DNA of 64,000 bases from Candidatus Falkowbacteria bacterium (GTDB taxonomy: Bacteria > Patescibacteriota > Patescibacteriia > Patescibacteriales > WJLG01). The notes below the pieces were generated by a model. The model saw only the letters and a list, made by a program, of their open reading frames with translations. It was not told the origin of the DNA and did no database searches. The stretch spans positions 98,903 to 162,902 of the forward strand of contig CAVVFV010000012.1 in NCBI GenBank assembly GCA_963747695.1, in the 5' to 3' direction. The translations under genes and the position numbers were made by a program. Of this stretch, positions 1 through 64,000 are shown piece after piece (position 1 is the first letter of the stretch; every line of letters begins with the position of its first letter).

Positions 1-1230
1 TTTTATAATATTGTCGGGAATAGACCCTCCCCGTCTTGCGCGGCGCAAGCCACTCCTCCCGGGGAGGGGACTGTTTTAATACTCGCACCGACTTCACTTC
101 GCGGCAAATATTCGCTGGGCAAGGCCCGTCCTGGTGGTTGGTTGATAAAATTTTTAGTCGGCGGGTTGGTTTTCTTGGTGATTAGTTCTTACTGGCTGGC
201 GCCTTATTTCTTAAATCAAAATGCCTCGGTGGTAAATAGTTTTGATCAATCCAATTGGACGGCTTTCCAGACTGCCGGCGATAAGCATTTGGGGACGGCG
301 CTGAATGTCGCGGCGCTGTATGGATTTTGGGAAGAACACGAAAATTGGGCGGGCTATTTTATCTGGCCGAAGGATAATTATGTTTTTTGGTTGATCGCGA
401 CGCTGGCATTGTTTATTTTGATAATCAGCGGCATCGTTTGGGGGATAAAGAAAAAAAGAAAATTGGCTGTCGCGTTATTATTGATCGGCTTGGTCGGTTT
501 TATCTTTTCTTGCGGAGTAGGAGACACTATTTTTAAAAACCTGAATTTATTTTTATTCAATCATCTTTCTTTCTGGCGCGGTTTCCGCGACAGCGAAAAA
601 TGGACAAGTTATCTGATTTTGGTTTACGCGATTTTCGCCGGTTGGGGAGTGATTTATTTAAATGAACTTTGGGAAAAGAAAGGAAAAGCTGGAACGCAAA
701 GTATTGCGTTCCTACCGAAATATTTTGTCTGGCTGTTGATGGCGTTGGCGATTCTAGGAACCTATACCGAACTGGGCGGGTTTGCCCGGCAGTTGCAGCC
801 GGTTTGGTATCCGTCATCCTGGTATCAGGCCAAACAAATAATGGATCAGGATAAAAGTGATTACCGGATTTTATTTTTGCCCTGGCATCTGTATTTTTCC
901 CTGAATTTTAATCGACGCTTGATCACGGCCAATCCGGCTGAACAATTTTTCGGCACTAAAATAATCCAGAGCGGCAATATGGATCTGCCCGGAGCCTCTG
1001 GCGATTATATCGATCCGAAATTCGCCGCGCTGGATAAATTGATCAGCGATAATAATGCCGGTCCCGCCGCTGTTTTGGCGGCACTGCGGGCCGATAAAGT
1101 TAAGTATATAATTTATTTACCGGATGTGGCGGGCGAGGATCAATATCAGTATTATTTCATCAATCAAGCAGCAATCTTGCCAATATTAAATGAAAAAGAT
1201 TTGACATTATTTACCGTTATTGAAAAATAA
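1..1230 (+). CDS. Polytopic membrane protein, C-terminal part (5' end lies outside the window)
   Basis: Frame 1 has no stop from nt 1 up to the listed 142..1230 ORF. Several hydrophobic helices are present (LVGGLVFLVISSYWLA, FWLIATLALFILIISGIVWG, LAVALLLIGLVGFIF), followed by a soluble C-terminal region. Nt 23-71 carry the GC-rich palindromic insert, read in frame. Confidence 0.6.
   Translation, partial: FYNIVGNRPSPSCAAQATPPGEGTVLILAPTSLRGKYSLGKARPGGWLIKFLVGGLVFLVISSYWLAPYFLNQNASVVNSFDQSNWTAFQTAGDKHLGTALNVAALYGFWEEHENWAGYFIWPKDNYVFWLIATLALFILIISGIVWGIKKKRKLAVALLLIGLVGFIFSCGVGDTIFKNLNLFLFNHLSFWRGFRDSEKWTSYLILVYAIFAGWGVIYLNELWEKKGKAGTQSIAFLPKYFVWLLMALAILGTYTELGGFARQLQPVWYPSSWYQAKQIMDQDKSDYRILFLPWHLYFSLNFNRRLITANPAEQFFGTKIIQSGNMDLPGASGDYIDPKFAALDKLISDNNAGPAAVLAALRADKVKYIIYLPDVAGEDQYQYYFINQAAILPILNEKDLTLFTVIEK
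23..71 (+). repeat. GC-rich palindromic intragenic element, copy 1
   Basis: Sequence is GACCCTCCCCGTCTTGCGCGGCGCAAGCCACTCCTCCCGGGGAGGGGAC. It has an internal hairpin (CTTGCGC/GCGCAAG) and a terminal hairpin (CTCCTCC-CGG-GGAGGGG). It is translated as RPSPSCAAQATPPGEGT. Related copies are at 19916-19958 and 29263-29309. Confidence 0.6.
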
Positions 1231-1329
1231 GGTATAATAACGGTCAGAGAGGGTAGCTGTGGATAACTCTATTTAGAAAATTCGCGATTTTTTTGTTATA
1301 AATAATATATTATTAAAAAGTAAAAATCT

Positions 1330-1947
1330 ATGCTCAAAAAAGCGATCATTCTAAGCTTGGCCCTGGTCTCGGTCATTGGAATTTCCAGTGTGCTTGGTCA
1401 AGCAAAAATCAACGCTGCTGTGGCCAGTGTCGGCTATGGCGGAAGCTCCGCTCCGACCTCGGTTTCTTATTGCTCCAGCGTTGTTTACGGCGATTGGAAG
1501 CCGTGCGCCAACGGTTGGCAGTATCGCGATGTTTTAAGTCAGTCTCCCGCAAATTGCAGTTTAACCGCGGCGCAACAATCAGTCAGATCAATGGCTTGCG
1601 GCACGACTCCGGTTGGCGCGGTAACGCCGACGACTCCCGCCACTCCCGCTACGCCCCCTGCTCAAGTTACTTCGCCTGCCGTTCCGGCGACTCCTGCGCC
1701 GATGTATAAATTTACGCGCAGCTTGTCGATGGGTTTAAGCGGCGCGGACGTGATGGCTTTGCAAAAGTATCTCAACGCCAAGGGTTTCTTGATTGCTAAA
1801 TCCGGTGCCGGCTCACCGGGCAAAGAAACGACTAAATTCGGCGCCTTGACCAGACAAGCTCTGATCAATTTCCAAAAAGCCAACAAGATCTCGCCGGCCG
1901 TCGGATTCTTCGGTCCGCTCACCAGAGCATTCGTCAGCTCTCACTAG
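1330..1947 (+). CDS. Secreted protein with C-terminal peptidoglycan-binding (PG_binding_1-like) domain
   Basis: N-terminal signal peptide (MLKKAIILSLALVSVIGISSVLGQA), a Pro/Thr/Ala linker, and a C-terminal motif GLSGADVMALQKYLNAKGFL...FGALTRQALINFQKAN typical of PG-binding domain 1. Confidence 0.75.
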   Translation: MLKKAIILSLALVSVIGISSVLGQAKINAAVASVGYGGSSAPTSVSYCSSVVYGDWKPCANGWQYRDVLSQSPANCSLTAAQQSVRSMACGTTPVGAVTPTTPATPATPPAQVTSPAVPATPAPMYKFTRSLSMGLSGADVMALQKYLNAKGFLIAKSGAGSPGKETTKFGALTRQALINFQKANKISPAVGFFGPLTRAFVSSH

Positions 1948-1968
1948 GTCTATCACAAAATTCATTTC

Positions 1969-2002
1969 AAAACCGCGGTCCATCATCGGACTGCGGTTTT
2001 TT
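1969..2002 (+). terminator. Rho-independent terminator
   Basis: AAAACCGCGGTCC / GGACTGCGGTTTT stem followed by a T-run, 20 nt after the stop of 1330..1947. Confidence 0.6.
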
Positions 2003-2054
2003 ATCCCGAATATTTATCATCTTGCTGAAAAATGCTATGATTAATCGGTAATTT

Positions 2055-2552
2055 ATGAAGCCAATCACCCGAGACAAATTTCAAACAAGCAAAAATAATC
2101 TTTTTTTCGGCAGCACGGCGGCCATCATCACCAATCTGGGTCTGCTGATCGGCCTTTATTCGGCGCCCAATGCCAGATTGACGATCATCGGCAGCATGCT
2201 GGTGATCGGCATTGCCGATAATATTTCCGACACGCTGGGCATCCACGTCTATCAGGAAGCCGAAGGATTGAAGAATGCCAAAGTCTGGCTCTATTCGCTG
2301 GGCAATTATGCCGCGCGCCTGGGCATTTCTTTATTATTTGTTTTTTACGTCGCTTTCCTGCCGATGGCTCTGGCGCTGCTCTATTGCCTGGTCTCGGGAG
2401 TGATCTTAATCACTTTCATCAGCTATTCGATCGCCCGCCACAACCATACCAGCCCGACGGAAGCGATACTGGAGCATCTGGGCGTCGCGTTACTCGTCAT
2501 CATCATCAGCCGGATTTTGGGAAATTCGATAATTAATAAATTTAAATTATAA
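2055..2552 (+). CDS. Small integral membrane protein (possibly VIT1/CCC1-like)
   Basis: About four predicted TM helices; the family assignment is only a weak impression from IGIADNISDTLGIHVYQE. Confidence 0.45.
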   Translation: MKPITRDKFQTSKNNLFFGSTAAIITNLGLLIGLYSAPNARLTIIGSMLVIGIADNISDTLGIHVYQEAEGLKNAKVWLYSLGNYAARLGISLLFVFYVAFLPMALALLYCLVSGVILITFISYSIARHNHTSPTEAILEHLGVALLVIIISRILGNSIINKFKL

Positions 2553-2557
2553 TAATT

Positions 2558-3094
2558 ATGGCCGACGAAATCATTAAATACGCGCCGCTGGGAGGAAAAA
2601 CTCTTTTCGTTTTGATTTGGAAACGCAGCGCGATAATTCTTTTACCGCTAATACTTTTGATCATAATTATCGCCGCCTTGCCTTATCTACCGGCCGTTTA
2701 TGGCGGATACGCGGGCTTGGGGATTGTCGCGGTCGTCGCCATTCTCGTAATTATAGCCTTGATCGTCATCCTGGTCGGCTGGCTGCAGTATGCGCGCTAT
2801 AAGATATTTATCGATGCGGAAAGCATCAAGATCAATCGGGGAATCATCAAGGAAGAGCAGATCGGCATTCCTTTCCGGCGTATCAAGGAAGCGGCGATTG
2901 AGCGGAGCATTTTTGACCAGTTCGTCGGCATCAGCAATCTGGTTCTGACGATCTTGGGCGAGGATGAAGGGAAGGTTTTTTCCAAGGAATCAAGGATCAC
3001 CCTGCCGGCGCTGGATCAGAAGATCGCCCAGGCGATCCAGGACGTCGTGCTGAAGCGATCCGATGTCGAAGAAATGAACATTCAAGCCAAATAA
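2558..3094 (+). CDS. Membrane protein with bacterial PH (bPH_2, YdbS/YdbT-like) domain
   Basis: Two N-terminal TM helices followed by YARYKIFIDAESIKINRGIIKEEQIGIPFRRIKEAAIERSIFDQFVGISNLVL, the typical bPH_2 pattern. The gene is tightly packed behind the upstream gene. Confidence 0.7.
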   Translation: MADEIIKYAPLGGKTLFVLIWKRSAIILLPLILLIIIIAALPYLPAVYGGYAGLGIVAVVAILVIIALIVILVGWLQYARYKIFIDAESIKINRGIIKEEQIGIPFRRIKEAAIERSIFDQFVGISNLVLTILGEDEGKVFSKESRITLPALDQKIAQAIQDVVLKRSDVEEMNIQAK

Positions 3095-3169
3095 CATTAA
3101 AAAAGGCGGGAAGAATTCCAGCCTTTTTTGTTAGAAGTAAAACTATTTTTACAATAGTTTGCGGGAAGA

Positions 3170-3388
3170 TTATTGTTTTGCCTTCCTGGCATACATCGGC
3201 ATGGCGAAAAGCATATAGATGCCGGCCAATCCGACCAAGGCGTAAATGACGCGCGCCACCATCGGCATCGCGGCGAAGATTGACATCAACAGATCCCAAT
3301 TAAAGAATCCGACCAAACCCCAATTTAAAGCTCCGATAATTACCAAAATAAAAGCTATCCAATCCCAGACGTTTAATTTCATCATCAT
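3170..3388 (-). CDS. DUF378-family small membrane protein
   Basis: WDWIAFILVIIGALNWGLVGFFNWDLL matches the IGxLNWGLVG signature of DUF378; the protein is 72 aa with two TM helices. Confidence 0.75.
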   Translation of the reverse strand: MMMKLNVWDWIAFILVIIGALNWGLVGFFNWDLLMSIFAAMPMVARVIYALVGLAGIYMLFAMPMYARKAKQ

Positions 3389-3606
3389 AGATAAATAGAT
3401 TCATTTGTTAAATTATCACCCCCCTTCGACCTTTATTTAAGGCGGATCAATAAATGTACTGCTTATAGTTTAGCAAAATTCCGCTGATATTAAAACGGAC
3501 GGCCAAAATTGTCAAATTTATCCGCTAAAGTAAGCTTTGTTACCCGCTCTTAATAAAAGGGAAAAAAAGAGTTAAAATAAGATAAGTAAAGATTAAATTT
3601 AAATTT

Positions 3607-6018
3607 ATGAACAATACCGCCGGGCTAGGCTTGCCCGAAGCGAAAAAAAGATTAAGCGAATTCGGCCCCAATCAAATTTACGAACCGGAGCGGATCAGTT
3701 TTTTCGGCATCGCCCGTCATGAAGTGACTGAACCGATGATTTTGTTATTGCTGGTCGTCGGCATCATTTACAGCGTCTGGGGAAACTTAGGCGATGCGAT
3801 CACGATTTTTGCCGTGATTTTCGCTTTGGTTTTCGCGGAAGTTTATACCGAATTCCGCGCCAAGAAGGCGATCAGCGCGTTAGGCGAAATTGCGGCGCCC
3901 AAGACTAAGGTGAAGCGCGGCGGGGAGATCGTGGAAATCGATTCGACGGCGGTCGTACCCGGTGATCTGCTGGTTTTGATCACCGGTTCCAAAATTGCCG
4001 CTGACGCGAGAGTTCTGGAAACGTTAGGGATGGAGGTTGACGAATCGGCTTTAACCGGCGAATCTTTCGGGCAAGAAAAAAAGATCGGCCAAGATTTGCT
4101 GGCCGGAACCACGGTAACATCGGGCGAAGGTTTGGCGGAAGTAACCCAGACCGGAAAAAATACCCGGATCGGCCGGATTGCCGCGGCCGCGAAGGCGGTA
4201 AAACCGCCGCGCACCGCCTTGCAATTGGCGATGCGGTCGTTGGCGGGAAAATTAGTCTACGTCGCGATATTCTTCTCGATCTTGATTCCGGTGGTCGGAT
4301 ATTTCCGCGGCCAGGATTTGAAAACGATGATCTTGATCGGTCTGTCGCTCGCTTTTGCGGTCATTCCGGAAGAATTGCCGATCGTCATCACGATGGTTCT
4401 CGGTTTGGGTTCTTATACGCTTTCGCGGAATAATTTTTTGGTTAAGAAATTAAAAGCCGCGGAAACTTTGGGCAATGCGACCGTGATCGTCACTGATAAG
4501 ACCGGCACGATCACCGAGAGCCGGATGAAAATCGCTTCGCTTTTTCCTCCTGATGAGAGTTCGGCGGTAATGGCCAAGGCCCTAGCTTCACTTTCTGTTT
4601 TATCGTTGACGCCGATCGATAAGGAAATCGCCGACTACGCCCACGAGGAAAAAATAAGCCCGGCCGGAGATTTAGTCAGGCAAAGAAATTTCGACGCGGT
4701 ACGCAAGACGCGCAGCATTATCCGTCAGAATGGTTCTGCTTATCAATTGGTGATGAGCGGCGCGCCGGAGGAAATATTTTCCGCTTGCGCCAATCTTGCC
4801 CCGGCAACGCGGGAAGAATTATCGCGGGAAACCGGCAAAGGACGCCGGGTCATCGCTCTGGCTGCCAAAAATATCACCGATGTTAATGCCGATTGGAGCA
4901 ATTTGGAAAATAATTTGGATTTTGTCGGCTTGATCAGCTTTGAAGATCCGCCCCGAGCTGGCGTGAAAGAAACCATCACTCAGGCGACTCGCGCGGGGAT
5001 TCGGACGATTATGGTTACCGGCGATCATCCGCTTACCGCGGCTTTTGTGGCTGGCGAGGTGGGGATTTCTTCTGCGGATAATAGGGCGATCACTGGTGCT
5101 GAATTAGATAAGTTATCCGACCAGCAATTGGAGCAAATGGTCAAAGATCATTCTGTCTTCGCCCGGACGACGCCGGAACATAAATATCGGATCGTCCAAG
5201 CCTTGCAGCGGAACGGAGAGGTGGTGGCGGTAACCGGCGACGGCATCAATGATGTTCTGGCTTTGAAAGGCGCGGATATCGGCATTGCCATGGGCGTCCG
5301 CGGCACGGATGTGGCCAAGGAAGCAGCCGAAGTCGTCTTGGCCGATGATAATTTTGTCACGATCGCCCGGGGAATTTTTGAAGGCCGGAAATTTTTTGAT
5401 AATCTGCAGAAGGGGATCAAATATTATCTGTCAGTCAAAGCAGCTTTGATCGCGATTTTCCTTTTGCCGGCCTTGCTGGGCATCCCGCTCCCTTTTGCGC
5501 CGATCCAGATAATCATTTTGGAATTATTTATGGACCTGGCTGCTTCGAGCGGCTTCGTGGCTGAGCCGGCGGAAAAAGATATCTATACTCGGCGGCCCCG
5601 CAATCCCCAGGAAAATATGTTCGGAAACCAGGAAATCCTTGATTTATTGCTCAAAGGCGGTTTTTTGTTCGCCGCCGTGCTGGGGGTGTATTTTTACGCC
5701 TTACACCGCGAGCTGCCGGTCGTCGAGGCGCAGACCATGGCCTTTTCCGCCTGGGTCATCGGCCACGTCACTCTGGCATTCGTTTCCCGCGCCAAGCAAG
5801 AAACTTTGGCGTCGCTTGGCTTCTTCAGCAACAAGATTATTGATCTTTGGGGGATCGCGGCGGTCGGCTTCCTCTTGGTGGTGATGTATACGCCGGTTTT
5901 CGAACGCCTGCTCCATTTACAGCCGCTTAATTTCCTTGCCCTGCTTGTTATCGCGGCAGTTGTGATTATCTTCATCGGTCTGTTGGAAATTAAAAAATAT
6001 TTTGTTAATAAATCGTAG
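3607..6018 (+). CDS. P-type cation-transporting ATPase (P2, Ca2+-ATPase-like)
   Basis: TGES (ESALTGES), the phosphorylation motif DKTGTIT, MVTGDHPLTA and the hinge GDGINDVLALKGADIGIAMG; about 10 TM helices. Confidence 0.9.
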   Translation: MNNTAGLGLPEAKKRLSEFGPNQIYEPERISFFGIARHEVTEPMILLLLVVGIIYSVWGNLGDAITIFAVIFALVFAEVYTEFRAKKAISALGEIAAPKTKVKRGGEIVEIDSTAVVPGDLLVLITGSKIAADARVLETLGMEVDESALTGESFGQEKKIGQDLLAGTTVTSGEGLAEVTQTGKNTRIGRIAAAAKAVKPPRTALQLAMRSLAGKLVYVAIFFSILIPVVGYFRGQDLKTMILIGLSLAFAVIPEELPIVITMVLGLGSYTLSRNNFLVKKLKAAETLGNATVIVTDKTGTITESRMKIASLFPPDESSAVMAKALASLSVLSLTPIDKEIADYAHEEKISPAGDLVRQRNFDAVRKTRSIIRQNGSAYQLVMSGAPEEIFSACANLAPATREELSRETGKGRRVIALAAKNITDVNADWSNLENNLDFVGLISFEDPPRAGVKETITQATRAGIRTIMVTGDHPLTAAFVAGEVGISSADNRAITGAELDKLSDQQLEQMVKDHSVFARTTPEHKYRIVQALQRNGEVVAVTGDGINDVLALKGADIGIAMGVRGTDVAKEAAEVVLADDNFVTIARGIFEGRKFFDNLQKGIKYYLSVKAALIAIFLLPALLGIPLPFAPIQIIILELFMDLAASSGFVAEPAEKDIYTRRPRNPQENMFGNQEILDLLLKGGFLFAAVLGVYFYALHRELPVVEAQTMAFSAWVIGHVTLAFVSRAKQETLASLGFFSNKIIDLWGIAAVGFLLVVMYTPVFERLLHLQPLNFLALLVIAAVVIIFIGLLEIKKYFVNKS

Positions 6019-6042
6019 GAACGCAAGATTTTGTGCTCCTAC
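6015..6042. repeat. Hairpin containing the stop codon, copy 1 (imperfect)
   Basis: GTAGGAACGCAAGATTTTGTGCTCCTAC. The TAG stop of the ATPase gene lies in the 5' arm. It shares the 17-mer TCGTAGGAACGCAAGAT with the copy at 9602. Confidence 0.6.
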
Positions 6043-6057
6043 TGATATTTCAAAATT

Positions 6058-6672
6058 ATGGAATATAATGTTTTAGCGCCGGCAGATGTTATTGCTAAAA
6101 CCATGGCGGCTTTGAAGGAAAGGAATGTTTCCGCGCAGCTGGTAAATAATCGGGTCGAGGCTTTGCAAGCGGTTAAGGATTTATTGCCGGCGCAGGCGGA
6201 AATTATGACCGGCGGTTCGACGACACTGGAGCAGATCGGTTTGGTCGACATCCTCAAGACCGGCCAGCATCCTTGGCAAAGTTTCAAAGATAAGATTTTC
6301 GCCGAGAAGGATCCGGCGAAGCAGGGAAGATTACGCCGGGAAAGCTGTCTGGCGGAATATTATCTCGGTTCGGCGCAGGCAGTCAGCGAACAAGGCGAGA
6401 TTATCATCGCTTCCAATACGGGCAGCCAGCTTCCGGCTTACGCGTTTACCAGCAATAATGTCATCTGGGTCGTCAGCGCGCAAAAAATCGTTCCTAATTT
6501 GGAAGAGGGGATGAAGCGGGTTTGGAATTATTGCCTACCCTTGGAAGACAAGCGGCAGAAAAGCATCGGCGGGAAGGGCAGCGCTATCGGAAAAATTTTG
6601 ATTTTCGAACGCGAAAGTTTGCCGTTCCGCAAGATCAATCTGATTTTCGTCAATGAAGTTTTGGGATTTTAA
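6058..6672 (+). CDS. LUD-domain protein (LutC/YkgG-like)
   Basis: The length and pattern (ALKERNVSAQLVNNRVEALQAVKDLLP...IMTGGSTTLEQIGL...) resemble the lactate-utilisation LUD fold. The assignment is from memory of the family. Confidence 0.65.
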   Translation: MEYNVLAPADVIAKTMAALKERNVSAQLVNNRVEALQAVKDLLPAQAEIMTGGSTTLEQIGLVDILKTGQHPWQSFKDKIFAEKDPAKQGRLRRESCLAEYYLGSAQAVSEQGEIIIASNTGSQLPAYAFTSNNVIWVVSAQKIVPNLEEGMKRVWNYCLPLEDKRQKSIGGKGSAIGKILIFERESLPFRKINLIFVNEVLGF

Positions 6673-6673
6673 A

Positions 6674-6697
6674 AAACCTTGCTTGAGGCAAGGTTTT
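6674..6697 (+). terminator. Rho-independent terminator
   Basis: AAACCTTGC / GCAAGGTTT stem directly after the stop at 6672. Confidence 0.6.
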
Positions 6698-6717
6698 GCG
6701 TTCTGGTCGGCGAATGG

Positions 6718-7095
6718 CTAACGGGCGAATGAACAACTGCAGGGAATCCTGAAGCTGGATCTTGTTTTGGTGCACGGCTGGTGATTGAAAAGCCGCCTTA
6801 AGAGTTGGAAGGTGCCGAATTCGCTCTTCACAGTTATTCTTTTTTTCCGGCGGTAATTTTTTCCCACTACCATTCCGGTTTTGACGACGCAGATCATCGT
6901 TCCTCGTCGGACAGCCACAACTTCATAGAAGAAAGTCAGGCCGTAAATGAGGTCGGGCTTGATCAATTTTTCCGGAACGAGGTCGCCTCGGCAAAGAGCA
7001 ACGTCAACTGATAATTTTCCCGAAGGGAACGGGCGCACATCATCGTCATCGACCAATTGTCGATTTTCCGCCAAGAAAAAGGCGACTTGCGGCAT
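6718..7095 (-). CDS. Hypothetical protein (weak call)
   Basis: This is the only long ORF in the interval. The C-terminus is Cys/Arg-rich and looks non-genic, and no motif was recognised. Confidence 0.3.
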   Translation of the reverse strand: MPQVAFFLAENRQLVDDDDVRPFPSGKLSVDVALCRGDLVPEKLIKPDLIYGLTFFYEVVAVRRGTMICVVKTGMVVGKNYRRKKRITVKSEFGTFQLLRRLFNHQPCTKTRSSFRIPCSCSFAR

Positions 7096-7222
7096 AACAC
7101 CTCTTTTGAAAAGGTTGAGGACGGAAGCGATAAGAACATTCCTATCTTAATTTTATCGTATCGCCCAGGCTGATGTCAATCAATCCCGAAATACGAAATA
7201 CTAAATACCAAATACTAAATTT

Positions 7223-7786
7223 ATGCTTTTCGATCTATATCTTATTGTTTCGCTGATAATTTGCCTAGCCTTGGCAATCTTTATCATAACTTTCGGAATC
7301 CCGATCTTTACCGGCGCGCCTTTCGCCGTTTCCTCCCGGTATAAGATCAAGAAGATGATGCCGCTGCTTAAGGAAGCGGCGGCAAGCTTGCCATCCGCAG
7401 CCTTGGCGAAGGATGGGCAAAATTTGTCCGCGGTCGATTTGGGTTCAGGCGACGGACGGATTGTCATCGCTTTGGCCGAGAACGGGTTTATTGCTTCCGG
7501 TCTAGAAATCAATCCTTGCCTGGTCTGGTATTCGCGCTGGAAGATTAAATTTAAAAAGCTTAGTGATCGAGCTGTGATCAAGAGGGTTAATTATTGGCAA
7601 GAAGATTTTTCCAAATACGATGTCGTGGTTCTATTCGGAGTTTTTTATATTATGGACAAATTAGAAAAGAAATTATTAAGCGAACTGAAGCCCGGCGCGA
7701 TCGTCGTCTGCAATCACTTTTTTTTCCCGACCTGGCCGCCCGTGAAGCAGGAAGGCGATATTTATCTTTATCGCCAGGATAATTGA
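7223..7786 (+). CDS. Class I SAM-dependent methyltransferase with N-terminal TM helix
   Basis: SAM-binding motif I VDLGSGDGRIVIALAENG and a post-I acidic residue (GLEIN). The N-terminus is hydrophobic. Confidence 0.7.
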   Translation: MLFDLYLIVSLIICLALAIFIITFGIPIFTGAPFAVSSRYKIKKMMPLLKEAAASLPSAALAKDGQNLSAVDLGSGDGRIVIALAENGFIASGLEINPCLVWYSRWKIKFKKLSDRAVIKRVNYWQEDFSKYDVVVLFGVFYIMDKLEKKLLSELKPGAIVVCNHFFFPTWPPVKQEGDIYLYRQDN

Positions 7787-7840
7787 CAACGTTATTTTTT
7801 TATGGTATAAAGGCTGGAACACTTAATCAAGGAGGAAAAC

Positions 7841-8293
7841 GTGAAAGCAGCCTATTTGCAACTTAAAGTAGAAAAAAAGGAATTGGTTTCGTTTGTTACG
7901 CTTGAGCCGCAATGGGTTGAGCATATTTTGAACAAAGATTTTGATCTTGTTCTGTATGTTGACCTTTGGGAAACAGTAGAATGCAAAAACGGCAAGGCGG
8001 TTACTAATCAGCCGGCTGTCTACAAACCGATTACCTGGATCGTCCAAACAATCCCAACGCCCTATTCGTCTGGCGGTATAAGTATCGCTGCCTGGCTGCC
8101 GATTCATTTTGACAAGGGTAACGATCATCGCCAGGGGGGAAATTATTTCTGGTTTACCAATTTCAAAGAAAAGAAGGATTGTAGCCAGGAGATCAGGAAT
8201 TTTTTAGTGGACAGTGGAGTGGAAGTGATCGACGTCGATATTCGTCAGGTCAAGAACACCACCGATATCGATGCGGTTTTGGCCAAGCTCTAA
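7841..8293 (+). CDS. Hypothetical protein
   Basis: GTG start 7 nt after a strong AAGGAGGA Shine-Dalgarno site, with a clean terminator downstream. No family was recognised. Confidence 0.6.
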   Translation: MKAAYLQLKVEKKELVSFVTLEPQWVEHILNKDFDLVLYVDLWETVECKNGKAVTNQPAVYKPITWIVQTIPTPYSSGGISIAAWLPIHFDKGNDHRQGGNYFWFTNFKEKKDCSQEIRNFLVDSGVEVIDVDIRQVKNTTDIDAVLAKL

Positions 8294-8300
8294 GTCAGTC

Positions 8301-8332
8301 AACTGCGGTTATCCCAACACCGCAGTTTTTTT
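8301..8332 (+). terminator. Rho-independent terminator
   Basis: AACTGCGGT / ACCGCAGTT stem followed by TTTTTTT. Confidence 0.75.
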
Positions 8333-8366
8333 ATGATATAATCAGGTTAAGATTAAAAGATGAATT

Positions 8367-9605
8367 ATGCGGTATGATGTGGCGGTAATTGGCGGGGGGC
8401 CGGCCGGAATGATGGCGGCCGGCAAAGCGGGCGAATCGGGCGCGCGCGTGATTTTATTGGAAAAAAATAAACGCCTAGGCACGAAATTGCTGATCACTGG
8501 CAAGGGTCGCTGCAATATTACCAACCAGACCGGGTCAGAGCGGGAAATGATCGAAGCTTTTGGCAAGCAAGGAAAATTTCTTTATCCGGGTTTAAAAAAA
8601 TTCGGCGTGGCCGAGGTAATGGATTTTTTCAATTCGCGGGGCGTGCCTGTCAAAGTCGAGCGCGGCAATCGGGTTTTTCCCGAAAGCGACAGCTCACGCG
8701 ATGTCTTGGACGCGCTGCTGGCTTATCTCGACCAAACTGGCGTGGAAGTGAAATTGAATTCGGCCGTGAAGGAAATAATCGTTACCAATAAAAAAATCGA
8801 GAAAATTATTTTATTCGGCGGACGGGAAATTTTTGCCGATAAATATATCTTGACCACCGGCGGCAAGTCATATCCAGCTACCGGTTCGACCGGCGACGGT
8901 TATGCTTGGCTGGAAAAAATGGGTCACACGGTCAACGAATTATCTCCGGCGCTGGTGCCGGTGATCGTTGCCGAAAAAATTGTTAAAGAATTGGAAGGTT
9001 TGAGTCTGAAAAATATCGAGATCAGTCTTTTCGCCAAAAATAAAAAGATCGATTCGCGTTTCGGCGAGGCGATATTTACCGCCGATGGCATGAGCGGTCC
9101 GATCATAATCGATTTGAGCCAGACAATCGGGCAGTATTTAGCCCAGGAGCCGAGGCTGACCATCGATTTTAAGCCGGCGTTGGATTATCCTCAGCTTGAT
9201 CAGCGCTTGCAGAATGATTTTGCCGCCATGCCTAACAGGAGATATAAGAATTATTTGGAGGAATTGCTCCCGCAAAAAATGATTTCGGTGATGATTGCAC
9301 TAAGCGCAATCGATCCGGAAAAGAAAACTAATTCGATCAGCCGCGAAGAGCGCAAGAAATTATTGCATCTTTTGAAAGAATTTTCACTGACGGTTGCCGG
9401 GCTGGAAGGTTTTGATCAGGCGATCATCACTTCCGGCGGCGTTAATCTGCCCGAAGTCGACCCGCGGACGATGCGCTCCAAGATCATCGATAATTTATTT
9501 TTAGCCGGAGAAATTTTGGATTTGCACGGTCCCACCGGCGGTTTCAATCTGCAAGCTTGCTGGAGCACCGGCTTTGCGGCAGGTGTTGGCGTAATTAATT
9601 CGTAG
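8367..9605 (+). CDS. HI0933/BaiN-like FAD-dependent flavoprotein
   Basis: N-terminal YDVAVIGGGPAGMMAA dinucleotide-binding motif, then GTKLLITGKGRCNITN and a C-terminal GEILDLHGPTGGFNLQ, typical of the HI0933-like family. Confidence 0.85.
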   Translation: MRYDVAVIGGGPAGMMAAGKAGESGARVILLEKNKRLGTKLLITGKGRCNITNQTGSEREMIEAFGKQGKFLYPGLKKFGVAEVMDFFNSRGVPVKVERGNRVFPESDSSRDVLDALLAYLDQTGVEVKLNSAVKEIIVTNKKIEKIILFGGREIFADKYILTTGGKSYPATGSTGDGYAWLEKMGHTVNELSPALVPVIVAEKIVKELEGLSLKNIEISLFAKNKKIDSRFGEAIFTADGMSGPIIIDLSQTIGQYLAQEPRLTIDFKPALDYPQLDQRLQNDFAAMPNRRYKNYLEELLPQKMISVMIALSAIDPEKKTNSISREERKKLLHLLKEFSLTVAGLEGFDQAIITSGGVNLPEVDPRTMRSKIIDNLFLAGEILDLHGPTGGFNLQACWSTGFAAGVGVINS

Positions 9606-9629
9606 GAACGCAAGATCTTGCGTTCCTAC
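9602..9629. repeat. Hairpin containing the stop codon, copy 2 (perfect 13-bp stem)
   Basis: GTAGGAACGCAAG-AT-CTTGCGTTCCTAC. The TAG stop of 8367..9605 lies inside the 5' arm. Confidence 0.7.
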
Positions 9630-9642
9630 GGTTATCAAATTT

Positions 9643-10053
9643 ATGATCAATGAAAAAAAAGTCATCAAAACCGATGAAGAGTGGAAAAAAGAATTGACTC
9701 CGGAGCAATATCAAGTGATGCGCGAAAAGGGGACTGAAGCGCCGTTTAGCGGCAAACTGAGCGAACCTGACGCGGCAGGCAATTATCATTGCGCCGCGTG
9801 CGGCAATCCGATCTTTTCCAAAAAGGCGAAGTTCGAGTCGGGTACCGGCTGGCCCAGCTTCAATGAAGCTATTCCGGGCTCGGTCAAACTAGTCGAGGAT
9901 GAAAGCGGCGGGATGAAACGGACCGAAGTCATTTGCGCGAAGTGCGGCGCCCATCTTGGCCACGTCTTTGACGACGCTTTTGATCAGCCGACCGGAAAAA
10001 GATATTGCATCAATGCGGTTTGCTTGAATCCTCGAGTGAACAAGAAATCGTAA
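9643..10053 (+). CDS. msrB: Peptide-methionine (R)-S-oxide reductase
   Basis: GTEAPFSGKL, two CxxC pairs (CAACGNPIF, CAKCGAHLGHVFDD) and GTGWPSF. Confidence 0.9.
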   Translation: MINEKKVIKTDEEWKKELTPEQYQVMREKGTEAPFSGKLSEPDAAGNYHCAACGNPIFSKKAKFESGTGWPSFNEAIPGSVKLVEDESGGMKRTEVICAKCGAHLGHVFDDAFDQPTGKRYCINAVCLNPRVNKKS

Positions 10054-10084
10054 TTTATTCAAATTTGTCTATTGGCATAAATAT

Positions 10085-10114
10085 AAAATCCGCCAGAACG
10101 GCGGATTTTGTTTT
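10085..10114. terminator. Bidirectional terminator hairpin between convergent genes
   Basis: AAAATCCGCC / GGCGGATTTT stem, flanked by A-runs and T-runs on both sides. Confidence 0.6.
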
Positions 10115-10168
10115 AAATCGAAAGCCGCCGAAATCTGCGCCCTTTAGGCCGGAAGAGCTTCACAAAAA

Positions 10169-10897
10169 TTAGGATTTTTTTCGCGGCGCTTTCCAAAAGA
10201 TGGTCCGGGTGAAGGATAATTCGCCCATCATCCGGCGGATCTTCTTGGCCCGGCCGGGATGATAGCGGTAAACGACCGGCTGGCTGTTGGGCAATTCCAA
10301 CTGTGCGATGGCCAGGTCGGTGATATTCTCGAGGTATTTGATGATGGCGCGCAAAGTATTGCCGTGGGCGACGATCACGACGTTCTTATTTTTTTTCAGC
10401 CAGGGGAGGATCTGTTTTTCAAAATAAGGGATTAATTTCCGGTAGACGTCTTTCAAACTGTCGCCTCCCGGCGGACGGCCGCTAAAACTGCGCCGCCATT
10501 CCAAAACTTTTTTTTCACCGTATTTCCGGCGCACTTGATCTTTATCCAACCCCTGTAGCCGGCCGTAATAACGTTCGTTGAGCAGCGGCGTCGAATAAAT
10601 GGGAATTTCGTCCTTATCCAGACGAGTGGCGTAACGGTCATGATCGCCATCGCGCACGGCGCGATGCAGAAAAATTCCGGTCCGATCCTGGCGCGACAGG
10701 ATGATCAATAAAGTTTCCTGCGCCCGGGTCAATTCCGAAGTGAAGGCGATGTCGAATTCGAAATTCTTCAATTCTTTGGCGTTAAGCTCGGCTTCTTTGA
10801 TTCCTTGCCGGCTTAACGGCACGTCGACCCAGCCGGTAAATTTATTGGCCAGATTCCAGCGCGATTGCCCATGCCTGATCAAGATTAGATAGCTCAT
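10169..10897 (-). CDS. gpmA: 2,3-bisphosphoglycerate-dependent phosphoglycerate mutase
   Basis: N-terminal LILIRHGQSRWNLANKFTGWVDVPLSRQG (RHG catalytic motif) and a later VAHGNTLRA. Confidence 0.9.
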   Translation of the reverse strand: MSYLILIRHGQSRWNLANKFTGWVDVPLSRQGIKEAELNAKELKNFEFDIAFTSELTRAQETLLIILSRQDRTGIFLHRAVRDGDHDRYATRLDKDEIPIYSTPLLNERYYGRLQGLDKDQVRRKYGEKKVLEWRRSFSGRPPGGDSLKDVYRKLIPYFEKQILPWLKKNKNVVIVAHGNTLRAIIKYLENITDLAIAQLELPNSQPVVYRYHPGRAKKIRRMMGELSFTRTIFWKAPRKKS

Positions 10898-10901
10898 ATA
10901 T

Positions 10902-12110
10902 TTATTTTAATAATAACTTTGGATCGATGCGGATCAATTTATCATCGCCAGGCTTGGGGGTGCCGCGGCCGTCGGTATTGTTGGTGGCGATATACAGCCA
11001 GCCGTCCGGAGCCTGCTTGATGAAACGCAATCGCCCGAACTGGTTTTTAAAATTAACTTTGAAATTTTCCAATTTATCGCCGTTGATCGTCGCCGTATAA
11101 ATGGCTTCGCCGCGGAGACCGGCCCAGAGCAAAGTATTGCCGATGATGAGGTTGCCCGATGGCGCCCAGGTGTCGGTAGCTCCGGATTGGATAACCGGCG
11201 CGATCAGTCCGGGCTGGTTGGCCGCGCCATAAACGGTCGGCCAGCCGTAATTTCCGCCTTTGACGATCAGATTTATTTCATCAAAGCCGGTCAGCGCCCC
11301 GGACGGGCCGTGTTCGGTCGCCCATAATTTTCCGGTAGCATCCCAGGCAATCCCTTCGCTGTTGCGATTGCCATAAGAATACACTGCATTGCCGAAAGGA
11401 TTATCGGCGGGGATGCTGCCGTCATCTTTGATCCGCAAAATTTTTCCATTGAGAGAATTTTTATCCTGCGCCAGATTGGATTGTCCGGCTTCGCCGGTGG
11501 TAACGTAGAGCAAACCATCCGGCCCGAAAGCGATCCGGCCGCCGTCATGGTTCACGCCGGCGACAATGCCGGAAAGGATAATTTTTTTATCGGTCAGGGT
11601 GTTGGTAGAAGGATCAAAGACGTAGCGGATAACTTCGTTTTCCGGTTTGGCCGTAGTGACAAAAAGATAAAGCCAGTGATTCCGCGCGAAGTTCGGATGA
11701 AGCGCCATTCCCAGCAGTCCGCCCTCGCCCAATTGCTTGGCATCGGCAATGACGATCTTTTGCGGCGTTGTCGTTGAATTGACGTTCAGCCGGATCAGAT
11801 TGCCCGGCCGTTCGGTGATCAGAAAATCTCCGCCGGGTAAAAAAGCCATTTCCCACGGGATGTTCAGATTTTCCGCCACGACTTTGATTGCCGGCGTTTC
11901 CTTGGTCGGATGATCTATCGCCGGACTGGAAGTGGCGACGGGCGTCGATGAAGTCGGAACTCCGCCGGCTGGCGGATTAACCACTTTTTCCGGCGCGGTC
12001 GGCGGAGTGGGCGGAAATAATAAATGCAGATCTGCCCGCCAGGCCAGGAAAATAAGAATCAGCACCGCTAAAATTATCACTGACCAAAAAATTTTCTTAT
12101 CAGTCGGCAT
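10902..12110 (-). CDS. PQQ-dependent sugar (glucose/sorbosone) dehydrogenase, membrane-anchored
   Basis: PWEMAFLPGGDFLITERPGNL, GLLGMALHPNF, NHDGGRIAFGPDGLLYVTTGE, GKILRI..DGSIPADNPF and GGNYGWP, with an N-terminal TM anchor. Confidence 0.85.
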   Translation of the reverse strand: MPTDKKIFWSVIILAVLILIFLAWRADLHLLFPPTPPTAPEKVVNPPAGGVPTSSTPVATSSPAIDHPTKETPAIKVVAENLNIPWEMAFLPGGDFLITERPGNLIRLNVNSTTTPQKIVIADAKQLGEGGLLGMALHPNFARNHWLYLFVTTAKPENEVIRYVFDPSTNTLTDKKIILSGIVAGVNHDGGRIAFGPDGLLYVTTGEAGQSNLAQDKNSLNGKILRIKDDGSIPADNPFGNAVYSYGNRNSEGIAWDATGKLWATEHGPSGALTGFDEINLIVKGGNYGWPTVYGAANQPGLIAPVIQSGATDTWAPSGNLIIGNTLLWAGLRGEAIYTATINGDKLENFKVNFKNQFGRLRFIKQAPDGWLYIATNNTDGRGTPKPGDDKLIRIDPKLLLK

Positions 12111-12230
12111 AATTTTTGAAGATTAGCTTTAGCTATATTATATATTTTTTCGCCGATTTCGGTAAGAGCCGTTTGATAAGTGCGGATATTACTGATAATA
12201 TTAATCTTGTTAAATGTTTACTAAGAGGCT

Positions 12231-12950
12231 ATGGCAAAAATCAACGATTCAATCGAATATCCCGTGATCATCAACAAATATCTGGCGTTAAAAAAGATTT
12301 CCAGCCGTAAAGAAGCAGACCGGCTGCTTAAGGCCGGTAAGATTATGGTTAACGGCAAATTGGGTGAACCCGGCCAGATGATCACGGCTAAAGACAAAGT
12401 CCAGGTCGATCTGGGCGATAAGGATCTGGTTTATCTCGCTTTCAACAAACCGAGAGGAATAATTACCCATAGTCCGCAAGGAGATGAACAGAGTATCGCC
12501 GATATTTTGCGTTTCCGCGAAAAGGTTTTTCCGGTGGGCCGATTGGATAAGATGTCTTCGGGTTTGATAATTTTGACCAATGACGGGCGGATCACTGACA
12601 AACTCCTGAATCCCGATTTCGCCCACGAGCGGGAATATGAAGTTGATGTGGATCGGCCGATTACTCCGGAATTTTTGCGTAAGATGGCCGCTGGCGTCGA
12701 ACTCGACGACGGCTACGTGACGAAAAGATGCCGGATCAAAAAAATCCGCTCCCAGACTTTCTTGATCATTATGACCGAAGGTAAGAAACACCAGATCCGC
12801 CGAATGTGCGAAGCGCTGGGTGAGAAAGTTGTCGATCTGCACCGCTTAAGGATTATGCAGGCGGGACTGAATGGTTTAAGGGCCGGAGCTTACCGTCAGC
12901 TCGTTGGCCGAGAAAAGGCTGATTTTTTGGCCGAATTGGGTTTGGCTTGA
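12231..12950 (+). CDS. Pseudouridine synthase, RsuA/RluB family, with S4 domain
   Basis: An N-terminal S4-like segment (INKYLALKKISSRKEADRLLKAGKIMVNG) and the catalytic motif GRLDKMSSGLIILTNDG. Confidence 0.85.
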   Translation: MAKINDSIEYPVIINKYLALKKISSRKEADRLLKAGKIMVNGKLGEPGQMITAKDKVQVDLGDKDLVYLAFNKPRGIITHSPQGDEQSIADILRFREKVFPVGRLDKMSSGLIILTNDGRITDKLLNPDFAHEREYEVDVDRPITPEFLRKMAAGVELDDGYVTKRCRIKKIRSQTFLIIMTEGKKHQIRRMCEALGEKVVDLHRLRIMQAGLNGLRAGAYRQLVGREKADFLAELGLA

Positions 12951-13023
12951 TTTTTGGGAGGATAATTGCCGATTGGGATTTATTTTGGTAAAATTAAGCC
13001 AGCTAGACATTAAGACAATCAAG

Positions 13024-16000
13024 ATGATCAAACTATTTAAAAATAATTATTTTTATAGCGCTTGTTTGGTTTTAGCAGTGGGTTGCCTTTGGGGCAATTC
13101 ATTTTTTTTCGGCGTTAAAACGACTGCGGCGGCCACGGTCGATAATCCTCAACTCCATCATCCGTTGCTTAAGCCGGTTGTTCGCGGTGACTCCTTTAAC
13201 GGTACGGATAACCAAGCGAGCACGACCAAACCGTACACTTCCGCTTGGCTGGCGCAGGCCGAAAAGAATATCACGGCCGGCGAATATGATCCATTCTTAT
13301 TAAAAAAGGATGATCAGGGCAAAGATTTGGCGATCAGCGAGTGGATTTTTGCCAATCGCGCCAATAATTTTTCGGCCGTAATCGGCGCCGATGATTGGCA
13401 GATGAAATTCGGCAAAAAAGGGGATAATGACTATACTTGGAATTTTTCTTTGCAAAGCTACGGGCGGGAAGGCGGGCAAGCTAGTGATTTTGGCGGACTC
13501 TCCGGCGCGCAAATTTCCAAGGCAAGCAATACAATCGTTATTGCCAGGTCGGAAAATTTCCAAGAATGGTATCAAAACAGCGCCAAAGGATTGGAGCAAG
13601 GTTTTACGATTGCCGGCAAGCCGTCAGGGGACGGCCGACTGATCCTCACCGGTGCAGTAAATACTAATTTGCAGGCCAGCAGCTCGCCGGCGAAGATCGT
13701 TTTTTCGAGAAATGGCAAAAAAGTTCTCCAATACGGCGATCTCGTCGCCGTCGACAGTCTGGGAAAAAAATTACCGGCGGAAATTTCTTATTCGGTTGCT
13801 GCTGGCAAAAAACAGCTCAGCTTGATCATTGATGATTCGCAAGCGGCTTATCCGATCACCATCGATCCGCTTTCTTCTTCACCCGACATTAATCTGCTCA
13901 TCAATAATGATGATACTTATTTTGGTTATGTCGTTGCTTCCGCCGGCGATGTCAATAACGACGGCTATGGCGATGTGATCATCGGCTCGCCCGGCTATCA
14001 AAATCTTACCGGCGCTGTTTTTGTCTATTACGGTTCCGCTTCCGGCCTTGATCTTACTCCGGACTGGACGGTCTCGGGCGATCAGATCGGCGAAGGGTTC
14101 GGAGCCTCAGTGGCTTCCGCCGGTGATGTTAACAACGATGGTTATTCGGATATCCTGGTCGGCGCTATCTATTATAACAACGGCAGCATAACTCCGGGAA
14201 AAGTTTTCGCTTACTATGGTTCGGCCGACGGTCTGGATCAGTCCGATAATTTTACAGAAATAGGTACTCCGGATTGGTCGGCTACCGGCATCGTAGATCA
14301 GGAAAATTTCGGCACGGCGGCCGCCTCGGCCGGCGATGTCAACGGTGATGGTTATGATGATGTGATAATCAGCGCCCCTTACCGCGACGTCGGCCCGCTC
14401 GCCCGAGCTGGAGCGGTCTCAGTCTATTATGGTTCCGCTTCCGGATTATCAGCTTCCCCAGCCTGGACAGTTTCCGGAAATCAACAAGATGAAGACTTGG
14501 GTGTTTCTGCCGCCTCGGCCGGCGATGTCAATGGCGATACTTTTTTCGATGTGATCGTGGGCGCCGACGGCGTGGGAATCGGCGGTGGCGTTTTTGTCTA
14601 TTATGGATCCGGTTCGGGACTTTCTCTCACGCCTGATTGGACCGGTTTGAGCGATGAAGACAGTTCCGGATTCGGATATTCCGTCGCTTCAGCCGGCGAT
14701 GTCAATGGCGACGGCATCGATGATATTATAATCGGTTCAGAACTTTACAGCCAAGGCGGCCTGACTTATAACGGCGCCGCTTTTGTTTACTACGGTTCGG
14801 ATTCGGGCTTGTCAGATTCGGTTGATTGGTCAGTCTATGGCGACCAAACCAATGAATTTTTCGGTTCGGTCGTCGCCTCGGCCGGCGATGTCAACGGCGA
14901 TCATATTTCCGATGTAATCATCAGCGCTTTCCAATATAATACCGCAAATGAAAGCGCGGTTTCTGCCTATTACGGGTCAGCGGACGGACTGGACGTTTCA
15001 CCCGATTGGTCACAAATCTTCAGCCAGACCGGATCCGATCAGCCGGCTGTCGCTTCCGCCGGCGACGTCAACGGCGACGGCTATGACGACGTGATTATCG
15101 GTTTTCTTGATTTAATTAATACCGACAATTTTAATGGTGCAGCTTTTTCGTATTACGGCTCGGCCTCGGGGCTTTCCGGCGGTTCGCCTGACTGGACCGC
15201 GGAGGATAATACCGAAATGCCGAACTTCGGCGTTTCCGTCGCTTCCGCCGGCGACGTCAACGGCGACGGTTACGGCGACATAATCATCGGCGCCGATCTG
15301 TATGATAATTATTCTTGCACTTCCGGCAGTTTTGGCTGTCAGGGAGCGGCTTTTGTTTTTTACGGTTCGGCAACGGGTCCGTCAACCACTCCCGACTGGA
15401 TAGCTTATGGTCCGGAGATCGCCGATGACTTCGGTTATGCCGTGGCTTCGGCCGGCGACGTCAACGGCAACGGTTATTCTGACGTGATTGTCGGCGCTCC
15501 GTATTACACTAACGGCGATAACATATTATCCGGCGGAGCTTTTGTCTATTATGGTTCGGCGACAGGATTATCCGCCGACCCGGATGTGATCTTGTCCGGA
15601 ACAAAATCAGACATCCCCGGCGGCGCTTTCGGCAGCGCTTGGTTCGGTTCGGCGGTCTCGACCGCCGGCGACGTGAATGGGGACGGATATTCTGATGTGA
15701 TTATCGGTTCTCCCACTTATCCTCTTTCCGATTCGATCGATCACTCCGGACAAGTTTTACTTTATTATGGCTCGGCCGCCGGTTTATCGCCGACGCCAAA
15801 TTTGACCATTGATGGCATGAACAAAGGCGCCTGGGCCGGTTTGTCGGTTGCTACCGCCGGCAACGTCAACGGCGACGGTTATTCCGATATCATTTTTCAC
15901 GGTTCCCAAGATTATCATCAGGATACGGTTTATGTGTATTATGGTTCGCCTTTCGGAATTACTACGACCAGTCCTTGGATTTATGAATCAAATGAACAAA

Positions 16001-17964
16001 ATACCGCCTTGGGCAATTCTGTTTCTTCGGCGGGCAACGTCAACGGTGATGGGTATGATGATGTGATCATCGGTGAACCATTCAATTATCCAGGATTTGA
16101 CCAGCCTGGTACAGTTTTGGCTTTTTATGGTTCAGCTGACGGTTTGCCTTCTACGCCAAATTGGACAGTTAATGGCACACAAAACGGCGATGCCTACGGC
16201 GGTACGGTTTCCTTGGCCGGTGACGTGAATAATGACGGTTATGCCGACGTGGTCGTTTCCAATCAAGATTTGCTTGATAATGGCACCACTGATACTAACG
16301 GTTTGATTGATGTTTATTATGGCGGTCCGTCCGGATTATCAACCAATCCTGACTGGTCAGTCCAATCCGATCAGGCGACAACCGATTATACTAACGAATT
16401 CTTCGGCCAGGGAGTTACGACAGCCGGCGATGTCAACGGCAATAATCTTTCCAACCTGATTGCCGGAGCTCCAGGATATCTCCTTGACAACGGCTATTCG
16501 GAGGCCGGTAAAGTCGTGATCTTTAACAACGCTACTTCGACCGATCAAAATCTGATTCCGCATCAGCTTGACATTGAAAATAATTCCGTGGCGCTCGGCG
16601 GGACGATCAGCACCTCGACTTTCCAGATCGCTCTGACCGGCCAAGCTCCGGTCGGTCGCACCAAAGTTAAAATTTGGTATGAACTCAAGCCGACCGGTGT
16701 GGCTTTTGATGGCACCGGGCTTGTCGAGTCAAGTGATTGGAAGGATACTGGTTTAGGCGGAGGAACGGTCAGTCTCACGGTCCCCGGATTGCTCAATAAC
16801 CATAATTACCACTGGCGAGCCCGCTGGCAATATCTGCCGACGATGGATTTCACGCCCTGGTATACGGTCGGTACCAACGATGCCAACGAGGTTGATATCG
16901 CCACCGTATTTTCCGATAATTTAAATTATTTTGCCGGCGCCAACGGCGTGCTTATCGGTTCGACAACGCAAACAGTCCTTGAAGGCGGCAACGGATCAGC
17001 CGTTACAGCAGTGGCTAATTCCGGTTATCGGTTCACGCAATGGAGCGATGGCTCAACCGCCAATCCGCGCATTGATTCCGCCGTGACTAAAAATATTTCC
17101 GTCACTGCCGAATTTTCGGCAATAATGACTTCCGGCGGCGGCGGGGGATATCTTCCTCCGGCCCCGGTCAATCTTAATCTTAATGTCAGCTTAAACGGCG
17201 GGGCCGGAAGTATTCAGCTATCCGGCAATGGCACGGTCAATCAAATCGCCATTACCGATCCACAAGTCAAATTGGATTTGAATCTTTCCGGCGTGACTTA
17301 TTATTCTTTATCGCATACCGGTGATTTTTCCGGCCGTTCTTACTTGCCGTATACGCCGGAAATTTCCTTCACTCTGCCCGCGGTCACCGGCAGCTATCCG
17401 ATCTATCTAAAATTCCGTCTGGCCAATGGCAATGAAAGCCAGGTCTATTATTTATCATTCAATTTGAACGAATCAGCTGCCGCCGCTCCGGCCGCTAACG
17501 GTTCAGCCGTCCCGTCCTCGCCTGTTTCGCCTTTGCCGACGCCGCTGCCCGCACCAACGAAACCATTGACCCCCAAACAGATTAATCAGATTGTCAGTCA
17601 TGTCGCCGGCGATATCCTGCTGCAGGTTCAGGGACGCGGCGAAGCCTGGTATGTTGATCCCGTGAGCCGACAAAGGATATTCCTCGCCGACGGTTCCGCG
17701 GTCAATCGCCTGATCCATTCGCTGGGATTGGGAATCTCCAATGCCAACCTGGCTAAACTTCTCTCCGGCAATAAGTCACTCGTTAATCGCCTGAAGGGCC
17801 GGATAGTACTTGCCGTGCAAAACCGCGGCCAGGCTTACTATATCAATCCTCGCGACGGCAAAGCTTATTTCCTCCAGAGCGGCGCGGCCGCGTTGAAAAT
17901 TTTAGCATCGCTTGGTTTGGGAATTTCCAATACTGATTTAAGCGCGGTCATTGCCGGTAAATAA
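13024..17964 (+). CDS. Giant secreted FG-GAP/VCBS-repeat surface protein
   Basis: The probable start is the ATG at 13024 (MIKLFKNNYFYSACLVLAVGCLWG signal/anchor); the listed ORF start at 12904 overlaps the previous gene. There are at least 14 repeats of ...FGxSVASAGDVNGDGYxDVIIG...AFVYYGSxxGL. A Listeria-Bacteroides-type repeat is also present (GYRFTQWSDGSTANPR). Two tandem C-terminal modules of about 60 aa each end in SLGLGISN. Confidence 0.85.
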   Translation: MIKLFKNNYFYSACLVLAVGCLWGNSFFFGVKTTAAATVDNPQLHHPLLKPVVRGDSFNGTDNQASTTKPYTSAWLAQAEKNITAGEYDPFLLKKDDQGKDLAISEWIFANRANNFSAVIGADDWQMKFGKKGDNDYTWNFSLQSYGREGGQASDFGGLSGAQISKASNTIVIARSENFQEWYQNSAKGLEQGFTIAGKPSGDGRLILTGAVNTNLQASSSPAKIVFSRNGKKVLQYGDLVAVDSLGKKLPAEISYSVAAGKKQLSLIIDDSQAAYPITIDPLSSSPDINLLINNDDTYFGYVVASAGDVNNDGYGDVIIGSPGYQNLTGAVFVYYGSASGLDLTPDWTVSGDQIGEGFGASVASAGDVNNDGYSDILVGAIYYNNGSITPGKVFAYYGSADGLDQSDNFTEIGTPDWSATGIVDQENFGTAAASAGDVNGDGYDDVIISAPYRDVGPLARAGAVSVYYGSASGLSASPAWTVSGNQQDEDLGVSAASAGDVNGDTFFDVIVGADGVGIGGGVFVYYGSGSGLSLTPDWTGLSDEDSSGFGYSVASAGDVNGDGIDDIIIGSELYSQGGLTYNGAAFVYYGSDSGLSDSVDWSVYGDQTNEFFGSVVASAGDVNGDHISDVIISAFQYNTANESAVSAYYGSADGLDVSPDWSQIFSQTGSDQPAVASAGDVNGDGYDDVIIGFLDLINTDNFNGAAFSYYGSASGLSGGSPDWTAEDNTEMPNFGVSVASAGDVNGDGYGDIIIGADLYDNYSCTSGSFGCQGAAFVFYGSATGPSTTPDWIAYGPEIADDFGYAVASAGDVNGNGYSDVIVGAPYYTNGDNILSGGAFVYYGSATGLSADPDVILSGTKSDIPGGAFGSAWFGSAVSTAGDVNGDGYSDVIIGSPTYPLSDSIDHSGQVLLYYGSAAGLSPTPNLTIDGMNKGAWAGLSVATAGNVNGDGYSDIIFHGSQDYHQDTVYVYYGSPFGITTTSPWIYESNEQNTALGNSVSSAGNVNGDGYDDVIIGEPFNYPGFDQPGTVLAFYGSADGLPSTPNWTVNGTQNGDAYGGTVSLAGDVNNDGYADVVVSNQDLLDNGTTDTNGLIDVYYGGPSGLSTNPDWSVQSDQATTDYTNEFFGQGVTTAGDVNGNNLSNLIAGAPGYLLDNGYSEAGKVVIFNNATSTDQNLIPHQLDIENNSVALGGTISTSTFQIALTGQAPVGRTKVKIWYELKPTGVAFDGTGLVESSDWKDTGLGGGTVSLTVPGLLNNHNYHWRARWQYLPTMDFTPWYTVGTNDANEVDIATVFSDNLNYFAGANGVLIGSTTQTVLEGGNGSAVTAVANSGYRFTQWSDGSTANPRIDSAVTKNISVTAEFSAIMTSGGGGGYLPPAPVNLNLNVSLNGGAGSIQLSGNGTVNQIAITDPQVKLDLNLSGVTYYSLSHTGDFSGRSYLPYTPEISFTLPAVTGSYPIYLKFRLANGNESQVYYLSFNLNESAAAAPAANGSAVPSSPVSPLPTPLPAPTKPLTPKQINQIVSHVAGDILLQVQGRGEAWYVDPVSRQRIFLADGSAVNRLIHSLGLGISNANLAKLLSGNKSLVNRLKGRIVLAVQNRGQAYYINPRDGKAYFLQSGAAALKILASLGLGISNTDLSAVIAGK

Positions 17965-17988
17965 AATAAAATTGCCTCGTGATAAATA

Positions 17989-18015
17989 AAAAGCGGAAGA
18001 TTGTCTTCCGCTTTT
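17989..18015 (+). terminator. Rho-independent terminator
   Basis: AAAAGCGGAAGA / TCTTCCGCTTTT stem. Confidence 0.75.
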
Positions 18016-18020
18016 GAATT

Positions 18021-18057
18021 TTAAAACCACCTGCTTTATTTAGGCAAAGCAGGTGGC
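18021..18057 (-). terminator. Rho-independent terminator for the minus-strand gene
   Basis: CCACCTGCTTT / AAAGCAGGTGG stem with a T-run on the minus strand. Confidence 0.65.
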
Positions 18058-18077
18058 TAATTGTGAACGGCAATCTT

Positions 18078-18878
18078 TTATTCAGGGACAGAGCCGATTA
18101 AAAAAGTTACGCCGATCGAGGCCCGGCCGAAGCGCATGGGCGGCTCGTCATGCCAGGGCCAGTTATGATGATTATAGTCATAACGATACCATGCCCAGGA
18201 GATACCGGCGGAAATCAATTCCATTATTATCGCCACCGGCAGATTATCTTGTTTGGCCATCTCAGAGGCAATTCCTTCAAAGGGGAGTTCGGTAATTTCG
18301 ATGATCGATCCGGAGATTGAGGAGTGCCAAGACATCCAAGTTTTTTCGACGCTGATAAAATGATATTGGCAATCGAGCGCTAAGAAATTTACCACTGGAA
18401 CGCGCAGTCCGAAATAGCGGTCATAGGAAAAATCCCATCGTTTGTTTTTTTCCTGCAATTCAGTGCCGGTATTATCACCAAGCCGCTGATAGACGCCGTC
18501 GGCTACATCAAACCGGGAAACACCCCAGCCCATGCCGGAGGTCAGATAAAAAAGATAGAAATCCCAGTTCGCGCTGATGGTGTTCAGGGTGCCATAGTCA
18601 TTGCTGCCCCTCAGCTTAAAACGATCATTGTACCAGGCGAGATATTCATCGAATCCCAGCTTGCCGGTGGCCAGGTCCGAATTGATGCCCAGTTTGATTC
18701 CGCCGCTGACGCCAGAAAGGTAATTTTCCCCGAAATCATTGAACGGATTGGTAAACGTCGCGAGCGGCGTTAGCGTGAGACGTACTGGCAGCGCGCCATC
18801 GTCGGTCTGCGAACTGGCTGGCAGGCCGATGATCAGCAACAGGACTCCGAAAAAACTAAAAAAGCGAGTCTTTATCAT
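18078..18878 (-). CDS. Signal-peptide protein, aromatic-rich, beta-strand-like (function unknown)
   Basis: N-terminal MIKTRFFSFFGVLLLIIGLPASSQ signal. The mature part is rich in alternating aromatic and small residues (WDFYLFYLTSGMGWGVSRF, WDFSYDRYFGLRV). Confidence 0.6.
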   Translation of the reverse strand: MIKTRFFSFFGVLLLIIGLPASSQTDDGALPVRLTLTPLATFTNPFNDFGENYLSGVSGGIKLGINSDLATGKLGFDEYLAWYNDRFKLRGSNDYGTLNTISANWDFYLFYLTSGMGWGVSRFDVADGVYQRLGDNTGTELQEKNKRWDFSYDRYFGLRVPVVNFLALDCQYHFISVEKTWMSWHSSISGSIIEITELPFEGIASEMAKQDNLPVAIIMELISAGISWAWYRYDYNHHNWPWHDEPPMRFGRASIGVTFLIGSVPE

Positions 18879-19086
18879 GACGACCCCTTCCTGGGAAAAA
18901 GTTGAAGGAAAACGCGAAAATAATTCCTAAAAGAAAAGAACAGATTTTTATTTTGCCATAAGCGGACGAAAAAAGCAACCCCTTTGCGCTAATTTCTTGA
19001 ACCCGCCCAAACTTAGATTGACTATTGTCTGATTATGTGATATAAATTTATTTTAATGTTCTTTAACCTTTATTAATCGGAGGAAT

Positions 19087-19380
19087 ATGGAGGTCAGAAA
19101 GAAACCGGAAGATGCAATTTTGGATTGTCTCAGGAAAAAGTTTATCGGTAAGCAAATCAGTGTTTGCTTTAATGATGGACCCGGACAGCCGAAAACAGAG
19201 ATTGGGATGATCAACGATGTGATCATAGATTTCAGCGATAAATTCCGCAATTTTTTCTTCATCACCGATAATTTGTCACTCAAAAAAGTTGAGGCAAAAG
19301 ACGGACTATGCAAGATCGAGAACATTTCCGGCAGCAAGATAAAAGTCTTGCACGGCTTTAAGCCGGAAATTTTCACCTGA
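19087..19380 (+). CDS. Hypothetical protein
   Basis: ATG 5 nt after a GGAGGA site, with a terminator downstream. The antisense ORF 19053..19376 lacks such signals. Confidence 0.5.
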   Translation: MEVRKKPEDAILDCLRKKFIGKQISVCFNDGPGQPKTEIGMINDVIIDFSDKFRNFFFITDNLSLKKVEAKDGLCKIENISGSKIKVLHGFKPEIFT

Positions 19381-19396
19381 AGTGATTTTCAGCAAA

Positions 19397-19425
19397 CGGG
19401 GCGGAATTTTCGCCCCGATTTTTTT
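19397..19425 (+). terminator. Rho-independent terminator
   Basis: CGGGGCG / CGCCCCG stem followed by a T-run. Confidence 0.7.
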
Positions 19426-19437
19426 AAAATAATTTTC

Positions 19438-21387
19438 ATGGATAAAAATAAGGATCAAATTAAATTAGAATTGCTGGCGCCGGCCAAGGATTTGGCGACG
19501 GGCAAGCAGGCGATACTTGCTGGCGCGGACGCGGTTTATCTCGGCGGGCCGGATTTTGGCGCGCGTTCGGCCGCCTCGAATTCTTGGCAAGACATTAAGT
19601 CGTTGCTTGATTTCGCGCATCAATATTTTGCGCGGGTTTATGTTGCGTTGAATACAATTATTTTTGATAACGAGATCGAAGAAGTAAAAAGTTTTATCGC
19701 GAAGGCTTATGAAATCGGGGTTGACGCGTTGATCATTCAGGATATGGGAATCCTAGAAATGGATTTGCCGCCGATTCCGCTGTTCGCTTCGACGCAATGC
19801 GATAATTCTTCGGTGGAACAAGTCAAATTTTTGGGAGAGGCGGGATTGTCGCGGGTGATTCTGGCCCGAGAACTTAGTCTTGACGAGATAAAAAATATTC
19901 GGGAGAAGACATTAAGACCCTCCCCGGCCGAGGCGGCCACCCCTCCCACGGAGGGGACGAATTTTGTTGAGCTGGAAGCGTTTGTCCATGGCGCGCTCTG
20001 CGTTTCGCAATCCGGGCACTGCTATTTTTCTCAAGCCGTCTGCGGTAAGAGCGCCAACCGGGGAAAATGCGCCCAGATCTGCCGCCAGCCGTTCGACCTG
20101 GTCGATTCAACGGGAAAAGTTTTAGCCAAAGATAAGTATCTATTGTCGCTCAAAGATTTGAATTTATCCGATTCGCTTGGCGAATTGGTCGAGGCGGGAG
20201 TCACTTCGTTCAAGATCGAAGGGCGATTGAAAGACGCGGCTTATGTCGCCAATGTGACGGCCAAGTATCGGCAGGAACTTGATAAAATTATTGCGGCTAG
20301 CGATAGAAAATATCGTCAGGCTTCTTCAGGAAAAATTGAATTAGGTTTTGAACCGGATTTAAATAAAACTTTCAATCGGGGCTATAGCGAATATTTTTTA
20401 CACGGGCGCCGGGGAGAAATCATTTCGCCGCTGACGCAAAAATCGCTGGGCGAATCAATCGGCAAAGTCGTTTCGGCCGATCACTCTCATTTCAGCCTGA
20501 AAGAAAAGCATGATCTGGCTAACGGCGACGGCATCTGCTGGTTTGACCGCACGGGCGTGCTGGTGGGAACGAATGTCAATCTGGTGAAAGACGGAAAAAT
20601 TTATCCCAACAAAGTATTGCCGCTTTCGGTCGGGACGGAAATTTATCGCAATGAAAATCCGGCTTTTGAAAAAGCCGTCGGGCGGGGAGTGGACCGCCGG
20701 ATTGGAGTTGATTTTATCGTCAAGGAAGCGAACACCGGTTTCAAGATCGAGGCGATTGATGAGGACGGAAATTCCGCGGCCAAAGAATTCAAAATCAAGA
20801 AAGAAGCGGCGGCCAAACCGGATTTAGCGTTGAAAAATTGGCAGGATCAGTTTAGCAAGCTTGGTGAAACCATTTTTTACACGCGGGAAATGATTTTTGA
20901 CTGGACAAAGCCTTATTTTGTCCCGCTTTCAGTTTTGAATGACTGGCGCCGCCAGATGGCGCAAGCTTTGCTTAAAAAAAGACTTAAAAATTTTCCGGCG
21001 ATCAAAGTCGAACACAAAAAAACAACTCAGCGATTCTATCAGGACAATTTGGATTATTCTTTCAACGTTGCCAACGAATTGGCCAGAGCTTTTTATCAAC
21101 GGCACGGCGTCAAGAAAATCGAGCCGGCATTTGAGCTGCAAAATGACCATCGCGGCCGGAAATTGATGACCTGCAAACATTGTCTGAAATATTGGCTGGG
21201 AGCCTGCCCGTGGACGCGGGACGCGGCCAGGGCCTGTCCGAAAAAGGGGAGATCGTTAGGTGATTTCAAGGAACCGCTCTATCTGGTCGAGCGAGATAAA
21301 AAATTTCCGCTCAATTTCGATTGTGGCAATTGCCTGCCCGCGGACGCGGGACGCTGCCAGGGCCAGATGGAAATATTTCAGGGTTAA
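19438..21387 (+). CDS. Peptidase U32 family protein (YhbU/YhbV-like) with extended C-terminus
   Basis: LELLAPAKDL...AILAGADAVYLGGPDFGARS and E.EAFVHGALCVSQSGHCYFS are U32 hallmarks. The gene carries one GC-rich palindromic insert and two copies of a 33-bp repeat. Confidence 0.85.
   Translation: MDKNKDQIKLELLAPAKDLATGKQAILAGADAVYLGGPDFGARSAASNSWQDIKSLLDFAHQYFARVYVALNTIIFDNEIEEVKSFIAKAYEIGVDALIIQDMGILEMDLPPIPLFASTQCDNSSVEQVKFLGEAGLSRVILARELSLDEIKNIREKTLRPSPAEAATPPTEGTNFVELEAFVHGALCVSQSGHCYFSQAVCGKSANRGKCAQICRQPFDLVDSTGKVLAKDKYLLSLKDLNLSDSLGELVEAGVTSFKIEGRLKDAAYVANVTAKYRQELDKIIAASDRKYRQASSGKIELGFEPDLNKTFNRGYSEYFLHGRRGEIISPLTQKSLGESIGKVVSADHSHFSLKEKHDLANGDGICWFDRTGVLVGTNVNLVKDGKIYPNKVLPLSVGTEIYRNENPAFEKAVGRGVDRRIGVDFIVKEANTGFKIEAIDEDGNSAAKEFKIKKEAAAKPDLALKNWQDQFSKLGETIFYTREMIFDWTKPYFVPLSVLNDWRRQMAQALLKKRLKNFPAIKVEHKKTTQRFYQDNLDYSFNVANELARAFYQRHGVKKIEPAFELQNDHRGRKLMTCKHCLKYWLGACPWTRDAARACPKKGRSLGDFKEPLYLVERDKKFPLNFDCGNCLPADAGRCQGQMEIFQG
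19916..19958 (+). repeat. GC-rich palindromic intragenic element, copy 2
   Basis: GACCCTCCCCGGCCGAGGCGGCCACCCCTCCCACGGAGGGGAC, with a terminal hairpin CCCCTCC-CAC-GGAGGGG. It is translated as RPSPAEAATPPTEGT between conserved U32 blocks. Confidence 0.65.
21202..21234 (+). repeat. 33-bp GC-rich direct repeat, copy A
   Basis: GCCTGCCCGTGGACGCGGGACGCGGCCAGGGCC, translated as ACPWTRDAARA. Confidence 0.7.
21332..21364 (+). repeat. 33-bp GC-rich direct repeat, copy B
   Basis: GCCTGCCCGCGGACGCGGGACGCTGCCAGGGCC, with 2 mismatches to copy A. It is read in a different frame (CLPADAGRCQG). Confidence 0.7.
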
Positions 21388-21465
21388 TTTGACATTTATA
21401 TCAAAATTTGCTTTAATATAAAAAAACGTCCTTTGCAGTTTTCTCATCAATCGGAGGAAATAGAT

Positions 21466-22224
21466 ATGATAATCGCGATTGTATCGGATATTCACGGCAA
21501 TATACAGGCCCTGGAAGCGGTGCTTCGGGACATCGATAAGCAGCAAGTCGATAAAATTATCAATTTGGGTGATATTATCGGCTATGGTGCTAATCCCGGC
21601 GAATGTCTCGAACTGATGATGAACGATCCGCGCCTGCTCCAAACCGTTCAAGGCAATCACGAAAATGCTTTGGTCCGGTATGTGCTAAATCAGGAGAGTA
21701 TCGAACCTTGGGTTAACAAGGAAGCTTGGCAGGGGCTGATGTATTCGCGGGATATTGTCGGCCTGAAATGGATACTCAAGTTTGCCCAGTGGCCGATAAT
21801 CGCCACTTTGCCGGAGTTCGGTATAACCATCGCCCATGGTTCGGTGGCATCTTTCCACGCTTGGGATTATGTCGACGATCTTGCGACTGCAGAAAAGGAA
21901 TTCTCCAGCGCGCCGAGCAAAATCTGTTTTATCGGCCATACGCACTGCCCATTTTTAATCGACGATCGGGATAAGATGTTTCATCATTATCTCGGCCAGC
22001 CGCGCAAATTATCAGCCGAGCGTAATTATCTGATCAACGTGGGAAGCGTTGGCCAGCCGCGCAAAGGGGATTATCGTCCCAGCTACGGCCTTTTGCGGAT
22101 TGATCGGGGTAGCAAGACTTTCCAATTGCGCCAGGTTAATTACGATGTCGATGTCGCGGTCGAAGCGATTCTCGCGGCCGGACTGCCGGAATTTTTGGCC
22201 AATCGCCTGCGCAACGGCAAATGA
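21466..22224 (+). CDS. Calcineurin-like metallophosphoesterase
   Basis: Start chosen at the ATG 8 nt after GGAGGA. Motifs present: MIIAIVSDIHGN, GDIIGYG, GNHE and GHTH. Confidence 0.8.
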   Translation: MIIAIVSDIHGNIQALEAVLRDIDKQQVDKIINLGDIIGYGANPGECLELMMNDPRLLQTVQGNHENALVRYVLNQESIEPWVNKEAWQGLMYSRDIVGLKWILKFAQWPIIATLPEFGITIAHGSVASFHAWDYVDDLATAEKEFSSAPSKICFIGHTHCPFLIDDRDKMFHHYLGQPRKLSAERNYLINVGSVGQPRKGDYRPSYGLLRIDRGSKTFQLRQVNYDVDVAVEAILAAGLPEFLANRLRNGK

Positions 22225-22630
22225 ACTTCACGATTAAGAGGAAAATCGGGTGCCACCATCGGGCGGAACCTTTTTTTAATCTCGATTTTGTAGTAGAATA
22301 CCAGCAGCCAAGCTTATTCATAATTTCTAAATATGTACAAAAAGAAAAAAATCGCTCTCAAGAAACATCACAAAAAACAAGGCAAGAAAATCAAGACCCT
22401 GCGTTATTAATCCGGGGTGTCACAAAATTTGAATTTTGTCGTTAAAAGGTTAGCCCTCAATGGCGCTTGGGTATTTATACTCAAGTTCTCTGAGGCGCTT
22501 TCTTCGCGGCCGCTCAACCCTCCGAGCCGGCCGCGGAGGCATCTATAATTTACTTTAAGCCTATCCCAGACCCAGTTTTGGCTTTGAATTTGCCGCAAGA
22601 CTGTTTCTGGGATGGGCGATATAAGCGCGT

Positions 22631-23971
22631 ATGCCAAATCATTTAGCTTCGCCGGCCGAAACTTCGGCTCAAGACGGAAAAAATTCAACCGCCCAAAATT
22701 TGTTAATCTCACTCCTGCTATTGCTCGTCGCCGCCGCCCTGCTCGGCTCGATCTTTTTCCGGCTGGGCAATGGCAATGAAGGAAAATTATTCGCTTGGGA
22801 TCCGCTGCAGTTTTTAAAGAATTTGACCGGCAGCCAATCCGCAGCTACCAGCCAGCCGTCAGCAGCCGCGACAACCACCCAGGTGATCAAAGTGGTCAGC
22901 GAGGAGTCGCAAGTGATCGACGTGGTAAAAAAGAATTCACCAGCCGTGGTCAGCATCATCGCCTCAGCCGAAGTTCCTAAATATGAGCAATGCTATCAGA
23001 ATGTCCCTTCGCCGGATATTCCGCAGGATATGCAGCAATTTTTTAATTTTAATATTCCCAGTATGTGCCAGAACGGCACGCAAACGGAGCAGATCGGCGC
23101 CGGCAGCGGCTTCATCGTTTCCGCCGACGGTTATATCGTCACCAATAAGCACGTCGTTGAAGATACCAGCGCGGAATACACCGTCATTTTAAATGATGAA
23201 AAAAATCAGGGTAAGAAAGTTGTTGCCAAAGTACTGGCCCGCGATCCTGATAATGATATCGCGGTTTTGAAAATCGACCTCGGCGATTTGCCTTTTATCA
23301 ATTTCGGCGATTCGGCGCAGCTCCAGGTCGGACAAACCGCCATTGCCATCGGTTACGCGCTGGGACAATTTGATAATACGGTTACCAAGGGCGTGGTTTC
23401 CGGCTTGGCGCGTTCGATCACCGCCGGCGGATTAAGCACGGGCAACGGTTCGGAAACTTTGACCGGGCTGATCCAGACCGACGCGGCGATCAATCCGGGA
23501 AATTCCGGCGGCCCGCTTTTGGATATCAACGGCGATGCCATCGGGATGGATACGGCCATGGCTGACGGGCAGAGCCTGGGTTTCGCCATCCCGATCAATT
23601 TGGTCAAAGATGCTTTTAACCAAGTAAAAAATAGCGGCACGATCACGGCGGCCGACAAAGCCTTTCTGGGTGTGCGCTATATTCCGGTTACGGCTGATTT
23701 GCAGACCAATAATAAATTGCCTTACGATTACGGCATGCTGGTGGCTCGCGGCGACACCGCGGGCGACCTGGCTGTTCTGCCCGGTTCGCCGGCCGACAAA
23801 GCGGGGATCATTGAGAATGATATAATTCTGGAAGCCGACGGCAAGCAATTGAACGAAAGTTATGCTTTATCCGACGCGATCGCCGCGAAAAAGCCCGGCG
23901 ACTCGATCGCCCTTAAAATTTTTCATAAGGGCGAAGTCAAGACGATCAATGTAAAGCTGGAAAAACAATAA
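22631..23971 (+). CDS. S1C (HtrA/DegP-like) serine protease with C-terminal PDZ domain, membrane-anchored
   Basis: Catalytic-triad contexts TNKHVV, DIAVLKI and GNSGGPLLD. The PDZ-like tail contains GSPADKAGIIENDIILEADG. There is an N-terminal TM helix. Confidence 0.85.
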   Translation: MPNHLASPAETSAQDGKNSTAQNLLISLLLLLVAAALLGSIFFRLGNGNEGKLFAWDPLQFLKNLTGSQSAATSQPSAAATTTQVIKVVSEESQVIDVVKKNSPAVVSIIASAEVPKYEQCYQNVPSPDIPQDMQQFFNFNIPSMCQNGTQTEQIGAGSGFIVSADGYIVTNKHVVEDTSAEYTVILNDEKNQGKKVVAKVLARDPDNDIAVLKIDLGDLPFINFGDSAQLQVGQTAIAIGYALGQFDNTVTKGVVSGLARSITAGGLSTGNGSETLTGLIQTDAAINPGNSGGPLLDINGDAIGMDTAMADGQSLGFAIPINLVKDAFNQVKNSGTITAADKAFLGVRYIPVTADLQTNNKLPYDYGMLVARGDTAGDLAVLPGSPADKAGIIENDIILEADGKQLNESYALSDAIAAKKPGDSIALKIFHKGEVKTINVKLEKQ

Positions 23972-24041
23972 TCGCCGATGGTTAATTGGAAAAATAAAAA
24001 AGGCGGAATGCTCAAAGCGTTCCGTCTTTGTTTTGGCCGAG

Positions 24042-24785
24042 TTAGGCCCGAAAGTATTCATAGCCGACAAACTCAACCTTTTCTGCCTGCCGGCCCTCGA
24101 CGAAAAATTTATATTTTATGATGTCGCCGGGCGCAAGCGGAGGGATTTCGACCCTGATGCTTGAGTCGATGAGTTGAAAAGGCGGTTCGGTGTCGCGATC
24201 AAAAGCGACCAGATTGAAGAAAGGCGCGGTTGCGGCCACAATGCCGATCGGCTGAGTGTCCTTATCCGGACGCGAGGCAATGCGACGCGCCAAACTGAAC
24301 AAGGTTTTTTCCGTACCCACTTTAAGAATCCAAGCTTCTTTTCCGCCGGCCTTCAACCAATGATAGTGGCGGATTTTATTGCGCCAAAACAGATTATGCT
24401 TTAGCCCCGCAATTTTTTTTGCCCGCCGCCACAAGGTCTTGGTGGTAGTCACTTCCTCGGGCGCGTTAGGAAGATCAAGAGCGCCGAGCGAGATAATGCT
24501 TTTGCGGTTAAGTTCGCCGGAAAGCAGTCTGGCAAATTCCATAATCGTTTCCTCGGCATAGAATTTAGGCATCCGGGCAAAGATCTGCGGCCGCAAATTA
24601 CTCAGGATCTTGCGTAAATTTTGCTTGACGCTGTTTCTGATCTGATTTTTACCTTTTTCAGTCAAGCAGAGGACGCCGTTTTTCTGCGAGTCGGTCTCGC
24701 CGCAGATGATCACGTAAATCGCGGCGATTTCAAAGAAACCGGCCTGGATGAAAAATTTTGTTTCTCGATTGTCGTCAGTGTTCAT
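24042..24785 (-). CDS. Hypothetical protein
   Basis: Start placed at the internal ATG (MNTDDNRETKFF) 6 nt after a GGGGGT SD-like site. No family was recognised. Confidence 0.5.
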   Translation of the reverse strand: MNTDDNRETKFFIQAGFFEIAAIYVIICGETDSQKNGVLCLTEKGKNQIRNSVKQNLRKILSNLRPQIFARMPKFYAEETIMEFARLLSGELNRKSIISLGALDLPNAPEEVTTTKTLWRRAKKIAGLKHNLFWRNKIRHYHWLKAGGKEAWILKVGTEKTLFSLARRIASRPDKDTQPIGIVAATAPFFNLVAFDRDTEPPFQLIDSSIRVEIPPLAPGDIIKYKFFVEGRQAEKVEFVGYEYFRA

Positions 24786-25083
24786 ATTTACCCCCGTTTT
24801 TGTAAAAGAGCCGTTTAGACGTCCAGGTAAATTAGCAGATTTTTTAACCTCTGTCAACGCAATAAGTTTTTCCCCAGGTGCGCGATTTTTCGGTCTTGAC
24901 GCATTAAACCCGAATGATACAATTTAATCATAAATATTTTAAAATTTATCGCGGCAAAATTTTATCCGGTTTCCGAATTGTCCGGCTGATCATCATAATT
25001 AAAGTGATTCATAATTTATCATAATTTTATCTTAAGAAATCCATCTGCCCTGGGCGGACGGATTTTGTTTTTTTAAAAAAATA

Positions 25084-25191
25084 ATGAATGAAAACCACGC
25101 CGCGCTTGTCTGGCTGGTATTCGGGCTTTGTGTCGTAGTCGGCATAATCGCCGTCTATCTAACGCCGTTAGCCAGGGCATTCGGCAACTAA
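25084..25191 (+). CDS. 35-aa single-pass membrane peptide (not in ORF track)
   Basis: Encodes MNENHAALVWLVFGLCVVVGIIAVYLTPLARAFGN and is immediately followed by a strong terminator hairpin. Confidence 0.4.
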   Translation: MNENHAALVWLVFGLCVVVGIIAVYLTPLARAFGN

Positions 25192-25196
25192 ACACC

Positions 25197-25226
25197 AAAA
25201 CCCTTTAACCCCGGTTAAAGGGTTTT
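25197..25226 (+). terminator. Rho-independent terminator
   Basis: AAACCCTTTAAC / GTTAAAGGGTTT stem. Confidence 0.7.
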
Positions 25227-25282
25227 AAATTTGCGGATAAAATGTTAAAATACCTAGGTGAATATTAATTAACAAATCGTTT

Positions 25283-25786
25283 ATGCAAATCAAAAGCGGA
25301 TTAAATCAATTTGACGGAGGAGAAGTTCTATTAGCTGTGGCCGGCGATCGGACGGCCAAATTTTTTATCGCCGGCAATGGCGAGATCGACGAAGTAGGTG
25401 TTGTGGAAGAGCTGGTTCCTGAATATTCTGATAATGAAGGATTTTTTGGCGGCAAAAAGGGTGGTTCAAAGGGCCGGATGGGCAATCCCAATCATGAAGT
25501 GAACAAAGAATACTTGTTCAACAAATTTGCCAAAAAATTCGAAGAAAAGGTGGCCGAAGCCGAGGCTGGTAAAGCCGGCTTGCCGATCTATCTTTTTGCC
25601 CCGGCCTTTATCCATCAAATGCTGATTAAATCGTTGCCCAAAGCCATGGCGGCCCGGATCAAACTGAATATTGAAGGAAATTTTAATCACGCTACGCCGT
25701 TTGAGTTGATCGAGCTGATCGATAAGAATTCTGTCGGTGGGGCAGACGTGATGAGCGAGAAGGCGAGAAAAATTTTGGAGAAATAA
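25283..25786 (+). CDS. Hypothetical protein
   Basis: 167-aa soluble protein. A faint resemblance to host-attachment/release-factor-like small proteins could not be substantiated. Confidence 0.55.
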   Translation: MQIKSGLNQFDGGEVLLAVAGDRTAKFFIAGNGEIDEVGVVEELVPEYSDNEGFFGGKKGGSKGRMGNPNHEVNKEYLFNKFAKKFEEKVAEAEAGKAGLPIYLFAPAFIHQMLIKSLPKAMAARIKLNIEGNFNHATPFELIELIDKNSVGGADVMSEKARKILEK

Positions 25787-25792
25787 CTAAGT

Positions 25793-25880
25793 AATATCCA
25801 ATATCAAATAACCAATATTCAAAACAATATTTTAATATTTAAATATTGTTTGGATATTTTTTATTGATTATTGGTTATTT
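25793..25880. repeat. AT-rich low-complexity palindrome (words AATATCC / AATAACCAATA)
   Basis: Self-complementary pairings are AAACAATATT..AATATTGTTT, AATAACCAATA..TATTGGTTATT and AATATCC..GGATATT. Confidence 0.6.
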
Positions 25881-25903
25881 GCTGCTCGCCTGTAAATAAT
25901 AAT

Positions 25904-26194
25904 ATGAGAAGTAAATCGTTGCTTAAACATCCATATCAGTTTGCCGCGGTCGGCGGAGTTTTTTGGGGGTTGAGTTTATTTTTGGCCACAGTACTGGCGG
26001 TGCTCTCCGGTTACGGAACGGCTTTTCTGAATGTCGTGGGCGGAATTTATCCCGGCTATTCGATCAGCTATTCCGGCAGTATCAATGTTTTGTTTTTCGG
26101 CTTTATGGACGGTTTTATCTTCTGTTATCTGATTGCTTTTTTCAGCAGGAAAAAAAAGAAGGTAAAAAATAGTCCACCAAAGGCGGACAAGTAA
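25904..26194 (+). CDS. Small membrane protein
   Basis: Three hydrophobic helices and a Lys-rich tail. Start placed at the internal ATG 25904. Confidence 0.5.
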   Translation: MRSKSLLKHPYQFAAVGGVFWGLSLFLATVLAVLSGYGTAFLNVVGGIYPGYSISYSGSINVLFFGFMDGFIFCYLIAFFSRKKKKVKNSPPKADK

Positions 26195-26293
26195 GTAAAA
26201 GCTGAAGACCTCGAAGTCGTAAAGCTTAAATATCAGGATGTGATTTATTGTGATATAATATTTATAATTAATAATTTATAATTAATAATTCCT

Positions 26294-27310
26294 ATGAATA
26301 TCGCTATCAACGGCTTTGGCCGCATCGGCCGTTCGGCTTTCAAAGCCATCTTGGATAAGAATCATCCGGAAAATAAGATTGTTGCTTTAAATGATCTGAC
26401 CGACACCAAAACCTTGGCGCATCTTTTGAAATATGACAGCGCTTACGGTAATTACGATAAATCCGTCAGCCATACTGACAAGGGCGTGGTGGTTGATGGC
26501 GTGGAGTACCCGGTGTTCGCCATTAAGGATCCGACCACTTTACCTTGGAAAGATCTACAAGTTGATTTGGTAATCGAATCGACCGGTCGATTTACCAGTA
26601 TCGAGCAAGCCAGCGCGCATTTGCAGGCTGGCGCGAAAAAAGTCGTCTTGACCGCGCCGTCCAAAGGAGATGGAGAAATGAAAACTATCGTCTTGGGCGT
26701 CAACGAAGAGGTATTGAAGGCGGAGGATAAAGTTTTCTCAATGGCTTCCTGCACCACTAATTGCCTGTCGCCGATGACGGCCGTGATCGAGAAAGAATTC
26801 GGCATCAAGAAAGCGATGATGACCACCACTCATTCCTATACCGCTGATCAGGTTTTGGTGGACGGACCGCACAAAGATTTGCGCCGCGCCCGCGCCGCCG
26901 CCGCCAACATCATTCCGACCACGACTGGAGCAGCCATTGCCGCTGCTTTAACTATTCCGGCTTTGAAAGATAAATTCGACGGCTTGTCATTGCGCGTGCC
27001 GACCATCGTCGTCTCGATCTGCGATACGGTTTATCTGTTGAAGAAAAAAGTTACCGTCGAAGAGATTAATAATGCGATTATTGCCGCTTCGGGCACCGAG
27101 AGATTGAAAGGAATTTTGACCTATACCAACGAACCGCTGGTTTCGTCTGATTTCATCGGGAATCCTTACTCCTCGATCGTCGATTTATCCCTAACCAAAG
27201 TTGTGGAAGGGGACTTGGTCAAAGTCGTTTCTTGGTATGACAATGAATGGGGCTATTCGAATAGATTGGCGGACATTGCGGAGTATATTAGGAAAAACAA
27301 TTTGATATAA
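26294..27310 (+). CDS. gap: Type I glyceraldehyde-3-phosphate dehydrogenase
   Basis: INGFGRIGR, the catalytic SCTTNCL, and WYDNEWGYSNR. Confidence 0.95.
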   Translation: MNIAINGFGRIGRSAFKAILDKNHPENKIVALNDLTDTKTLAHLLKYDSAYGNYDKSVSHTDKGVVVDGVEYPVFAIKDPTTLPWKDLQVDLVIESTGRFTSIEQASAHLQAGAKKVVLTAPSKGDGEMKTIVLGVNEEVLKAEDKVFSMASCTTNCLSPMTAVIEKEFGIKKAMMTTTHSYTADQVLVDGPHKDLRRARAAAANIIPTTTGAAIAAALTIPALKDKFDGLSLRVPTIVVSICDTVYLLKKKVTVEEINNAIIAASGTERLKGILTYTNEPLVSSDFIGNPYSSIVDLSLTKVVEGDLVKVVSWYDNEWGYSNRLADIAEYIRKNNLI

Positions 27311-27314
27311 ACGG

Positions 27315-27411
27315 GAATATCCAATAACCAATAAAAAATATCCAAAAAATATTTAAATATTTAAATATTTAAATATTTTTTTAAATATTGGTTATTTAAT
27401 ATTGGATATTT
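27315..27411. repeat. AT-rich low-complexity palindrome, same word set as 25793-25880
   Basis: AATATCCAATAACCAATA ... (AATATTTA)x4 ... TATTGGTTATTTAATATTGGATATT. Confidence 0.65.
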
Positions 27412-27416
27412 AAAAT

Positions 27417-28526
27417 ATGGATATAATCTCTAAACTTAAAGAATCCGGTCTCAAAGGCTGCGGCGGTGCGGCTTATCCGACGGCCGATAAATGGCAGGCG
27501 GTCAAGGATGCTTTTGGGCCGAAAAAATATGTCATCTGCAACGCCAGCGAAGGCGAGCCGATGGTTTTTAAGGACGGCTATATCTTAAAAAATTGGCCGG
27601 ATAAAGTTGTCGAAGGAATGTTGATCGCTTTGGATTTTCTAAAAGAACGTGCTGTAGAAGTTGAAGGATATATTTTTATCAATCCCGAATATGATAAAAA
27701 ATTCGGCAAATTTTTGGCGCGAGCAATTCAAAAAAGAAAAGCGCCCATTGGCATCTTTGTGAAGCCGGAAGAAGGTGGATATATTTGCGGCGAAGAAACT
27801 ACGATCTTGAATACGATCGAGGGAAATAAATCCGAACCGCGCTTGAAGCCGCCGTTCCCCACGGAAAAAGGACTTTGGGGCGAACCGACCATCATTAACA
27901 ACGTCGAAACTTTCTATCACGCGGCGAAGATTGCCGACGGGACTTATGAAACGATCCGTTTTTATAGTCTCAACGGCGATTGCGCCAATCCCGGAGTTTA
28001 TAAGATTAGCGATCACAAATCAATTCAGCACGTCATCGCCGAATCCAGAAATTGGCCCAAGTTTGATTTTTTCGTTCAAGTCGGCGGCGGTTCGGCCGGT
28101 GAGGTTTTAAATCAGCATCAGCTTGATGCTCTGCCGACCGGTGCGATGTCTATAACGCTTTATCGGACCTCGGAGTGGGGCGCGCGAGATTTATTCCGCC
28201 ATTGGATCGGATTTTTCCTGACCGAATCCTGCGGCCAATGCGTGCCTTGCCGTGAAGGAACTTATCGCTTATACGAAACTGTTAACGTCAAGAAACCAGA
28301 CTGGAAATTATTTTTTGATTTGCTCGACGATCTTTCCGAGGCGTCTTTCTGCGGCCTCGGTCTTTCGGTGCCAACAGCAATCGAATCTTATATTAAGAAT
28401 GTGTTACTGGATAAAAATGTAAACATTAAGGATTTGGACAAGGAAAAAATTTGTAAAATCCGAAGCACGAAATCCGAAATCCGAAACAAATCCAAAATTC
28501 AAAATATTAAATCCAAAACATTTTGA
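27417..28526 (+). CDS. NuoF/HydB-like NAD(P)H-binding flavoprotein subunit
   Basis: GLKGCGGAAYPTADKW, ICNASEGEPMVFKDGYIL, GGYICGEETTILNTIEG and ESCGQCVPCREGT. The last 25 or so codons are encoded by a low-complexity repeat arm. Confidence 0.85.
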   Translation: MDIISKLKESGLKGCGGAAYPTADKWQAVKDAFGPKKYVICNASEGEPMVFKDGYILKNWPDKVVEGMLIALDFLKERAVEVEGYIFINPEYDKKFGKFLARAIQKRKAPIGIFVKPEEGGYICGEETTILNTIEGNKSEPRLKPPFPTEKGLWGEPTIINNVETFYHAAKIADGTYETIRFYSLNGDCANPGVYKISDHKSIQHVIAESRNWPKFDFFVQVGGGSAGEVLNQHQLDALPTGAMSITLYRTSEWGARDLFRHWIGFFLTESCGQCVPCREGTYRLYETVNVKKPDWKLFFDLLDDLSEASFCGLGLSVPTAIESYIKNVLLDKNVNIKDLDKEKICKIRSTKSEIRNKSKIQNIKSKTF

Positions 28527-28583
28527 ATTTTGTGCTTCAGATTTTGAATTTGTTTCGGATTTAGAATTTAGGATTTCGGATTT
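28455..28583. repeat. Low-complexity inverted-repeat region built from AAATCCGAAA / TTTCGGATTT words
   Basis: The left half lies inside the 3' end of 27417..28526 and the right half fills the intergenic gap. The arms are complementary in word content (GAAGCAC/GTGCTTC, AAATCCGAAAC/GTTTCGGATTT) but the word order is shuffled. Confidence 0.55.
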
Positions 28584-28596
28584 AAATTTAATTATT

Positions 28597-30357
28597 ATGG
28601 ATAAATTGAAGATTAAAATAAACGGAAAGGATTATACTGCTAACCCTGGCGAGACCGTTCTTGAGGTGGCCAGAGCGCACGGGATCGATATTCCGGCTTT
28701 GTGTTTTCATCCGGATTTTCCGGTCAAAGGGAATTGCCGCGTCTGTTCGGTGGAAGTGAAAGGTTATAAAAGATTGGTGCCTTCCTGCGCGACTTTCGTT
28801 TGTGATTGCATGGAAGTTTGGACCGAAACCGAACGAGTCAAGAAAGCCCGGGTGATGAATATCGAATTGATCTTTGCCGAACATATCGAGAAGTGCGCGG
28901 ATTGCATTTGGCGTTTTCAATGCCCGTTACTCGCAGCGGTAAAAAAATACGGCGTGAAGATCACCCGCTTCCGCGACCGCAAAGGCGCTCGGAAAACTTA
29001 TAAATTCCGCAATGCGGTGGAGATTGACGGCTCACAATGCATTGATTGCAAGAATTGCGTCGAAGCCTGCGCTATGCAGCAGAATATCCATTATTTGAAA
29101 TTTGCCGGGAAGGGGAGCCGCCAGGAAGTCGTGCCGCGGCAGAACGAAGGATTCAAATGTATTTTGTGCGGCCAATGCAGTCTGCATTGTCCGGTTTCGG
29201 CGGCTCAAGAGCAGGCGGAAGTGCCGCAGGTGGAAAAGTTATTGAACGCTAATTCGCGAAAAGACCCACCCCGTCACCGCGGCGGTGCCACCCCTCCCGG
29301 GGAGGGGAATATTCTTGTCGCGCAGTTCGCCCCGTCCGTTCGCGTCACCATCGGTGAAGATTTTAAGATGCCTTATGGTAAGGATACGGCCGGAAAAATT
29401 ACCGCCGCGCTGCGCAAATTGGGCTTTGATTATGTTTTCGATATAAATTTCGGCGCTGATCTGACCACGATCATTGAAGCGGAAGAATTGCTGGAACGCG
29501 TCAAGGATAAGAAATCGATCAAGCCGATGTTCACCTCCTGCTGTCCCGGCTGGGTCAATTACGTCGAATTATTGCATCCGGAACTGATCCCGCATTTAGC
29601 GACGACTCGTTCGCCGCACATCCATCTGGCGGGCGTGGTCAAGACTTATTGGGCCAAAAAAATGGGTGTTGACCCGAAAAGGATCAAATTGGTTTCGATA
29701 ATGCCTTGCACGGCCAAAAAATATGAAGCGGTTCGGCCGGAAATGAAAGTGGACGGAATGCAAGTTATCGATCAAGTTTTGACCACGCGAGAATTATCGT
29801 TCTTATTCAAAAAAAATAACATCGATCTGGCCAAGGTTAGGCCGCAGCAAGCCGATAATCCGCTGGGTAAATTTTCCGGCGCCGCCGTGCTGTTCGGCGG
29901 ATCGGGCGGCGTGATGGAATCAGCTTTGCGCTCGGCCGAATTCTTAGCCTGTGGTCCGCATGCCAAATTATGCCGGGCCAAGATCGATTATAACGAAGCT
30001 AGAGGTTTGGCCGGAATTAAAACCGCGACAGTAGACATTGCCGGCAATAAATTGCGGATCGCCGTGGTCAATGGCATCGGCAATATCGATCCGATCATCG
30101 CCGATCTGGATAAATATGATTATATCGAAGTGATGGCCTGCCCGGGAGGCTGCATCGGCGGCGGCGGCCAGCCGATCCCGACCACGGATGAAATTCGCGC
30201 GGCGCGCATCCAAGCCTTATATCAGATCGACTTTGCCAAGAAGGGGTTTCGCCGGTCTTATGAGAATAAAGGAGTGATGGAAGTGCTTGATTGGGTGAAA
30301 AAAAACAAATTGGAGAAGAAGGTGTTGTTTACGAAGTATAAGAGGCGAAATTATTAA
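28597..30357 (+). CDS. hydA: [FeFe]-hydrogenase catalytic subunit (2Fe-2S plus 4Fe-4S accessory domains plus H-domain)
   Basis: An N-terminal plant-type ferredoxin fold (CFHPDF...GNCRVCSVEV) and 2x CxxCxxCxxxCP motifs. The H-cluster motifs are FTSCCPGW, MPCTAKKYE and EVMACPGGCIGGGGQP. Confidence 0.9.
   Translation: MDKLKIKINGKDYTANPGETVLEVARAHGIDIPALCFHPDFPVKGNCRVCSVEVKGYKRLVPSCATFVCDCMEVWTETERVKKARVMNIELIFAEHIEKCADCIWRFQCPLLAAVKKYGVKITRFRDRKGARKTYKFRNAVEIDGSQCIDCKNCVEACAMQQNIHYLKFAGKGSRQEVVPRQNEGFKCILCGQCSLHCPVSAAQEQAEVPQVEKLLNANSRKDPPRHRGGATPPGEGNILVAQFAPSVRVTIGEDFKMPYGKDTAGKITAALRKLGFDYVFDINFGADLTTIIEAEELLERVKDKKSIKPMFTSCCPGWVNYVELLHPELIPHLATTRSPHIHLAGVVKTYWAKKMGVDPKRIKLVSIMPCTAKKYEAVRPEMKVDGMQVIDQVLTTRELSFLFKKNNIDLAKVRPQQADNPLGKFSGAAVLFGGSGGVMESALRSAEFLACGPHAKLCRAKIDYNEARGLAGIKTATVDIAGNKLRIAVVNGIGNIDPIIADLDKYDYIEVMACPGGCIGGGGQPIPTTDEIRAARIQALYQIDFAKKGFRRSYENKGVMEVLDWVKKNKLEKKVLFTKYKRRNY
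29263..29309 (+). repeat. GC-rich palindromic intragenic element, copy 3
   Basis: GACCCACCCCGTCACCGCGGCGGTGCCACCCCTCCCGGGGAGGGGAA, with a terminal hairpin CCCCTCC-CGG-GGAGGGG. It is translated as DPPRHRGGATPPGEGN in the linker before the H-domain. Confidence 0.65.
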
Positions 30358-30362
30358 ATAAA

Positions 30363-30442
30363 TTGTTATATTGTCATATTGTTATATTGTTGCGTGGCGG
30401 GCTTAAATGGCAATATGACAATATAGCAATATGGCAATATAA
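30363..30442. repeat. Low-complexity palindrome (TTATATTG / CAATATAA words)
   Basis: TTGTTATATTGTCATATTGTTATATTGTT ... GGCAATATGACAATATAGCAATATGGCAATATAA. Confidence 0.55.
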
Positions 30443-30446
30443 TAAT

Positions 30447-30707
30447 ATGAAAAAGTATCTTGCGACGATTACGATCTTGAGCGACGACCGGCACAATAAT
30501 GCGCTGGCCATTCAAAGGGTGATGACCGCCGGCAGCCGGCTGATCCACGCCAGAATGGGGGTGAATTTTGTGCCCGCCTGTTCAGCTCAATGCATGGGCA
30601 TCATTACTATAGTCGTCGAAGGCAGCCCGGCGGACATTAAGGCGCTGACTGCTAAATTTAATAAGATTAAAGATGTTTCAGCCAAGAGTTTATTGATAAC
30701 AAAATAA
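30447..30707 (+). CDS. TM1266-type putative iron-only hydrogenase system regulator
   Basis: An 86-aa protein. The pattern ITILSDDR...IHARMGVNF...GIITIVVEGSPADIKALTAKFNKIKDVSAK matches my memory of the TM1266 family. Start placed at ATG 30447 after the repeat. Confidence 0.65.
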   Translation: MKKYLATITILSDDRHNNALAIQRVMTAGSRLIHARMGVNFVPACSAQCMGIITIVVEGSPADIKALTAKFNKIKDVSAKSLLITK

Positions 30708-30748
30708 ATAATTCTAAATTTTTTTGATAATTTAGAATTTAACATTTT

Positions 30749-31282
30749 ATGGATTATCTTCAAGAACAGGCGGCCGTAAGAGTTGATGCGGCGGCAATCG
30801 CTAATTTTATCGGCTTGGCCGCCGTGATAACTTTTTTGCCGTTGATTATTCATCTGCAGTGGATAACCGGGCCGATCGTCAATGCGGTGCTGATCCTGAT
30901 TCTGTTTATTGTCGGCATCCGTTCGGCTTTGCTGATGTGCCTGGTGCCCAGCGTGATGGCGTTGGCCGGCGGATTGTTGCCGGCCGTTTTGGCGCCGGTA
31001 GTGCCGTTCATTATGATCAGTAACGTAATTTTCATCTTGAGCGTCGATTATTTTTATCGGGCGGCCAAGAATGAATTCAATGGTTTCTGGATCGGCGTCG
31101 TGGTCGGCGCCGCGCTTAAATATCTATTCATCTGGTTCAACGCCAATCTGATGATCAGCTTGATTTTGAAAAAGGAGCTGGCGACGGCCGTGATCCAGAT
31201 GGTTTCCTGGCCGCAATTCGCGACTGCCTTAGCCGGCGGCGTGATCGCCTTTGTTATCCTAAAATGGCTGAAAAGGATCTGA
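30749..31282 (+). CDS. Integral membrane protein (5-6 TM)
   Basis: Hydrophobic throughout; no motif recognised. Confidence 0.6.
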   Translation: MDYLQEQAAVRVDAAAIANFIGLAAVITFLPLIIHLQWITGPIVNAVLILILFIVGIRSALLMCLVPSVMALAGGLLPAVLAPVVPFIMISNVIFILSVDYFYRAAKNEFNGFWIGVVVGAALKYLFIWFNANLMISLILKKELATAVIQMVSWPQFATALAGGVIAFVILKWLKRI

Positions 31283-31336
31283 ATCAGAGAAGAATTAAGA
31301 GAGAAGAGATTGGAAATAATTGTTTAGATAAAAAAG

Positions 31337-31369
31337 AACCGCCGATCATTTCTGATCGAGCGGTTTTTT
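31337..31369. terminator. Bidirectional terminator
   Basis: AACCGCCGATCA / TGATCGAGCGGTT stem with A-runs and T-runs on both sides, lying between convergent genes. Confidence 0.65.
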
Positions 31370-31375
31370 GGTTGC

Positions 31376-31564
31376 TTACCGGTAGTAATGTTCGGGAAGT
31401 TCCGGAGTCCATCCCGGCGGTTCTGGACCGGACTTAGCATTGGCTTCATGCATTGCGTCTTGGGCGATTTTTCCCAGCACGCCTTTCTTATGTAGTTTCA
31501 AGATCCTGCGGCGCATTTTCGTCATTTCTCGGGTCGCATAATCAATTTTAGTTTTTTTGGGCAT
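31376..31564 (-). CDS. Small basic hypothetical protein
   Basis: A 62-aa ORF that is translationally compact with the upstream 698-aa gene (9-nt gap). Confidence 0.5.
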   Translation of the reverse strand: MPKKTKIDYATREMTKMRRRILKLHKKGVLGKIAQDAMHEANAKSGPEPPGWTPELPEHYYR

Positions 31565-31573
31565 AGTACCTCC

Positions 31574-33670
31574 CTATTTGATGTATTTGAAAATGTACAA
31601 TTGGCCATTATCAATATTTTGAAGAGAATCCGAATCTATCTTCGCTTGTTCGACGATTTTGTCAAAGTCAGTCCAATATTTATTGATAACAAAGTAGACG
31701 GTATTGGCTCCGGTCAAATCGGCCGCCTCGAGCGCGGTGGCGCGGTCGGGTTTCTGGTAGACCATCTGGAGATAAATTTGATAAAGCGGCCCGCCGGTCG
31801 GGATGGGATAGAAATAAATATTTTTTTTGTAATAATGAGAAAAGCCGAAAGTCCAGAGCGCGCCGACGGAAACTTGCTGGTCGGCTAAAACCACGTACGG
31901 CGTGGTGCTGGAGTCCTGATTGATCCAACTGACGGCGGCGAGATCGTCGGCGCCGACCGAAAAGGATCGTGAATTGAAATAGTTATCGATTCGCGGATAG
32001 CTGCCATAAAGAGAAATAGCGATTAAGATTACGAGCAGAGTAAGCCAGGCGTATTTTAGAAAAGGTTTGGCTTGAAGAATCAAAGATATGAATTTTGCGG
32101 CTAAAACGGCTAAGAGAGGAACGAGAAAGATAAAAGTATCGCAGATGATCCGTTGCGCGTAATCATTCCGCTCATAGCTGATGAGAAAACTAAAATTTAG
32201 CCGCAGGGTGATGAAATAGGCGAACAGCAAGCTGACACCGAACCCCCCCAGAATAATAAATTCAGGAATTTTTTTTCGGTAGCGATAGATCGCGTAGGCG
32301 CCGGCGGCGGTTAAGATGATGAGAAACAACCATTCGTTATCCAGGAAAAAATAAATAAAGTTGAGAAAAATGTTTTCCTGGCGGGGAAAAGCCAGGAGGG
32401 GAATTGCCAATCCCGGCGCGGCGGAATTTCCTCCGGATGAGGCGATCGAATTTTTTCCCGAGAGGTAAAATAGCCAGGGAAGTCCAACGGCAGTGAGCAA
32501 AGCGATCAGGACGTAAAAAATATTTTTGCTCAAAATAAAATCGCCGATTGATCGAACGGAAAAATGGAAATGTCTCCGCCCGGAAAGCCTGGTGGTTTTG
32601 ATGCGCAAAACCCCGTGGTGGGGTTCGTCCAGGCAAATTTCCCCGTCGGTGATGCTTTTTTTCGGCCAGAAGCAGATTTGATCGCCCGGTTGGCGATTGA
32701 TCAGCATGGCTAGCGCAAAAAGGATTGCCGGAATTCCGGCGACCGGATGCGTAACTAAAGCTGCGGCGGCTAAGAGGAAACTCAAAATTATTTCCTCTCG
32801 TTTACGCGCGAAAAGCGAAAAAAGAATCGAGAGCAGTAAAAATAAATAAGCCAGATTTTGCGGAACGGTCAAGGTAAAGATGGAAAAAGGGAGGATGAGA
32901 AGACAGAGAAGAGATAAGAGAGAAGAAAAAAGAGTAATTTTAAATCTTTTGGTAAATAAATAAATAGCGGGAGGCAAAGTAAGGGCAGCCAGAAGAGGAA
33001 CTAATAATTTATCAGCCCAGACGATCGGGATGAAGAATATTTTATGCGCGATCAGGACGAGCGAATATTGTCCGAGATAATACGGCGTCTTGGGAAAAAC
33101 TGCGCCTTGCTTGTCGATCAGTTGGACCGTGGCCTGATGGATGAAGGGATCATAGCCGTAACCGATCTGGAAAACAATCCAGAGAACCGAGAAGGACAGG
33201 AAATAATGAGCAATGATCAGGGCGCCAGTAAACCGGGTTTGGCGGATGATCAGCCAGAATAAATAAGCAGTCGCCAAGACATAAAAGATGAAAAATCTGG
33301 CCGGAACAACCTGCCAGGGCGATGTCAGCGAAACATCGGTTCGGGCATTGAACAAAAATAAAAAAGAAAAAATAAAAAAGAAAAAATAGGGGATTAGCCA
33401 GGCGCAAGTAAGCGCAATATCCTTCCAGTCAATACCATTCTTTTTAACGATGAATCTTTCGGCTATATCATTTACATCAAAAGTGTCTTTCTTTTGCACA
33501 AAAAGCAGTCGGGCAAAATACCAAAGACCGATCGCTGACAGTACCATTGTCACGGAAATCCCCAGCCAATTCAATGAATAAAAATAATAAACCGCCGCGC
33601 CGCTTACTGCAATCAGACAAGTCGCCGCGATGATTAGGTAAAATATTCGACTGTTAAGAGTTGTTTTCAT
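31574..33670 (-). CDS. Large polytopic membrane protein (possible glycosyltransferase-C-type fold)
   Basis: About 14 or more TM helices plus a C-terminal soluble domain. The architecture resembles GT-C enzymes, but no diagnostic motif was recognised. Confidence 0.65.
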   Translation of the reverse strand: MKTTLNSRIFYLIIAATCLIAVSGAAVYYFYSLNWLGISVTMVLSAIGLWYFARLLFVQKKDTFDVNDIAERFIVKKNGIDWKDIALTCAWLIPYFFFFIFSFLFLFNARTDVSLTSPWQVVPARFFIFYVLATAYLFWLIIRQTRFTGALIIAHYFLSFSVLWIVFQIGYGYDPFIHQATVQLIDKQGAVFPKTPYYLGQYSLVLIAHKIFFIPIVWADKLLVPLLAALTLPPAIYLFTKRFKITLFSSLLSLLCLLILPFSIFTLTVPQNLAYLFLLLSILFSLFARKREEIILSFLLAAAALVTHPVAGIPAILFALAMLINRQPGDQICFWPKKSITDGEICLDEPHHGVLRIKTTRLSGRRHFHFSVRSIGDFILSKNIFYVLIALLTAVGLPWLFYLSGKNSIASSGGNSAAPGLAIPLLAFPRQENIFLNFIYFFLDNEWLFLIILTAAGAYAIYRYRKKIPEFIILGGFGVSLLFAYFITLRLNFSFLISYERNDYAQRIICDTFIFLVPLLAVLAAKFISLILQAKPFLKYAWLTLLVILIAISLYGSYPRIDNYFNSRSFSVGADDLAAVSWINQDSSTTPYVVLADQQVSVGALWTFGFSHYYKKNIYFYPIPTGGPLYQIYLQMVYQKPDRATALEAADLTGANTVYFVINKYWTDFDKIVEQAKIDSDSLQNIDNGQLYIFKYIK

Positions 33671-33837
33671 ATTTCTATTTTAGCAAAATAAAATTAATTA
33701 GGCGAGGAACGGAAGTGCGCTGTCGACAGTAGGAGATTCTTGCTAAAATCCGCATTATTTGGTAACGTATGATACGAATACTACGAATTATTCGCGAATA
33801 CGGCGAACATTATAACGAATTAAAATTCGGTTTGCTG

Positions 33838-33873
33838 AATTTGCAGTATTCGCGTAAAATTTGCAGTATTCGC
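33838..33873 (+). repeat. Two exact 16-bp direct repeats AATTTGCAGTATTCGC, 20-bp period
   Basis: 33838-33853 and 33858-33873, ending 5 nt before the ATG at 33879. Confidence 0.7.
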
Positions 33874-33878
33874 ATTAT

Positions 33879-35762
33879 ATGACCAAAATATTTGATTTGA
33901 TTAAAATATATTGGCGGGAAATCTGCGTCGCTCTGCTGGCGGTGGCTTTTTTTGCGGCCACTTGCGGCTTTATCGCTTTTACCCAGCGCGATGGTTTTGT
34001 CAAATGGGGTTCGCCGGATGAAACAGCGAATTATATTTTTGCCAAACTTTATGCCCAGACCGGCCAGCTGACCATTTACGAAAAATATAATCCGTTCGTC
34101 GATGAGATCATGCAGCCGCGGAGTTTCCGGAGCGATGACGGGTCGCTCAAGCCGGTCAGTTTTTTGGGGATTATTTTGCTTTACGGCTCAATCGCCAAGC
34201 TGCTTTCCATCAAAGTCTTGCCTTATCTGACGCCGTTCTTTGCCGCGTTGGGTTTTTTCTTTTATTATCTCTTGATCAAAAGGATATTCACGCAGCGGGT
34301 GGCATTCCTTAGTTCTCTATTGCTGTTAAGTTTTCCGGTATTATTTTTTTATTCGGTGCACAGCATGTTTCATAACGTGCTCTTTGTTTCGCTCTTAGTC
34401 ATCGGTTTGTATTTCATCGTTTGGGCCGTCTCGCGGCCGGCCGAAAGAAATCCTTTTCTTTCTTGGCGGATTTGGCAGATGGACTGGCTGAATTTATTCT
34501 TGTCCGCCTTGGGCGGCTTGGCGGTCGGCTTAGCCTTGATCACCAGGACTTCCGAGATCATTTGGCTCGCGCCGGCGCTTTTCATTCTCTGGCTGTTCAA
34601 TCTGAAAAAAATCGGTATTTTGAAATTGATTATTTTTATTTTTTTTATCGCTCTGCCTTTCGTTCCGGTTCTCTCCTGGAATGAGATTCTTTACGGTGGT
34701 TATCTCAACGGGGGATATACGGAAATCAATCAATCGATAACCTCGGTCGCCGCGGCGAGCACCGATTTGACGCAAACAGTGGTTAAGGGACAGCTCGCCT
34801 ACATTCCGCTCCCTTTAAAAAAGATCAAAGAAACAATTTTTTATTTCGGCTTGAATTACGGCCAAGCCGAACAGAATTTCAAGAATTATTTCATCAAGAT
34901 GTTTCCGCTGCTTTTCTGGCCGGCCTTTTTGGGGCTGATCCTTTTCCTGGCCCGCGTTTGGAAATGGAAAAAAAGATACTGGGCATATTTTTTCGCTTAT
35001 TTCATCGCCAGCGCGATACTCATCCTCTATTATGGCAGTTGGGTATTCAATGATAATCCCAACATCAACGAAATTACGATCGGCAATTCCTATACCCGTT
35101 ATTGGTTGCCGGTTTATCTGGGTGCGATGCCGTTGGCCGCTTTTTTTATCTCCCGGCTGTCGTGGGCGCTTTTCGCCAAAGAAAATTCGGAAAGCGAAGT
35201 CGAAGTCAGCGTCAGCTCGAATAAGTTCAAGAATTTTTTCATCCCCAAGTGGCCGTCGCGTAATTTTTTGATCAGCTCCACTCAGGCGATTTTCATTATC
35301 ATTATTTTTTTCTGGTCCGCCAATTTTCTGATCGGCGGTTCCCAAGAAGGATTGATTTACGTCGATTTTAATAATCAGGTCTTGAAATCCGAATATGACC
35401 AGGTGCTCAAACTTACTGAACCATCGGCGGTAATCATCACTCGCTATCATGACAAGCTTTTTTTCCCCGAGCGCAAAGTCATCGTCAATACTTTGACCGA
35501 CCAACAAATTGATGATTTATATCGAAAATTAGCTAATTTCATCCCGGTTTATTATTACAATTTTACTTTTGCGCCGAAAGATCTGGCTTATTTGAATTCG
35601 GGCAAATTAAAAAATTCCGGCTTGGTTCTCCAGAAGATTAAGTCGACCGACGATGTCTTCACTCTATATAAATTGGAAATTTTAATTCCGACTTCGACGC
35701 CGGCGATGAAAATTCCGCAAAAATCCTTGACAATTACGTCAAAGAGCGTTAAAAATAAATAA
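33879..35762 (+). CDS. GT39/PMT_2-like (ArnT-type) membrane glycosyltransferase
   Basis: Multi-pass N-terminal half with an early periplasmic loop (WGSPDETANYIF), plus a C-terminal soluble domain. The family call rests on architecture only. Confidence 0.6.
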   Translation: MTKIFDLIKIYWREICVALLAVAFFAATCGFIAFTQRDGFVKWGSPDETANYIFAKLYAQTGQLTIYEKYNPFVDEIMQPRSFRSDDGSLKPVSFLGIILLYGSIAKLLSIKVLPYLTPFFAALGFFFYYLLIKRIFTQRVAFLSSLLLLSFPVLFFYSVHSMFHNVLFVSLLVIGLYFIVWAVSRPAERNPFLSWRIWQMDWLNLFLSALGGLAVGLALITRTSEIIWLAPALFILWLFNLKKIGILKLIIFIFFIALPFVPVLSWNEILYGGYLNGGYTEINQSITSVAAASTDLTQTVVKGQLAYIPLPLKKIKETIFYFGLNYGQAEQNFKNYFIKMFPLLFWPAFLGLILFLARVWKWKKRYWAYFFAYFIASAILILYYGSWVFNDNPNINEITIGNSYTRYWLPVYLGAMPLAAFFISRLSWALFAKENSESEVEVSVSSNKFKNFFIPKWPSRNFLISSTQAIFIIIIFFWSANFLIGGSQEGLIYVDFNNQVLKSEYDQVLKLTEPSAVIITRYHDKLFFPERKVIVNTLTDQQIDDLYRKLANFIPVYYYNFTFAPKDLAYLNSGKLKNSGLVLQKIKSTDDVFTLYKLEILIPTSTPAMKIPQKSLTITSKSVKNK

Positions 35763-35808
35763 TAGAACATTCGAAATGTTTTTTATAAACTGAACCAGGA
35801 GGTGGAAG

Positions 35809-36147
35809 ATGGATTCGATAAGCAAGACTTTAGTGTACATGCTGGTGCCCGTCCCTGACGATAAAGAGTTCAGCGGGACAGTGATCGGCTTTGACACGAT
35901 GAAGATGCTCGTCACCGTCAAAGCCGACAGCGAAAACGGTTCAGGCGAAGAGCGGACATTTTATCTGGAGCCATATGACGACAAAGACGGCGATCCGCTT
36001 AAGATGGCGGAGCAAATCGATGTTGTGGAAGGAATGGATATTGCCATGCCTTACAAGATCGACGCGCTTGATCATAAGAAAGTCATCGTCACGGGTAAAA
36101 GGGTCAAAGTGCTCGAGCCGAGCACAATGGTACTAAGCGAAACATAA
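35809..36147 (+). CDS. Hypothetical protein
   Basis: ATG 6 nt after AGGAGGTGGA, with a terminator downstream. Confidence 0.55.
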   Translation: MDSISKTLVYMLVPVPDDKEFSGTVIGFDTMKMLVTVKADSENGSGEERTFYLEPYDDKDGDPLKMAEQIDVVEGMDIAMPYKIDALDHKKVIVTGKRVKVLEPSTMVLSET

Positions 36148-36171
36148 CGAGAGCGATCATACGATTGCTTT

Positions 36172-36199
36172 AAACCGCCAGGGTAACGGCGGTTTTTTA
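36172..36199 (+). terminator. Rho-independent terminator
   Basis: AACCGCC / GGCGGTT stem followed by TTTTT. Confidence 0.7.
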
Positions 36200-36242
36200 T
36201 TTGACAAATTTATGTTATAATAATAATTGAAGAAATTATTTT

Positions 36243-36824
36243 ATGCTCGAGATTCTCAACTCTGTTATCAATATCGCAAATCAGTATGCCAATTTGATCT
36301 TGGTCGCCGTTACCATCGTCTATGCTTTTATGACTTACGAGACGGTGAAGATCATGCGGCGGCAGGTGACGGCGAACATCCGGATCGCCAAGATCCATCT
36401 GCGCGTCTCTGCCGAAGGGAAGCGCGATGGTTTTAAGATTTCCGCTTTCAAAGATCTGGCGCGCCGGCCTTACGGCGCTCTGAAGGAAGTTACTTTCGTT
36501 TTTCGGATGTTTGCCGATTTTGTGAATATTTCTTACGGCTCGGGAGCGATCGATCAGCCCAAGCTGGTGATCAAATTCGACCACAGCAATTTCGAATTGG
36601 AAGTCCGGCCGACTTCAGAGCGGATCGGCGCTGCCCGGCGAACAATCGTCATTCACGGCGGCGGTTTCGAGAAGATCGATTTGGATTATTTTGTAGCTTT
36701 CAATGAAAAATTTTTGGAATTGATTAAAAAAAATCCAGCGGCAATCGAATATTATGTGCGTTACCGCGATAATTCCGGTCACCGCCATAAAGTCAAGATC
36801 GATGATGTCGACGGTTTGAAGTAA
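36243..36824 (+). CDS. Hypothetical protein with N-terminal TM helix
   Basis: A clean 193-aa ORF; the antisense ORF 36210..36584 is less plausible. Confidence 0.5.
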   Translation: MLEILNSVINIANQYANLILVAVTIVYAFMTYETVKIMRRQVTANIRIAKIHLRVSAEGKRDGFKISAFKDLARRPYGALKEVTFVFRMFADFVNISYGSGAIDQPKLVIKFDHSNFELEVRPTSERIGAARRTIVIHGGGFEKIDLDYFVAFNEKFLELIKKNPAAIEYYVRYRDNSGHRHKVKIDDVDGLK

Positions 36825-36992
36825 GAAATAAGAAGTAAGAAATAAGAAATGAGAAGTTTTTTAGTTTCGACAGAATCCACTGCGAGGGGATTCTGTCTTT
36901 AGTTTGTTTTGTTGATTGACAGGTATACCTGATTATGATAATTTTTAGCGTTGTTCATTTGCTGATTAAACCCAAACTAAACAGGAGGTCGT

Positions 36993-37445
36993 ATGCGGAA
37001 AAATACCGCTGATCGGGCAACGGGAAACGTGTTAATGTTGGATTTTACCAAAATAAAGAGGGTGGCCAAGACATCCAGAAGAAATGTGATGCGGGTAACT
37101 ATCCAGGACGTTGATACTAAGCTCGTACTGATCGAGGGCTACATTAACAAAGAGGCATTTTACGCTTCTTTGAAAGACGATCTGGCGACGATGTGGTCAA
37201 CCACTCGCAATGTTCTTTGGCAGAAAGGAAAAACCTCCGGAGACCAGCTTGAGTTGATTGATACTTTCACGAACTGTGAACAGGATTCGCTGCTTTTCAA
37301 AGTCAGACCGAAGGCCGGCGGGGCCTGCCACGTCAAAGATGCCAACGGCAATACCTATAAAACCTGCTATTTTCGCCGGATTGTCGCCAGGGAAGACGGG
37401 TTGGGGCTGGAGGTTGACAAGGAAGCGATGCAGAAAAAAGCTTGA
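36993..37445 (+). CDS. hisI: Phosphoribosyl-AMP cyclohydrolase-like protein
   Basis: IEGYINKEAF...STTRNVLWQKGKTSGDQLELIDTFTNCEQDSLLFKVRPKAGGACH parallels the HisI core (MNxEAL...SRxxLWxKGETSGxxQ...DCDxDxLL...G.ACH). Confidence 0.7.
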   Translation: MRKNTADRATGNVLMLDFTKIKRVAKTSRRNVMRVTIQDVDTKLVLIEGYINKEAFYASLKDDLATMWSTTRNVLWQKGKTSGDQLELIDTFTNCEQDSLLFKVRPKAGGACHVKDANGNTYKTCYFRRIVAREDGLGLEVDKEAMQKKA

Positions 37446-37451
37446 GAATTT

Positions 37452-37482
37452 TGGCCGCTGGACATTGTTCGGCGGCCATTTT
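37452..37482 (+). terminator. Rho-independent terminator
   Basis: TGGCCGC / GCGGCCA stem followed by TTTT. Confidence 0.6.
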
Positions 37483-37608
37483 ATATATTCAGCAATATTG
37501 ACATAATAGCAATTGTATGATATGATTGGTAATCAGTTCTTTGATAATAATTAGATTATAGTAAATACCGTTTATCCCAATAACCATCCACTATTCCAAG
37601 GAGGCCCT

Positions 37609-38730
37609 ATGAAGTCGTTTTTGTCCGTTATCGCCGTCGCAGTTGCGTCCCTGATCATTGGCGGATGCTCCGCCAAGTCGTCGCTGACAGCGCCCAATTC
37701 TCACGCAGCCGCGAAAAAAATACATTTCAGCGTCGATTTCAATTCTCCGACAGCTCTTGCCAAAACGGCGACCATCGGCGACGGATTGACGATTGCTGAA
37801 CGGCAATCGTTGATCACTCATCTCAAGGCCCGGGCAACCATCCTGCAATTCAACATAATGAAACTTGGAACCGATCCATTCCCGCCGACCTATTCCTATA
37901 GCTTCCCGATCGTCAACGGATATTGCGATGGATATATGGACGCTGACTCCGGCGATTATCGGATCCAGTGCTACACGATGGGCGAAATCAAAGTCGGTCA
38001 GGATTCGATGGTGGCGGAAGATTTTCAAACTATCGCCAATTATTACATCGATGAGGACACGACCAAAATTTCGGTCATCCTGCAACTCAACAGCAATCTG
38101 GCCTTTGGTCTTCTGATCAAGGACAGCGGTGTGACGTTCAATGGGAAGATTGACAGTTTGTTGAGCTTCAACCTGGGCGTTGTCGGCGGCTATGCGGGAA
38201 CTCCGACGGCCGTCAACGGTTACGTGAATAATGTCGATTTCCAGGCGGTCAAAAAAACATTGTCGTTCATTTATGGCGGCAAGAAGTACAGCGGATTATT
38301 CGATATCACCGCCGGGTTTGACAGCAATATTGTCGTGCTGTCGGTTAACGAAGTCAAACAACCGGTGATCAATCCGATTGTGGCCTTTGCCACCGACATC
38401 CCGATGTTTGTTGATAGCACATATCCGTCATATGGCGCGACGAATGTGCCGACTAATATCAATGCGGTCGCGATTTATTTCAACAAGCCGATCGGCGAAG
38501 AACCTTCGACGGTGATCAAGTTCACCGTAGTTTCCTCAGACGGCAGTCAGCAGCTGGCTGGGACGATGGGCGAAAGCGATAATTTCGTTTCCCGAAATTT
38601 GGATGACGGCGTGTCGCGGGTGTATTTTAAGCCTAACACCGTATATACGGTGACGATTTCCGGCGTCATAGACGAGTTCGGTAACGCAATGGTTGCGCCG
38701 TACTCCTATTCCTTCACAACGGGCAACTAG
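37609..38730 (+). CDS. Lipoprotein with C-terminal Ig-like (SbsA/Big_5-type) domain
   Basis: Lipobox LIIGGC at residues 15-20. The C-terminal pattern is STYPSYGATNVPTNINAVAIYFNKPI...YTVTISGVIDEFGNAM. Confidence 0.7.
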   Translation: MKSFLSVIAVAVASLIIGGCSAKSSLTAPNSHAAAKKIHFSVDFNSPTALAKTATIGDGLTIAERQSLITHLKARATILQFNIMKLGTDPFPPTYSYSFPIVNGYCDGYMDADSGDYRIQCYTMGEIKVGQDSMVAEDFQTIANYYIDEDTTKISVILQLNSNLAFGLLIKDSGVTFNGKIDSLLSFNLGVVGGYAGTPTAVNGYVNNVDFQAVKKTLSFIYGGKKYSGLFDITAGFDSNIVVLSVNEVKQPVINPIVAFATDIPMFVDSTYPSYGATNVPTNINAVAIYFNKPIGEEPSTVIKFTVVSSDGSQQLAGTMGESDNFVSRNLDDGVSRVYFKPNTVYTVTISGVIDEFGNAMVAPYSYSFTTGN

Positions 38731-38849
38731 TCACCAATAAGGTTCTTTCTCATGAGCCGGCAGCGAATGCAAATTCGTTTCCGGCTCTTTTAATTTTAGC
38801 TAAAATATGATAGCATTTAATCAATCTTAATTAATTTAATTATAAATTT

Positions 38850-39749
38850 ATGACAATTTTTTGGATCATTTTAGTCATCATCGCTTTGATCTTCCTCTTT
38901 GGTATCCGCGTGGTCGGACAGAACACGGTTTTGGTGATCGAATTCTTGGGGAAATTCCGCCGGACGATGAGCGCCGGATTGAATTACAAAATTCCATTGC
39001 TCGAGCGCGTCGCGGAAAATGTTTCGCTGCGGCAGCAGAACTTTGCCATTAAGGGTTTATATCCGTCCAACGACAAAGTGATCATCGATGTTTCGACTAA
39101 TCTTATTTTTTCGGTCGATAGCAATCTTGATGGCGTCAAGAAATATGTTTACTCGTTAACGAATCGCAATCAATCGATCGGCGCGGTGGTGGAAAATTCG
39201 TTGCGCACTTATATCGCCAAAGAAACGCACGAGGGGATTTTGGAAAAGAAGGAAGAATTGGCGGCCCACATCCGCGGCGATATGGAAAAACAATTTTCTG
39301 AGTGGGGGATGATCATTTATTCTTTTCAAATTACCGGCGTCAGTTTTCCGGCCACGATCACGCAGGCAATGTCGGAAGTAGTAGCTTCGGAACAGTTGAA
39401 AAAAGCGGCGATGAATAAAGGTGAAGCGACCAAAATCCAGGCGGTCAAAGAAGCGGAAGGGGAAAGAGAGCGCAAGCGTTTGCAAGGCGAAGGCATCGCT
39501 ATGGAACGCGAGGCGATCGCCAAAGGCTTGAAGGAGTCGATCGATATTGTTCGCGGCTCCACTAATCAATCTTCTTCGGAAATTTTAGCCCTGCTGACCT
39601 TGACTCAATATCTGGATACTTTAAAAAATATCGGCACGGCGGATAACAGCAAGGTTATTTTCCTTGACACTAATGTAAACAAGACGTCGGAATTGATGCA
39701 ACAACTTACTTCGGCGATGGAAATTTCTAAGGACAAGAAAAAAGTTTAG
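38850..39749 (+). CDS. SPFH/band-7 (stomatin-prohibitin-like) membrane protein
   Basis: An N-terminal TM helix, an SPFH core (VLVIEFLGKFRRTMSAGLNYKIPLLERV...) and a Glu/Lys/Ala-rich coiled-coil tail. Confidence 0.85.
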   Translation: MTIFWIILVIIALIFLFGIRVVGQNTVLVIEFLGKFRRTMSAGLNYKIPLLERVAENVSLRQQNFAIKGLYPSNDKVIIDVSTNLIFSVDSNLDGVKKYVYSLTNRNQSIGAVVENSLRTYIAKETHEGILEKKEELAAHIRGDMEKQFSEWGMIIYSFQITGVSFPATITQAMSEVVASEQLKKAAMNKGEATKIQAVKEAEGERERKRLQGEGIAMEREAIAKGLKESIDIVRGSTNQSSSEILALLTLTQYLDTLKNIGTADNSKVIFLDTNVNKTSELMQQLTSAMEISKDKKKV

Positions 39750-39823
39750 TGTAATTAAATACCGTGGCCGGAATGGCTGCGGTTTTTTTGTACAAAAAAA
39801 CAGATGGGGCGACCAGCTGTTTT

Positions 39824-40249
39824 TTATACTTCTATTTTGATCAGACATTCGGGCCAGAAGAGCAGCAAGGAACCATTCTTGGATTCAAGAATATGGCCTT
39901 TGCTCGGGTCGCCGGCGCTTTGCAAGGCGCAAAAGGTATCGCGGGTATTTTGGCTGCACATCCTGACAAAGGCGATCAGACGAGATTTGCCGCCGATCGG
40001 ATACTTGCCCTGATACTTGTAGGGCCCGGTCGACGCGCCGACGGAAAGATTATTGAGGTAATCGGTGTCAACTTGACAAAGATCGCCGACGCTAAGGCTA
40101 ACCCCTTTTGTTACGGGAAAAGTCATTTGGTCAAGCCTGATGACGAATTTCGATTCATAAAAATCGACGCCGCCGATTTTCATTACTGTCTGGGCTCGGC
40201 GATAGCCGAGCAGATTGTTAAGAACAAATTGCTTGTGATGTTTTTCCAT
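39824..40249 (-). CDS. Hypothetical protein (strand uncertain)
   Basis: The minus-strand ORF has an AAGGAA SD-like site before MEKHHKQ and a globular-looking sequence. A fully overlapping plus-strand ORF (39764..40252) exists. Confidence 0.4.
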   Translation of the reverse strand: MEKHHKQFVLNNLLGYRRAQTVMKIGGVDFYESKFVIRLDQMTFPVTKGVSLSVGDLCQVDTDYLNNLSVGASTGPYKYQGKYPIGGKSRLIAFVRMCSQNTRDTFCALQSAGDPSKGHILESKNGSLLLFWPECLIKIEV

Positions 40250-40480
40250 TAAATTTCCTTCTCGTTGACGATGACGCCGCAACGCCGGCGTTGGTTAAGG
40301 TACTGTCCGCCCCATCATTTATATGATGATATAATTTTACCACTAGTAAGTCAATAAAATTCAACTAACCGAGATTTAGCCTTTACTTTCTGGAGCTATC
40401 GTGTTAATATCAATTATCCGAGTCATTCTCGTTTGCGGGAGTGATTTTTTAGTTCACGGGAAAAAAATATCGCAATTTGT

Positions 40481-41932
40481 ATGGCCGAACAAGTAATCTT
40501 GAGCTTTAGCGAAGTAACTTTTGGATATAAGGAAAATAAGCCTCTCTTGGATGAGGTCAGTTTTGGTATCCGCCAAGGAGCGAAAATAACTTTGATGGGC
40601 CAGAACGGCGCCGGCAAGAGTACGATTTTTGGTTTGATCAAAGGTGAGATCAAGCCGCAAAAAGGCCGGGTTTCTCTGACTAATAACGCGACCATCGGCG
40701 CGGCCAGCCAGACTGTCGCCCGGGCCGATTTTGATTTATCAGTCGCGGATTATTTTGCCCAGGCGTTTGAAGTCGTACCGGTTAATATCAAAAGTAAGAT
40801 CGGCAAAGTTATGGAGGCGGTCAATCTGACCGTGCCGACCGATCGGCGCGTGGGTGATCTTTCCGGCGGCCAGCAGGCTAGATTGCTTTTGGCCTACGCT
40901 CTGATCCAATCCCCGGATATTTTATTGCTTGATGAGCCAACTAACAATCTGGACTCTGCCGGCATCAATCACCTGATCCAATTCTTGCTGATGTATGATA
41001 AAACCGTCTTGGTCATTTCCCATGACGCGGATTTTTTGAATTTATTTACCGATGGCGTTATCTATCTCGATGTCTTTACCAAAAAAGTGGAAACTTATGA
41101 CGGCAATTATTATGATGTGGTCGAAGAGATCCAACGCCGAATCGAGCGCGAGCAGATGAAGAACGCGCAATTGGAAAAGATTATTCAGGACCGCAAAGAG
41201 AAAGTTAATTTTTTCGCCAACAAGGGCGGCAAGATGCGCAAGCTGGCCGCGAAATTACGCGACGAAACCGAAGAGATGGAAGAGGAAAAAGTCGATGTTC
41301 GCCGCGAAGACAAGACGATCCGTGAGTTTAGCATTCCGGCTCAAAATATCACCGGTGAAATATTAAAAATAACATCAGTAAAAGTCATTCACGATCACAA
41401 GCCGGAAGACTTGAAGACTAATAAAGTTTTACATAAGGGCACGCATCTTTTGGTAACCGGCCCCAACGGCGTCGGCAAAAGCACTCTGCTGCGTTCGATC
41501 ATCTCAGGCACCGCCAAAGGCGCGAAAGTTTTGGCCGAAGTCCGCGTCGGCTATTACAGCCAGGATTTTTCCAATCTTGATTTTGACCAGACGGTTTTTG
41601 AATCCTTGAAAAGCGTGATGGATACGGAAAACGACGAGCAGCGCCTGCGTTCGGTGGCGGCCGGTTTTCTTTTGACTGGTGAATTTATGGGTCACAAAGT
41701 TTCCGATTTATCCGAAGGTCAAAAAGGTTTGTTATCCTTTGCGCGCTTGGTCCTAATGGCGCCTGGCTTATTGATTCTCGACGAGCCGACCAATCATATC
41801 AATTTCCGTCACTTGCCGATCATCGCCGAGGCGATCAATAATTATGAGGGCGCGGTGATTATGGTTTCGCATATGGAGGAATTCGTCAAAAAGTTACGGA
41901 TAGACGATTATCTGGATCTCAGCCGGATTTGA
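40481..41932 (+). CDS. ABC-F family ATPase (two ABC domains, no TM domain)
   Basis: Walker A motifs GQNGAGKST and GPNGVGKST, signature motifs LSGGQQARL and LSEGQKGLL, and a charged inter-domain linker. Confidence 0.85.
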   Translation: MAEQVILSFSEVTFGYKENKPLLDEVSFGIRQGAKITLMGQNGAGKSTIFGLIKGEIKPQKGRVSLTNNATIGAASQTVARADFDLSVADYFAQAFEVVPVNIKSKIGKVMEAVNLTVPTDRRVGDLSGGQQARLLLAYALIQSPDILLLDEPTNNLDSAGINHLIQFLLMYDKTVLVISHDADFLNLFTDGVIYLDVFTKKVETYDGNYYDVVEEIQRRIEREQMKNAQLEKIIQDRKEKVNFFANKGGKMRKLAAKLRDETEEMEEEKVDVRREDKTIREFSIPAQNITGEILKITSVKVIHDHKPEDLKTNKVLHKGTHLLVTGPNGVGKSTLLRSIISGTAKGAKVLAEVRVGYYSQDFSNLDFDQTVFESLKSVMDTENDEQRLRSVAAGFLLTGEFMGHKVSDLSEGQKGLLSFARLVLMAPGLLILDEPTNHINFRHLPIIAEAINNYEGAVIMVSHMEEFVKKLRIDDYLDLSRI

Positions 41933-41951
41933 ATTTAATCGATTTTTTTTA

Positions 41952-41977
41952 AAATAGCCGGCCGCGGCTATTTTTTG
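41952..41977 (+). terminator. Rho-independent terminator
   Basis: ATAGCCG / CGGCTAT stem followed by TTTTTT. Confidence 0.65.
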
Positions 41978-42025
41978 TTTTTTCCGTATCTTCACAAATA
42001 ACCGTATTTGACTTACTATTAAGCT

Positions 42026-42964
42026 ATGAATAATTTTTGGAAAAAAATAAAGCGGCCAATTTTGTGCCTCGCGCCGATGGCCGGCGTAACTGACGAATCT
42101 TTCCGCTATCTTTGCGGCAAGTTCGGCGCAGATGTGGTTTATTCAGAGATGGTTTCGGCGACCGCCATGGTTCACGGCAGCCAGAAAACTTGGGAGCTGA
42201 TGAAGTCTTATCGGAAAAGCGGAGGAGCGAAATTCGTCGTCCAACTTTTTGGCAATAATCCTGATCATTTCGCGGCGGCGGTCAAATTGATCGAAAAAAA
42301 AATCAAGCCTGATGGTTTTGATATCAATTTCGGTTGTCCGGCGATGAAAATAGTCAAATCCTGCGCCGGCGCCAAATTATTCCAGGACTTGGATCAATCG
42401 CGCCTCGTTATCAGAGCGGTTTTGGGCGCTACAAAATTGCCGGTGTCGGCCAAAATCCGGATCAGAGCGGGAAAAATTACCGCTATGGAATTTGTCGATA
42501 AGATGAAAGATTTACCGATAAGCGCGCTGATGGTCCATGGCCGGACATTATTGCAAGGATTCGTCGGTGAAGTCGATTATAACGCGATCAATCATCTCAA
42601 GAAAAAGTTCAAAGGAATTTTGATCGCTAACGGCGGAATAAGTTCGGTCGCCGACGCGGAAATGATGTTGAAGAAAACCGGCGCCGACGGCATCGGCATT
42701 GCCCAAGGAGCGTGCGGACACCCGCAGATTTTTAGGCAGATAAGAGAGAAGAGAGAAGAGAGAAAAAATATCAAAGAAGTTTTTAAGATTGCTTTGGAGC
42801 AGGCGAAGCTGATGGAGAAATTCAAAGGCCAGCGGGGGATACTTGAAATGCGCAAGCATCTGTGCTGGTATGTCCGTGGATTTGAGAATGCATCAGAATT
42901 AAGAAAAGAATTCGTGAAAGTGGAAACCCTCAAAGATATCAGGGAAATTATAAATTATAAATGA
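42026..42964 (+). CDS. dus: tRNA-dihydrouridine synthase
   Basis: LAPMAGVTDESFR, DINFGCP and MVHGRT motifs. Confidence 0.9.
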   Translation: MNNFWKKIKRPILCLAPMAGVTDESFRYLCGKFGADVVYSEMVSATAMVHGSQKTWELMKSYRKSGGAKFVVQLFGNNPDHFAAAVKLIEKKIKPDGFDINFGCPAMKIVKSCAGAKLFQDLDQSRLVIRAVLGATKLPVSAKIRIRAGKITAMEFVDKMKDLPISALMVHGRTLLQGFVGEVDYNAINHLKKKFKGILIANGGISSVADAEMMLKKTGADGIGIAQGACGHPQIFRQIREKREERKNIKEVFKIALEQAKLMEKFKGQRGILEMRKHLCWYVRGFENASELRKEFVKVETLKDIREIINYK

Positions 42965-42994
42965 TAAATTAGTAATTGGATATTTTAGGTTTTT

Positions 42995-43016
42995 AAAAGA
43001 CGCTCGTGCGTCTTTT
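42995..43016. terminator. Bidirectional terminator between convergent dus and corA
   Basis: AAAAGACGC-TCGT-GCGTCTTTT. Confidence 0.7.
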
Positions 43017-43051
43017 AATTTATAATTAATAATTTGTAATTTATAATTGAT

Positions 43052-44020
43052 CTACAGCCACTTTTTCCTGGCGAAAATGAAAAGCATAATCGAAGCGCAA
43101 AGACCCATAATGGCGGCGATGATCCAGAATCCGTCGGGGCTATTTAAAAAAGGCATCCCGGAAACGACGTTCATCCCGAAAACCGAAGCGATAATCGATA
43201 GCGGATACATCACGACCGAAAAGATCGTCAAAGTTTTCATCACGTTGTTGATATTGTAATTGAGCATCGACTGGTTCGTGTCGCAGAGCGCCTCGACCGC
43301 TTCTTTCTGGTTTTCCGAAAGCTCCCAGATCCGCTTGGTGTGGTCGATCAATTCGAAATAATAATGGTTCAGTTTGCCGGAAGAGATCACCTGGCTCTTG
43401 GTCTGAGTGATTTTTTTTAGGATATTCTTGTGGCTCTGGATGATGCGGCGGAGCGAGATGATATTGCGCCGCAGTTCCAGGATGGCCGAGGCCGCCTGCT
43501 TCTGCTGATTGGCAAAGATGATTTTTTCGATTTCATTTATCTGCGCGCTGTTCTGATCCATCAAGTCATAGCAGTGGAAGATCATCCGGGAGAGCAATTC
43601 ATAAAGCAAGATCGCCGCCGAAGGAATTTTTTTGGCCAGCAAGCTTGAATCATCTTTCTTAGCGGTATTGAAAAAATCATTCAATACCGGCAGGTCGTTG
43701 GTGTGCAAGGTCACTAATAATCCATGGCTGATGAAGAAGTCGATTTCGGCCGGCACAATCCCGCCGCCGCGTAAAACCGGGAATTGCAGGATGAGGAAGA
43801 AATATTTTTCCCGCTGCTCGAAGATCGGTCGCTGCGCTTGGATTTTCGCGGAAGAGGCGCGCAGCTGTTTGAAATCAAAATCGTAAATTTTGATTTTGCG
43901 CAAAAAAGACAGCTCATCTTTCCCGGGATTGGCGATATTCAGCCACTTGATCTTCGATCCGCCGGCGCCGGTAACAGTGAGCTGCTGGATATTGTTGGAA
44001 ATTTTTTTGTAGTGCGACAT
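43052..44020 (-). CDS. corA: CorA-family magnesium/cobalt transporter
   Basis: C-terminal two TM helices with the GMN motif (VFGMNV). Confidence 0.9.
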   Translation of the reverse strand: MSHYKKISNNIQQLTVTGAGGSKIKWLNIANPGKDELSFLRKIKIYDFDFKQLRASSAKIQAQRPIFEQREKYFFLILQFPVLRGGGIVPAEIDFFISHGLLVTLHTNDLPVLNDFFNTAKKDDSSLLAKKIPSAAILLYELLSRMIFHCYDLMDQNSAQINEIEKIIFANQQKQAASAILELRRNIISLRRIIQSHKNILKKITQTKSQVISSGKLNHYYFELIDHTKRIWELSENQKEAVEALCDTNQSMLNYNINNVMKTLTIFSVVMYPLSIIASVFGMNVVSGMPFLNSPDGFWIIAAIMGLCASIMLFIFARKKWL

Positions 44021-44087
44021 TTTTCTTGCTTTGTTACATTTTTATTATAGCATATTTTTTTTCTGATGCGAATGCCGCGAATTAGTC

Positions 44088-44152
44088 GCGAATGCCGCGA
44101 AAACCGCGAATTATTTCGATAATTAATTATTCGCGGTTTTCGCGGCATTCGC
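44088..44152. repeat. Perfect 24-bp inverted repeat in the corA divergent promoter region
   Basis: GCGAATGCCGCGAAAACCGCGAAT (44088-44111) and ATTCGCGGTTTTCGCGGCATTCGC (44129-44152), with a 17-nt AT spacer. An extra half-copy GCGAATGCCGCGAA is at 44068-44081. Confidence 0.75.
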
Positions 44153-44196
44153 ATAAATTCGTGGATTAGCATTATAATTTATGCTATACTTAATGT

Positions 44197-44673
44197 ATGC
44201 CAAGTGAATTGAATATCGGGACAAATCTTGAAGCTCCGAACAAAATCGAGACCGAGACCGGAGCTTTAAATGAGCGACCGGAAATTGAAGTAGTCAAACC
44301 GGAAAAAGTACTGGAAAAAACCGTCGAAACCAAGCCGGCGGCGCCAGTAGCGGCGGCTGCCACGCGGCCGCTAAAAAGCGTGATCAGCGAATATGAAGAG
44401 AGGGAAAAACAAATCGAAAATTTTTTAGCCAAGGATCTGGAGGAAATTTATCTGGGCTTGCCTTTGGATAAACAGGCGGAATTCCGCAAGACCGGCGAAG
44501 AAACCGCCAAAAAAATCGAAAAACTGCTGGAGAAGACGAAAATCAATCTCGGCAAGATCGTGAATCTGATCCGCAAATGGCTGTCGCTGATCCCCGGAGT
44601 CAATAAATTCTTCCTCGAGCAGGAAGCCAAGATCAAAGCGGACGAGATTGTTAAATTAAAAAATAAAAATTAA
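44197..44673 (+). CDS. Hypothetical charged/coiled-coil protein
   Basis: A 158-aa Glu/Lys-rich ORF; no family recognised. Confidence 0.5.
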   Translation: MPSELNIGTNLEAPNKIETETGALNERPEIEVVKPEKVLEKTVETKPAAPVAAAATRPLKSVISEYEEREKQIENFLAKDLEEIYLGLPLDKQAEFRKTGEETAKKIEKLLEKTKINLGKIVNLIRKWLSLIPGVNKFFLEQEAKIKADEIVKLKNKN

Positions 44674-44743
44674 AAAATATTCTGGTTTAAATATGGCCAA
44701 AATTGAAAATTGTCTATACTAATTCGTATTCTTAATAAATAAA

Positions 44744-44916
44744 TTTCCTTATAGCGCGCATTGGAAAATTTCCGTTAAATCACGCAGCGTATCACCGCCG
44801 CTGGCGGGACAGGGAAGCCGTGCAAAATTGCGTTGTAGGCAGGAGGCGCCGCGCCGACGAGGTTAGCAATTTTGCTAGGCTTCCTGGCGGAGTGATAGGA
44901 AATTTGCCAGCGCGCA
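44744..44916. ncRNA. Candidate structured RNA (about 170-nt GC-rich rod; class unknown)
   Basis: Four nested helices. First, GCGCG+AAATTTCC (44754-44773) pairs with GGAAATTT+CGCGC (44898-44915). Second, TATCACCGCC (44790-99) pairs with GGCGG-A-GTGATA (44886-97). Third, GGAAGCC (44813-19) pairs with GGCTTCC (44878-84). Fourth, GCAAAATTGC (44822-31) pairs with GCAATTTTGC (44866-75). The region is a GC-rich island in an AT-rich intergenic stretch with no ORF. Confidence 0.35.
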
Positions 44917-44944
44917 GTTTTTTGCGCCACTTTTTTTAAAAAAA

Positions 44945-47479
44945 GTGGCAAAGATATTGAATTCTATGAATTACGGTGAAAATTTGCCAAATATATATTC
45001 CGCGTCGGTAATCAGCGCCGGCGTCGATTGGCCGTTGATTATATTTTATGTCGCAATCGCGGCTATTTTTTTAATCATCGTTTTGATTGCCTTGCGGATA
45101 ATCCGGAATTATTTTGTCCGCAATCAATATTTGAACCAGACGGTTTTCCTGGTCAGGTTGCCTAAGGAGAAACCGGGCGAAGAGAGAAAAGACCAGACGG
45201 TGCAGGAGCTTCGCGAAGAAATCGCGGTGGGCGAGGCGATTTTCAACAGTATCGGCGGCGCGCGCGCCCAGCGCGGGTTGAATGCCTGGCTGTTCGGGCG
45301 GCAGGATCATTTTTCCTTCGAGATCGTCGCGTCGGAAAAGAAAATATATTTTTACGTGGTGACGCCGGCCGATTCGGCGCGCTATATCGAACAGCAGATC
45401 CACGCCCATTATCCGGACGCGCTGGTCGAGGAAGTGCCGGATTATAATATTTTCAATCCCTCGGCTAAAGTTTTCGCCAGCAGCTTGAAGACGAAAAAGA
45501 GTTTCGTCTTTCCTTTGCGCACTTACAATAAGATGGAGATCGACCCGATGAATTCGCTGGTCAATGTGATGAGCAAATTGGACAAGGACGAATCGATGGC
45601 GGTGCAGGTTCTGGTGCGCAGCGCCAAAGGTTCCTGGCACCGGAAAATTTCTCAGGTGGTGCGGGAAGTTAATCGCGGCAAAAAAGTCGGGGAGGCGGTC
45701 GGTTCCGGCGTTTTCAATCAGATCCTTAATTTTCTGGGCTCGGTGGCCCGGGAAGCCAAGCCGAAAAGCGAACGGGAAAAAGAGAATAAAGAACCTAAGA
45801 AGCTGTCGCAGATGGAAGAGGAAATGCTCAAGAGCATGGAAGAAAAAAATTCCAAGGCCGGATTGGATGTGAATATCCGCATCATCGTCAGCACTAAAAA
45901 TGAACATAACGGCAAAGCGTATCTTTTGAATATGACGAATGCGATGGCTGAATATAATTATTACGAATACGGCAACATTTTCAAGGTCAAGAATTATCAA
46001 TTCATCAACGCGGTCGTCCGCGATTTCATTTATCGCCGTTTCAATCCCGGCATCGGTTTTATCCTGAATATCGAAGAGCTGGATAGCATCTATCATTTTC
46101 CTTTGAAGAACTTGGAAACGCCGAATATCGCCTGGCTGACAGCGAGACAAGCGCCGGCTCCGTCGAACATCCCCACCGAGGGAATTGTTCTGGGAAAAAA
46201 TTTATATCGCGGCGTGGAAAAGGAGATCCGTATCAAGCGGGCGGATCGGCGCCGGCATATGTACATCATCGGCAAGTCCGGCGTAGGCAAATCCGTCCTG
46301 ATCGCCGGTTTGGCCATCCAGGATATTTTGAATGGCGAAGGCGTCTGCGTGATGGATCCGCACGGCGATCTGATCGAAGATATCTTGCGCCGCATCCCTC
46401 CGGAACGCGCCGAAGACGTGATTTTATTTTCGCCGGCCGATATCGAACGGCCGATGGGTTTGAATCTGATCGAGTTCGACGCCCGCTATCCGGAACAGAA
46501 AACTTTCGTCATCAATGAATTGATCAAGATTTTTGATAAATTATACGATTTGAAAACCACCGGCGGGCCGATGTTCGAACAATATATGCGCAATGCGTTA
46601 TTGCTGATTATGGCGCATGTCGAATCCGGTTCGACTCTGATGGAAGTGCCCAGAGTCTTATCGGATCCGGATTTCCGCAAACTGAAGATCCAGAATTGCC
46701 CGGATATCACTGTGGTCGATTTTTGGCAGAAACAGGCGGAAAAAGCCGGCGGCGAAGCGGCTTTGGCCAATATCGTGCCCTACATCACCTCCAAACTGAC
46801 TCAATTCGTTTCCAATGATACGATGCGCCCGATCATTGGCCAGCAGAACAGCTCGTTCAATTTGCGCGACGTGATGGATAAGCAGAAAATCCTTTTAGTC
46901 GATTTGTCCAAAGGCAAGATCGGCGATATGAATGCCTATCTTTTGGGTTTGATCATCGTGGGTAAAATTCTGATGGCCGCTTTGTCCCGCGCCGATATGC
47001 CGGATTCGGCCCGCAAAGATTTTTATCTGTATATCGATGAATTTCAAAATTTCACCACCGATTCCATTAACACAATTTTATCAGAAGCTCGCAAGTATGG
47101 CCTAAATCTGATCATCGCTCACCAATATCTCGGCCAGCTGGGCAAAGAAGGGGAGGCGATCCGTTCGGCGGTTTTTGGTAACGTCGGAAGCTGGTTCACC
47201 TTCAAGATCGGCACGGAAGACGCGGAAATACTCGCGAAGGAATATTCCCCGGTTTTCAATGAATATGATCTCATCAACATCGAAGCTTTCACCGCCTATG
47301 TTAAATTATTGATTGATAATACCGCGTCTCGGCCGTTCTCGATGAAAACAATGTGGCCGCTGCCGGGCCAGGATCGGCCCGAAGTCGCTGATAAGATAAA
47401 AACCCTAAGCCGCCTGAAATATGGCCGCGACCGCTCGCTGATCGAGGCGGAAATCAACAAGAGATTGACTTTATTTTAA
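44945..47479 (+). CDS. Type IV secretion coupling-protein-like (TraD/VirD4/TraG-type) ATPase
   Basis: An N-terminal TM helix, Walker A IIGKSGVGKS, Walker B-like LYIDEFQNF, and RKYGLNLIIAHQYLGQL. The start is uncertain (GTG 44945 or ATG 44966). Confidence 0.75.
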   Translation: MAKILNSMNYGENLPNIYSASVISAGVDWPLIIFYVAIAAIFLIIVLIALRIIRNYFVRNQYLNQTVFLVRLPKEKPGEERKDQTVQELREEIAVGEAIFNSIGGARAQRGLNAWLFGRQDHFSFEIVASEKKIYFYVVTPADSARYIEQQIHAHYPDALVEEVPDYNIFNPSAKVFASSLKTKKSFVFPLRTYNKMEIDPMNSLVNVMSKLDKDESMAVQVLVRSAKGSWHRKISQVVREVNRGKKVGEAVGSGVFNQILNFLGSVAREAKPKSEREKENKEPKKLSQMEEEMLKSMEEKNSKAGLDVNIRIIVSTKNEHNGKAYLLNMTNAMAEYNYYEYGNIFKVKNYQFINAVVRDFIYRRFNPGIGFILNIEELDSIYHFPLKNLETPNIAWLTARQAPAPSNIPTEGIVLGKNLYRGVEKEIRIKRADRRRHMYIIGKSGVGKSVLIAGLAIQDILNGEGVCVMDPHGDLIEDILRRIPPERAEDVILFSPADIERPMGLNLIEFDARYPEQKTFVINELIKIFDKLYDLKTTGGPMFEQYMRNALLLIMAHVESGSTLMEVPRVLSDPDFRKLKIQNCPDITVVDFWQKQAEKAGGEAALANIVPYITSKLTQFVSNDTMRPIIGQQNSSFNLRDVMDKQKILLVDLSKGKIGDMNAYLLGLIIVGKILMAALSRADMPDSARKDFYLYIDEFQNFTTDSINTILSEARKYGLNLIIAHQYLGQLGKEGEAIRSAVFGNVGSWFTFKIGTEDAEILAKEYSPVFNEYDLINIEAFTAYVKLLIDNTASRPFSMKTMWPLPGQDRPEVADKIKTLSRLKYGRDRSLIEAEINKRLTLF

Positions 47480-47522
47480 ATCCGTGATTGTCAGATCTTA
47501 TGGCTAGTTTAATGATAGTTTC

Positions 47523-47546
47523 AGCCCTTGAAAGAAGGGCTTTTTT
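47523..47546 (+). terminator. Rho-independent terminator
   Basis: AGCCCTT-GAAAG-AAGGGCT followed by TTTTT. Confidence 0.75.
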
Positions 47547-47596
47547 GATATAGAATATAAGCAGAAATAAACATAAAAATTAAACAAACAAAAAAT

Positions 47597-48511
47597 ATGC
47601 CAAATTTAGATTTTAACGCCGGTTTTGAACCGGAAGAAGGCTCGACTGGCGGGGAAAATTTATCAGGGCTGGGTTTTCATCCGGCTGATGAAAACGAGGA
47701 AGATTTAGAGGAAGAACTTGAGGAAGATAACGAAGAGGAAGATGATGACGAGGAGGATTTTGATTTAGCCGATGAGGAAGATCCCGATGCATCCGCTCCT
47801 GTTTTGGGCGGCATTGCTTCCGGCCCGGTTATAGTTTCGGCGAGTGATGACGAAGACGATGAGGACGAGGACGATGAAGATGGCGAAGAATTGACCGAGG
47901 AGATCGACGAGGATGATGACGAGGAAGATACCGACGAAGCGGCTGCGGAAAATCCGGACGATGATTGCGTGGTCATTTCCAAATCCAAAATTATTTTAGC
48001 CAGGCGGCTTTTGGAAAATATCAAAAAAAGCACTGACGGATTGATTTCCCTGTTTTCCGGCGAGATGGATGACGGCGACGAAGATCGTATCAGCATCGGC
48101 GAAATAACCGACGGGATGGTTGAGAATGACGAAGAAGGCGGCAAAGTCATCGAAGGCGTTTTTGACGGCGAAAATATGATCGGTCCGGACGGCAAAGAAT
48201 ACTCGGTACCGGCTAACTACGCTTCCAAATCGAAATTAGTCGAAGGCGATATGTTGAAATTGACCATCACCGACCGCGGCACCTTCATCTATAAACAAAC
48301 CAAACCGGTCGAACGGAAACGCCTGATCGGCAAATTGGAAAAAGATGTTAACGGAAATTATGTGGTTAAGGCCGAGCACAAGAAATTCCGCGTCATCACC
48401 GCGAGCATCACCTATTACAAAGGCATTCCGGGCGACAAAGTTGTCTTGCTGATTCCAGTTGCCGGCGACAGCGCCTGGGGAGCGGTGGATAATGTAATTA
48501 AATCAAAATGA
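47597..48511 (+). CDS. Hypothetical protein with extremely acidic N-terminal half
   Basis: Residues 30-125 or so are almost pure Asp/Glu runs. The C-terminal 110 aa or so look globular (beta-rich). Confidence 0.55.
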   Translation: MPNLDFNAGFEPEEGSTGGENLSGLGFHPADENEEDLEEELEEDNEEEDDDEEDFDLADEEDPDASAPVLGGIASGPVIVSASDDEDDEDEDDEDGEELTEEIDEDDDEEDTDEAAAENPDDDCVVISKSKIILARRLLENIKKSTDGLISLFSGEMDDGDEDRISIGEITDGMVENDEEGGKVIEGVFDGENMIGPDGKEYSVPANYASKSKLVEGDMLKLTITDRGTFIYKQTKPVERKRLIGKLEKDVNGNYVVKAEHKKFRVITASITYYKGIPGDKVVLLIPVAGDSAWGAVDNVIKSK

Positions 48512-48573
48512 AAAAGTCAAAATGAAAAGTTAAATAATTTTTCATTTTGAGATTTTAAATTTAAATTATTTTC

Positions 48574-50199
48574 ATGGCCACTCTTTATCGAAAATACCGT
48601 CCGCAGACTTTTAAAGAAGCGGTCGGGCAGAATCATATCAAGATCACTCTGCAAAATGAGATCGGCACGGGCAAGATCGCCCATGCCTATCTTTTTTGCG
48701 GCCCTCGAGCCGTCGGCAAAACGACTTTCGCCCGCCTGATGGCCAAGGCGGTCAATTGTCTGAACCGCAAAGAAGGGGAGTTCGAGCCGTGCGATAAATG
48801 CTCGTCATGTCTGGAAATCATAGCCGGCCGCAGTCTGGATATCGTGGAGATCGATGCCGCTTCGCATACCGGCGTGGATAATGTCCGGGAAAACATCATC
48901 GCTTCCGCCCGCGTCACGCCGACCAAATATAAATATAAAGTTTTCATCATCGATGAAGTGCACATGCTTTCCATTTCCGCTTTTAACGCTTTGTTGAAAT
49001 TGATCGAAGAGCCGCCGGCGCATGTGATTTTCATCCTTTGCACCACCGAGATCCATAAAGTTCCGGCGACGATCATTTCCCGCTGCGAGCGGTTTGATTT
49101 TCGTCGCATCAGCATCGAAGATTCGGTAAAAAAATTAACTTATATCGTCAAGGAAGAGGGGATTAAAGTCGAGCGGGAAATTTTGGAAGCGATCGCCCGC
49201 CAGGCCGAAGGCCATTTGCGCGACGCCGAAAGCTTGTTGGGGCAATTGGTTTCGATTTCCGGCAAAGAGATCACCCGCGCCGAAGCCGATCTGGTCATTC
49301 CCCGGTCCGACATCGCCGAAATCGTCAAACTTCTGGAATTCTTGATCAAGAAAGACGCGTCCGGAGCCATCGCCCTGATCAACAAGATGATTGATGACGG
49401 GGTTGATCCGGAAAAATTTGTCGGCGATTTCGTCGAAATAATGCGGAAGATTCTGCTTTCGAAGATCAATCCGAACCTGGGCGAGCGCCTCGGGCTCGAT
49501 GTGGGCGAAAGCTTTGAGATGAAGATCAATGACCTGAAAAAGAATCTGGAGAGCGGCGCGCTGATCGTCATTTTGGAAAAATTCATCAAGGCAAGAGCGG
49601 AAATGAAAAATAGTTTTATCGTACAGTTGCCGGTGGAATTGGCGATCGCCGAATTGTGCCTGGATAAAGCTCTGCAGCCGAAGGCGGCAGTTAGCGCGCC
49701 GAGCGAAGGAATTTCAAAGAATCGTCCGACCGCGGTCGCGAGCGTTGCGGAAAAGAATAATGCAGCCGTCGAAGCGCCGAATTTTTCAACCGGTTCCGTT
49801 CCCGATCGGGAGATGATTTTATCGCGCTGGAGCGAGGTTTTAGCCAAGATAAAAAAATATAATCATTCGCTATCCTTCATTTTGCATCTCTGTCAGCCGC
49901 GCGATCTGGCCGGCAACCGATTATGTCTGGCTTTCAAATATAAATTCCATAAGGATCGGATCAATGAAGCCAAGATGAAAGAAATCGTCCAGAATGTTTT
50001 GCGCGAAGTTTATGGTACGCCGATGACGATCGAAGCGGTGATTGATGAAAATATGGAAGTCGAAGGAAACGCCACCAAAGGCGTTACGGCTGATGCCGAA
50101 GTTGAAGTGGAAGTGCCGGAAGACGAATCAGCGCAACCGGCCGGCAAAGATATGATGTCCGATCTCCTTAAAACTTTCGGCGGAAAAATAGTAGGATAA
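48574..50199 (+). CDS. dnaX: DNA polymerase III subunit gamma/tau
   Basis: YRPQTFKEAVGQ, Walker A GPRAVGKTT, the zinc module CxxCxxC (EPCDKCSSC), and DEVHMLS. Confidence 0.9.
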   Translation: MATLYRKYRPQTFKEAVGQNHIKITLQNEIGTGKIAHAYLFCGPRAVGKTTFARLMAKAVNCLNRKEGEFEPCDKCSSCLEIIAGRSLDIVEIDAASHTGVDNVRENIIASARVTPTKYKYKVFIIDEVHMLSISAFNALLKLIEEPPAHVIFILCTTEIHKVPATIISRCERFDFRRISIEDSVKKLTYIVKEEGIKVEREILEAIARQAEGHLRDAESLLGQLVSISGKEITRAEADLVIPRSDIAEIVKLLEFLIKKDASGAIALINKMIDDGVDPEKFVGDFVEIMRKILLSKINPNLGERLGLDVGESFEMKINDLKKNLESGALIVILEKFIKARAEMKNSFIVQLPVELAIAELCLDKALQPKAAVSAPSEGISKNRPTAVASVAEKNNAAVEAPNFSTGSVPDREMILSRWSEVLAKIKKYNHSLSFILHLCQPRDLAGNRLCLAFKYKFHKDRINEAKMKEIVQNVLREVYGTPMTIEAVIDENMEVEGNATKGVTADAEVEVEVPEDESAQPAGKDMMSDLLKTFGGKIVG

Positions 50200-50335
50200 T
50201 TATAAATTATAAGTGATAAATTATAAATAAATTTATTGACATAATCACTGAAATGATTTAACATTTTTTTGCGCCCCATCAGAGGTGCTTTTATTAAAAT
50301 TTATAATTTATAATCAATAATTTGTAATTGATTTT

Positions 50336-50406
50336 TGGGAGATCGTCCAACGGTAGGACGTCGCGCTCTGGACGCGGTAATCATGGTTCGAATCCATGTC
50401 TCCCAG
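50336..50406 (+). tRNA. tRNA-Gln (anticodon CTG)
   Basis: Hand-folded cloverleaf. The acceptor stem is TGGGAGA/TCTCCCA (U1-A72). The D-stem is GTCC/GGAC and the anticodon stem is TCGCG/CGCGG. The anticodon loop is CT-CTG-GA (anticodon at 50368-50370). The T-arm is CATGG-TTCGAAT-CCATG and the discriminator is G. CCA is not encoded. Confidence 0.9.
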
Positions 50407-51895
50407 CACTAATCATACTAAGTCCTTTTTCAGGAAAAATTTTTAACGCTTCGCGAAGCGAAGCGTAAGGTTTGATGGGCACAAATTTGAGTTTTTGATT
50501 TATCAAAAACAAGTTCGAGCCGAAGATTTTTTGGAGATGTGCCTTTTTGGCACATAAATCGTCATTGGTTGCTGAAAGAGCAAGCAATGACGCATCTTTT
50601 ATCCATTCCCGCATCGGTTCGAGCCAACTTCCGGCGTTCTGTTCCAAACGGGCTATTTGCTCCTCAAGTGACCTCTTTTCGGAGATGACAGCCTTCCGGC
50701 GGTTTAGGTAGTCTTCCCGCTCGATATCCTGGGCTACATAGAGGTCGGTGAGCCGCTCGAGGTTGCGGGAAAGGCCTTGTGCCTTCTCCTGCAAGCCCTG
50801 GACGAACGTCGCCGTCTTCTGCTTAGATTCTTGCTCATCTTCATTTGTTCTCCTCGTGAGCTCATTAGCTATCTCTTCCGGCATCGAAAATTCAGATAAT
50901 AGATTTGATAGCTCGGAAACTAAAATTTCTTCTCTGACATACGATTGAGAACATTTGATCGTCGTTGATTTCTTGGTACAGCGATAATAGGTATGAGATT
51001 TTTGGACTTCGGCGGTGATCATTTTTCCGCACTCGCCGCAATGCAATAAACCGCATAAAGGTTTGGGGTCATTTCCGGTTCTCTGCGGATGGCCTCGCTC
51101 AATCAAAACATTTTGGACTTTATCCCATAACCGCTTCTCAATGAGCGGTTTATGCTTGCCCTCATAAATATCGCCGTTATATCGGAATACGCCGTAATAG
51201 AAAGGATTGGAGAGAATAAATTTAGCTCTGTCCTTATGTAGCGGTTTATCGCCCGTGCTTTTAACACCTTGTTTAAAAAGAAAGTTAGAAATATCCTCGA
51301 GGCGATAATTGCCCTTGGAGTAGAGCTCAAAAGCGGCGCGGATGGTTTTAGACTTCCGTCGGTCAACGACAATCGTTTTTGCCCGCACATCGTTTAGATA
51401 GCCGGTCGGAGCCGTGCCGGGAAAGTGTCCTAGTCGCGCCTTCTGCCTAAGTCCGCGGCTCGTATTGGAGCTCAAGTCGCGAATGAATTGGTTGGCCATC
51501 CCCAATTCAACGGCCATTAGTAGAACGTTGTCGTTAGGGCGATAGCTTTTGTCCGGCATTAGGATATGCTCGATTATGCTCTGCTGGATCATCCAGCTTA
51601 TTTGTCCGCCGTCCACCGGATTGCGCGCCAAACGGTCAAGTTTCCAGCAGACTATCCCTTTGGCTTCGCCCTTGTTAATCCGTTTCAGCATATCGTTAAA
51701 GACCGGACGGCCCGGAGCTTTGGCCGATTGTTTTTCCACGAATTCGCGGACGATCTCGATATGTTCGTCCTTGGCCAGCTCGCGCAGTTCGACGAGCTGA
51801 GCTTCGATGGACAAAACTTGTTTGTCCTCGACATCGGTCGATTTGCGGGCGTAAAGAAAATAGTTATTTACCGAAGGTATATTGTTTGTTATCAT
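50381..51895 (-). CDS. Large serine recombinase (resolvase domain, recombinase domain, zinc ribbon, coiled coil)
   Basis: N-terminal YARKSTDVEDKQVLSIEAQ (catalytic Ser context) and WKLDRLARN. The zinc ribbon is CGECGKMITAEV...YYRC, followed by a long C-terminal coiled coil. The last 26 nt overlap tRNA-Gln on the opposite strand. Confidence 0.9.
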   Translation of the reverse strand: MITNNIPSVNNYFLYARKSTDVEDKQVLSIEAQLVELRELAKDEHIEIVREFVEKQSAKAPGRPVFNDMLKRINKGEAKGIVCWKLDRLARNPVDGGQISWMIQQSIIEHILMPDKSYRPNDNVLLMAVELGMANQFIRDLSSNTSRGLRQKARLGHFPGTAPTGYLNDVRAKTIVVDRRKSKTIRAAFELYSKGNYRLEDISNFLFKQGVKSTGDKPLHKDRAKFILSNPFYYGVFRYNGDIYEGKHKPLIEKRLWDKVQNVLIERGHPQRTGNDPKPLCGLLHCGECGKMITAEVQKSHTYYRCTKKSTTIKCSQSYVREEILVSELSNLLSEFSMPEEIANELTRRTNEDEQESKQKTATFVQGLQEKAQGLSRNLERLTDLYVAQDIEREDYLNRRKAVISEKRSLEEQIARLEQNAGSWLEPMREWIKDASLLALSATNDDLCAKKAHLQKIFGSNLFLINQKLKFVPIKPYASLREALKIFPEKGLSMISAGRHGFEP

Positions 51896-51946
51896 AATAA
51901 TGAAAGCATTTCTTATTATTTTTTATATACTTATGATAGCATTATT

Positions 51947-52162
51947 ATGAAGAACGTGCAAAGCCAATCAAAACTTGGAAATAATATCAAAAAGTATCGA
52001 GCCAAACTCGGCTTGACGCAGGAAGAATTAGTAAAAAAATCGGATGTAAAATATACGACGCTTTCCAAAATAGAAAGTGGTGTTATAAAAATGCCAAGCG
52101 TTCAGATAGCGGCAAAAATAGCAAAAGCCCTCCTTGTTTCCATTGAAGATTTAATGAAATAA
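51947..52162 (+). CDS. XRE-family helix-turn-helix transcriptional regulator
   Basis: LGNNIKKYRAKLGLTQEELVKKSDVKYTTLSKIESG is a canonical HTH_3 motif. The gene is divergent from the recombinase, with a 51-bp spacer. Confidence 0.8.
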   Translation: MKNVQSQSKLGNNIKKYRAKLGLTQEELVKKSDVKYTTLSKIESGVIKMPSVQIAAKIAKALLVSIEDLMK

Positions 52163-52782
52163 TAATTTATGAAAAAAACAAGAAAAAAAATTCTCGTGAT
52201 GATTTTTTTAGTATTTTATTTTGCGTTTTCTGCTGCAACGGCCTTGGCGGATGGCGCGTTAGTGGAATACGATCCTTATAATGCAGTAAATTATGATCTG
52301 AAAGCGGAAAATAGCCAGCAGGCGGTAATTAGCTATGAAAAAGGCGTGCAGAAAATGGTTTTGGCCGTTGACTTCGCGAGCCACTTCGAATAGAAATGAC
52401 GTTTGGATTTTTCCGGTTCCCGCCAGTGCCGATAAAATTAAAATGGATATTGTTTCCAACATTCCTTCTCTGGCCGGCCAAAATCTTTCCGATTCGGTTT
52501 CCGCTAATCTTTACTATGTTAAGAAAGATATTGAATCGACTCAGGTCTACCCATTAGTTTATCGGATTATTTCCAGAATTATAACCTTAAACAGTAATCA
52601 GTCATCAGACGAGTTAGGGTTGGGGGCTGTCGATAACGGAACATCAGCCAATCCTGTGCCAGATGTTATTGTCCAGAGCCATTTAGAAAAGGGCGGCATG
52701 GTTTCCGAAATTATTTCCGCCAAGACGGCCGATGGTCTGGCGAAGTATTTTAAAGACAAGGGGTTAAATTTTGACAATAAAT

Positions 52783-53835
52783 TGTTACAATTGCAGCAAT
52801 TAGGGTTACCTTTCGGGTTTCGTTCCAGTGTAAAATGGTGGCAGGATTATTTAACTAATAATTTTGCCCAACCATATGCGCCGAAACACCCAAGAGGCTC
52901 TAATTGCCATGAAAAAAGAAATTTTAGACTCTTGCATTGCCAAAACCATGAAATGCAAGGACGGAGCTAAGCTGCTCGATTTTCACCCGAAATACTTTTC
53001 CCGTCTGAAAAAAGAATATTTGAAATACGGCGTAGCCGCTCTGATTCCCAAACCGCCGGGTCCCAAAAATGGGTTCATCGCTAAAAATCGGACGTCGGAA
53101 ACACTGGAAAATCTGGTCTGTGAATTGGCGCGGAATAATACTTCTTCCGGTCCGACCGAATTGGCCGATCAACTGAAAGATAATTACGGATTTGAAATTA
53201 ATCAATCAACTATTTTTAGAATTCTGCGGCGGAAGAAAATCAGATATTGCCGCGATTACCAGCCGATCATCAAACAAAAACCGCAATTATACTGCCTGGA
53301 AACGCCAGGCGAAGAATTACAGCTGGATGCCTGCCATCCGTTCGGACGCGGCCGGCAACTGGTCTGTTTCGACGCCATTGATGATTGTTCCCGTTATGTC
53401 TGCGCCAAATTGTATGACCGAGAAAATGCCGCCAACGCCATCGAATTCATTAAATATTTAATTCAACACGCCCCATTCACGATTAAAAGGATTAGAATTG
53501 ATAATCGCAGCAAGAACAAAATTCGCGAATTCTGTGAATCGATTGGCATCGAAGTTATCGTCAACGACGCCCACGAGCCGAAACAGAATGGCAAGATTGA
53601 ACGATTTCATCGCACTATTAAACGCTCATTTTTTTGGAAATATTGCGGCTTCTACGACGACCAAGAACTATTGGATTATCGCTTGCAACAATGGCTGGCT
53701 TATTACAACGAGAAACGCCGTCATGGCGGCTATGGCATGAACCGCTTAACGCCAATCCAGAAAATCGCGGCAGCTTTGTTTAATTCTTTAAATATCATTC
53801 CTCGCAAAAAGGTAACCTTGACTATGCAATCGTAC
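52783..53835 (+). mobile_element. IS481-like insertion sequence
   Basis: About 1.05 kb with a single HTH plus DDE (rve) ORF. The imperfect terminal IRs are TGTTACAATTGCAG... and ...(rc) TGTACGATTGCAT, both followed by GGTTACCTTT. It is flanked by a 16-17-bp direct repeat AAATTTTGACAATAAAT (52766-52782 and 53836-53852). Confidence 0.75.
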
Positions 53836-53844
53836 AAATTTTGA
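52864..53844 (+). CDS. IS481-family DDE transposase (integrase-core/rve domain)
   Basis: An N-terminal HTH and the DDE contexts LQLDACH, IRIDNRS and PKQNGKIERFHRTIK. The likely true start is ATG 52876 or 52909. Confidence 0.85.
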   Translation: MPNHMRRNTQEALIAMKKEILDSCIAKTMKCKDGAKLLDFHPKYFSRLKKEYLKYGVAALIPKPPGPKNGFIAKNRTSETLENLVCELARNNTSSGPTELADQLKDNYGFEINQSTIFRILRRKKIRYCRDYQPIIKQKPQLYCLETPGEELQLDACHPFGRGRQLVCFDAIDDCSRYVCAKLYDRENAANAIEFIKYLIQHAPFTIKRIRIDNRSKNKIREFCESIGIEVIVNDAHEPKQNGKIERFHRTIKRSFFWKYCGFYDDQELLDYRLQQWLAYYNEKRRHGGYGMNRLTPIQKIAAALFNSLNIIPRKKVTLTMQSYKF

Positions 53845-55170
53845 CAATAAATCAATTCCTGCCCTGCAAAAGTATTTTGGCCGCGACTATTCCTTTGTCG
53901 CTTCTTGGATAAACACTGGCGCTAATGTTTCGTCAACTGCTGCTGCGATTACCGCCAGCTCGCCCGTGCAAAACAACCCGAATTTGGTGACGGCCGATTT
54001 CATTGATAAGGCTTTTTCTTTTTACTATGGTCAGAGGGGAAGATTCCCAAAGTTTGCAGAGCTTCGTGATCAGATCCTGGATAAGCAACAGAGCGAACCT
54101 CTCCCGCCAGGCCAATTTCATAATGATGCTTATTTTCAGGCACGGCAGGAGGCAATTGATCAAGCGTTGGCTGATGATATAAATCATGATAATACTATAG
54201 TAGCCGATCAGCTCGGCGGACAAAAAATTACCGTACCGACGCAAAAAATGATCGATGATTATGTTAATGGAGAAAGCATTAGCGTCCTCCCTCAAGGTGG
54301 TCAAAGCACCTTTAATGGCCGCGGAATTTATCTTTCTTTTCCGACCGATAAAATTTATTTTCCATTAATGTTGACCAGCGTTTATGGAGATAAAATAATT
54401 CCCGCTGAAATAAGAGTAATCTCGCCGGTCGCTCCGAAAATTTTCGGCAATATCCGCATGTTTGCTAAAACTTCCTACTATTCTAATGCTTCTTTGGTTT
54501 TTCGGGATGCGGCGTTGCAGGATTTTTATTCCGGCAGTAAAACCGATTTTATTTACACAAAGATCGACATCAACGCGCCAGCTAAAAATTTAACTAATGA
54601 TCTTTGGATCAGTCCCAATCCTTCATTCCAATATAATTTAATTTCCCTGTTTAATAATTCCTTGTTCTCTTTCTTTATTATTTTAGTGTTATCTTCTTTG
54701 CTGTCAGGAATCATGGCTGGCTGGTTGCTCTCCAGGTTTGCGTGGAAAAGAACGTTGCGTTTTGCCCTAATCGGTTTTTTTAATGTTTTTAGTTTGATTG
54801 GCTTAATTATCGCCGCCAAGTTTCTATTTGTCGATTTTAAGAATGATGGCTATCCTCAATGGGCTTTTTTGCCCCGCGATTTCCGGAGATGGCTTTTCGT
54901 TCCGTTTTTTTCCGCATTATTTATGGGCTGTACTTGGCTAATCATTGAGCTTATAAAAATAATTATTTAATAAAAAATTATATCATTCTGTAATGAATAA
55001 AATTATGAAAAATTTAGTAATAGAGCAGTTTGAACAAGGAATTATAGAACAGGTATGCAGTATCATGGAAGGCGGAGAAAAGGCTTTTAATTAGAGAAAG
55101 AGTAAATATTAGATTTCATTGCGACATTCAACGATGAAATAACATAAAGTTTTTTATCAGAAAGATCATC

Positions 55171-55347
55171 CTCCAAAAAATCTTCGGCTCGAACTTGTTT
55201 TTGATAAATCAAAAACTAAAATTTGTGCCCATCAAACCTTACGCTTCGCTTCGCGAAGCGTTAAAAATTTTTCCTGAAAAAGGGCTTAGTATTATCTGTG
55301 CTCATCTCTATGACCTCGCTCGAAGGTATTTTTTAGATAATTCTTGA
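55171..55347 (+). pseudogene. Detached inverted copy of the recombinase 3' end, carrying the presumed native C-terminus
   Basis: It encodes LQKIFGSNLFLINQKLKFVPIKPYASLREALKIFPEKGLSIICAHLYDLARRYFLDNS*. The first 115 nt or so are about 98% identical to the reverse complement of 50408-50536. No recombinase-like sequence lies upstream of 55171. Confidence 0.7.
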
Positions 55348-55737
55348 CCCAAAACATGGCCGTCTAACCCCCTCCGGCTGCGGCCATTTTGCCCTGTATG
55401 CGCTCAAGGCCAAGGAGGGCCAACTAGTTGAACAGCTATATGAACAGCTGTATGAACGACTAGTTGAACCCGGGTTCATATAGCAGACACTGTTTTAAGA
55501 AGTTATTTTAGCCAAATTCTAATTTTCAAAAATGAGTGACTATTACTCCGACAACGGAATCAACTGAACGACAAATATATATTATTACTACACTAAGATA
55601 TGACGACAAACTACTAATTACAATTACGACTTAAACCAATATTATATTAAATACCAATATTAATTACTGATATTATTTAATTTCAGATACTTCTTTCCAA
55701 CTACTGGCCAAAACCAAGAAAAAAAATGGGGAATGAG
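55171..55737. repeat. Inverted repeat, left copy (recombinase tail, attP-like core and 438-bp arm)
   Basis: 55171-55299 is the reverse complement of 50408-50536. 55300-55737 is the reverse complement of 61613-62048, with scattered mismatches. It contains the TGAAC array at 55429-55483. Confidence 0.85.
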
Positions 55738-56089
55738 GGGGGAACCCATCGCCCCAACATAAGTCGGGTGATGGGTTGGACATATTTTAAATTATAAATA
55801 CTCACGTATAAAAAAATCCATTTTAATTTTCAGCCTTTGCCTATTGGCTAGTATTTTTCTCAGATCGCTGAATTCGAATGTCACTTTCGCCGTAGAGACT
55901 ATTTTTATCGGATGACCTGAGTGGCTGGTCATTGTTAGTCAAAGAGGCTAGCAATAGTATATCCTCATTTTTGTATGAGAAGATACTATTGCACTTGCGC
56001 TTATTCATAAATATTCACGATGATTTTAGTTGATTTCATCTAATATTAGTAATTTTTACAAATTTCAAGCAATTATTATGTAATAGGAC

Positions 56090-56119
56090 TTGACAAAATA
56101 TAAATACACGATGTATTAT
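56090..56119 (+). promoter_or_regulatory. Sigma70-like promoter for the first cassette operon
   Basis: TTGACA (56090-95), an 18-nt spacer and TATTAT (56114-19), lying 37 nt upstream of ATG 56156. Confidence 0.4.
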
Positions 56120-56155
56120 GTAAATAGACAATACACTTACATAAAATTTAAAAAT

Positions 56156-56371
56156 ATGAGTGAAACAAGATATGAAAGATTTAAAAGGCTAGCAGAGGCC
56201 AGGACGAATATAATTATACAGAGAATTAAAATCCTCGGTAATTGCTCGAATAGGAGTTCATATGATTATACTTCCGAAGATATCGATAAAATATTTAATG
56301 CCATTTCGAAGTATTTGAAAGATACAAGGGCAAAGTTTTCATTTCCTGGAGAACGGAAGTTTAAGTTATGA
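56156..56371 (+). CDS. Small (71-aa) helical protein, first gene of the cassette
   Basis: Start placed at MSETRYERFKRLAEARTN because the longer ORF start overlaps the promoter-like motif. The stop overlaps the next start (ATGA), suggesting translational coupling. Confidence 0.55.
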   Translation: MSETRYERFKRLAEARTNIIIQRIKILGNCSNRSSYDYTSEDIDKIFNAISKYLKDTRAKFSFPGERKFKL

Positions 56372-57831
56372 TTATGAATAATTACGACTCAGGAATCGAA
56401 GAGGTTATCGGTTCTGTTATATCTTTTTTTAATGTAGATAGAGATTTGTTGTTTGGAAATTCCAGAAAAGCAGAAATTGTAGAGGCCAGACATGTATTAG
56501 CCTACTGTTTAAGAAATAAATTTAGACTATCATTCCCAGCAATAGGAGAAATCTTTAACAGGGATCACACCTCAATTATGCATGCATGCGAAAACGCTTG
56601 CATAATTATTGAACGAAATATAAAGTTAAAAGTTTTTATTGATAATTTGATAAATTCAGGGGACAGTGAATATAAAGATATTAGTGAAGTAGAGGGTGAA
56701 GATGTTGGTAAGGTGGTAAGCGAAGATATAAAAACAACTAATAACCCGGAAGAGTTGAAGAAATATTTAACATTTAAACGTGAGTTGGAAGATAAAGAGC
56801 ATGAAAGGAATATGACGGAACTAAGGAAGAACAGAGAGGGTAAAATTTCAAATGCAAAAGCCGAATATGCAAAAGCAGTGATCAATGCTAAAAATGAATA
56901 TGAAAACAACTCTATTAAATTAATAGAAGGAAGAGCTAAAAATATAAGAGAACATAGAAGTGCGATGTTTTGGCTCAAGATTGGTAGGTATTCAGAGGCG
57001 AATGAGTATCTGAGTCCCAAAAAAGAACTTTTAGAAAATAACGATTTCAAAAAGGATATTGTAAATTTCTTGCCTAAATTTAAGACCGAAGTTAAAGAGC
57101 TTGTTTTTCCGATCGAATTTAATAAAGAGTATCTTAGAAATTGCTTTGCAGACTTGGATGACAGATCGAAAAATATTCTTATTAAAAGATATGGTTTTGA
57201 TGATGAAAAAACATCAACACTGGAAGAGATTGCGGTAATTGAAAAAATATCGAGGGAAAGAGTGCGCCAAATTTTGCAAACAGGTATAAATAAAATTTAT
57301 TTTAATAATTGTGGCGGGTTGAGACAGGTTGTTAATTCGGTTGCGGGGAAAATATTAAAAGAAGATTTAGTATTTATTGATAAGTGCTTGAATGAATTTT
57401 TTATATTTAATAAGGAAGATGAGAGTCTGCTCAGAAGACTGATTTTAGTGATAATGCTATCCGTAAAATGGATTAAGGAATTTGATTTTTCTGGCTATAA
57501 ATTTTTCATTAATTCATCTAACGAAAAGAAAGTAATTGAACAAATTGATCATATTAAATTGCTAATCGGAAAGATTGAAGCGGCGATGCCTGATATGATA
57601 TTAGATCGTTGGCAATATGTTCTAAATAATTTAAAGTTGTACGAATTCTTTCAAGATAAAAAACATTTATTGGATGATGCATTTTTAAGAGCCTGCTATG
57701 ATAATTTTTTGTTTGAAAGCGAGATAGTTGTTTATAAAACAGAGGTTCTTAAAAAGTATAAGTCATATAACGATGCTGATCAGGAGCAGGTTGAAGGTGT
57801 CCCCAACGAATATAATGTTTTTTTCGAGTAG
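56368..57831 (+). CDS. Dual-HTH protein: DnaA-domain-IV-like HTH, coiled coil, sigma70-region-4-like HTH, unknown C-terminal domain
   Basis: The N-terminus LLFGNSRKAEIVEARHVLAYCLRNKFRLSFPAIGEIFNRDHTSIMHACEN matches the DnaA C-terminal DNA-binding signature (R..R...AMYL.R.....S...IG..F..RDHTTV.HA). Residues 270-300 or so, LIKRYGFDDEKTSTLEEIAVIEKISRERVRQILQTGINKI, match sigma70 region 4.2. Confidence 0.7.
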   Translation: MIMNNYDSGIEEVIGSVISFFNVDRDLLFGNSRKAEIVEARHVLAYCLRNKFRLSFPAIGEIFNRDHTSIMHACENACIIIERNIKLKVFIDNLINSGDSEYKDISEVEGEDVGKVVSEDIKTTNNPEELKKYLTFKRELEDKEHERNMTELRKNREGKISNAKAEYAKAVINAKNEYENNSIKLIEGRAKNIREHRSAMFWLKIGRYSEANEYLSPKKELLENNDFKKDIVNFLPKFKTEVKELVFPIEFNKEYLRNCFADLDDRSKNILIKRYGFDDEKTSTLEEIAVIEKISRERVRQILQTGINKIYFNNCGGLRQVVNSVAGKILKEDLVFIDKCLNEFFIFNKEDESLLRRLILVIMLSVKWIKEFDFSGYKFFINSSNEKKVIEQIDHIKLLIGKIEAAMPDMILDRWQYVLNNLKLYEFFQDKKHLLDDAFLRACYDNFLFESEIVVYKTEVLKKYKSYNDADQEQVEGVPNEYNVFFE

Positions 57832-57854
57832 TATTAATAATTTAACCTAACCAT

Positions 57855-59357
57855 ATGGGAAAAACAGTTTACAATATAACACCAGACATTTCTCTGATGC
57901 CCAAACTCGGAAAATCTGGCTATTCTTCTCCGCAGGCAATCGCTGAGTTGGTGGACAATTCTATTGATGCCAGAATAGAGGGCAAAGTGTTAAACGTGGT
58001 AATTAAGATAGAGAAAAATGTAATCAGTATAGCTGATAATGGTTCTGGAATGGATGGAACACAATTAGCTGATGCTATGACACTTGCACACTCAAATAAG
58101 GAGAATAAATTGGGCGAGTTTGGCCTTGGCTTAAAAACCGCATGTAATAGTTTGGGGGAGAAATTTGAAATTATAACCTCTCCGGCAAACGATAGCAAAC
58201 AGTATAGGTTTGTATACGATCAAAAGGAGTGGATGGGTAAACAAAAGTGGGAGATCGATATAGAGTCCTTAAAGGCGGAAAGCGATATGCATTTTACCGT
58301 AATTAAAATTGAGAACTTGTCTAAAAATATTCCTGGACTGCCGGATGTTTTAAAAAGAGATATGGAAAGAAGATTCGCCCCTTTTATAGAAAAAGGAGAG
58401 GTTACTATTAAAGTGAACGGGAAAGAGTGCAAGCCTGGCAAGCACGATTTGATTGAAGGATCCAGAAAAGAATTTAACCTCGATGTTGTAAGTGGAAAAT
58501 TTAAAGGTGAAAAAATATATGGCTGGTATGGGTTGCTTAAAGAAGGCTCAAATAAGGGTCTTTATGGTTTTCATACTTATCGAAGAGGGAGAATGATTAC
58601 GACTTATGACAAGATGGTTATCGGTGAACATCCTACAATTTCAAGAATTATAGGTGAGATAAACATGGATTTTGTCTCCGTGACTCACAATAAGAAAGAT
58701 TTTATAAGAGAAAGTGATGAGTTCGCAATGGCAGAGGAATTATTAAAAGAAGAGTTAAAGAATATTCTAAAAGAGGCTAAAAAGAAGTCTGGCCAAGACA
58801 AGATTACGAAAAACGTAATGAACGATTTAGACGTTTGGAAAGAAAAAATCAGTAAGGCGGTAATGGAATCACAGGATTTAAAATGTTATACGTCTCAAGT
58901 TGATATTAAAACGGGAATGGTCAAGGATGATGACGGTAAGGACGAGGAGGTTCTTGGTGAAAAAAGAGAAAGCAAGAAGGGTGGACACGGAACCGTAAAA
59001 CCAAAATCGACAGATGCGGTAAGGGTGCCAAAAAAGGAGAATGAAAATATAAAAAAGATAATTAAGGTAAAGGGTAAAAAATTTGAATTCGATCACGAGT
59101 TCTCTTCTCTGGGTCAAGATTCGGCATGGAAACAATATGAGTTTGACAAGGAAAAAAGAAAAATTGTTGTTTATACAAATATTGATTTTCCAGCATTCTC
59201 AACAACAAAAGACACGGCCTTCTACGCCGTTTTGCATATTGCAGAGTCAATTGCAGAGATCATGGTTACTGAGGTTGGGGAAGAGATAGGTAATTTGCAA
59301 GAGATAAAAGAAATTATTTTAAAAACAGCGTCAATTCTTAAAAACCAAATTGATTAA
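57855..59357 (+). CDS. GHKL-superfamily (MORC/HATPase_c_3-type) ATPase
   Basis: The Bergerat-fold motifs are the N box AIAELVDNSIDA, the G1 box ISIADNGSGMD and the G2 box LGEFGLGLKTA. These are followed by a YRRGRMI segment, a Lys/Glu-rich linker and a C-terminal globular domain. Confidence 0.8.
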   Translation: MGKTVYNITPDISLMPKLGKSGYSSPQAIAELVDNSIDARIEGKVLNVVIKIEKNVISIADNGSGMDGTQLADAMTLAHSNKENKLGEFGLGLKTACNSLGEKFEIITSPANDSKQYRFVYDQKEWMGKQKWEIDIESLKAESDMHFTVIKIENLSKNIPGLPDVLKRDMERRFAPFIEKGEVTIKVNGKECKPGKHDLIEGSRKEFNLDVVSGKFKGEKIYGWYGLLKEGSNKGLYGFHTYRRGRMITTYDKMVIGEHPTISRIIGEINMDFVSVTHNKKDFIRESDEFAMAEELLKEELKNILKEAKKKSGQDKITKNVMNDLDVWKEKISKAVMESQDLKCYTSQVDIKTGMVKDDDGKDEEVLGEKRESKKGGHGTVKPKSTDAVRVPKKENENIKKIIKVKGKKFEFDHEFSSLGQDSAWKQYEFDKEKRKIVVYTNIDFPAFSTTKDTAFYAVLHIAESIAEIMVTEVGEEIGNLQEIKEIILKTASILKNQID

Positions 59358-59733
59358 TTAAACTCAGGAGTACGAAGAAAATTTTGGTTTTATGGACAAA
59401 ATAGAAGTCTGTGAAAAAATAAAAAAAGGTACACGTAAAATTACTGTGATTTTCGAGCACTGTTTAGTTAGTCTGGGATAGGTGTTAAAGTTAACTCGTC
59501 GAGACTTTTATTAACGGGTAATTTAGTTAATGTGAAAGGGTAATTTATTTGATTGATAACTCTGTGACGTAGGGATCCACACTCGATTCCCCGGCAAATT
59601 AGCTGGAATTATATACTAGAAAGGAATAATGGTAGGATTGCTAGATTCAGAAAAATTAGTTCCCAATAGCTCCGCAGCGGCTTTGTTACATAAACTTATA
59701 ACTTGACGTTTACAATAATAAAAATATTAAAAA

Positions 59734-60933
59734 ATGGATACTAAAACTTTTTCAGAGTTATTAAAAGACGATGTTATCGAACAAATACAAAAAGTAGATT
59801 TAAAATCTAAAGATTGGGACGCGTGGTTTTTAAAATGGAAAGATCCAAGCACAAGAACTCAAATTATTTGGATTCTTAGGGATTTAGCAGAGAAGAAAGA
59901 ATATGTAGATAAAATCGTTGCAATAGCGGACATGTATTCGAAAGACCCTAATCCTGATGGAGATTTTGACGACTTAAATAAAAAAATAGAGGCCGGAGAA
60001 GATATCCGTTCTATATATACAGTCAGAGGAACTTTGCCGTGGCTTTTGCAAACATTAATAGCCACTTTTAAAACAGAGTATTACCCAGATATTTTAAAAA
60101 TAACAGAAAGATTAATTGAAGATCAGGTATATTATGTTAGGCAGCAGGCTACCGTTCCTCTTTCTCTTTTTGTAGCCAACCTTCGTGCCAAAAAAAACGT
60201 TGATGGAACAGATTTTAATTTTACTGATAAAGACAAGAGCAGTGCATATAGTCTCTCGTTTAAGATGCTTAGAGAGAATTGCAATCTCCCGCGAGTATTA
60301 GAATACGTGTCTAATGTATTTGATAAGTTAAGAAATATAACAGCGGAAGAGGCAAAAGAAGTGCTAACAACTTTTTGCTATAATGAAAAAAAAATTAATC
60401 CTGAATACCTAACTAGCCACGTAGTTCCTCTAGTAATTTTCTTCGCAGAGTTTAGAAAAAAAAACGAAGCAGGTTTTGATAATTATTGGTTCCAGGTTTT
60501 TTTAGAAAATTTTATTAAAGATGCCAAAGATTCTTGCCTAAGAAGTACATTAATCTGGCATATGTGGCGGGTGATTGAAGAAGATGCGTCTAATTATCAA
60601 TTGGTTAAAAAGTATATACCATTGCTTTTTGAAAATATTTCCGATCATGAGCCTGTGGGGCAGATGGAATTTTTAGTAAATGAAGTTTTAAAAGCTGATT
60701 CCAAAGACGGTATTGAACTATATATAACATTCCTTAATTATTTAGATAAAATGAATTTTTCTAGTTCTTTTAAGCTTTGGCTTACCCAAACAGAGGAAAC
60801 ATTGGAACGTATCAAAAAGATAGATTCTTCAAAAGTATTAGAGATTTTACCCTTACTGAAAGGATTACGTTTAAAAGGTTGTTATGTCGGCGATGAAAAA
60901 ACAATTTTTCCCGAGGAATCGGCTGATAAATGA
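59734..60933 (+). CDS. All-alpha HEAT/ARM-like repeat protein (function unknown)
   Basis: A 399-aa protein with a helical-repeat appearance (e.g. VRGTLPWLLQTLIATF, YYVRQQATVPLSLFVANL) and no catalytic motif recognised. It is preceded by a 376-bp non-coding spacer. Confidence 0.6.
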   Translation: MDTKTFSELLKDDVIEQIQKVDLKSKDWDAWFLKWKDPSTRTQIIWILRDLAEKKEYVDKIVAIADMYSKDPNPDGDFDDLNKKIEAGEDIRSIYTVRGTLPWLLQTLIATFKTEYYPDILKITERLIEDQVYYVRQQATVPLSLFVANLRAKKNVDGTDFNFTDKDKSSAYSLSFKMLRENCNLPRVLEYVSNVFDKLRNITAEEAKEVLTTFCYNEKKINPEYLTSHVVPLVIFFAEFRKKNEAGFDNYWFQVFLENFIKDAKDSCLRSTLIWHMWRVIEEDASNYQLVKKYIPLLFENISDHEPVGQMEFLVNEVLKADSKDGIELYITFLNYLDKMNFSSSFKLWLTQTEETLERIKKIDSSKVLEILPLLKGLRLKGCYVGDEKTIFPEESADK

Positions 60934-60937
60934 TTTT

Positions 60938-61435
60938 ATGAATGAACTGGATAAGTTAAAGACAGAGATTAAAAATGATTTGATGAATATTAAAGAATTT
61001 TTTGAGGCATCTCTTAATTCATATGTTTCAAGTGCTACAAGTGGTAATACCGGAACTCAACCAGTCGCAAATGATCCGATTCAAGGAAGAAAGAAACATT
61101 TTTTAGAAAACTATATGTTAGTTTTTCCCAGCCTTCTTTATAGGACCATCCTTAAATTAGGAAAAAGAATAGAGAAAATTGATCAGGGGTTGTTCACTAT
61201 AAATTTTAAATACACCAATCCAAGAAATAATTTGTGTTATATAGGTCCAAAAGGCAGAGAAGTCGAAGAGATAAGGGGATTGAGAAATTATTTTTTTCAT
61301 GGCGACGATATGCCTAATAAGGGTTTTGCTGATGCGTTTAAAAATTACCCACCAGACAAACCGATTGAACTTGAAGGAAAGGATGTGACGAGGCTTATAA
61401 AAAATTGTGAAGATGCTATAAACAAAATTATTTAA
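60938..61435 (+). CDS. Minimal HEPN-like protein (putative RNase effector)
   Basis: Start placed at ATG 60938, 4 nt after the upstream stop. R-x4-H motif with the typical polar second residue: EEIRGLRNYFFHGDD (AGA codon at 61283). The predicted helical protein is 165 aa, consistent with a minimal HEPN domain. Confidence 0.55.
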   Translation: MNELDKLKTEIKNDLMNIKEFFEASLNSYVSSATSGNTGTQPVANDPIQGRKKHFLENYMLVFPSLLYRTILKLGKRIEKIDQGLFTINFKYTNPRNNLCYIGPKGREVEEIRGLRNYFFHGDDMPNKGFADAFKNYPPDKPIELEGKDVTRLIKNCEDAINKII

Positions 61436-61612
61436 TTGAAATGGGTCTGACCTCTGCTTGATGAAGCAAAGGAATTGAACAGCTAGCCATATAAATAACC
61501 AAAAAACAGCTATATCCTAGCCGCTTATCAACCCCCGTCGTCAATCATCCCGTTAGCCCGTTAATAACCCCGTAATTGTTTTGCCCATCCTGTTTTCACC
61601 CAGTCTTTTCCT

Positions 61613-62048
61613 CTCATTCCCCATTTTTTTTCTTGGTTTTGGCCAGTAGTTGGAAAGAAGTATCTGAAATTAAAGAATATCAGTAATTAGTATTGGTAGT
61701 TAATATAATAATTGGTTTAAGTCTTAATTATAATTAGTAGTTTGTCGTAGTATCTTAGTGTAGTAATAATATATATTTGTCGTTCAGTTGATTCCGTTGT
61801 CGGAGTAATAGTCACTCATTTTTAAAATTATATTTGGCTAAAATAACTTCTAAAAACAGTGTCTGCTATATGAACCCGGGTTCAACTAGTCGTTCATACA
61901 GCTGTTCATATAGTTGTTCAACTAGTTGGCCATCCTTGGCCTTGAGCGCATACAGGGCAAAAGGCCGCAGCCGAAGGGGGTAGACCGGCCATGTTTTGGG
62001 TCAAGAATTATCTAAAAAATACCTTCGAGCGAGGTCATAGAGATGAGC
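61613..62048. repeat. Inverted repeat, right copy (its outer end is attR)
   Basis: The reverse complement of 55300-55737. It carries the TGAAC array at 61867-61927 and ends ...GGTCATAGAGATGAGC at the tRNA terminator hairpin. Confidence 0.85.
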
Positions 62049-62098
62049 TTGTGAAATAAAAATAAGGCGCGCCTAGCGCCTTATTTTTATTTCACAAG
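62048..62098 (+). terminator. Perfect 23-bp-stem hairpin; presumed native terminator of tRNA-Gln (B' arm of attB)
   Basis: CTTGTGAAATAAAAATAAGGCGC-GCCTA-GCGCCTTATTTTTATTTCACAAG. Confidence 0.7.
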
Positions 62099-62255
62099 AC
62101 GAAATGCTGTTTGACAAAATGTTATATTGTTGGTAATATAAGATTTGTTTTCTATTTCAAAATAATTGTGCTTCATATCGGAAATTTCGCCAGAACCCGC
62201 CGGGGTTACGCCGAATAGCTATTATTTTAAATTAATCACTATTTATATAAAGAAT

Positions 62256-64000
62256 ATGAAAAAAATTTTATTTTTTTTCGCAATCGCGGCGGCTTCTTTG
62301 TTTTTTGGCAATTCAGTAAAAGCCGACGGAATTTATTATCATCAAATAGATCTGCAACCAGGTTGGAATGTTATTTCTGTGCCGCGCGTTGTCCAGAGTC
62401 ATCAATTTTCGGCCGCTGAAACTTTAAGCAATTTTGATATTTACGTGCTGGATAATACTAAGGCTTCCGGATGGGCGACGATGGCTGATTTGGGCCAGAC
62501 CGAATTTACGCCGCTTTACGGATATTTTATAAATAATAAAACCGGTGTTGAACAAACTTTGACGGTCAATTATAAACAATTTACGCAAAATGATAATCCT
62601 GGCAACAGATTATTTGTTAGAAATTTAACTCCTGGCTGGAATGTAATCGGCGTTGCCGATCCCGCTGATGCTCTTCCTCAGAAAGATAGCAATTCGGTCG
62701 ACACTAATAACATTCAACCTATTTTAGGATCTTTTGCCAATAATATCGATTCGATTTTGGATTTTACCGCCGATCAGTCCGATAGATCATCGGTAAAGAT
62801 AGGGGATAATTGGGGTTACGCAGTGAATGGTAATTTCAGCAGCCTTAATGATTTTAGGGAAACGAAAGCCTACGGGGTTTATGTAACCAATGCCGGAACC
62901 TATCACGGGTATCAAAATAATGACCCGATACTTATTTACGATCCGGTTAGCCTGAATTTGAAACCGGTAACCGAAACAGTGAATGGTAGCGCCAGCGGCG
63001 TTTCCTTACTTGATTTTTTTGTTAATACCGGGTATCCGATAAATTTTTATTTAAATAATGTTGACGTTAAACTTTTATCGGAAGGGATAGACGGCTCTAA
63101 TATTTCCAATTTGAGATTGAGTTGTAATAATAACAATGTTGCTGTTGTTTCTGCGCCGCTTCTCGGTGATAATTATATAACCGCCTCTTCTTCGTTGCCG
63201 GCGGGTACTTCTGAGTGCCAGGTTCTTATTGATATCAATAATGTCAATCAGACCGGCTACATTCAGGTTTCTATAAATGGTTTAGACAATCAAGCCAATT
63301 GGGGGGTTCTGGGGAACAAGATTGGTAATCAAAATATCCCCGGTGAGATAGATGGATATTCGATTTATTTTGCCCCTGCTTATGTCGTCAATCAGGCGGT
63401 TATCTCCGCTAACTCCACCGCCACTTTGACTGGATCACCTAACGACATCTACAATATCGGCGATGAAGATGCGGCGTTGGCCAGCTTCAACATCACTGAC
63501 GCTGCCGGTGTTGGCAGCTCTTTAAATAGATATTTGGTTTTGAAGTCTGTCACATTAAAGAATAACGGTAATGCTGAATTAGCCAATGTTATTAGCAATC
63601 TTGCCCTTGAAGAATCTGGCGTCAAAGTTTCCGCATTCGCCACTGTAAATGGTAAATATGTTACCTTCATTTTAGCTAACGGCGGTTTGACCATCGACAA
63701 GGGCGATGATATCACCCTGAAAGTTACCGGTGATATCATTACTGAAGATTCCAGCAATAACCAGATTCAATTCATGTTGAACAACAGTTCAGATATGGAT
63801 ATTATGGATATTGAAGAAAGTGGCAACGACTATGCTGCTACCGTTTCAACCAATGTGAATGACGCCAGTTTTAATTCCGCTAATGCCACTTTTGATTATA
63901 CTATTTTAAACGCCGGAAATGTTACAATCTCTAAGGACGCCACCAGCCCGACTCAGAAGAGCTATGTCAAGAACACCAAGGACGTTGTGGCTTTGTTAGT
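62256..64000 (+). CDS. Large secreted surface protein, N-terminal part (3' end outside the window)
   Basis: My own translation from ATG 62256 is open to the window end. It is absent from the ORF track, presumably because there is no stop. The signal peptide is MKKILFFFAIAAASLFFGNSVKA, and the rest is Asn/Ser/Thr-rich and beta-like. Confidence 0.75.
   Translation, partial: MKKILFFFAIAAASLFFGNSVKADGIYYHQIDLQPGWNVISVPRVVQSHQFSAAETLSNFDIYVLDNTKASGWATMADLGQTEFTPLYGYFINNKTGVEQTLTVNYKQFTQNDNPGNRLFVRNLTPGWNVIGVADPADALPQKDSNSVDTNNIQPILGSFANNIDSILDFTADQSDRSSVKIGDNWGYAVNGNFSSLNDFRETKAYGVYVTNAGTYHGYQNNDPILIYDPVSLNLKPVTETVNGSASGVSLLDFFVNTGYPINFYLNNVDVKLLSEGIDGSNISNLRLSCNNNNVAVVSAPLLGDNYITASSSLPAGTSECQVLIDINNVNQTGYIQVSINGLDNQANWGVLGNKIGNQNIPGEIDGYSIYFAPAYVVNQAVISANSTATLTGSPNDIYNIGDEDAALASFNITDAAGVGSSLNRYLVLKSVTLKNNGNAELANVISNLALEESGVKVSAFATVNGKYVTFILANGGLTIDKGDDITLKVTGDIITEDSSNNQIQFMLNNSSDMDIMDIEESGNDYAATVSTNVNDASFNSANATFDYTILNAGNVTISKDATSPTQKSYVKNTKDVVALL

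Follow-up and report, generated by a model that had tools for sequence, protein, structure and literature searches.

HEPN RNases are the effectors of Cas13, Csm6, and RNase L and of many Abi and toxin-antitoxin systems, and HEPN effectors are by now a well-trodden theme. The fold is a four-helix up-down bundle in which helices 2 and 3 are often separated by an insert, and a conserved acidic residue of helix 2 is found near the active site in many of the families, though not in all. The canonical motif is R-phi-xxxH, phi being N, D, or H, and all the characterised enzymes need two such motifs in juxtaposition (bioRxiv 10.1101/760058). The motif is placed where the third core helix ends or where the loop to helix 4 begins, and catalysis has been assigned to the R, the H, and the polar residue that follows the R; HEPN-like domains without catalysis exist as well (PMC3710099).

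Among the described systems, the closest by organisation to the gene pair reported here are the HEPN-MNT (HepT/MntA) type II/VII toxin-antitoxins, likewise two-gene operons in which a minimal HEPN protein with Rx4H is the putative toxin. By logic, the closest are the repeat-regulated HEPN nucleases, i.e., RNase L (ankyrin plus KEN), AbiU2/Sel1, LA2681, and C6orf70, in which a repeat module is coupled to a HEPN RNase, as would be the case in our pair. Partners of HEPN domains, or fusions to them, of the alpha-solenoid type have been described for AbiU2-Sel1, KEN-ankyrin, the TPR proteins LA2681 and C6orf70, and AbiJ-NTD4-HEAT (PMC3710099). By sequence, the closest appear to be RiboL-PSP-HEPN, Cthe_2314, and MAE_28990, all of them matched below threshold. 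The best of these relatives, RiboL-PSP-HEPN (PF18735), has been described as distantly related to AbiD/AbiF (PMC3710099); it shares R-N-x3-H with the small-protein family studied here, and both are associated with bacterial conflict.

The pair was found in a window of 64,000 nucleotides (the whole stretch of DNA that was analysed) and consists of a gene for an ARM/HEAT-type alpha-solenoid followed by a small gene for a HEPN-like protein. A tightly coupled solenoid of ca. 400 aa is located upstream as the putative regulator. No NTase domain was found in this 399-aa partner, so, in contrast to HEPN-MNT, there is no adjacent MNT antitoxin, and since it is an alpha-solenoid instead of a minimal nucleotidyltransferase, control by AMPylation is not expected; the small protein, in turn, gave no sequence match to the DUF86/HEPN Pfam models. 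Unlike RiboL-PSP-HEPN, there is neither an L-PSP fusion nor a ParB operon, the partner being the ARM/HEAT solenoid, and the family scores under the gathering threshold of PF18735, with no match at all for the window protein. Compared with the repeat-regulated nucleases, the two components are separate polypeptides, the repeats are of the ARM/HEAT type, and the HEPN family would be a different one. We found no description in the literature of a two-gene system of HEAT/ARM and HEPN, and we consider it credible that the small protein represents a HEPN family not described before and that its obligate partner is of a new type.

The gene pair and its surroundings in the window

The features of the locus are listed in Table 1. 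The initial annotation had described a helical-looking protein of roughly 165 aa that starts 4 nt after a HEAT-like gene, and direct reading of the sequence gave the same ORF and the same spacing, the TGA of the upstream gene being followed by TTTT; the AF2 model of the small protein is mostly helical. The deposited gene model (P0001, 60884-61435) is longer, with 183 aa from an ATG at 60884 and an overlap of 50 nt with the upstream gene. However, when aligned, the N-termini of the closest homologues (MNVELDKLK.. and MDDLNKLK..) fall on M1 of the 165-aa version, and therefore the start of P0001 is probably over-extended by 18 codons and the ATG at 60938 is the better one. The putative HEPN signature is contained in EVEEIRGLRNYFFHGDD, which corresponds to residues 108-124, with the codons of R116 and H121 at nt 61283-61285 and 61298-61300, i.e., ca. 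70% along the protein. This agrees with the initial annotation, which had pointed to an R-x4-6-H pattern with an N right after the Arg in the C-terminal third. It should be noted that, in the window ORFs of at least 150 aa, the chance level of the loose pattern Rx4-6H is 0.45 per 165 aa (0.045 for the strict R[NDH]xxxH), and thus its presence in one single window sequence is weak evidence, within chance.

Table 1. Coordinates of the gene pair and of the features around it (positions in the window)
Feature	Position	Strand	Remarks
TrwB/VirD4-like type IV coupling protein	44945-47479		844 aa; TrwB_AAD_bind, TraG-D_C; upstream of dnaX
Large serine recombinase	50381-51895	-	beside tRNA-Gln, overlaps the tRNA 3' end
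IS-type transposase	52864-53844		rve/rve_3 with HTH_32; between recombinase and cassette
Left inverted-repeat arm	55301..55740	.	brackets the low-GC cassette
Small ORF	56090..56371	+	up to 93 aa; 4-nt overlap with the start of the 487-aa gene
DnaA C-terminal HTH/sigma-70 region 4 protein	56368..57831	+	487 aa; Bac_DnaA_C 1.3e-18, Sigma70_r4 1.1e-9
MORC-like GHKL ATPase	57855..59357	+	500 aa; HATPase_c_3 5.9e-20, Morc6_S5 2.5e-10
Intergenic gap, MORC-like gene to pair	59358..59733	+	376 nt; context, not module
ARM/HEAT-type alpha-solenoid gene	59734..60933	+	399 aa; stop TGA 60931-60933
Spacer, HEAT-like stop to HEPN-like ATG	60934..60937	+	4 nt (TTTT), read from the sequence
HEPN-like gene	60938..61435	+	165 aa; ATG 60938, stop TAA 61433-61435
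Predicted catalytic motif codons, E111-x4-R116-N117-x3-H121	61268..61300	+	contains the invariant columns of alignment A5 (26 sequences)
Right inverted-repeat arm	61610..62048	.	partner of 55301..55740

The pair closes a cassette of five genes that are co-oriented, low in GC, and bracketed by inverted repeats of ca. 440 nt, and so they are a physical unit in this genome. The GC content of the cassette (30-37%, versus about 45% upstream) suggests a foreign origin. Both repeat arms align over 443 nt with 95.7% identity and are separated by about 5.87 kb; a perfect 23-nt hairpin (62048-62098) comes after the right arm, and no transposase was found between the arms. The bracketed segment may be a mobile element, with the arms as its TIRs, or else be invertible. 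Within the cassette, the genes form two groups in which the spacing is of -4 to +23 nt, versus the 376 nt that separate one group from the other. This gap had no match in Rfam, no unusual RNA fold (z = -0.41), and no conservation in the homologous loci; an RNA-antitoxin encoded there was considered and dropped, given the lack of an Rfam match and of an unusual fold. As for the first group, the small ORF gave only weak PHROG matches, and the two large proteins, with sigma-70 region 4 and MORC-like ATPase domains, weakly resemble the MzaA and MzaB components of MZA (MzaABCDE)/paraMORC systems (53 bits against a cut-off of 850 in the case of MzaB). Equivalents of MzaC, MzaD, and MzaE are absent from the cassette.

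Other features were noted upstream of the cassette. A stretch of 53 nt located right after the tRNA-Gln (50405-50457), which includes the palindrome CGCTTCGCGAAGCG, recurs inverted at 55250-55302 with 92% identity, and this second copy abuts exactly the outer end of the left arm, the junctions sharing ..AGCA|C.. Together with the serine recombinase at the tRNA, the inverted copies suggest a history of att-site recombination or inversion. An exact direct repeat of 17 nt (52766-52782 and 53836-53852) was also found, and its second copy overlaps the transposase gene at the 3' end. The coupling protein hints at genes of a conjugative element nearby.

The small-protein family and its conserved motif

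The window protein has no match in Pfam, PADLOC, or PHROGs, one noise match only in NCBIfam, and, by phmmer against the PDB sequences, only noise (mostly beta-2-microglobulin, E about 0.3-1). A word-indexed homologue search retrieved nothing except the protein itself, and an exhaustive phmmer search of 1.84 billion representatives added two relatives. The family was assembled by synteny: contigs were fetched via the 27 homologues of the upstream HEAT-like gene, and an HMM was built from the first downstream proteins and then used to detect homologues of the small one. The alignment (A5) holds 26 sequences, whose identity to the window protein is 13-47%, and its only invariant columns are E111, R116, and H121. 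R116 and H121 are found at x4 spacing in every one of the 26 members, and the residue after the R is N in 21, H in three, and D in two. In one of them (L002), the motif His is the sole His of the whole protein. Judged from this alignment, the invariance of the motif across all the homologues exceeds chance, unlike the motif of a single sequence, and the conservation of R and H, named as a check in the initial annotation, was borne out.

The acidic column of helix 2 is E or D in 23 of the 26 members. It is a Leu in the window protein and non-acidic throughout the sub-branch of five members to which it belongs; the invariant Glu (E111) is located in helix 3, not in helix 2. In the same sub-branch, the Trp-Glu of helix 2 found in the main branch has been replaced. 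The four closest relatives (L001, L010, P0029, and P0030) have an insert of ca. 35 residues between helices 2 and 3, aligned against residues ca. 91-105 of the window protein, where it is missing.

Scanning the A5 members one by one against Pfam, the families matched by more than one member were exclusively HEPN families. Six members matched HEPN_RiboL-PSP (PF18735), with E values of 4.2e-5, 5.9e-5, 5.3e-4, and 2.8e-3, down to 0.075, over a region that spans from helix 2 to past the motif. Four members matched HEPN_Cthe2314 (best E, 0.017) and two HEPN_MAE_28990 (best E, 0.0026). All these matches are below the gathering threshold, the best HEPN_RiboL-PSP score being 24.0 bits versus a threshold of 28.4. 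The same scan against NCBIfam, used as a noise control, gave only unrelated single matches. With PADLOC, a weak match to RTasHEPN (listed under DRT) appeared in two members, and an equally weak and unrelated one to PtuA (AAA ATPase) also in two.

The AF2 model of the small protein, obtained from an alignment of 11 sequences, has a pLDDT of 69.6 and a pTM of 0.65. It consists of helices at 3-35 and 47-81 (the latter continuing to 90), a hairpin insert at 91-102, a helix at 107-121 that ends in the R..H motif, a loop, and a last helix at 147-164. This helix order fits the HEPN topology, on a model of mediocre quality. Foldseek, which the initial annotation had named as a check, did not retrieve any HEPN fold from PDB or BFVD with this model (best E, 0.16), nor did a profile of the family (A3) find a HEPN chain among the PDB sequences. 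In the latter search, YhaM, an HD-domain protein, was matched locally (E 0.34), and this match was discarded given that an HD signature is missing. Comparison of A5 by hhalign with single HEPN proteins encoded in the neighbourhood of the pair in other loci (Cthe_2314 and Ymh) was not significant (E about 0.4), although in the alignment with the Cthe_2314 protein the R..H of one was placed on the R..H of the other. A tblastn search of plasmids with the Cthe_2314 HEPN seed, intended for a reference profile, gave no match.

The assignment as HEPN-like made in the initial annotation is thus sustained by the invariant motif and by the sub-threshold matches of the relatives, but not by the Pfam scan of the window protein itself or by the fold comparison. 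We consider that the small protein probably belongs to the HEPN superfamily; that the copy of the window is catalytically competent is somewhat less likely. Most likely, it is the founding member of a rare family of minimal HEPN proteins that has no entry in Pfam, NCBIfam, PADLOC, or PHROGs. In one of the loci (L002, 6708-7484), a 258-aa protein without Pfam match is encoded two genes upstream of the pair, with a 79-aa ORF in between, and contains LYEIRNNRNVGHLGGD, a possible further HEPN-like motif that had escaped annotation.

The solenoid partner and the loci of the pair

The 399-aa protein had no sequence match in Pfam (HEAT and Arm families included), PADLOC, or PDB. Its AF2 model is of high quality (pLDDT 93, pTM 0.88), and Foldseek against PDB retrieved designed armadillo proteins, importin-alpha, the PP2A A subunit, CAND1, and SF3b, with E values of 8.5e-4 to 1e-2 and a probability of 1.00. 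At the fold level, it can be predicted with confidence to be an ARM/HEAT solenoid, and the label "HEAT-like" of the initial annotation holds. Its homologues are scarce (27, corresponding to 27 clusters among 5.8 billion) and well conserved, with 36 invariant positions and a mean pairwise identity of 0.41, which compares with 0.27 in the small-protein family.

A homologue of the small protein was detected by the HMM directly downstream of the HEAT-like gene in 22 loci, and there is a 23rd (L021) in which the contig ends exactly at the ..INELR motif. In other words, all the loci with a close HEAT-like homologue and readable downstream sequence have a family member next to it. After removing duplicates, 17 distinct pairs remained, in which the intergenic gap, measured with homology-supported starts, ranges from -1 to +12 nt, so the tight spacing seen in the window is maintained. 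Across these 17 pairs, the pairwise identities of both proteins correlate (r = 0.77). The HEAT-like and the HEPN-like genes are an obligate, co-inherited, and tightly coupled unit.

The closest HEAT-like relative (63% identity; L028, 2998-4700) has been shortened to 318 aa, and the HEPN-like gene next to it is broken by stop codons after 84 codons, i.e., both genes have decayed, which fits a dispensable pair. In two other contigs, the genes found after distant solenoid homologues (24-26% identity, HMM E about 1e-26) are different. At L024 (1345-1977), that slot is not occupied by the HEPN-like gene, and the protein encoded there matches PDB 2qip (E 6e-4), which we take to be a LabA/NYN-type protein. 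At L025 (1921-2673), the downstream protein, judged by motifs alone (VVDYK, CxxC pairs), is PD-(D/E)XK/Cas4-like. These two contigs, both short, hint at a reusable solenoid with exchangeable nuclease effectors.

The neighbours of the pair differ from locus to locus and are defence-like or mobile-like genes. They include Hypoth_Ymh, which is a HEPN family (PMC3710099), methyltransferases, DUF4357/GIY-YIG, DUF2726, HNH_5, Mrr_cat, AbiEii, a Cthe_2314 HEPN protein, and Ltp. Large serine recombinases are present in 10 loci, the one of the window included, and at L010 lexA and a MatE gene flank the pair, which is alone between them. No conserved third gene could be found: the upstream neighbours at L001, L002, L004, and L014 are mutually unrelated, and those of L001 and L030, which are 79% identical, come from loci of one lineage. 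In roughly 20 further distinct loci, the MORC-like and sigma-like genes never adjoin the pair, not even in the closest relatives, with 55-63% identity in the HEAT-like protein. Since these genes are missing beside the pair elsewhere and the neighbours are so variable, the conserved functional unit is the two-gene module, and the association with MORC/sigma is local to this genome. The MAGs from which the family comes are labelled as Saccharibacteria, Patescibacteria, Bdellovibrionales, or simply "bacterium". Neither gene of the pair was found in collections of plasmids, phages, and viral contigs by tblastn and pattern scans.

A candidate nuclease module and competing readings

By analogy with the systems described above, our preferred explanation, to which we give moderate credence, is that the HEPN-like protein is the RNase effector half of an autonomous HEAT+HEPN module of two genes, of the toxin-immunity or abortive-infection type. 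Two copies of the small protein would dimerise, as characterised HEPN enzymes do, and the paired R116-N117-x3-H121 motifs, helped by E111, would form a composite, metal-independent RNase site that would cut RNA leaving 2',3'-cyclic phosphate ends. The solenoid, made just before the RNase from the same transcript, would bind it and either sequester or license it, and the module would act in conflict. The gene order with the regulator first, the translational coupling, the island context, and the decayed copy at L028 fit a module of this kind. Of the two proteins, the solenoid shows the higher conservation, unlike what would be expected of a fast-evolving phage sensor or of a typical antitoxin; this difference argues that the solenoid has a conserved molecule as its ligand, and not a phage protein that evolves fast.

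The initial annotation had presented the small protein as the likely effector of the cassette. Expanded to the five genes, this reading would have the sigma/DnaA-HTH protein and the MORC ATPase as sensor and motor and the HEAT+HEPN pair as the output, in the manner of a variant Mza-like or paraMORC-HEPN system. The common orientation, the single low-GC segment, and the inverted repeats indicate that the genes arrived or move together, and the first two large proteins are weakly MzaA/MzaB-like. We keep it as a minor possibility because fusions of GHKL/paraMORC ATPases to Ymh HEPN domains are documented (PMC3710099). However, the lack of any MORC/sigma link in the other loci, close relatives included, the long gap between the two gene groups, the missing MzaC/MzaD/MzaE, and scores far under the NCBIfam cut-offs make it quite unlikely, and we disfavour the claim of an effector for the entire cassette. 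The autonomous two-gene module could also be at fault in the nature of the small protein, which might be a helical protein other than a HEPN RNase, attached to the solenoid as an adaptor or as a subunit that binds nucleotides or ligands, its motif being convergent or serving for binding and not for catalysis. The failure to retrieve a HEPN fold or any family above threshold, the first two helices (33-35 residues), which in our judgement seem long for a HEPN core, the sub-branch devoid of the helix-2 acidic residue, the similar local string in YhaM, and the precedent of HEPN-like domains without catalysis (PMC3710099) are all consistent with it. Yet R and H are absolutely invariant at the HEPN spacing, with N, H, or D as phi, in very divergent sequences, the weak matches converge on three different families that are all HEPN, the third core helix ends in the motif, which is also the HEPN arrangement, and neither an HD doublet nor an alternative catalytic signature was found. 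We consequently regard a non-HEPN protein as unlikely.

Within the HEPN assignment, the pair might still be an accessory factor of RNA processing or turnover, in which the solenoid targets a conserved cellular RNA or RNP and the HEPN protein is a processing nuclease similar to Las1. Housekeeping HEPN RNases such as Las1 do exist (bioRxiv 10.1101/760058), and a solenoid so strongly conserved, above the nuclease, suggests a conserved cellular ligand. Such a role is difficult to reconcile with the very sparse distribution of the family, its foreign GC content, the decayed copy, and its location on variable islands, next to recombinase, restriction, and Abi genes, and we consider it very unlikely. 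Returning to the autonomous module, one might go further and picture the pair as a self-contained immune or abortive-infection system, mainly of Patescibacteria-like uncultivated bacteria, in which the conserved solenoid, maybe reusable, would detect some conserved trigger and then license a nuclease that evolves fast. This extended version is tentative and, for the moment, rather doubtful.

If the small protein turned out to be inactive or not to be HEPN, what is left would be two hypothetical genes of an ordinary kind, carried by a mobile island. If, on the other hand, control proves to be exerted by the solenoid, the pair would reproduce, in compact form and with two polypeptides, a logic analogous to that of ankyrin-KEN in RNase L. 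New families of minimal HEPN proteins with new regulators show how nucleases stay silent and get switched on. Because none of Pfam, NCBIfam, PADLOC, and PHROGs contains the family, the current defence-system finders would miss it, also in the lineages with tiny genomes in which few defence systems have been recognised.
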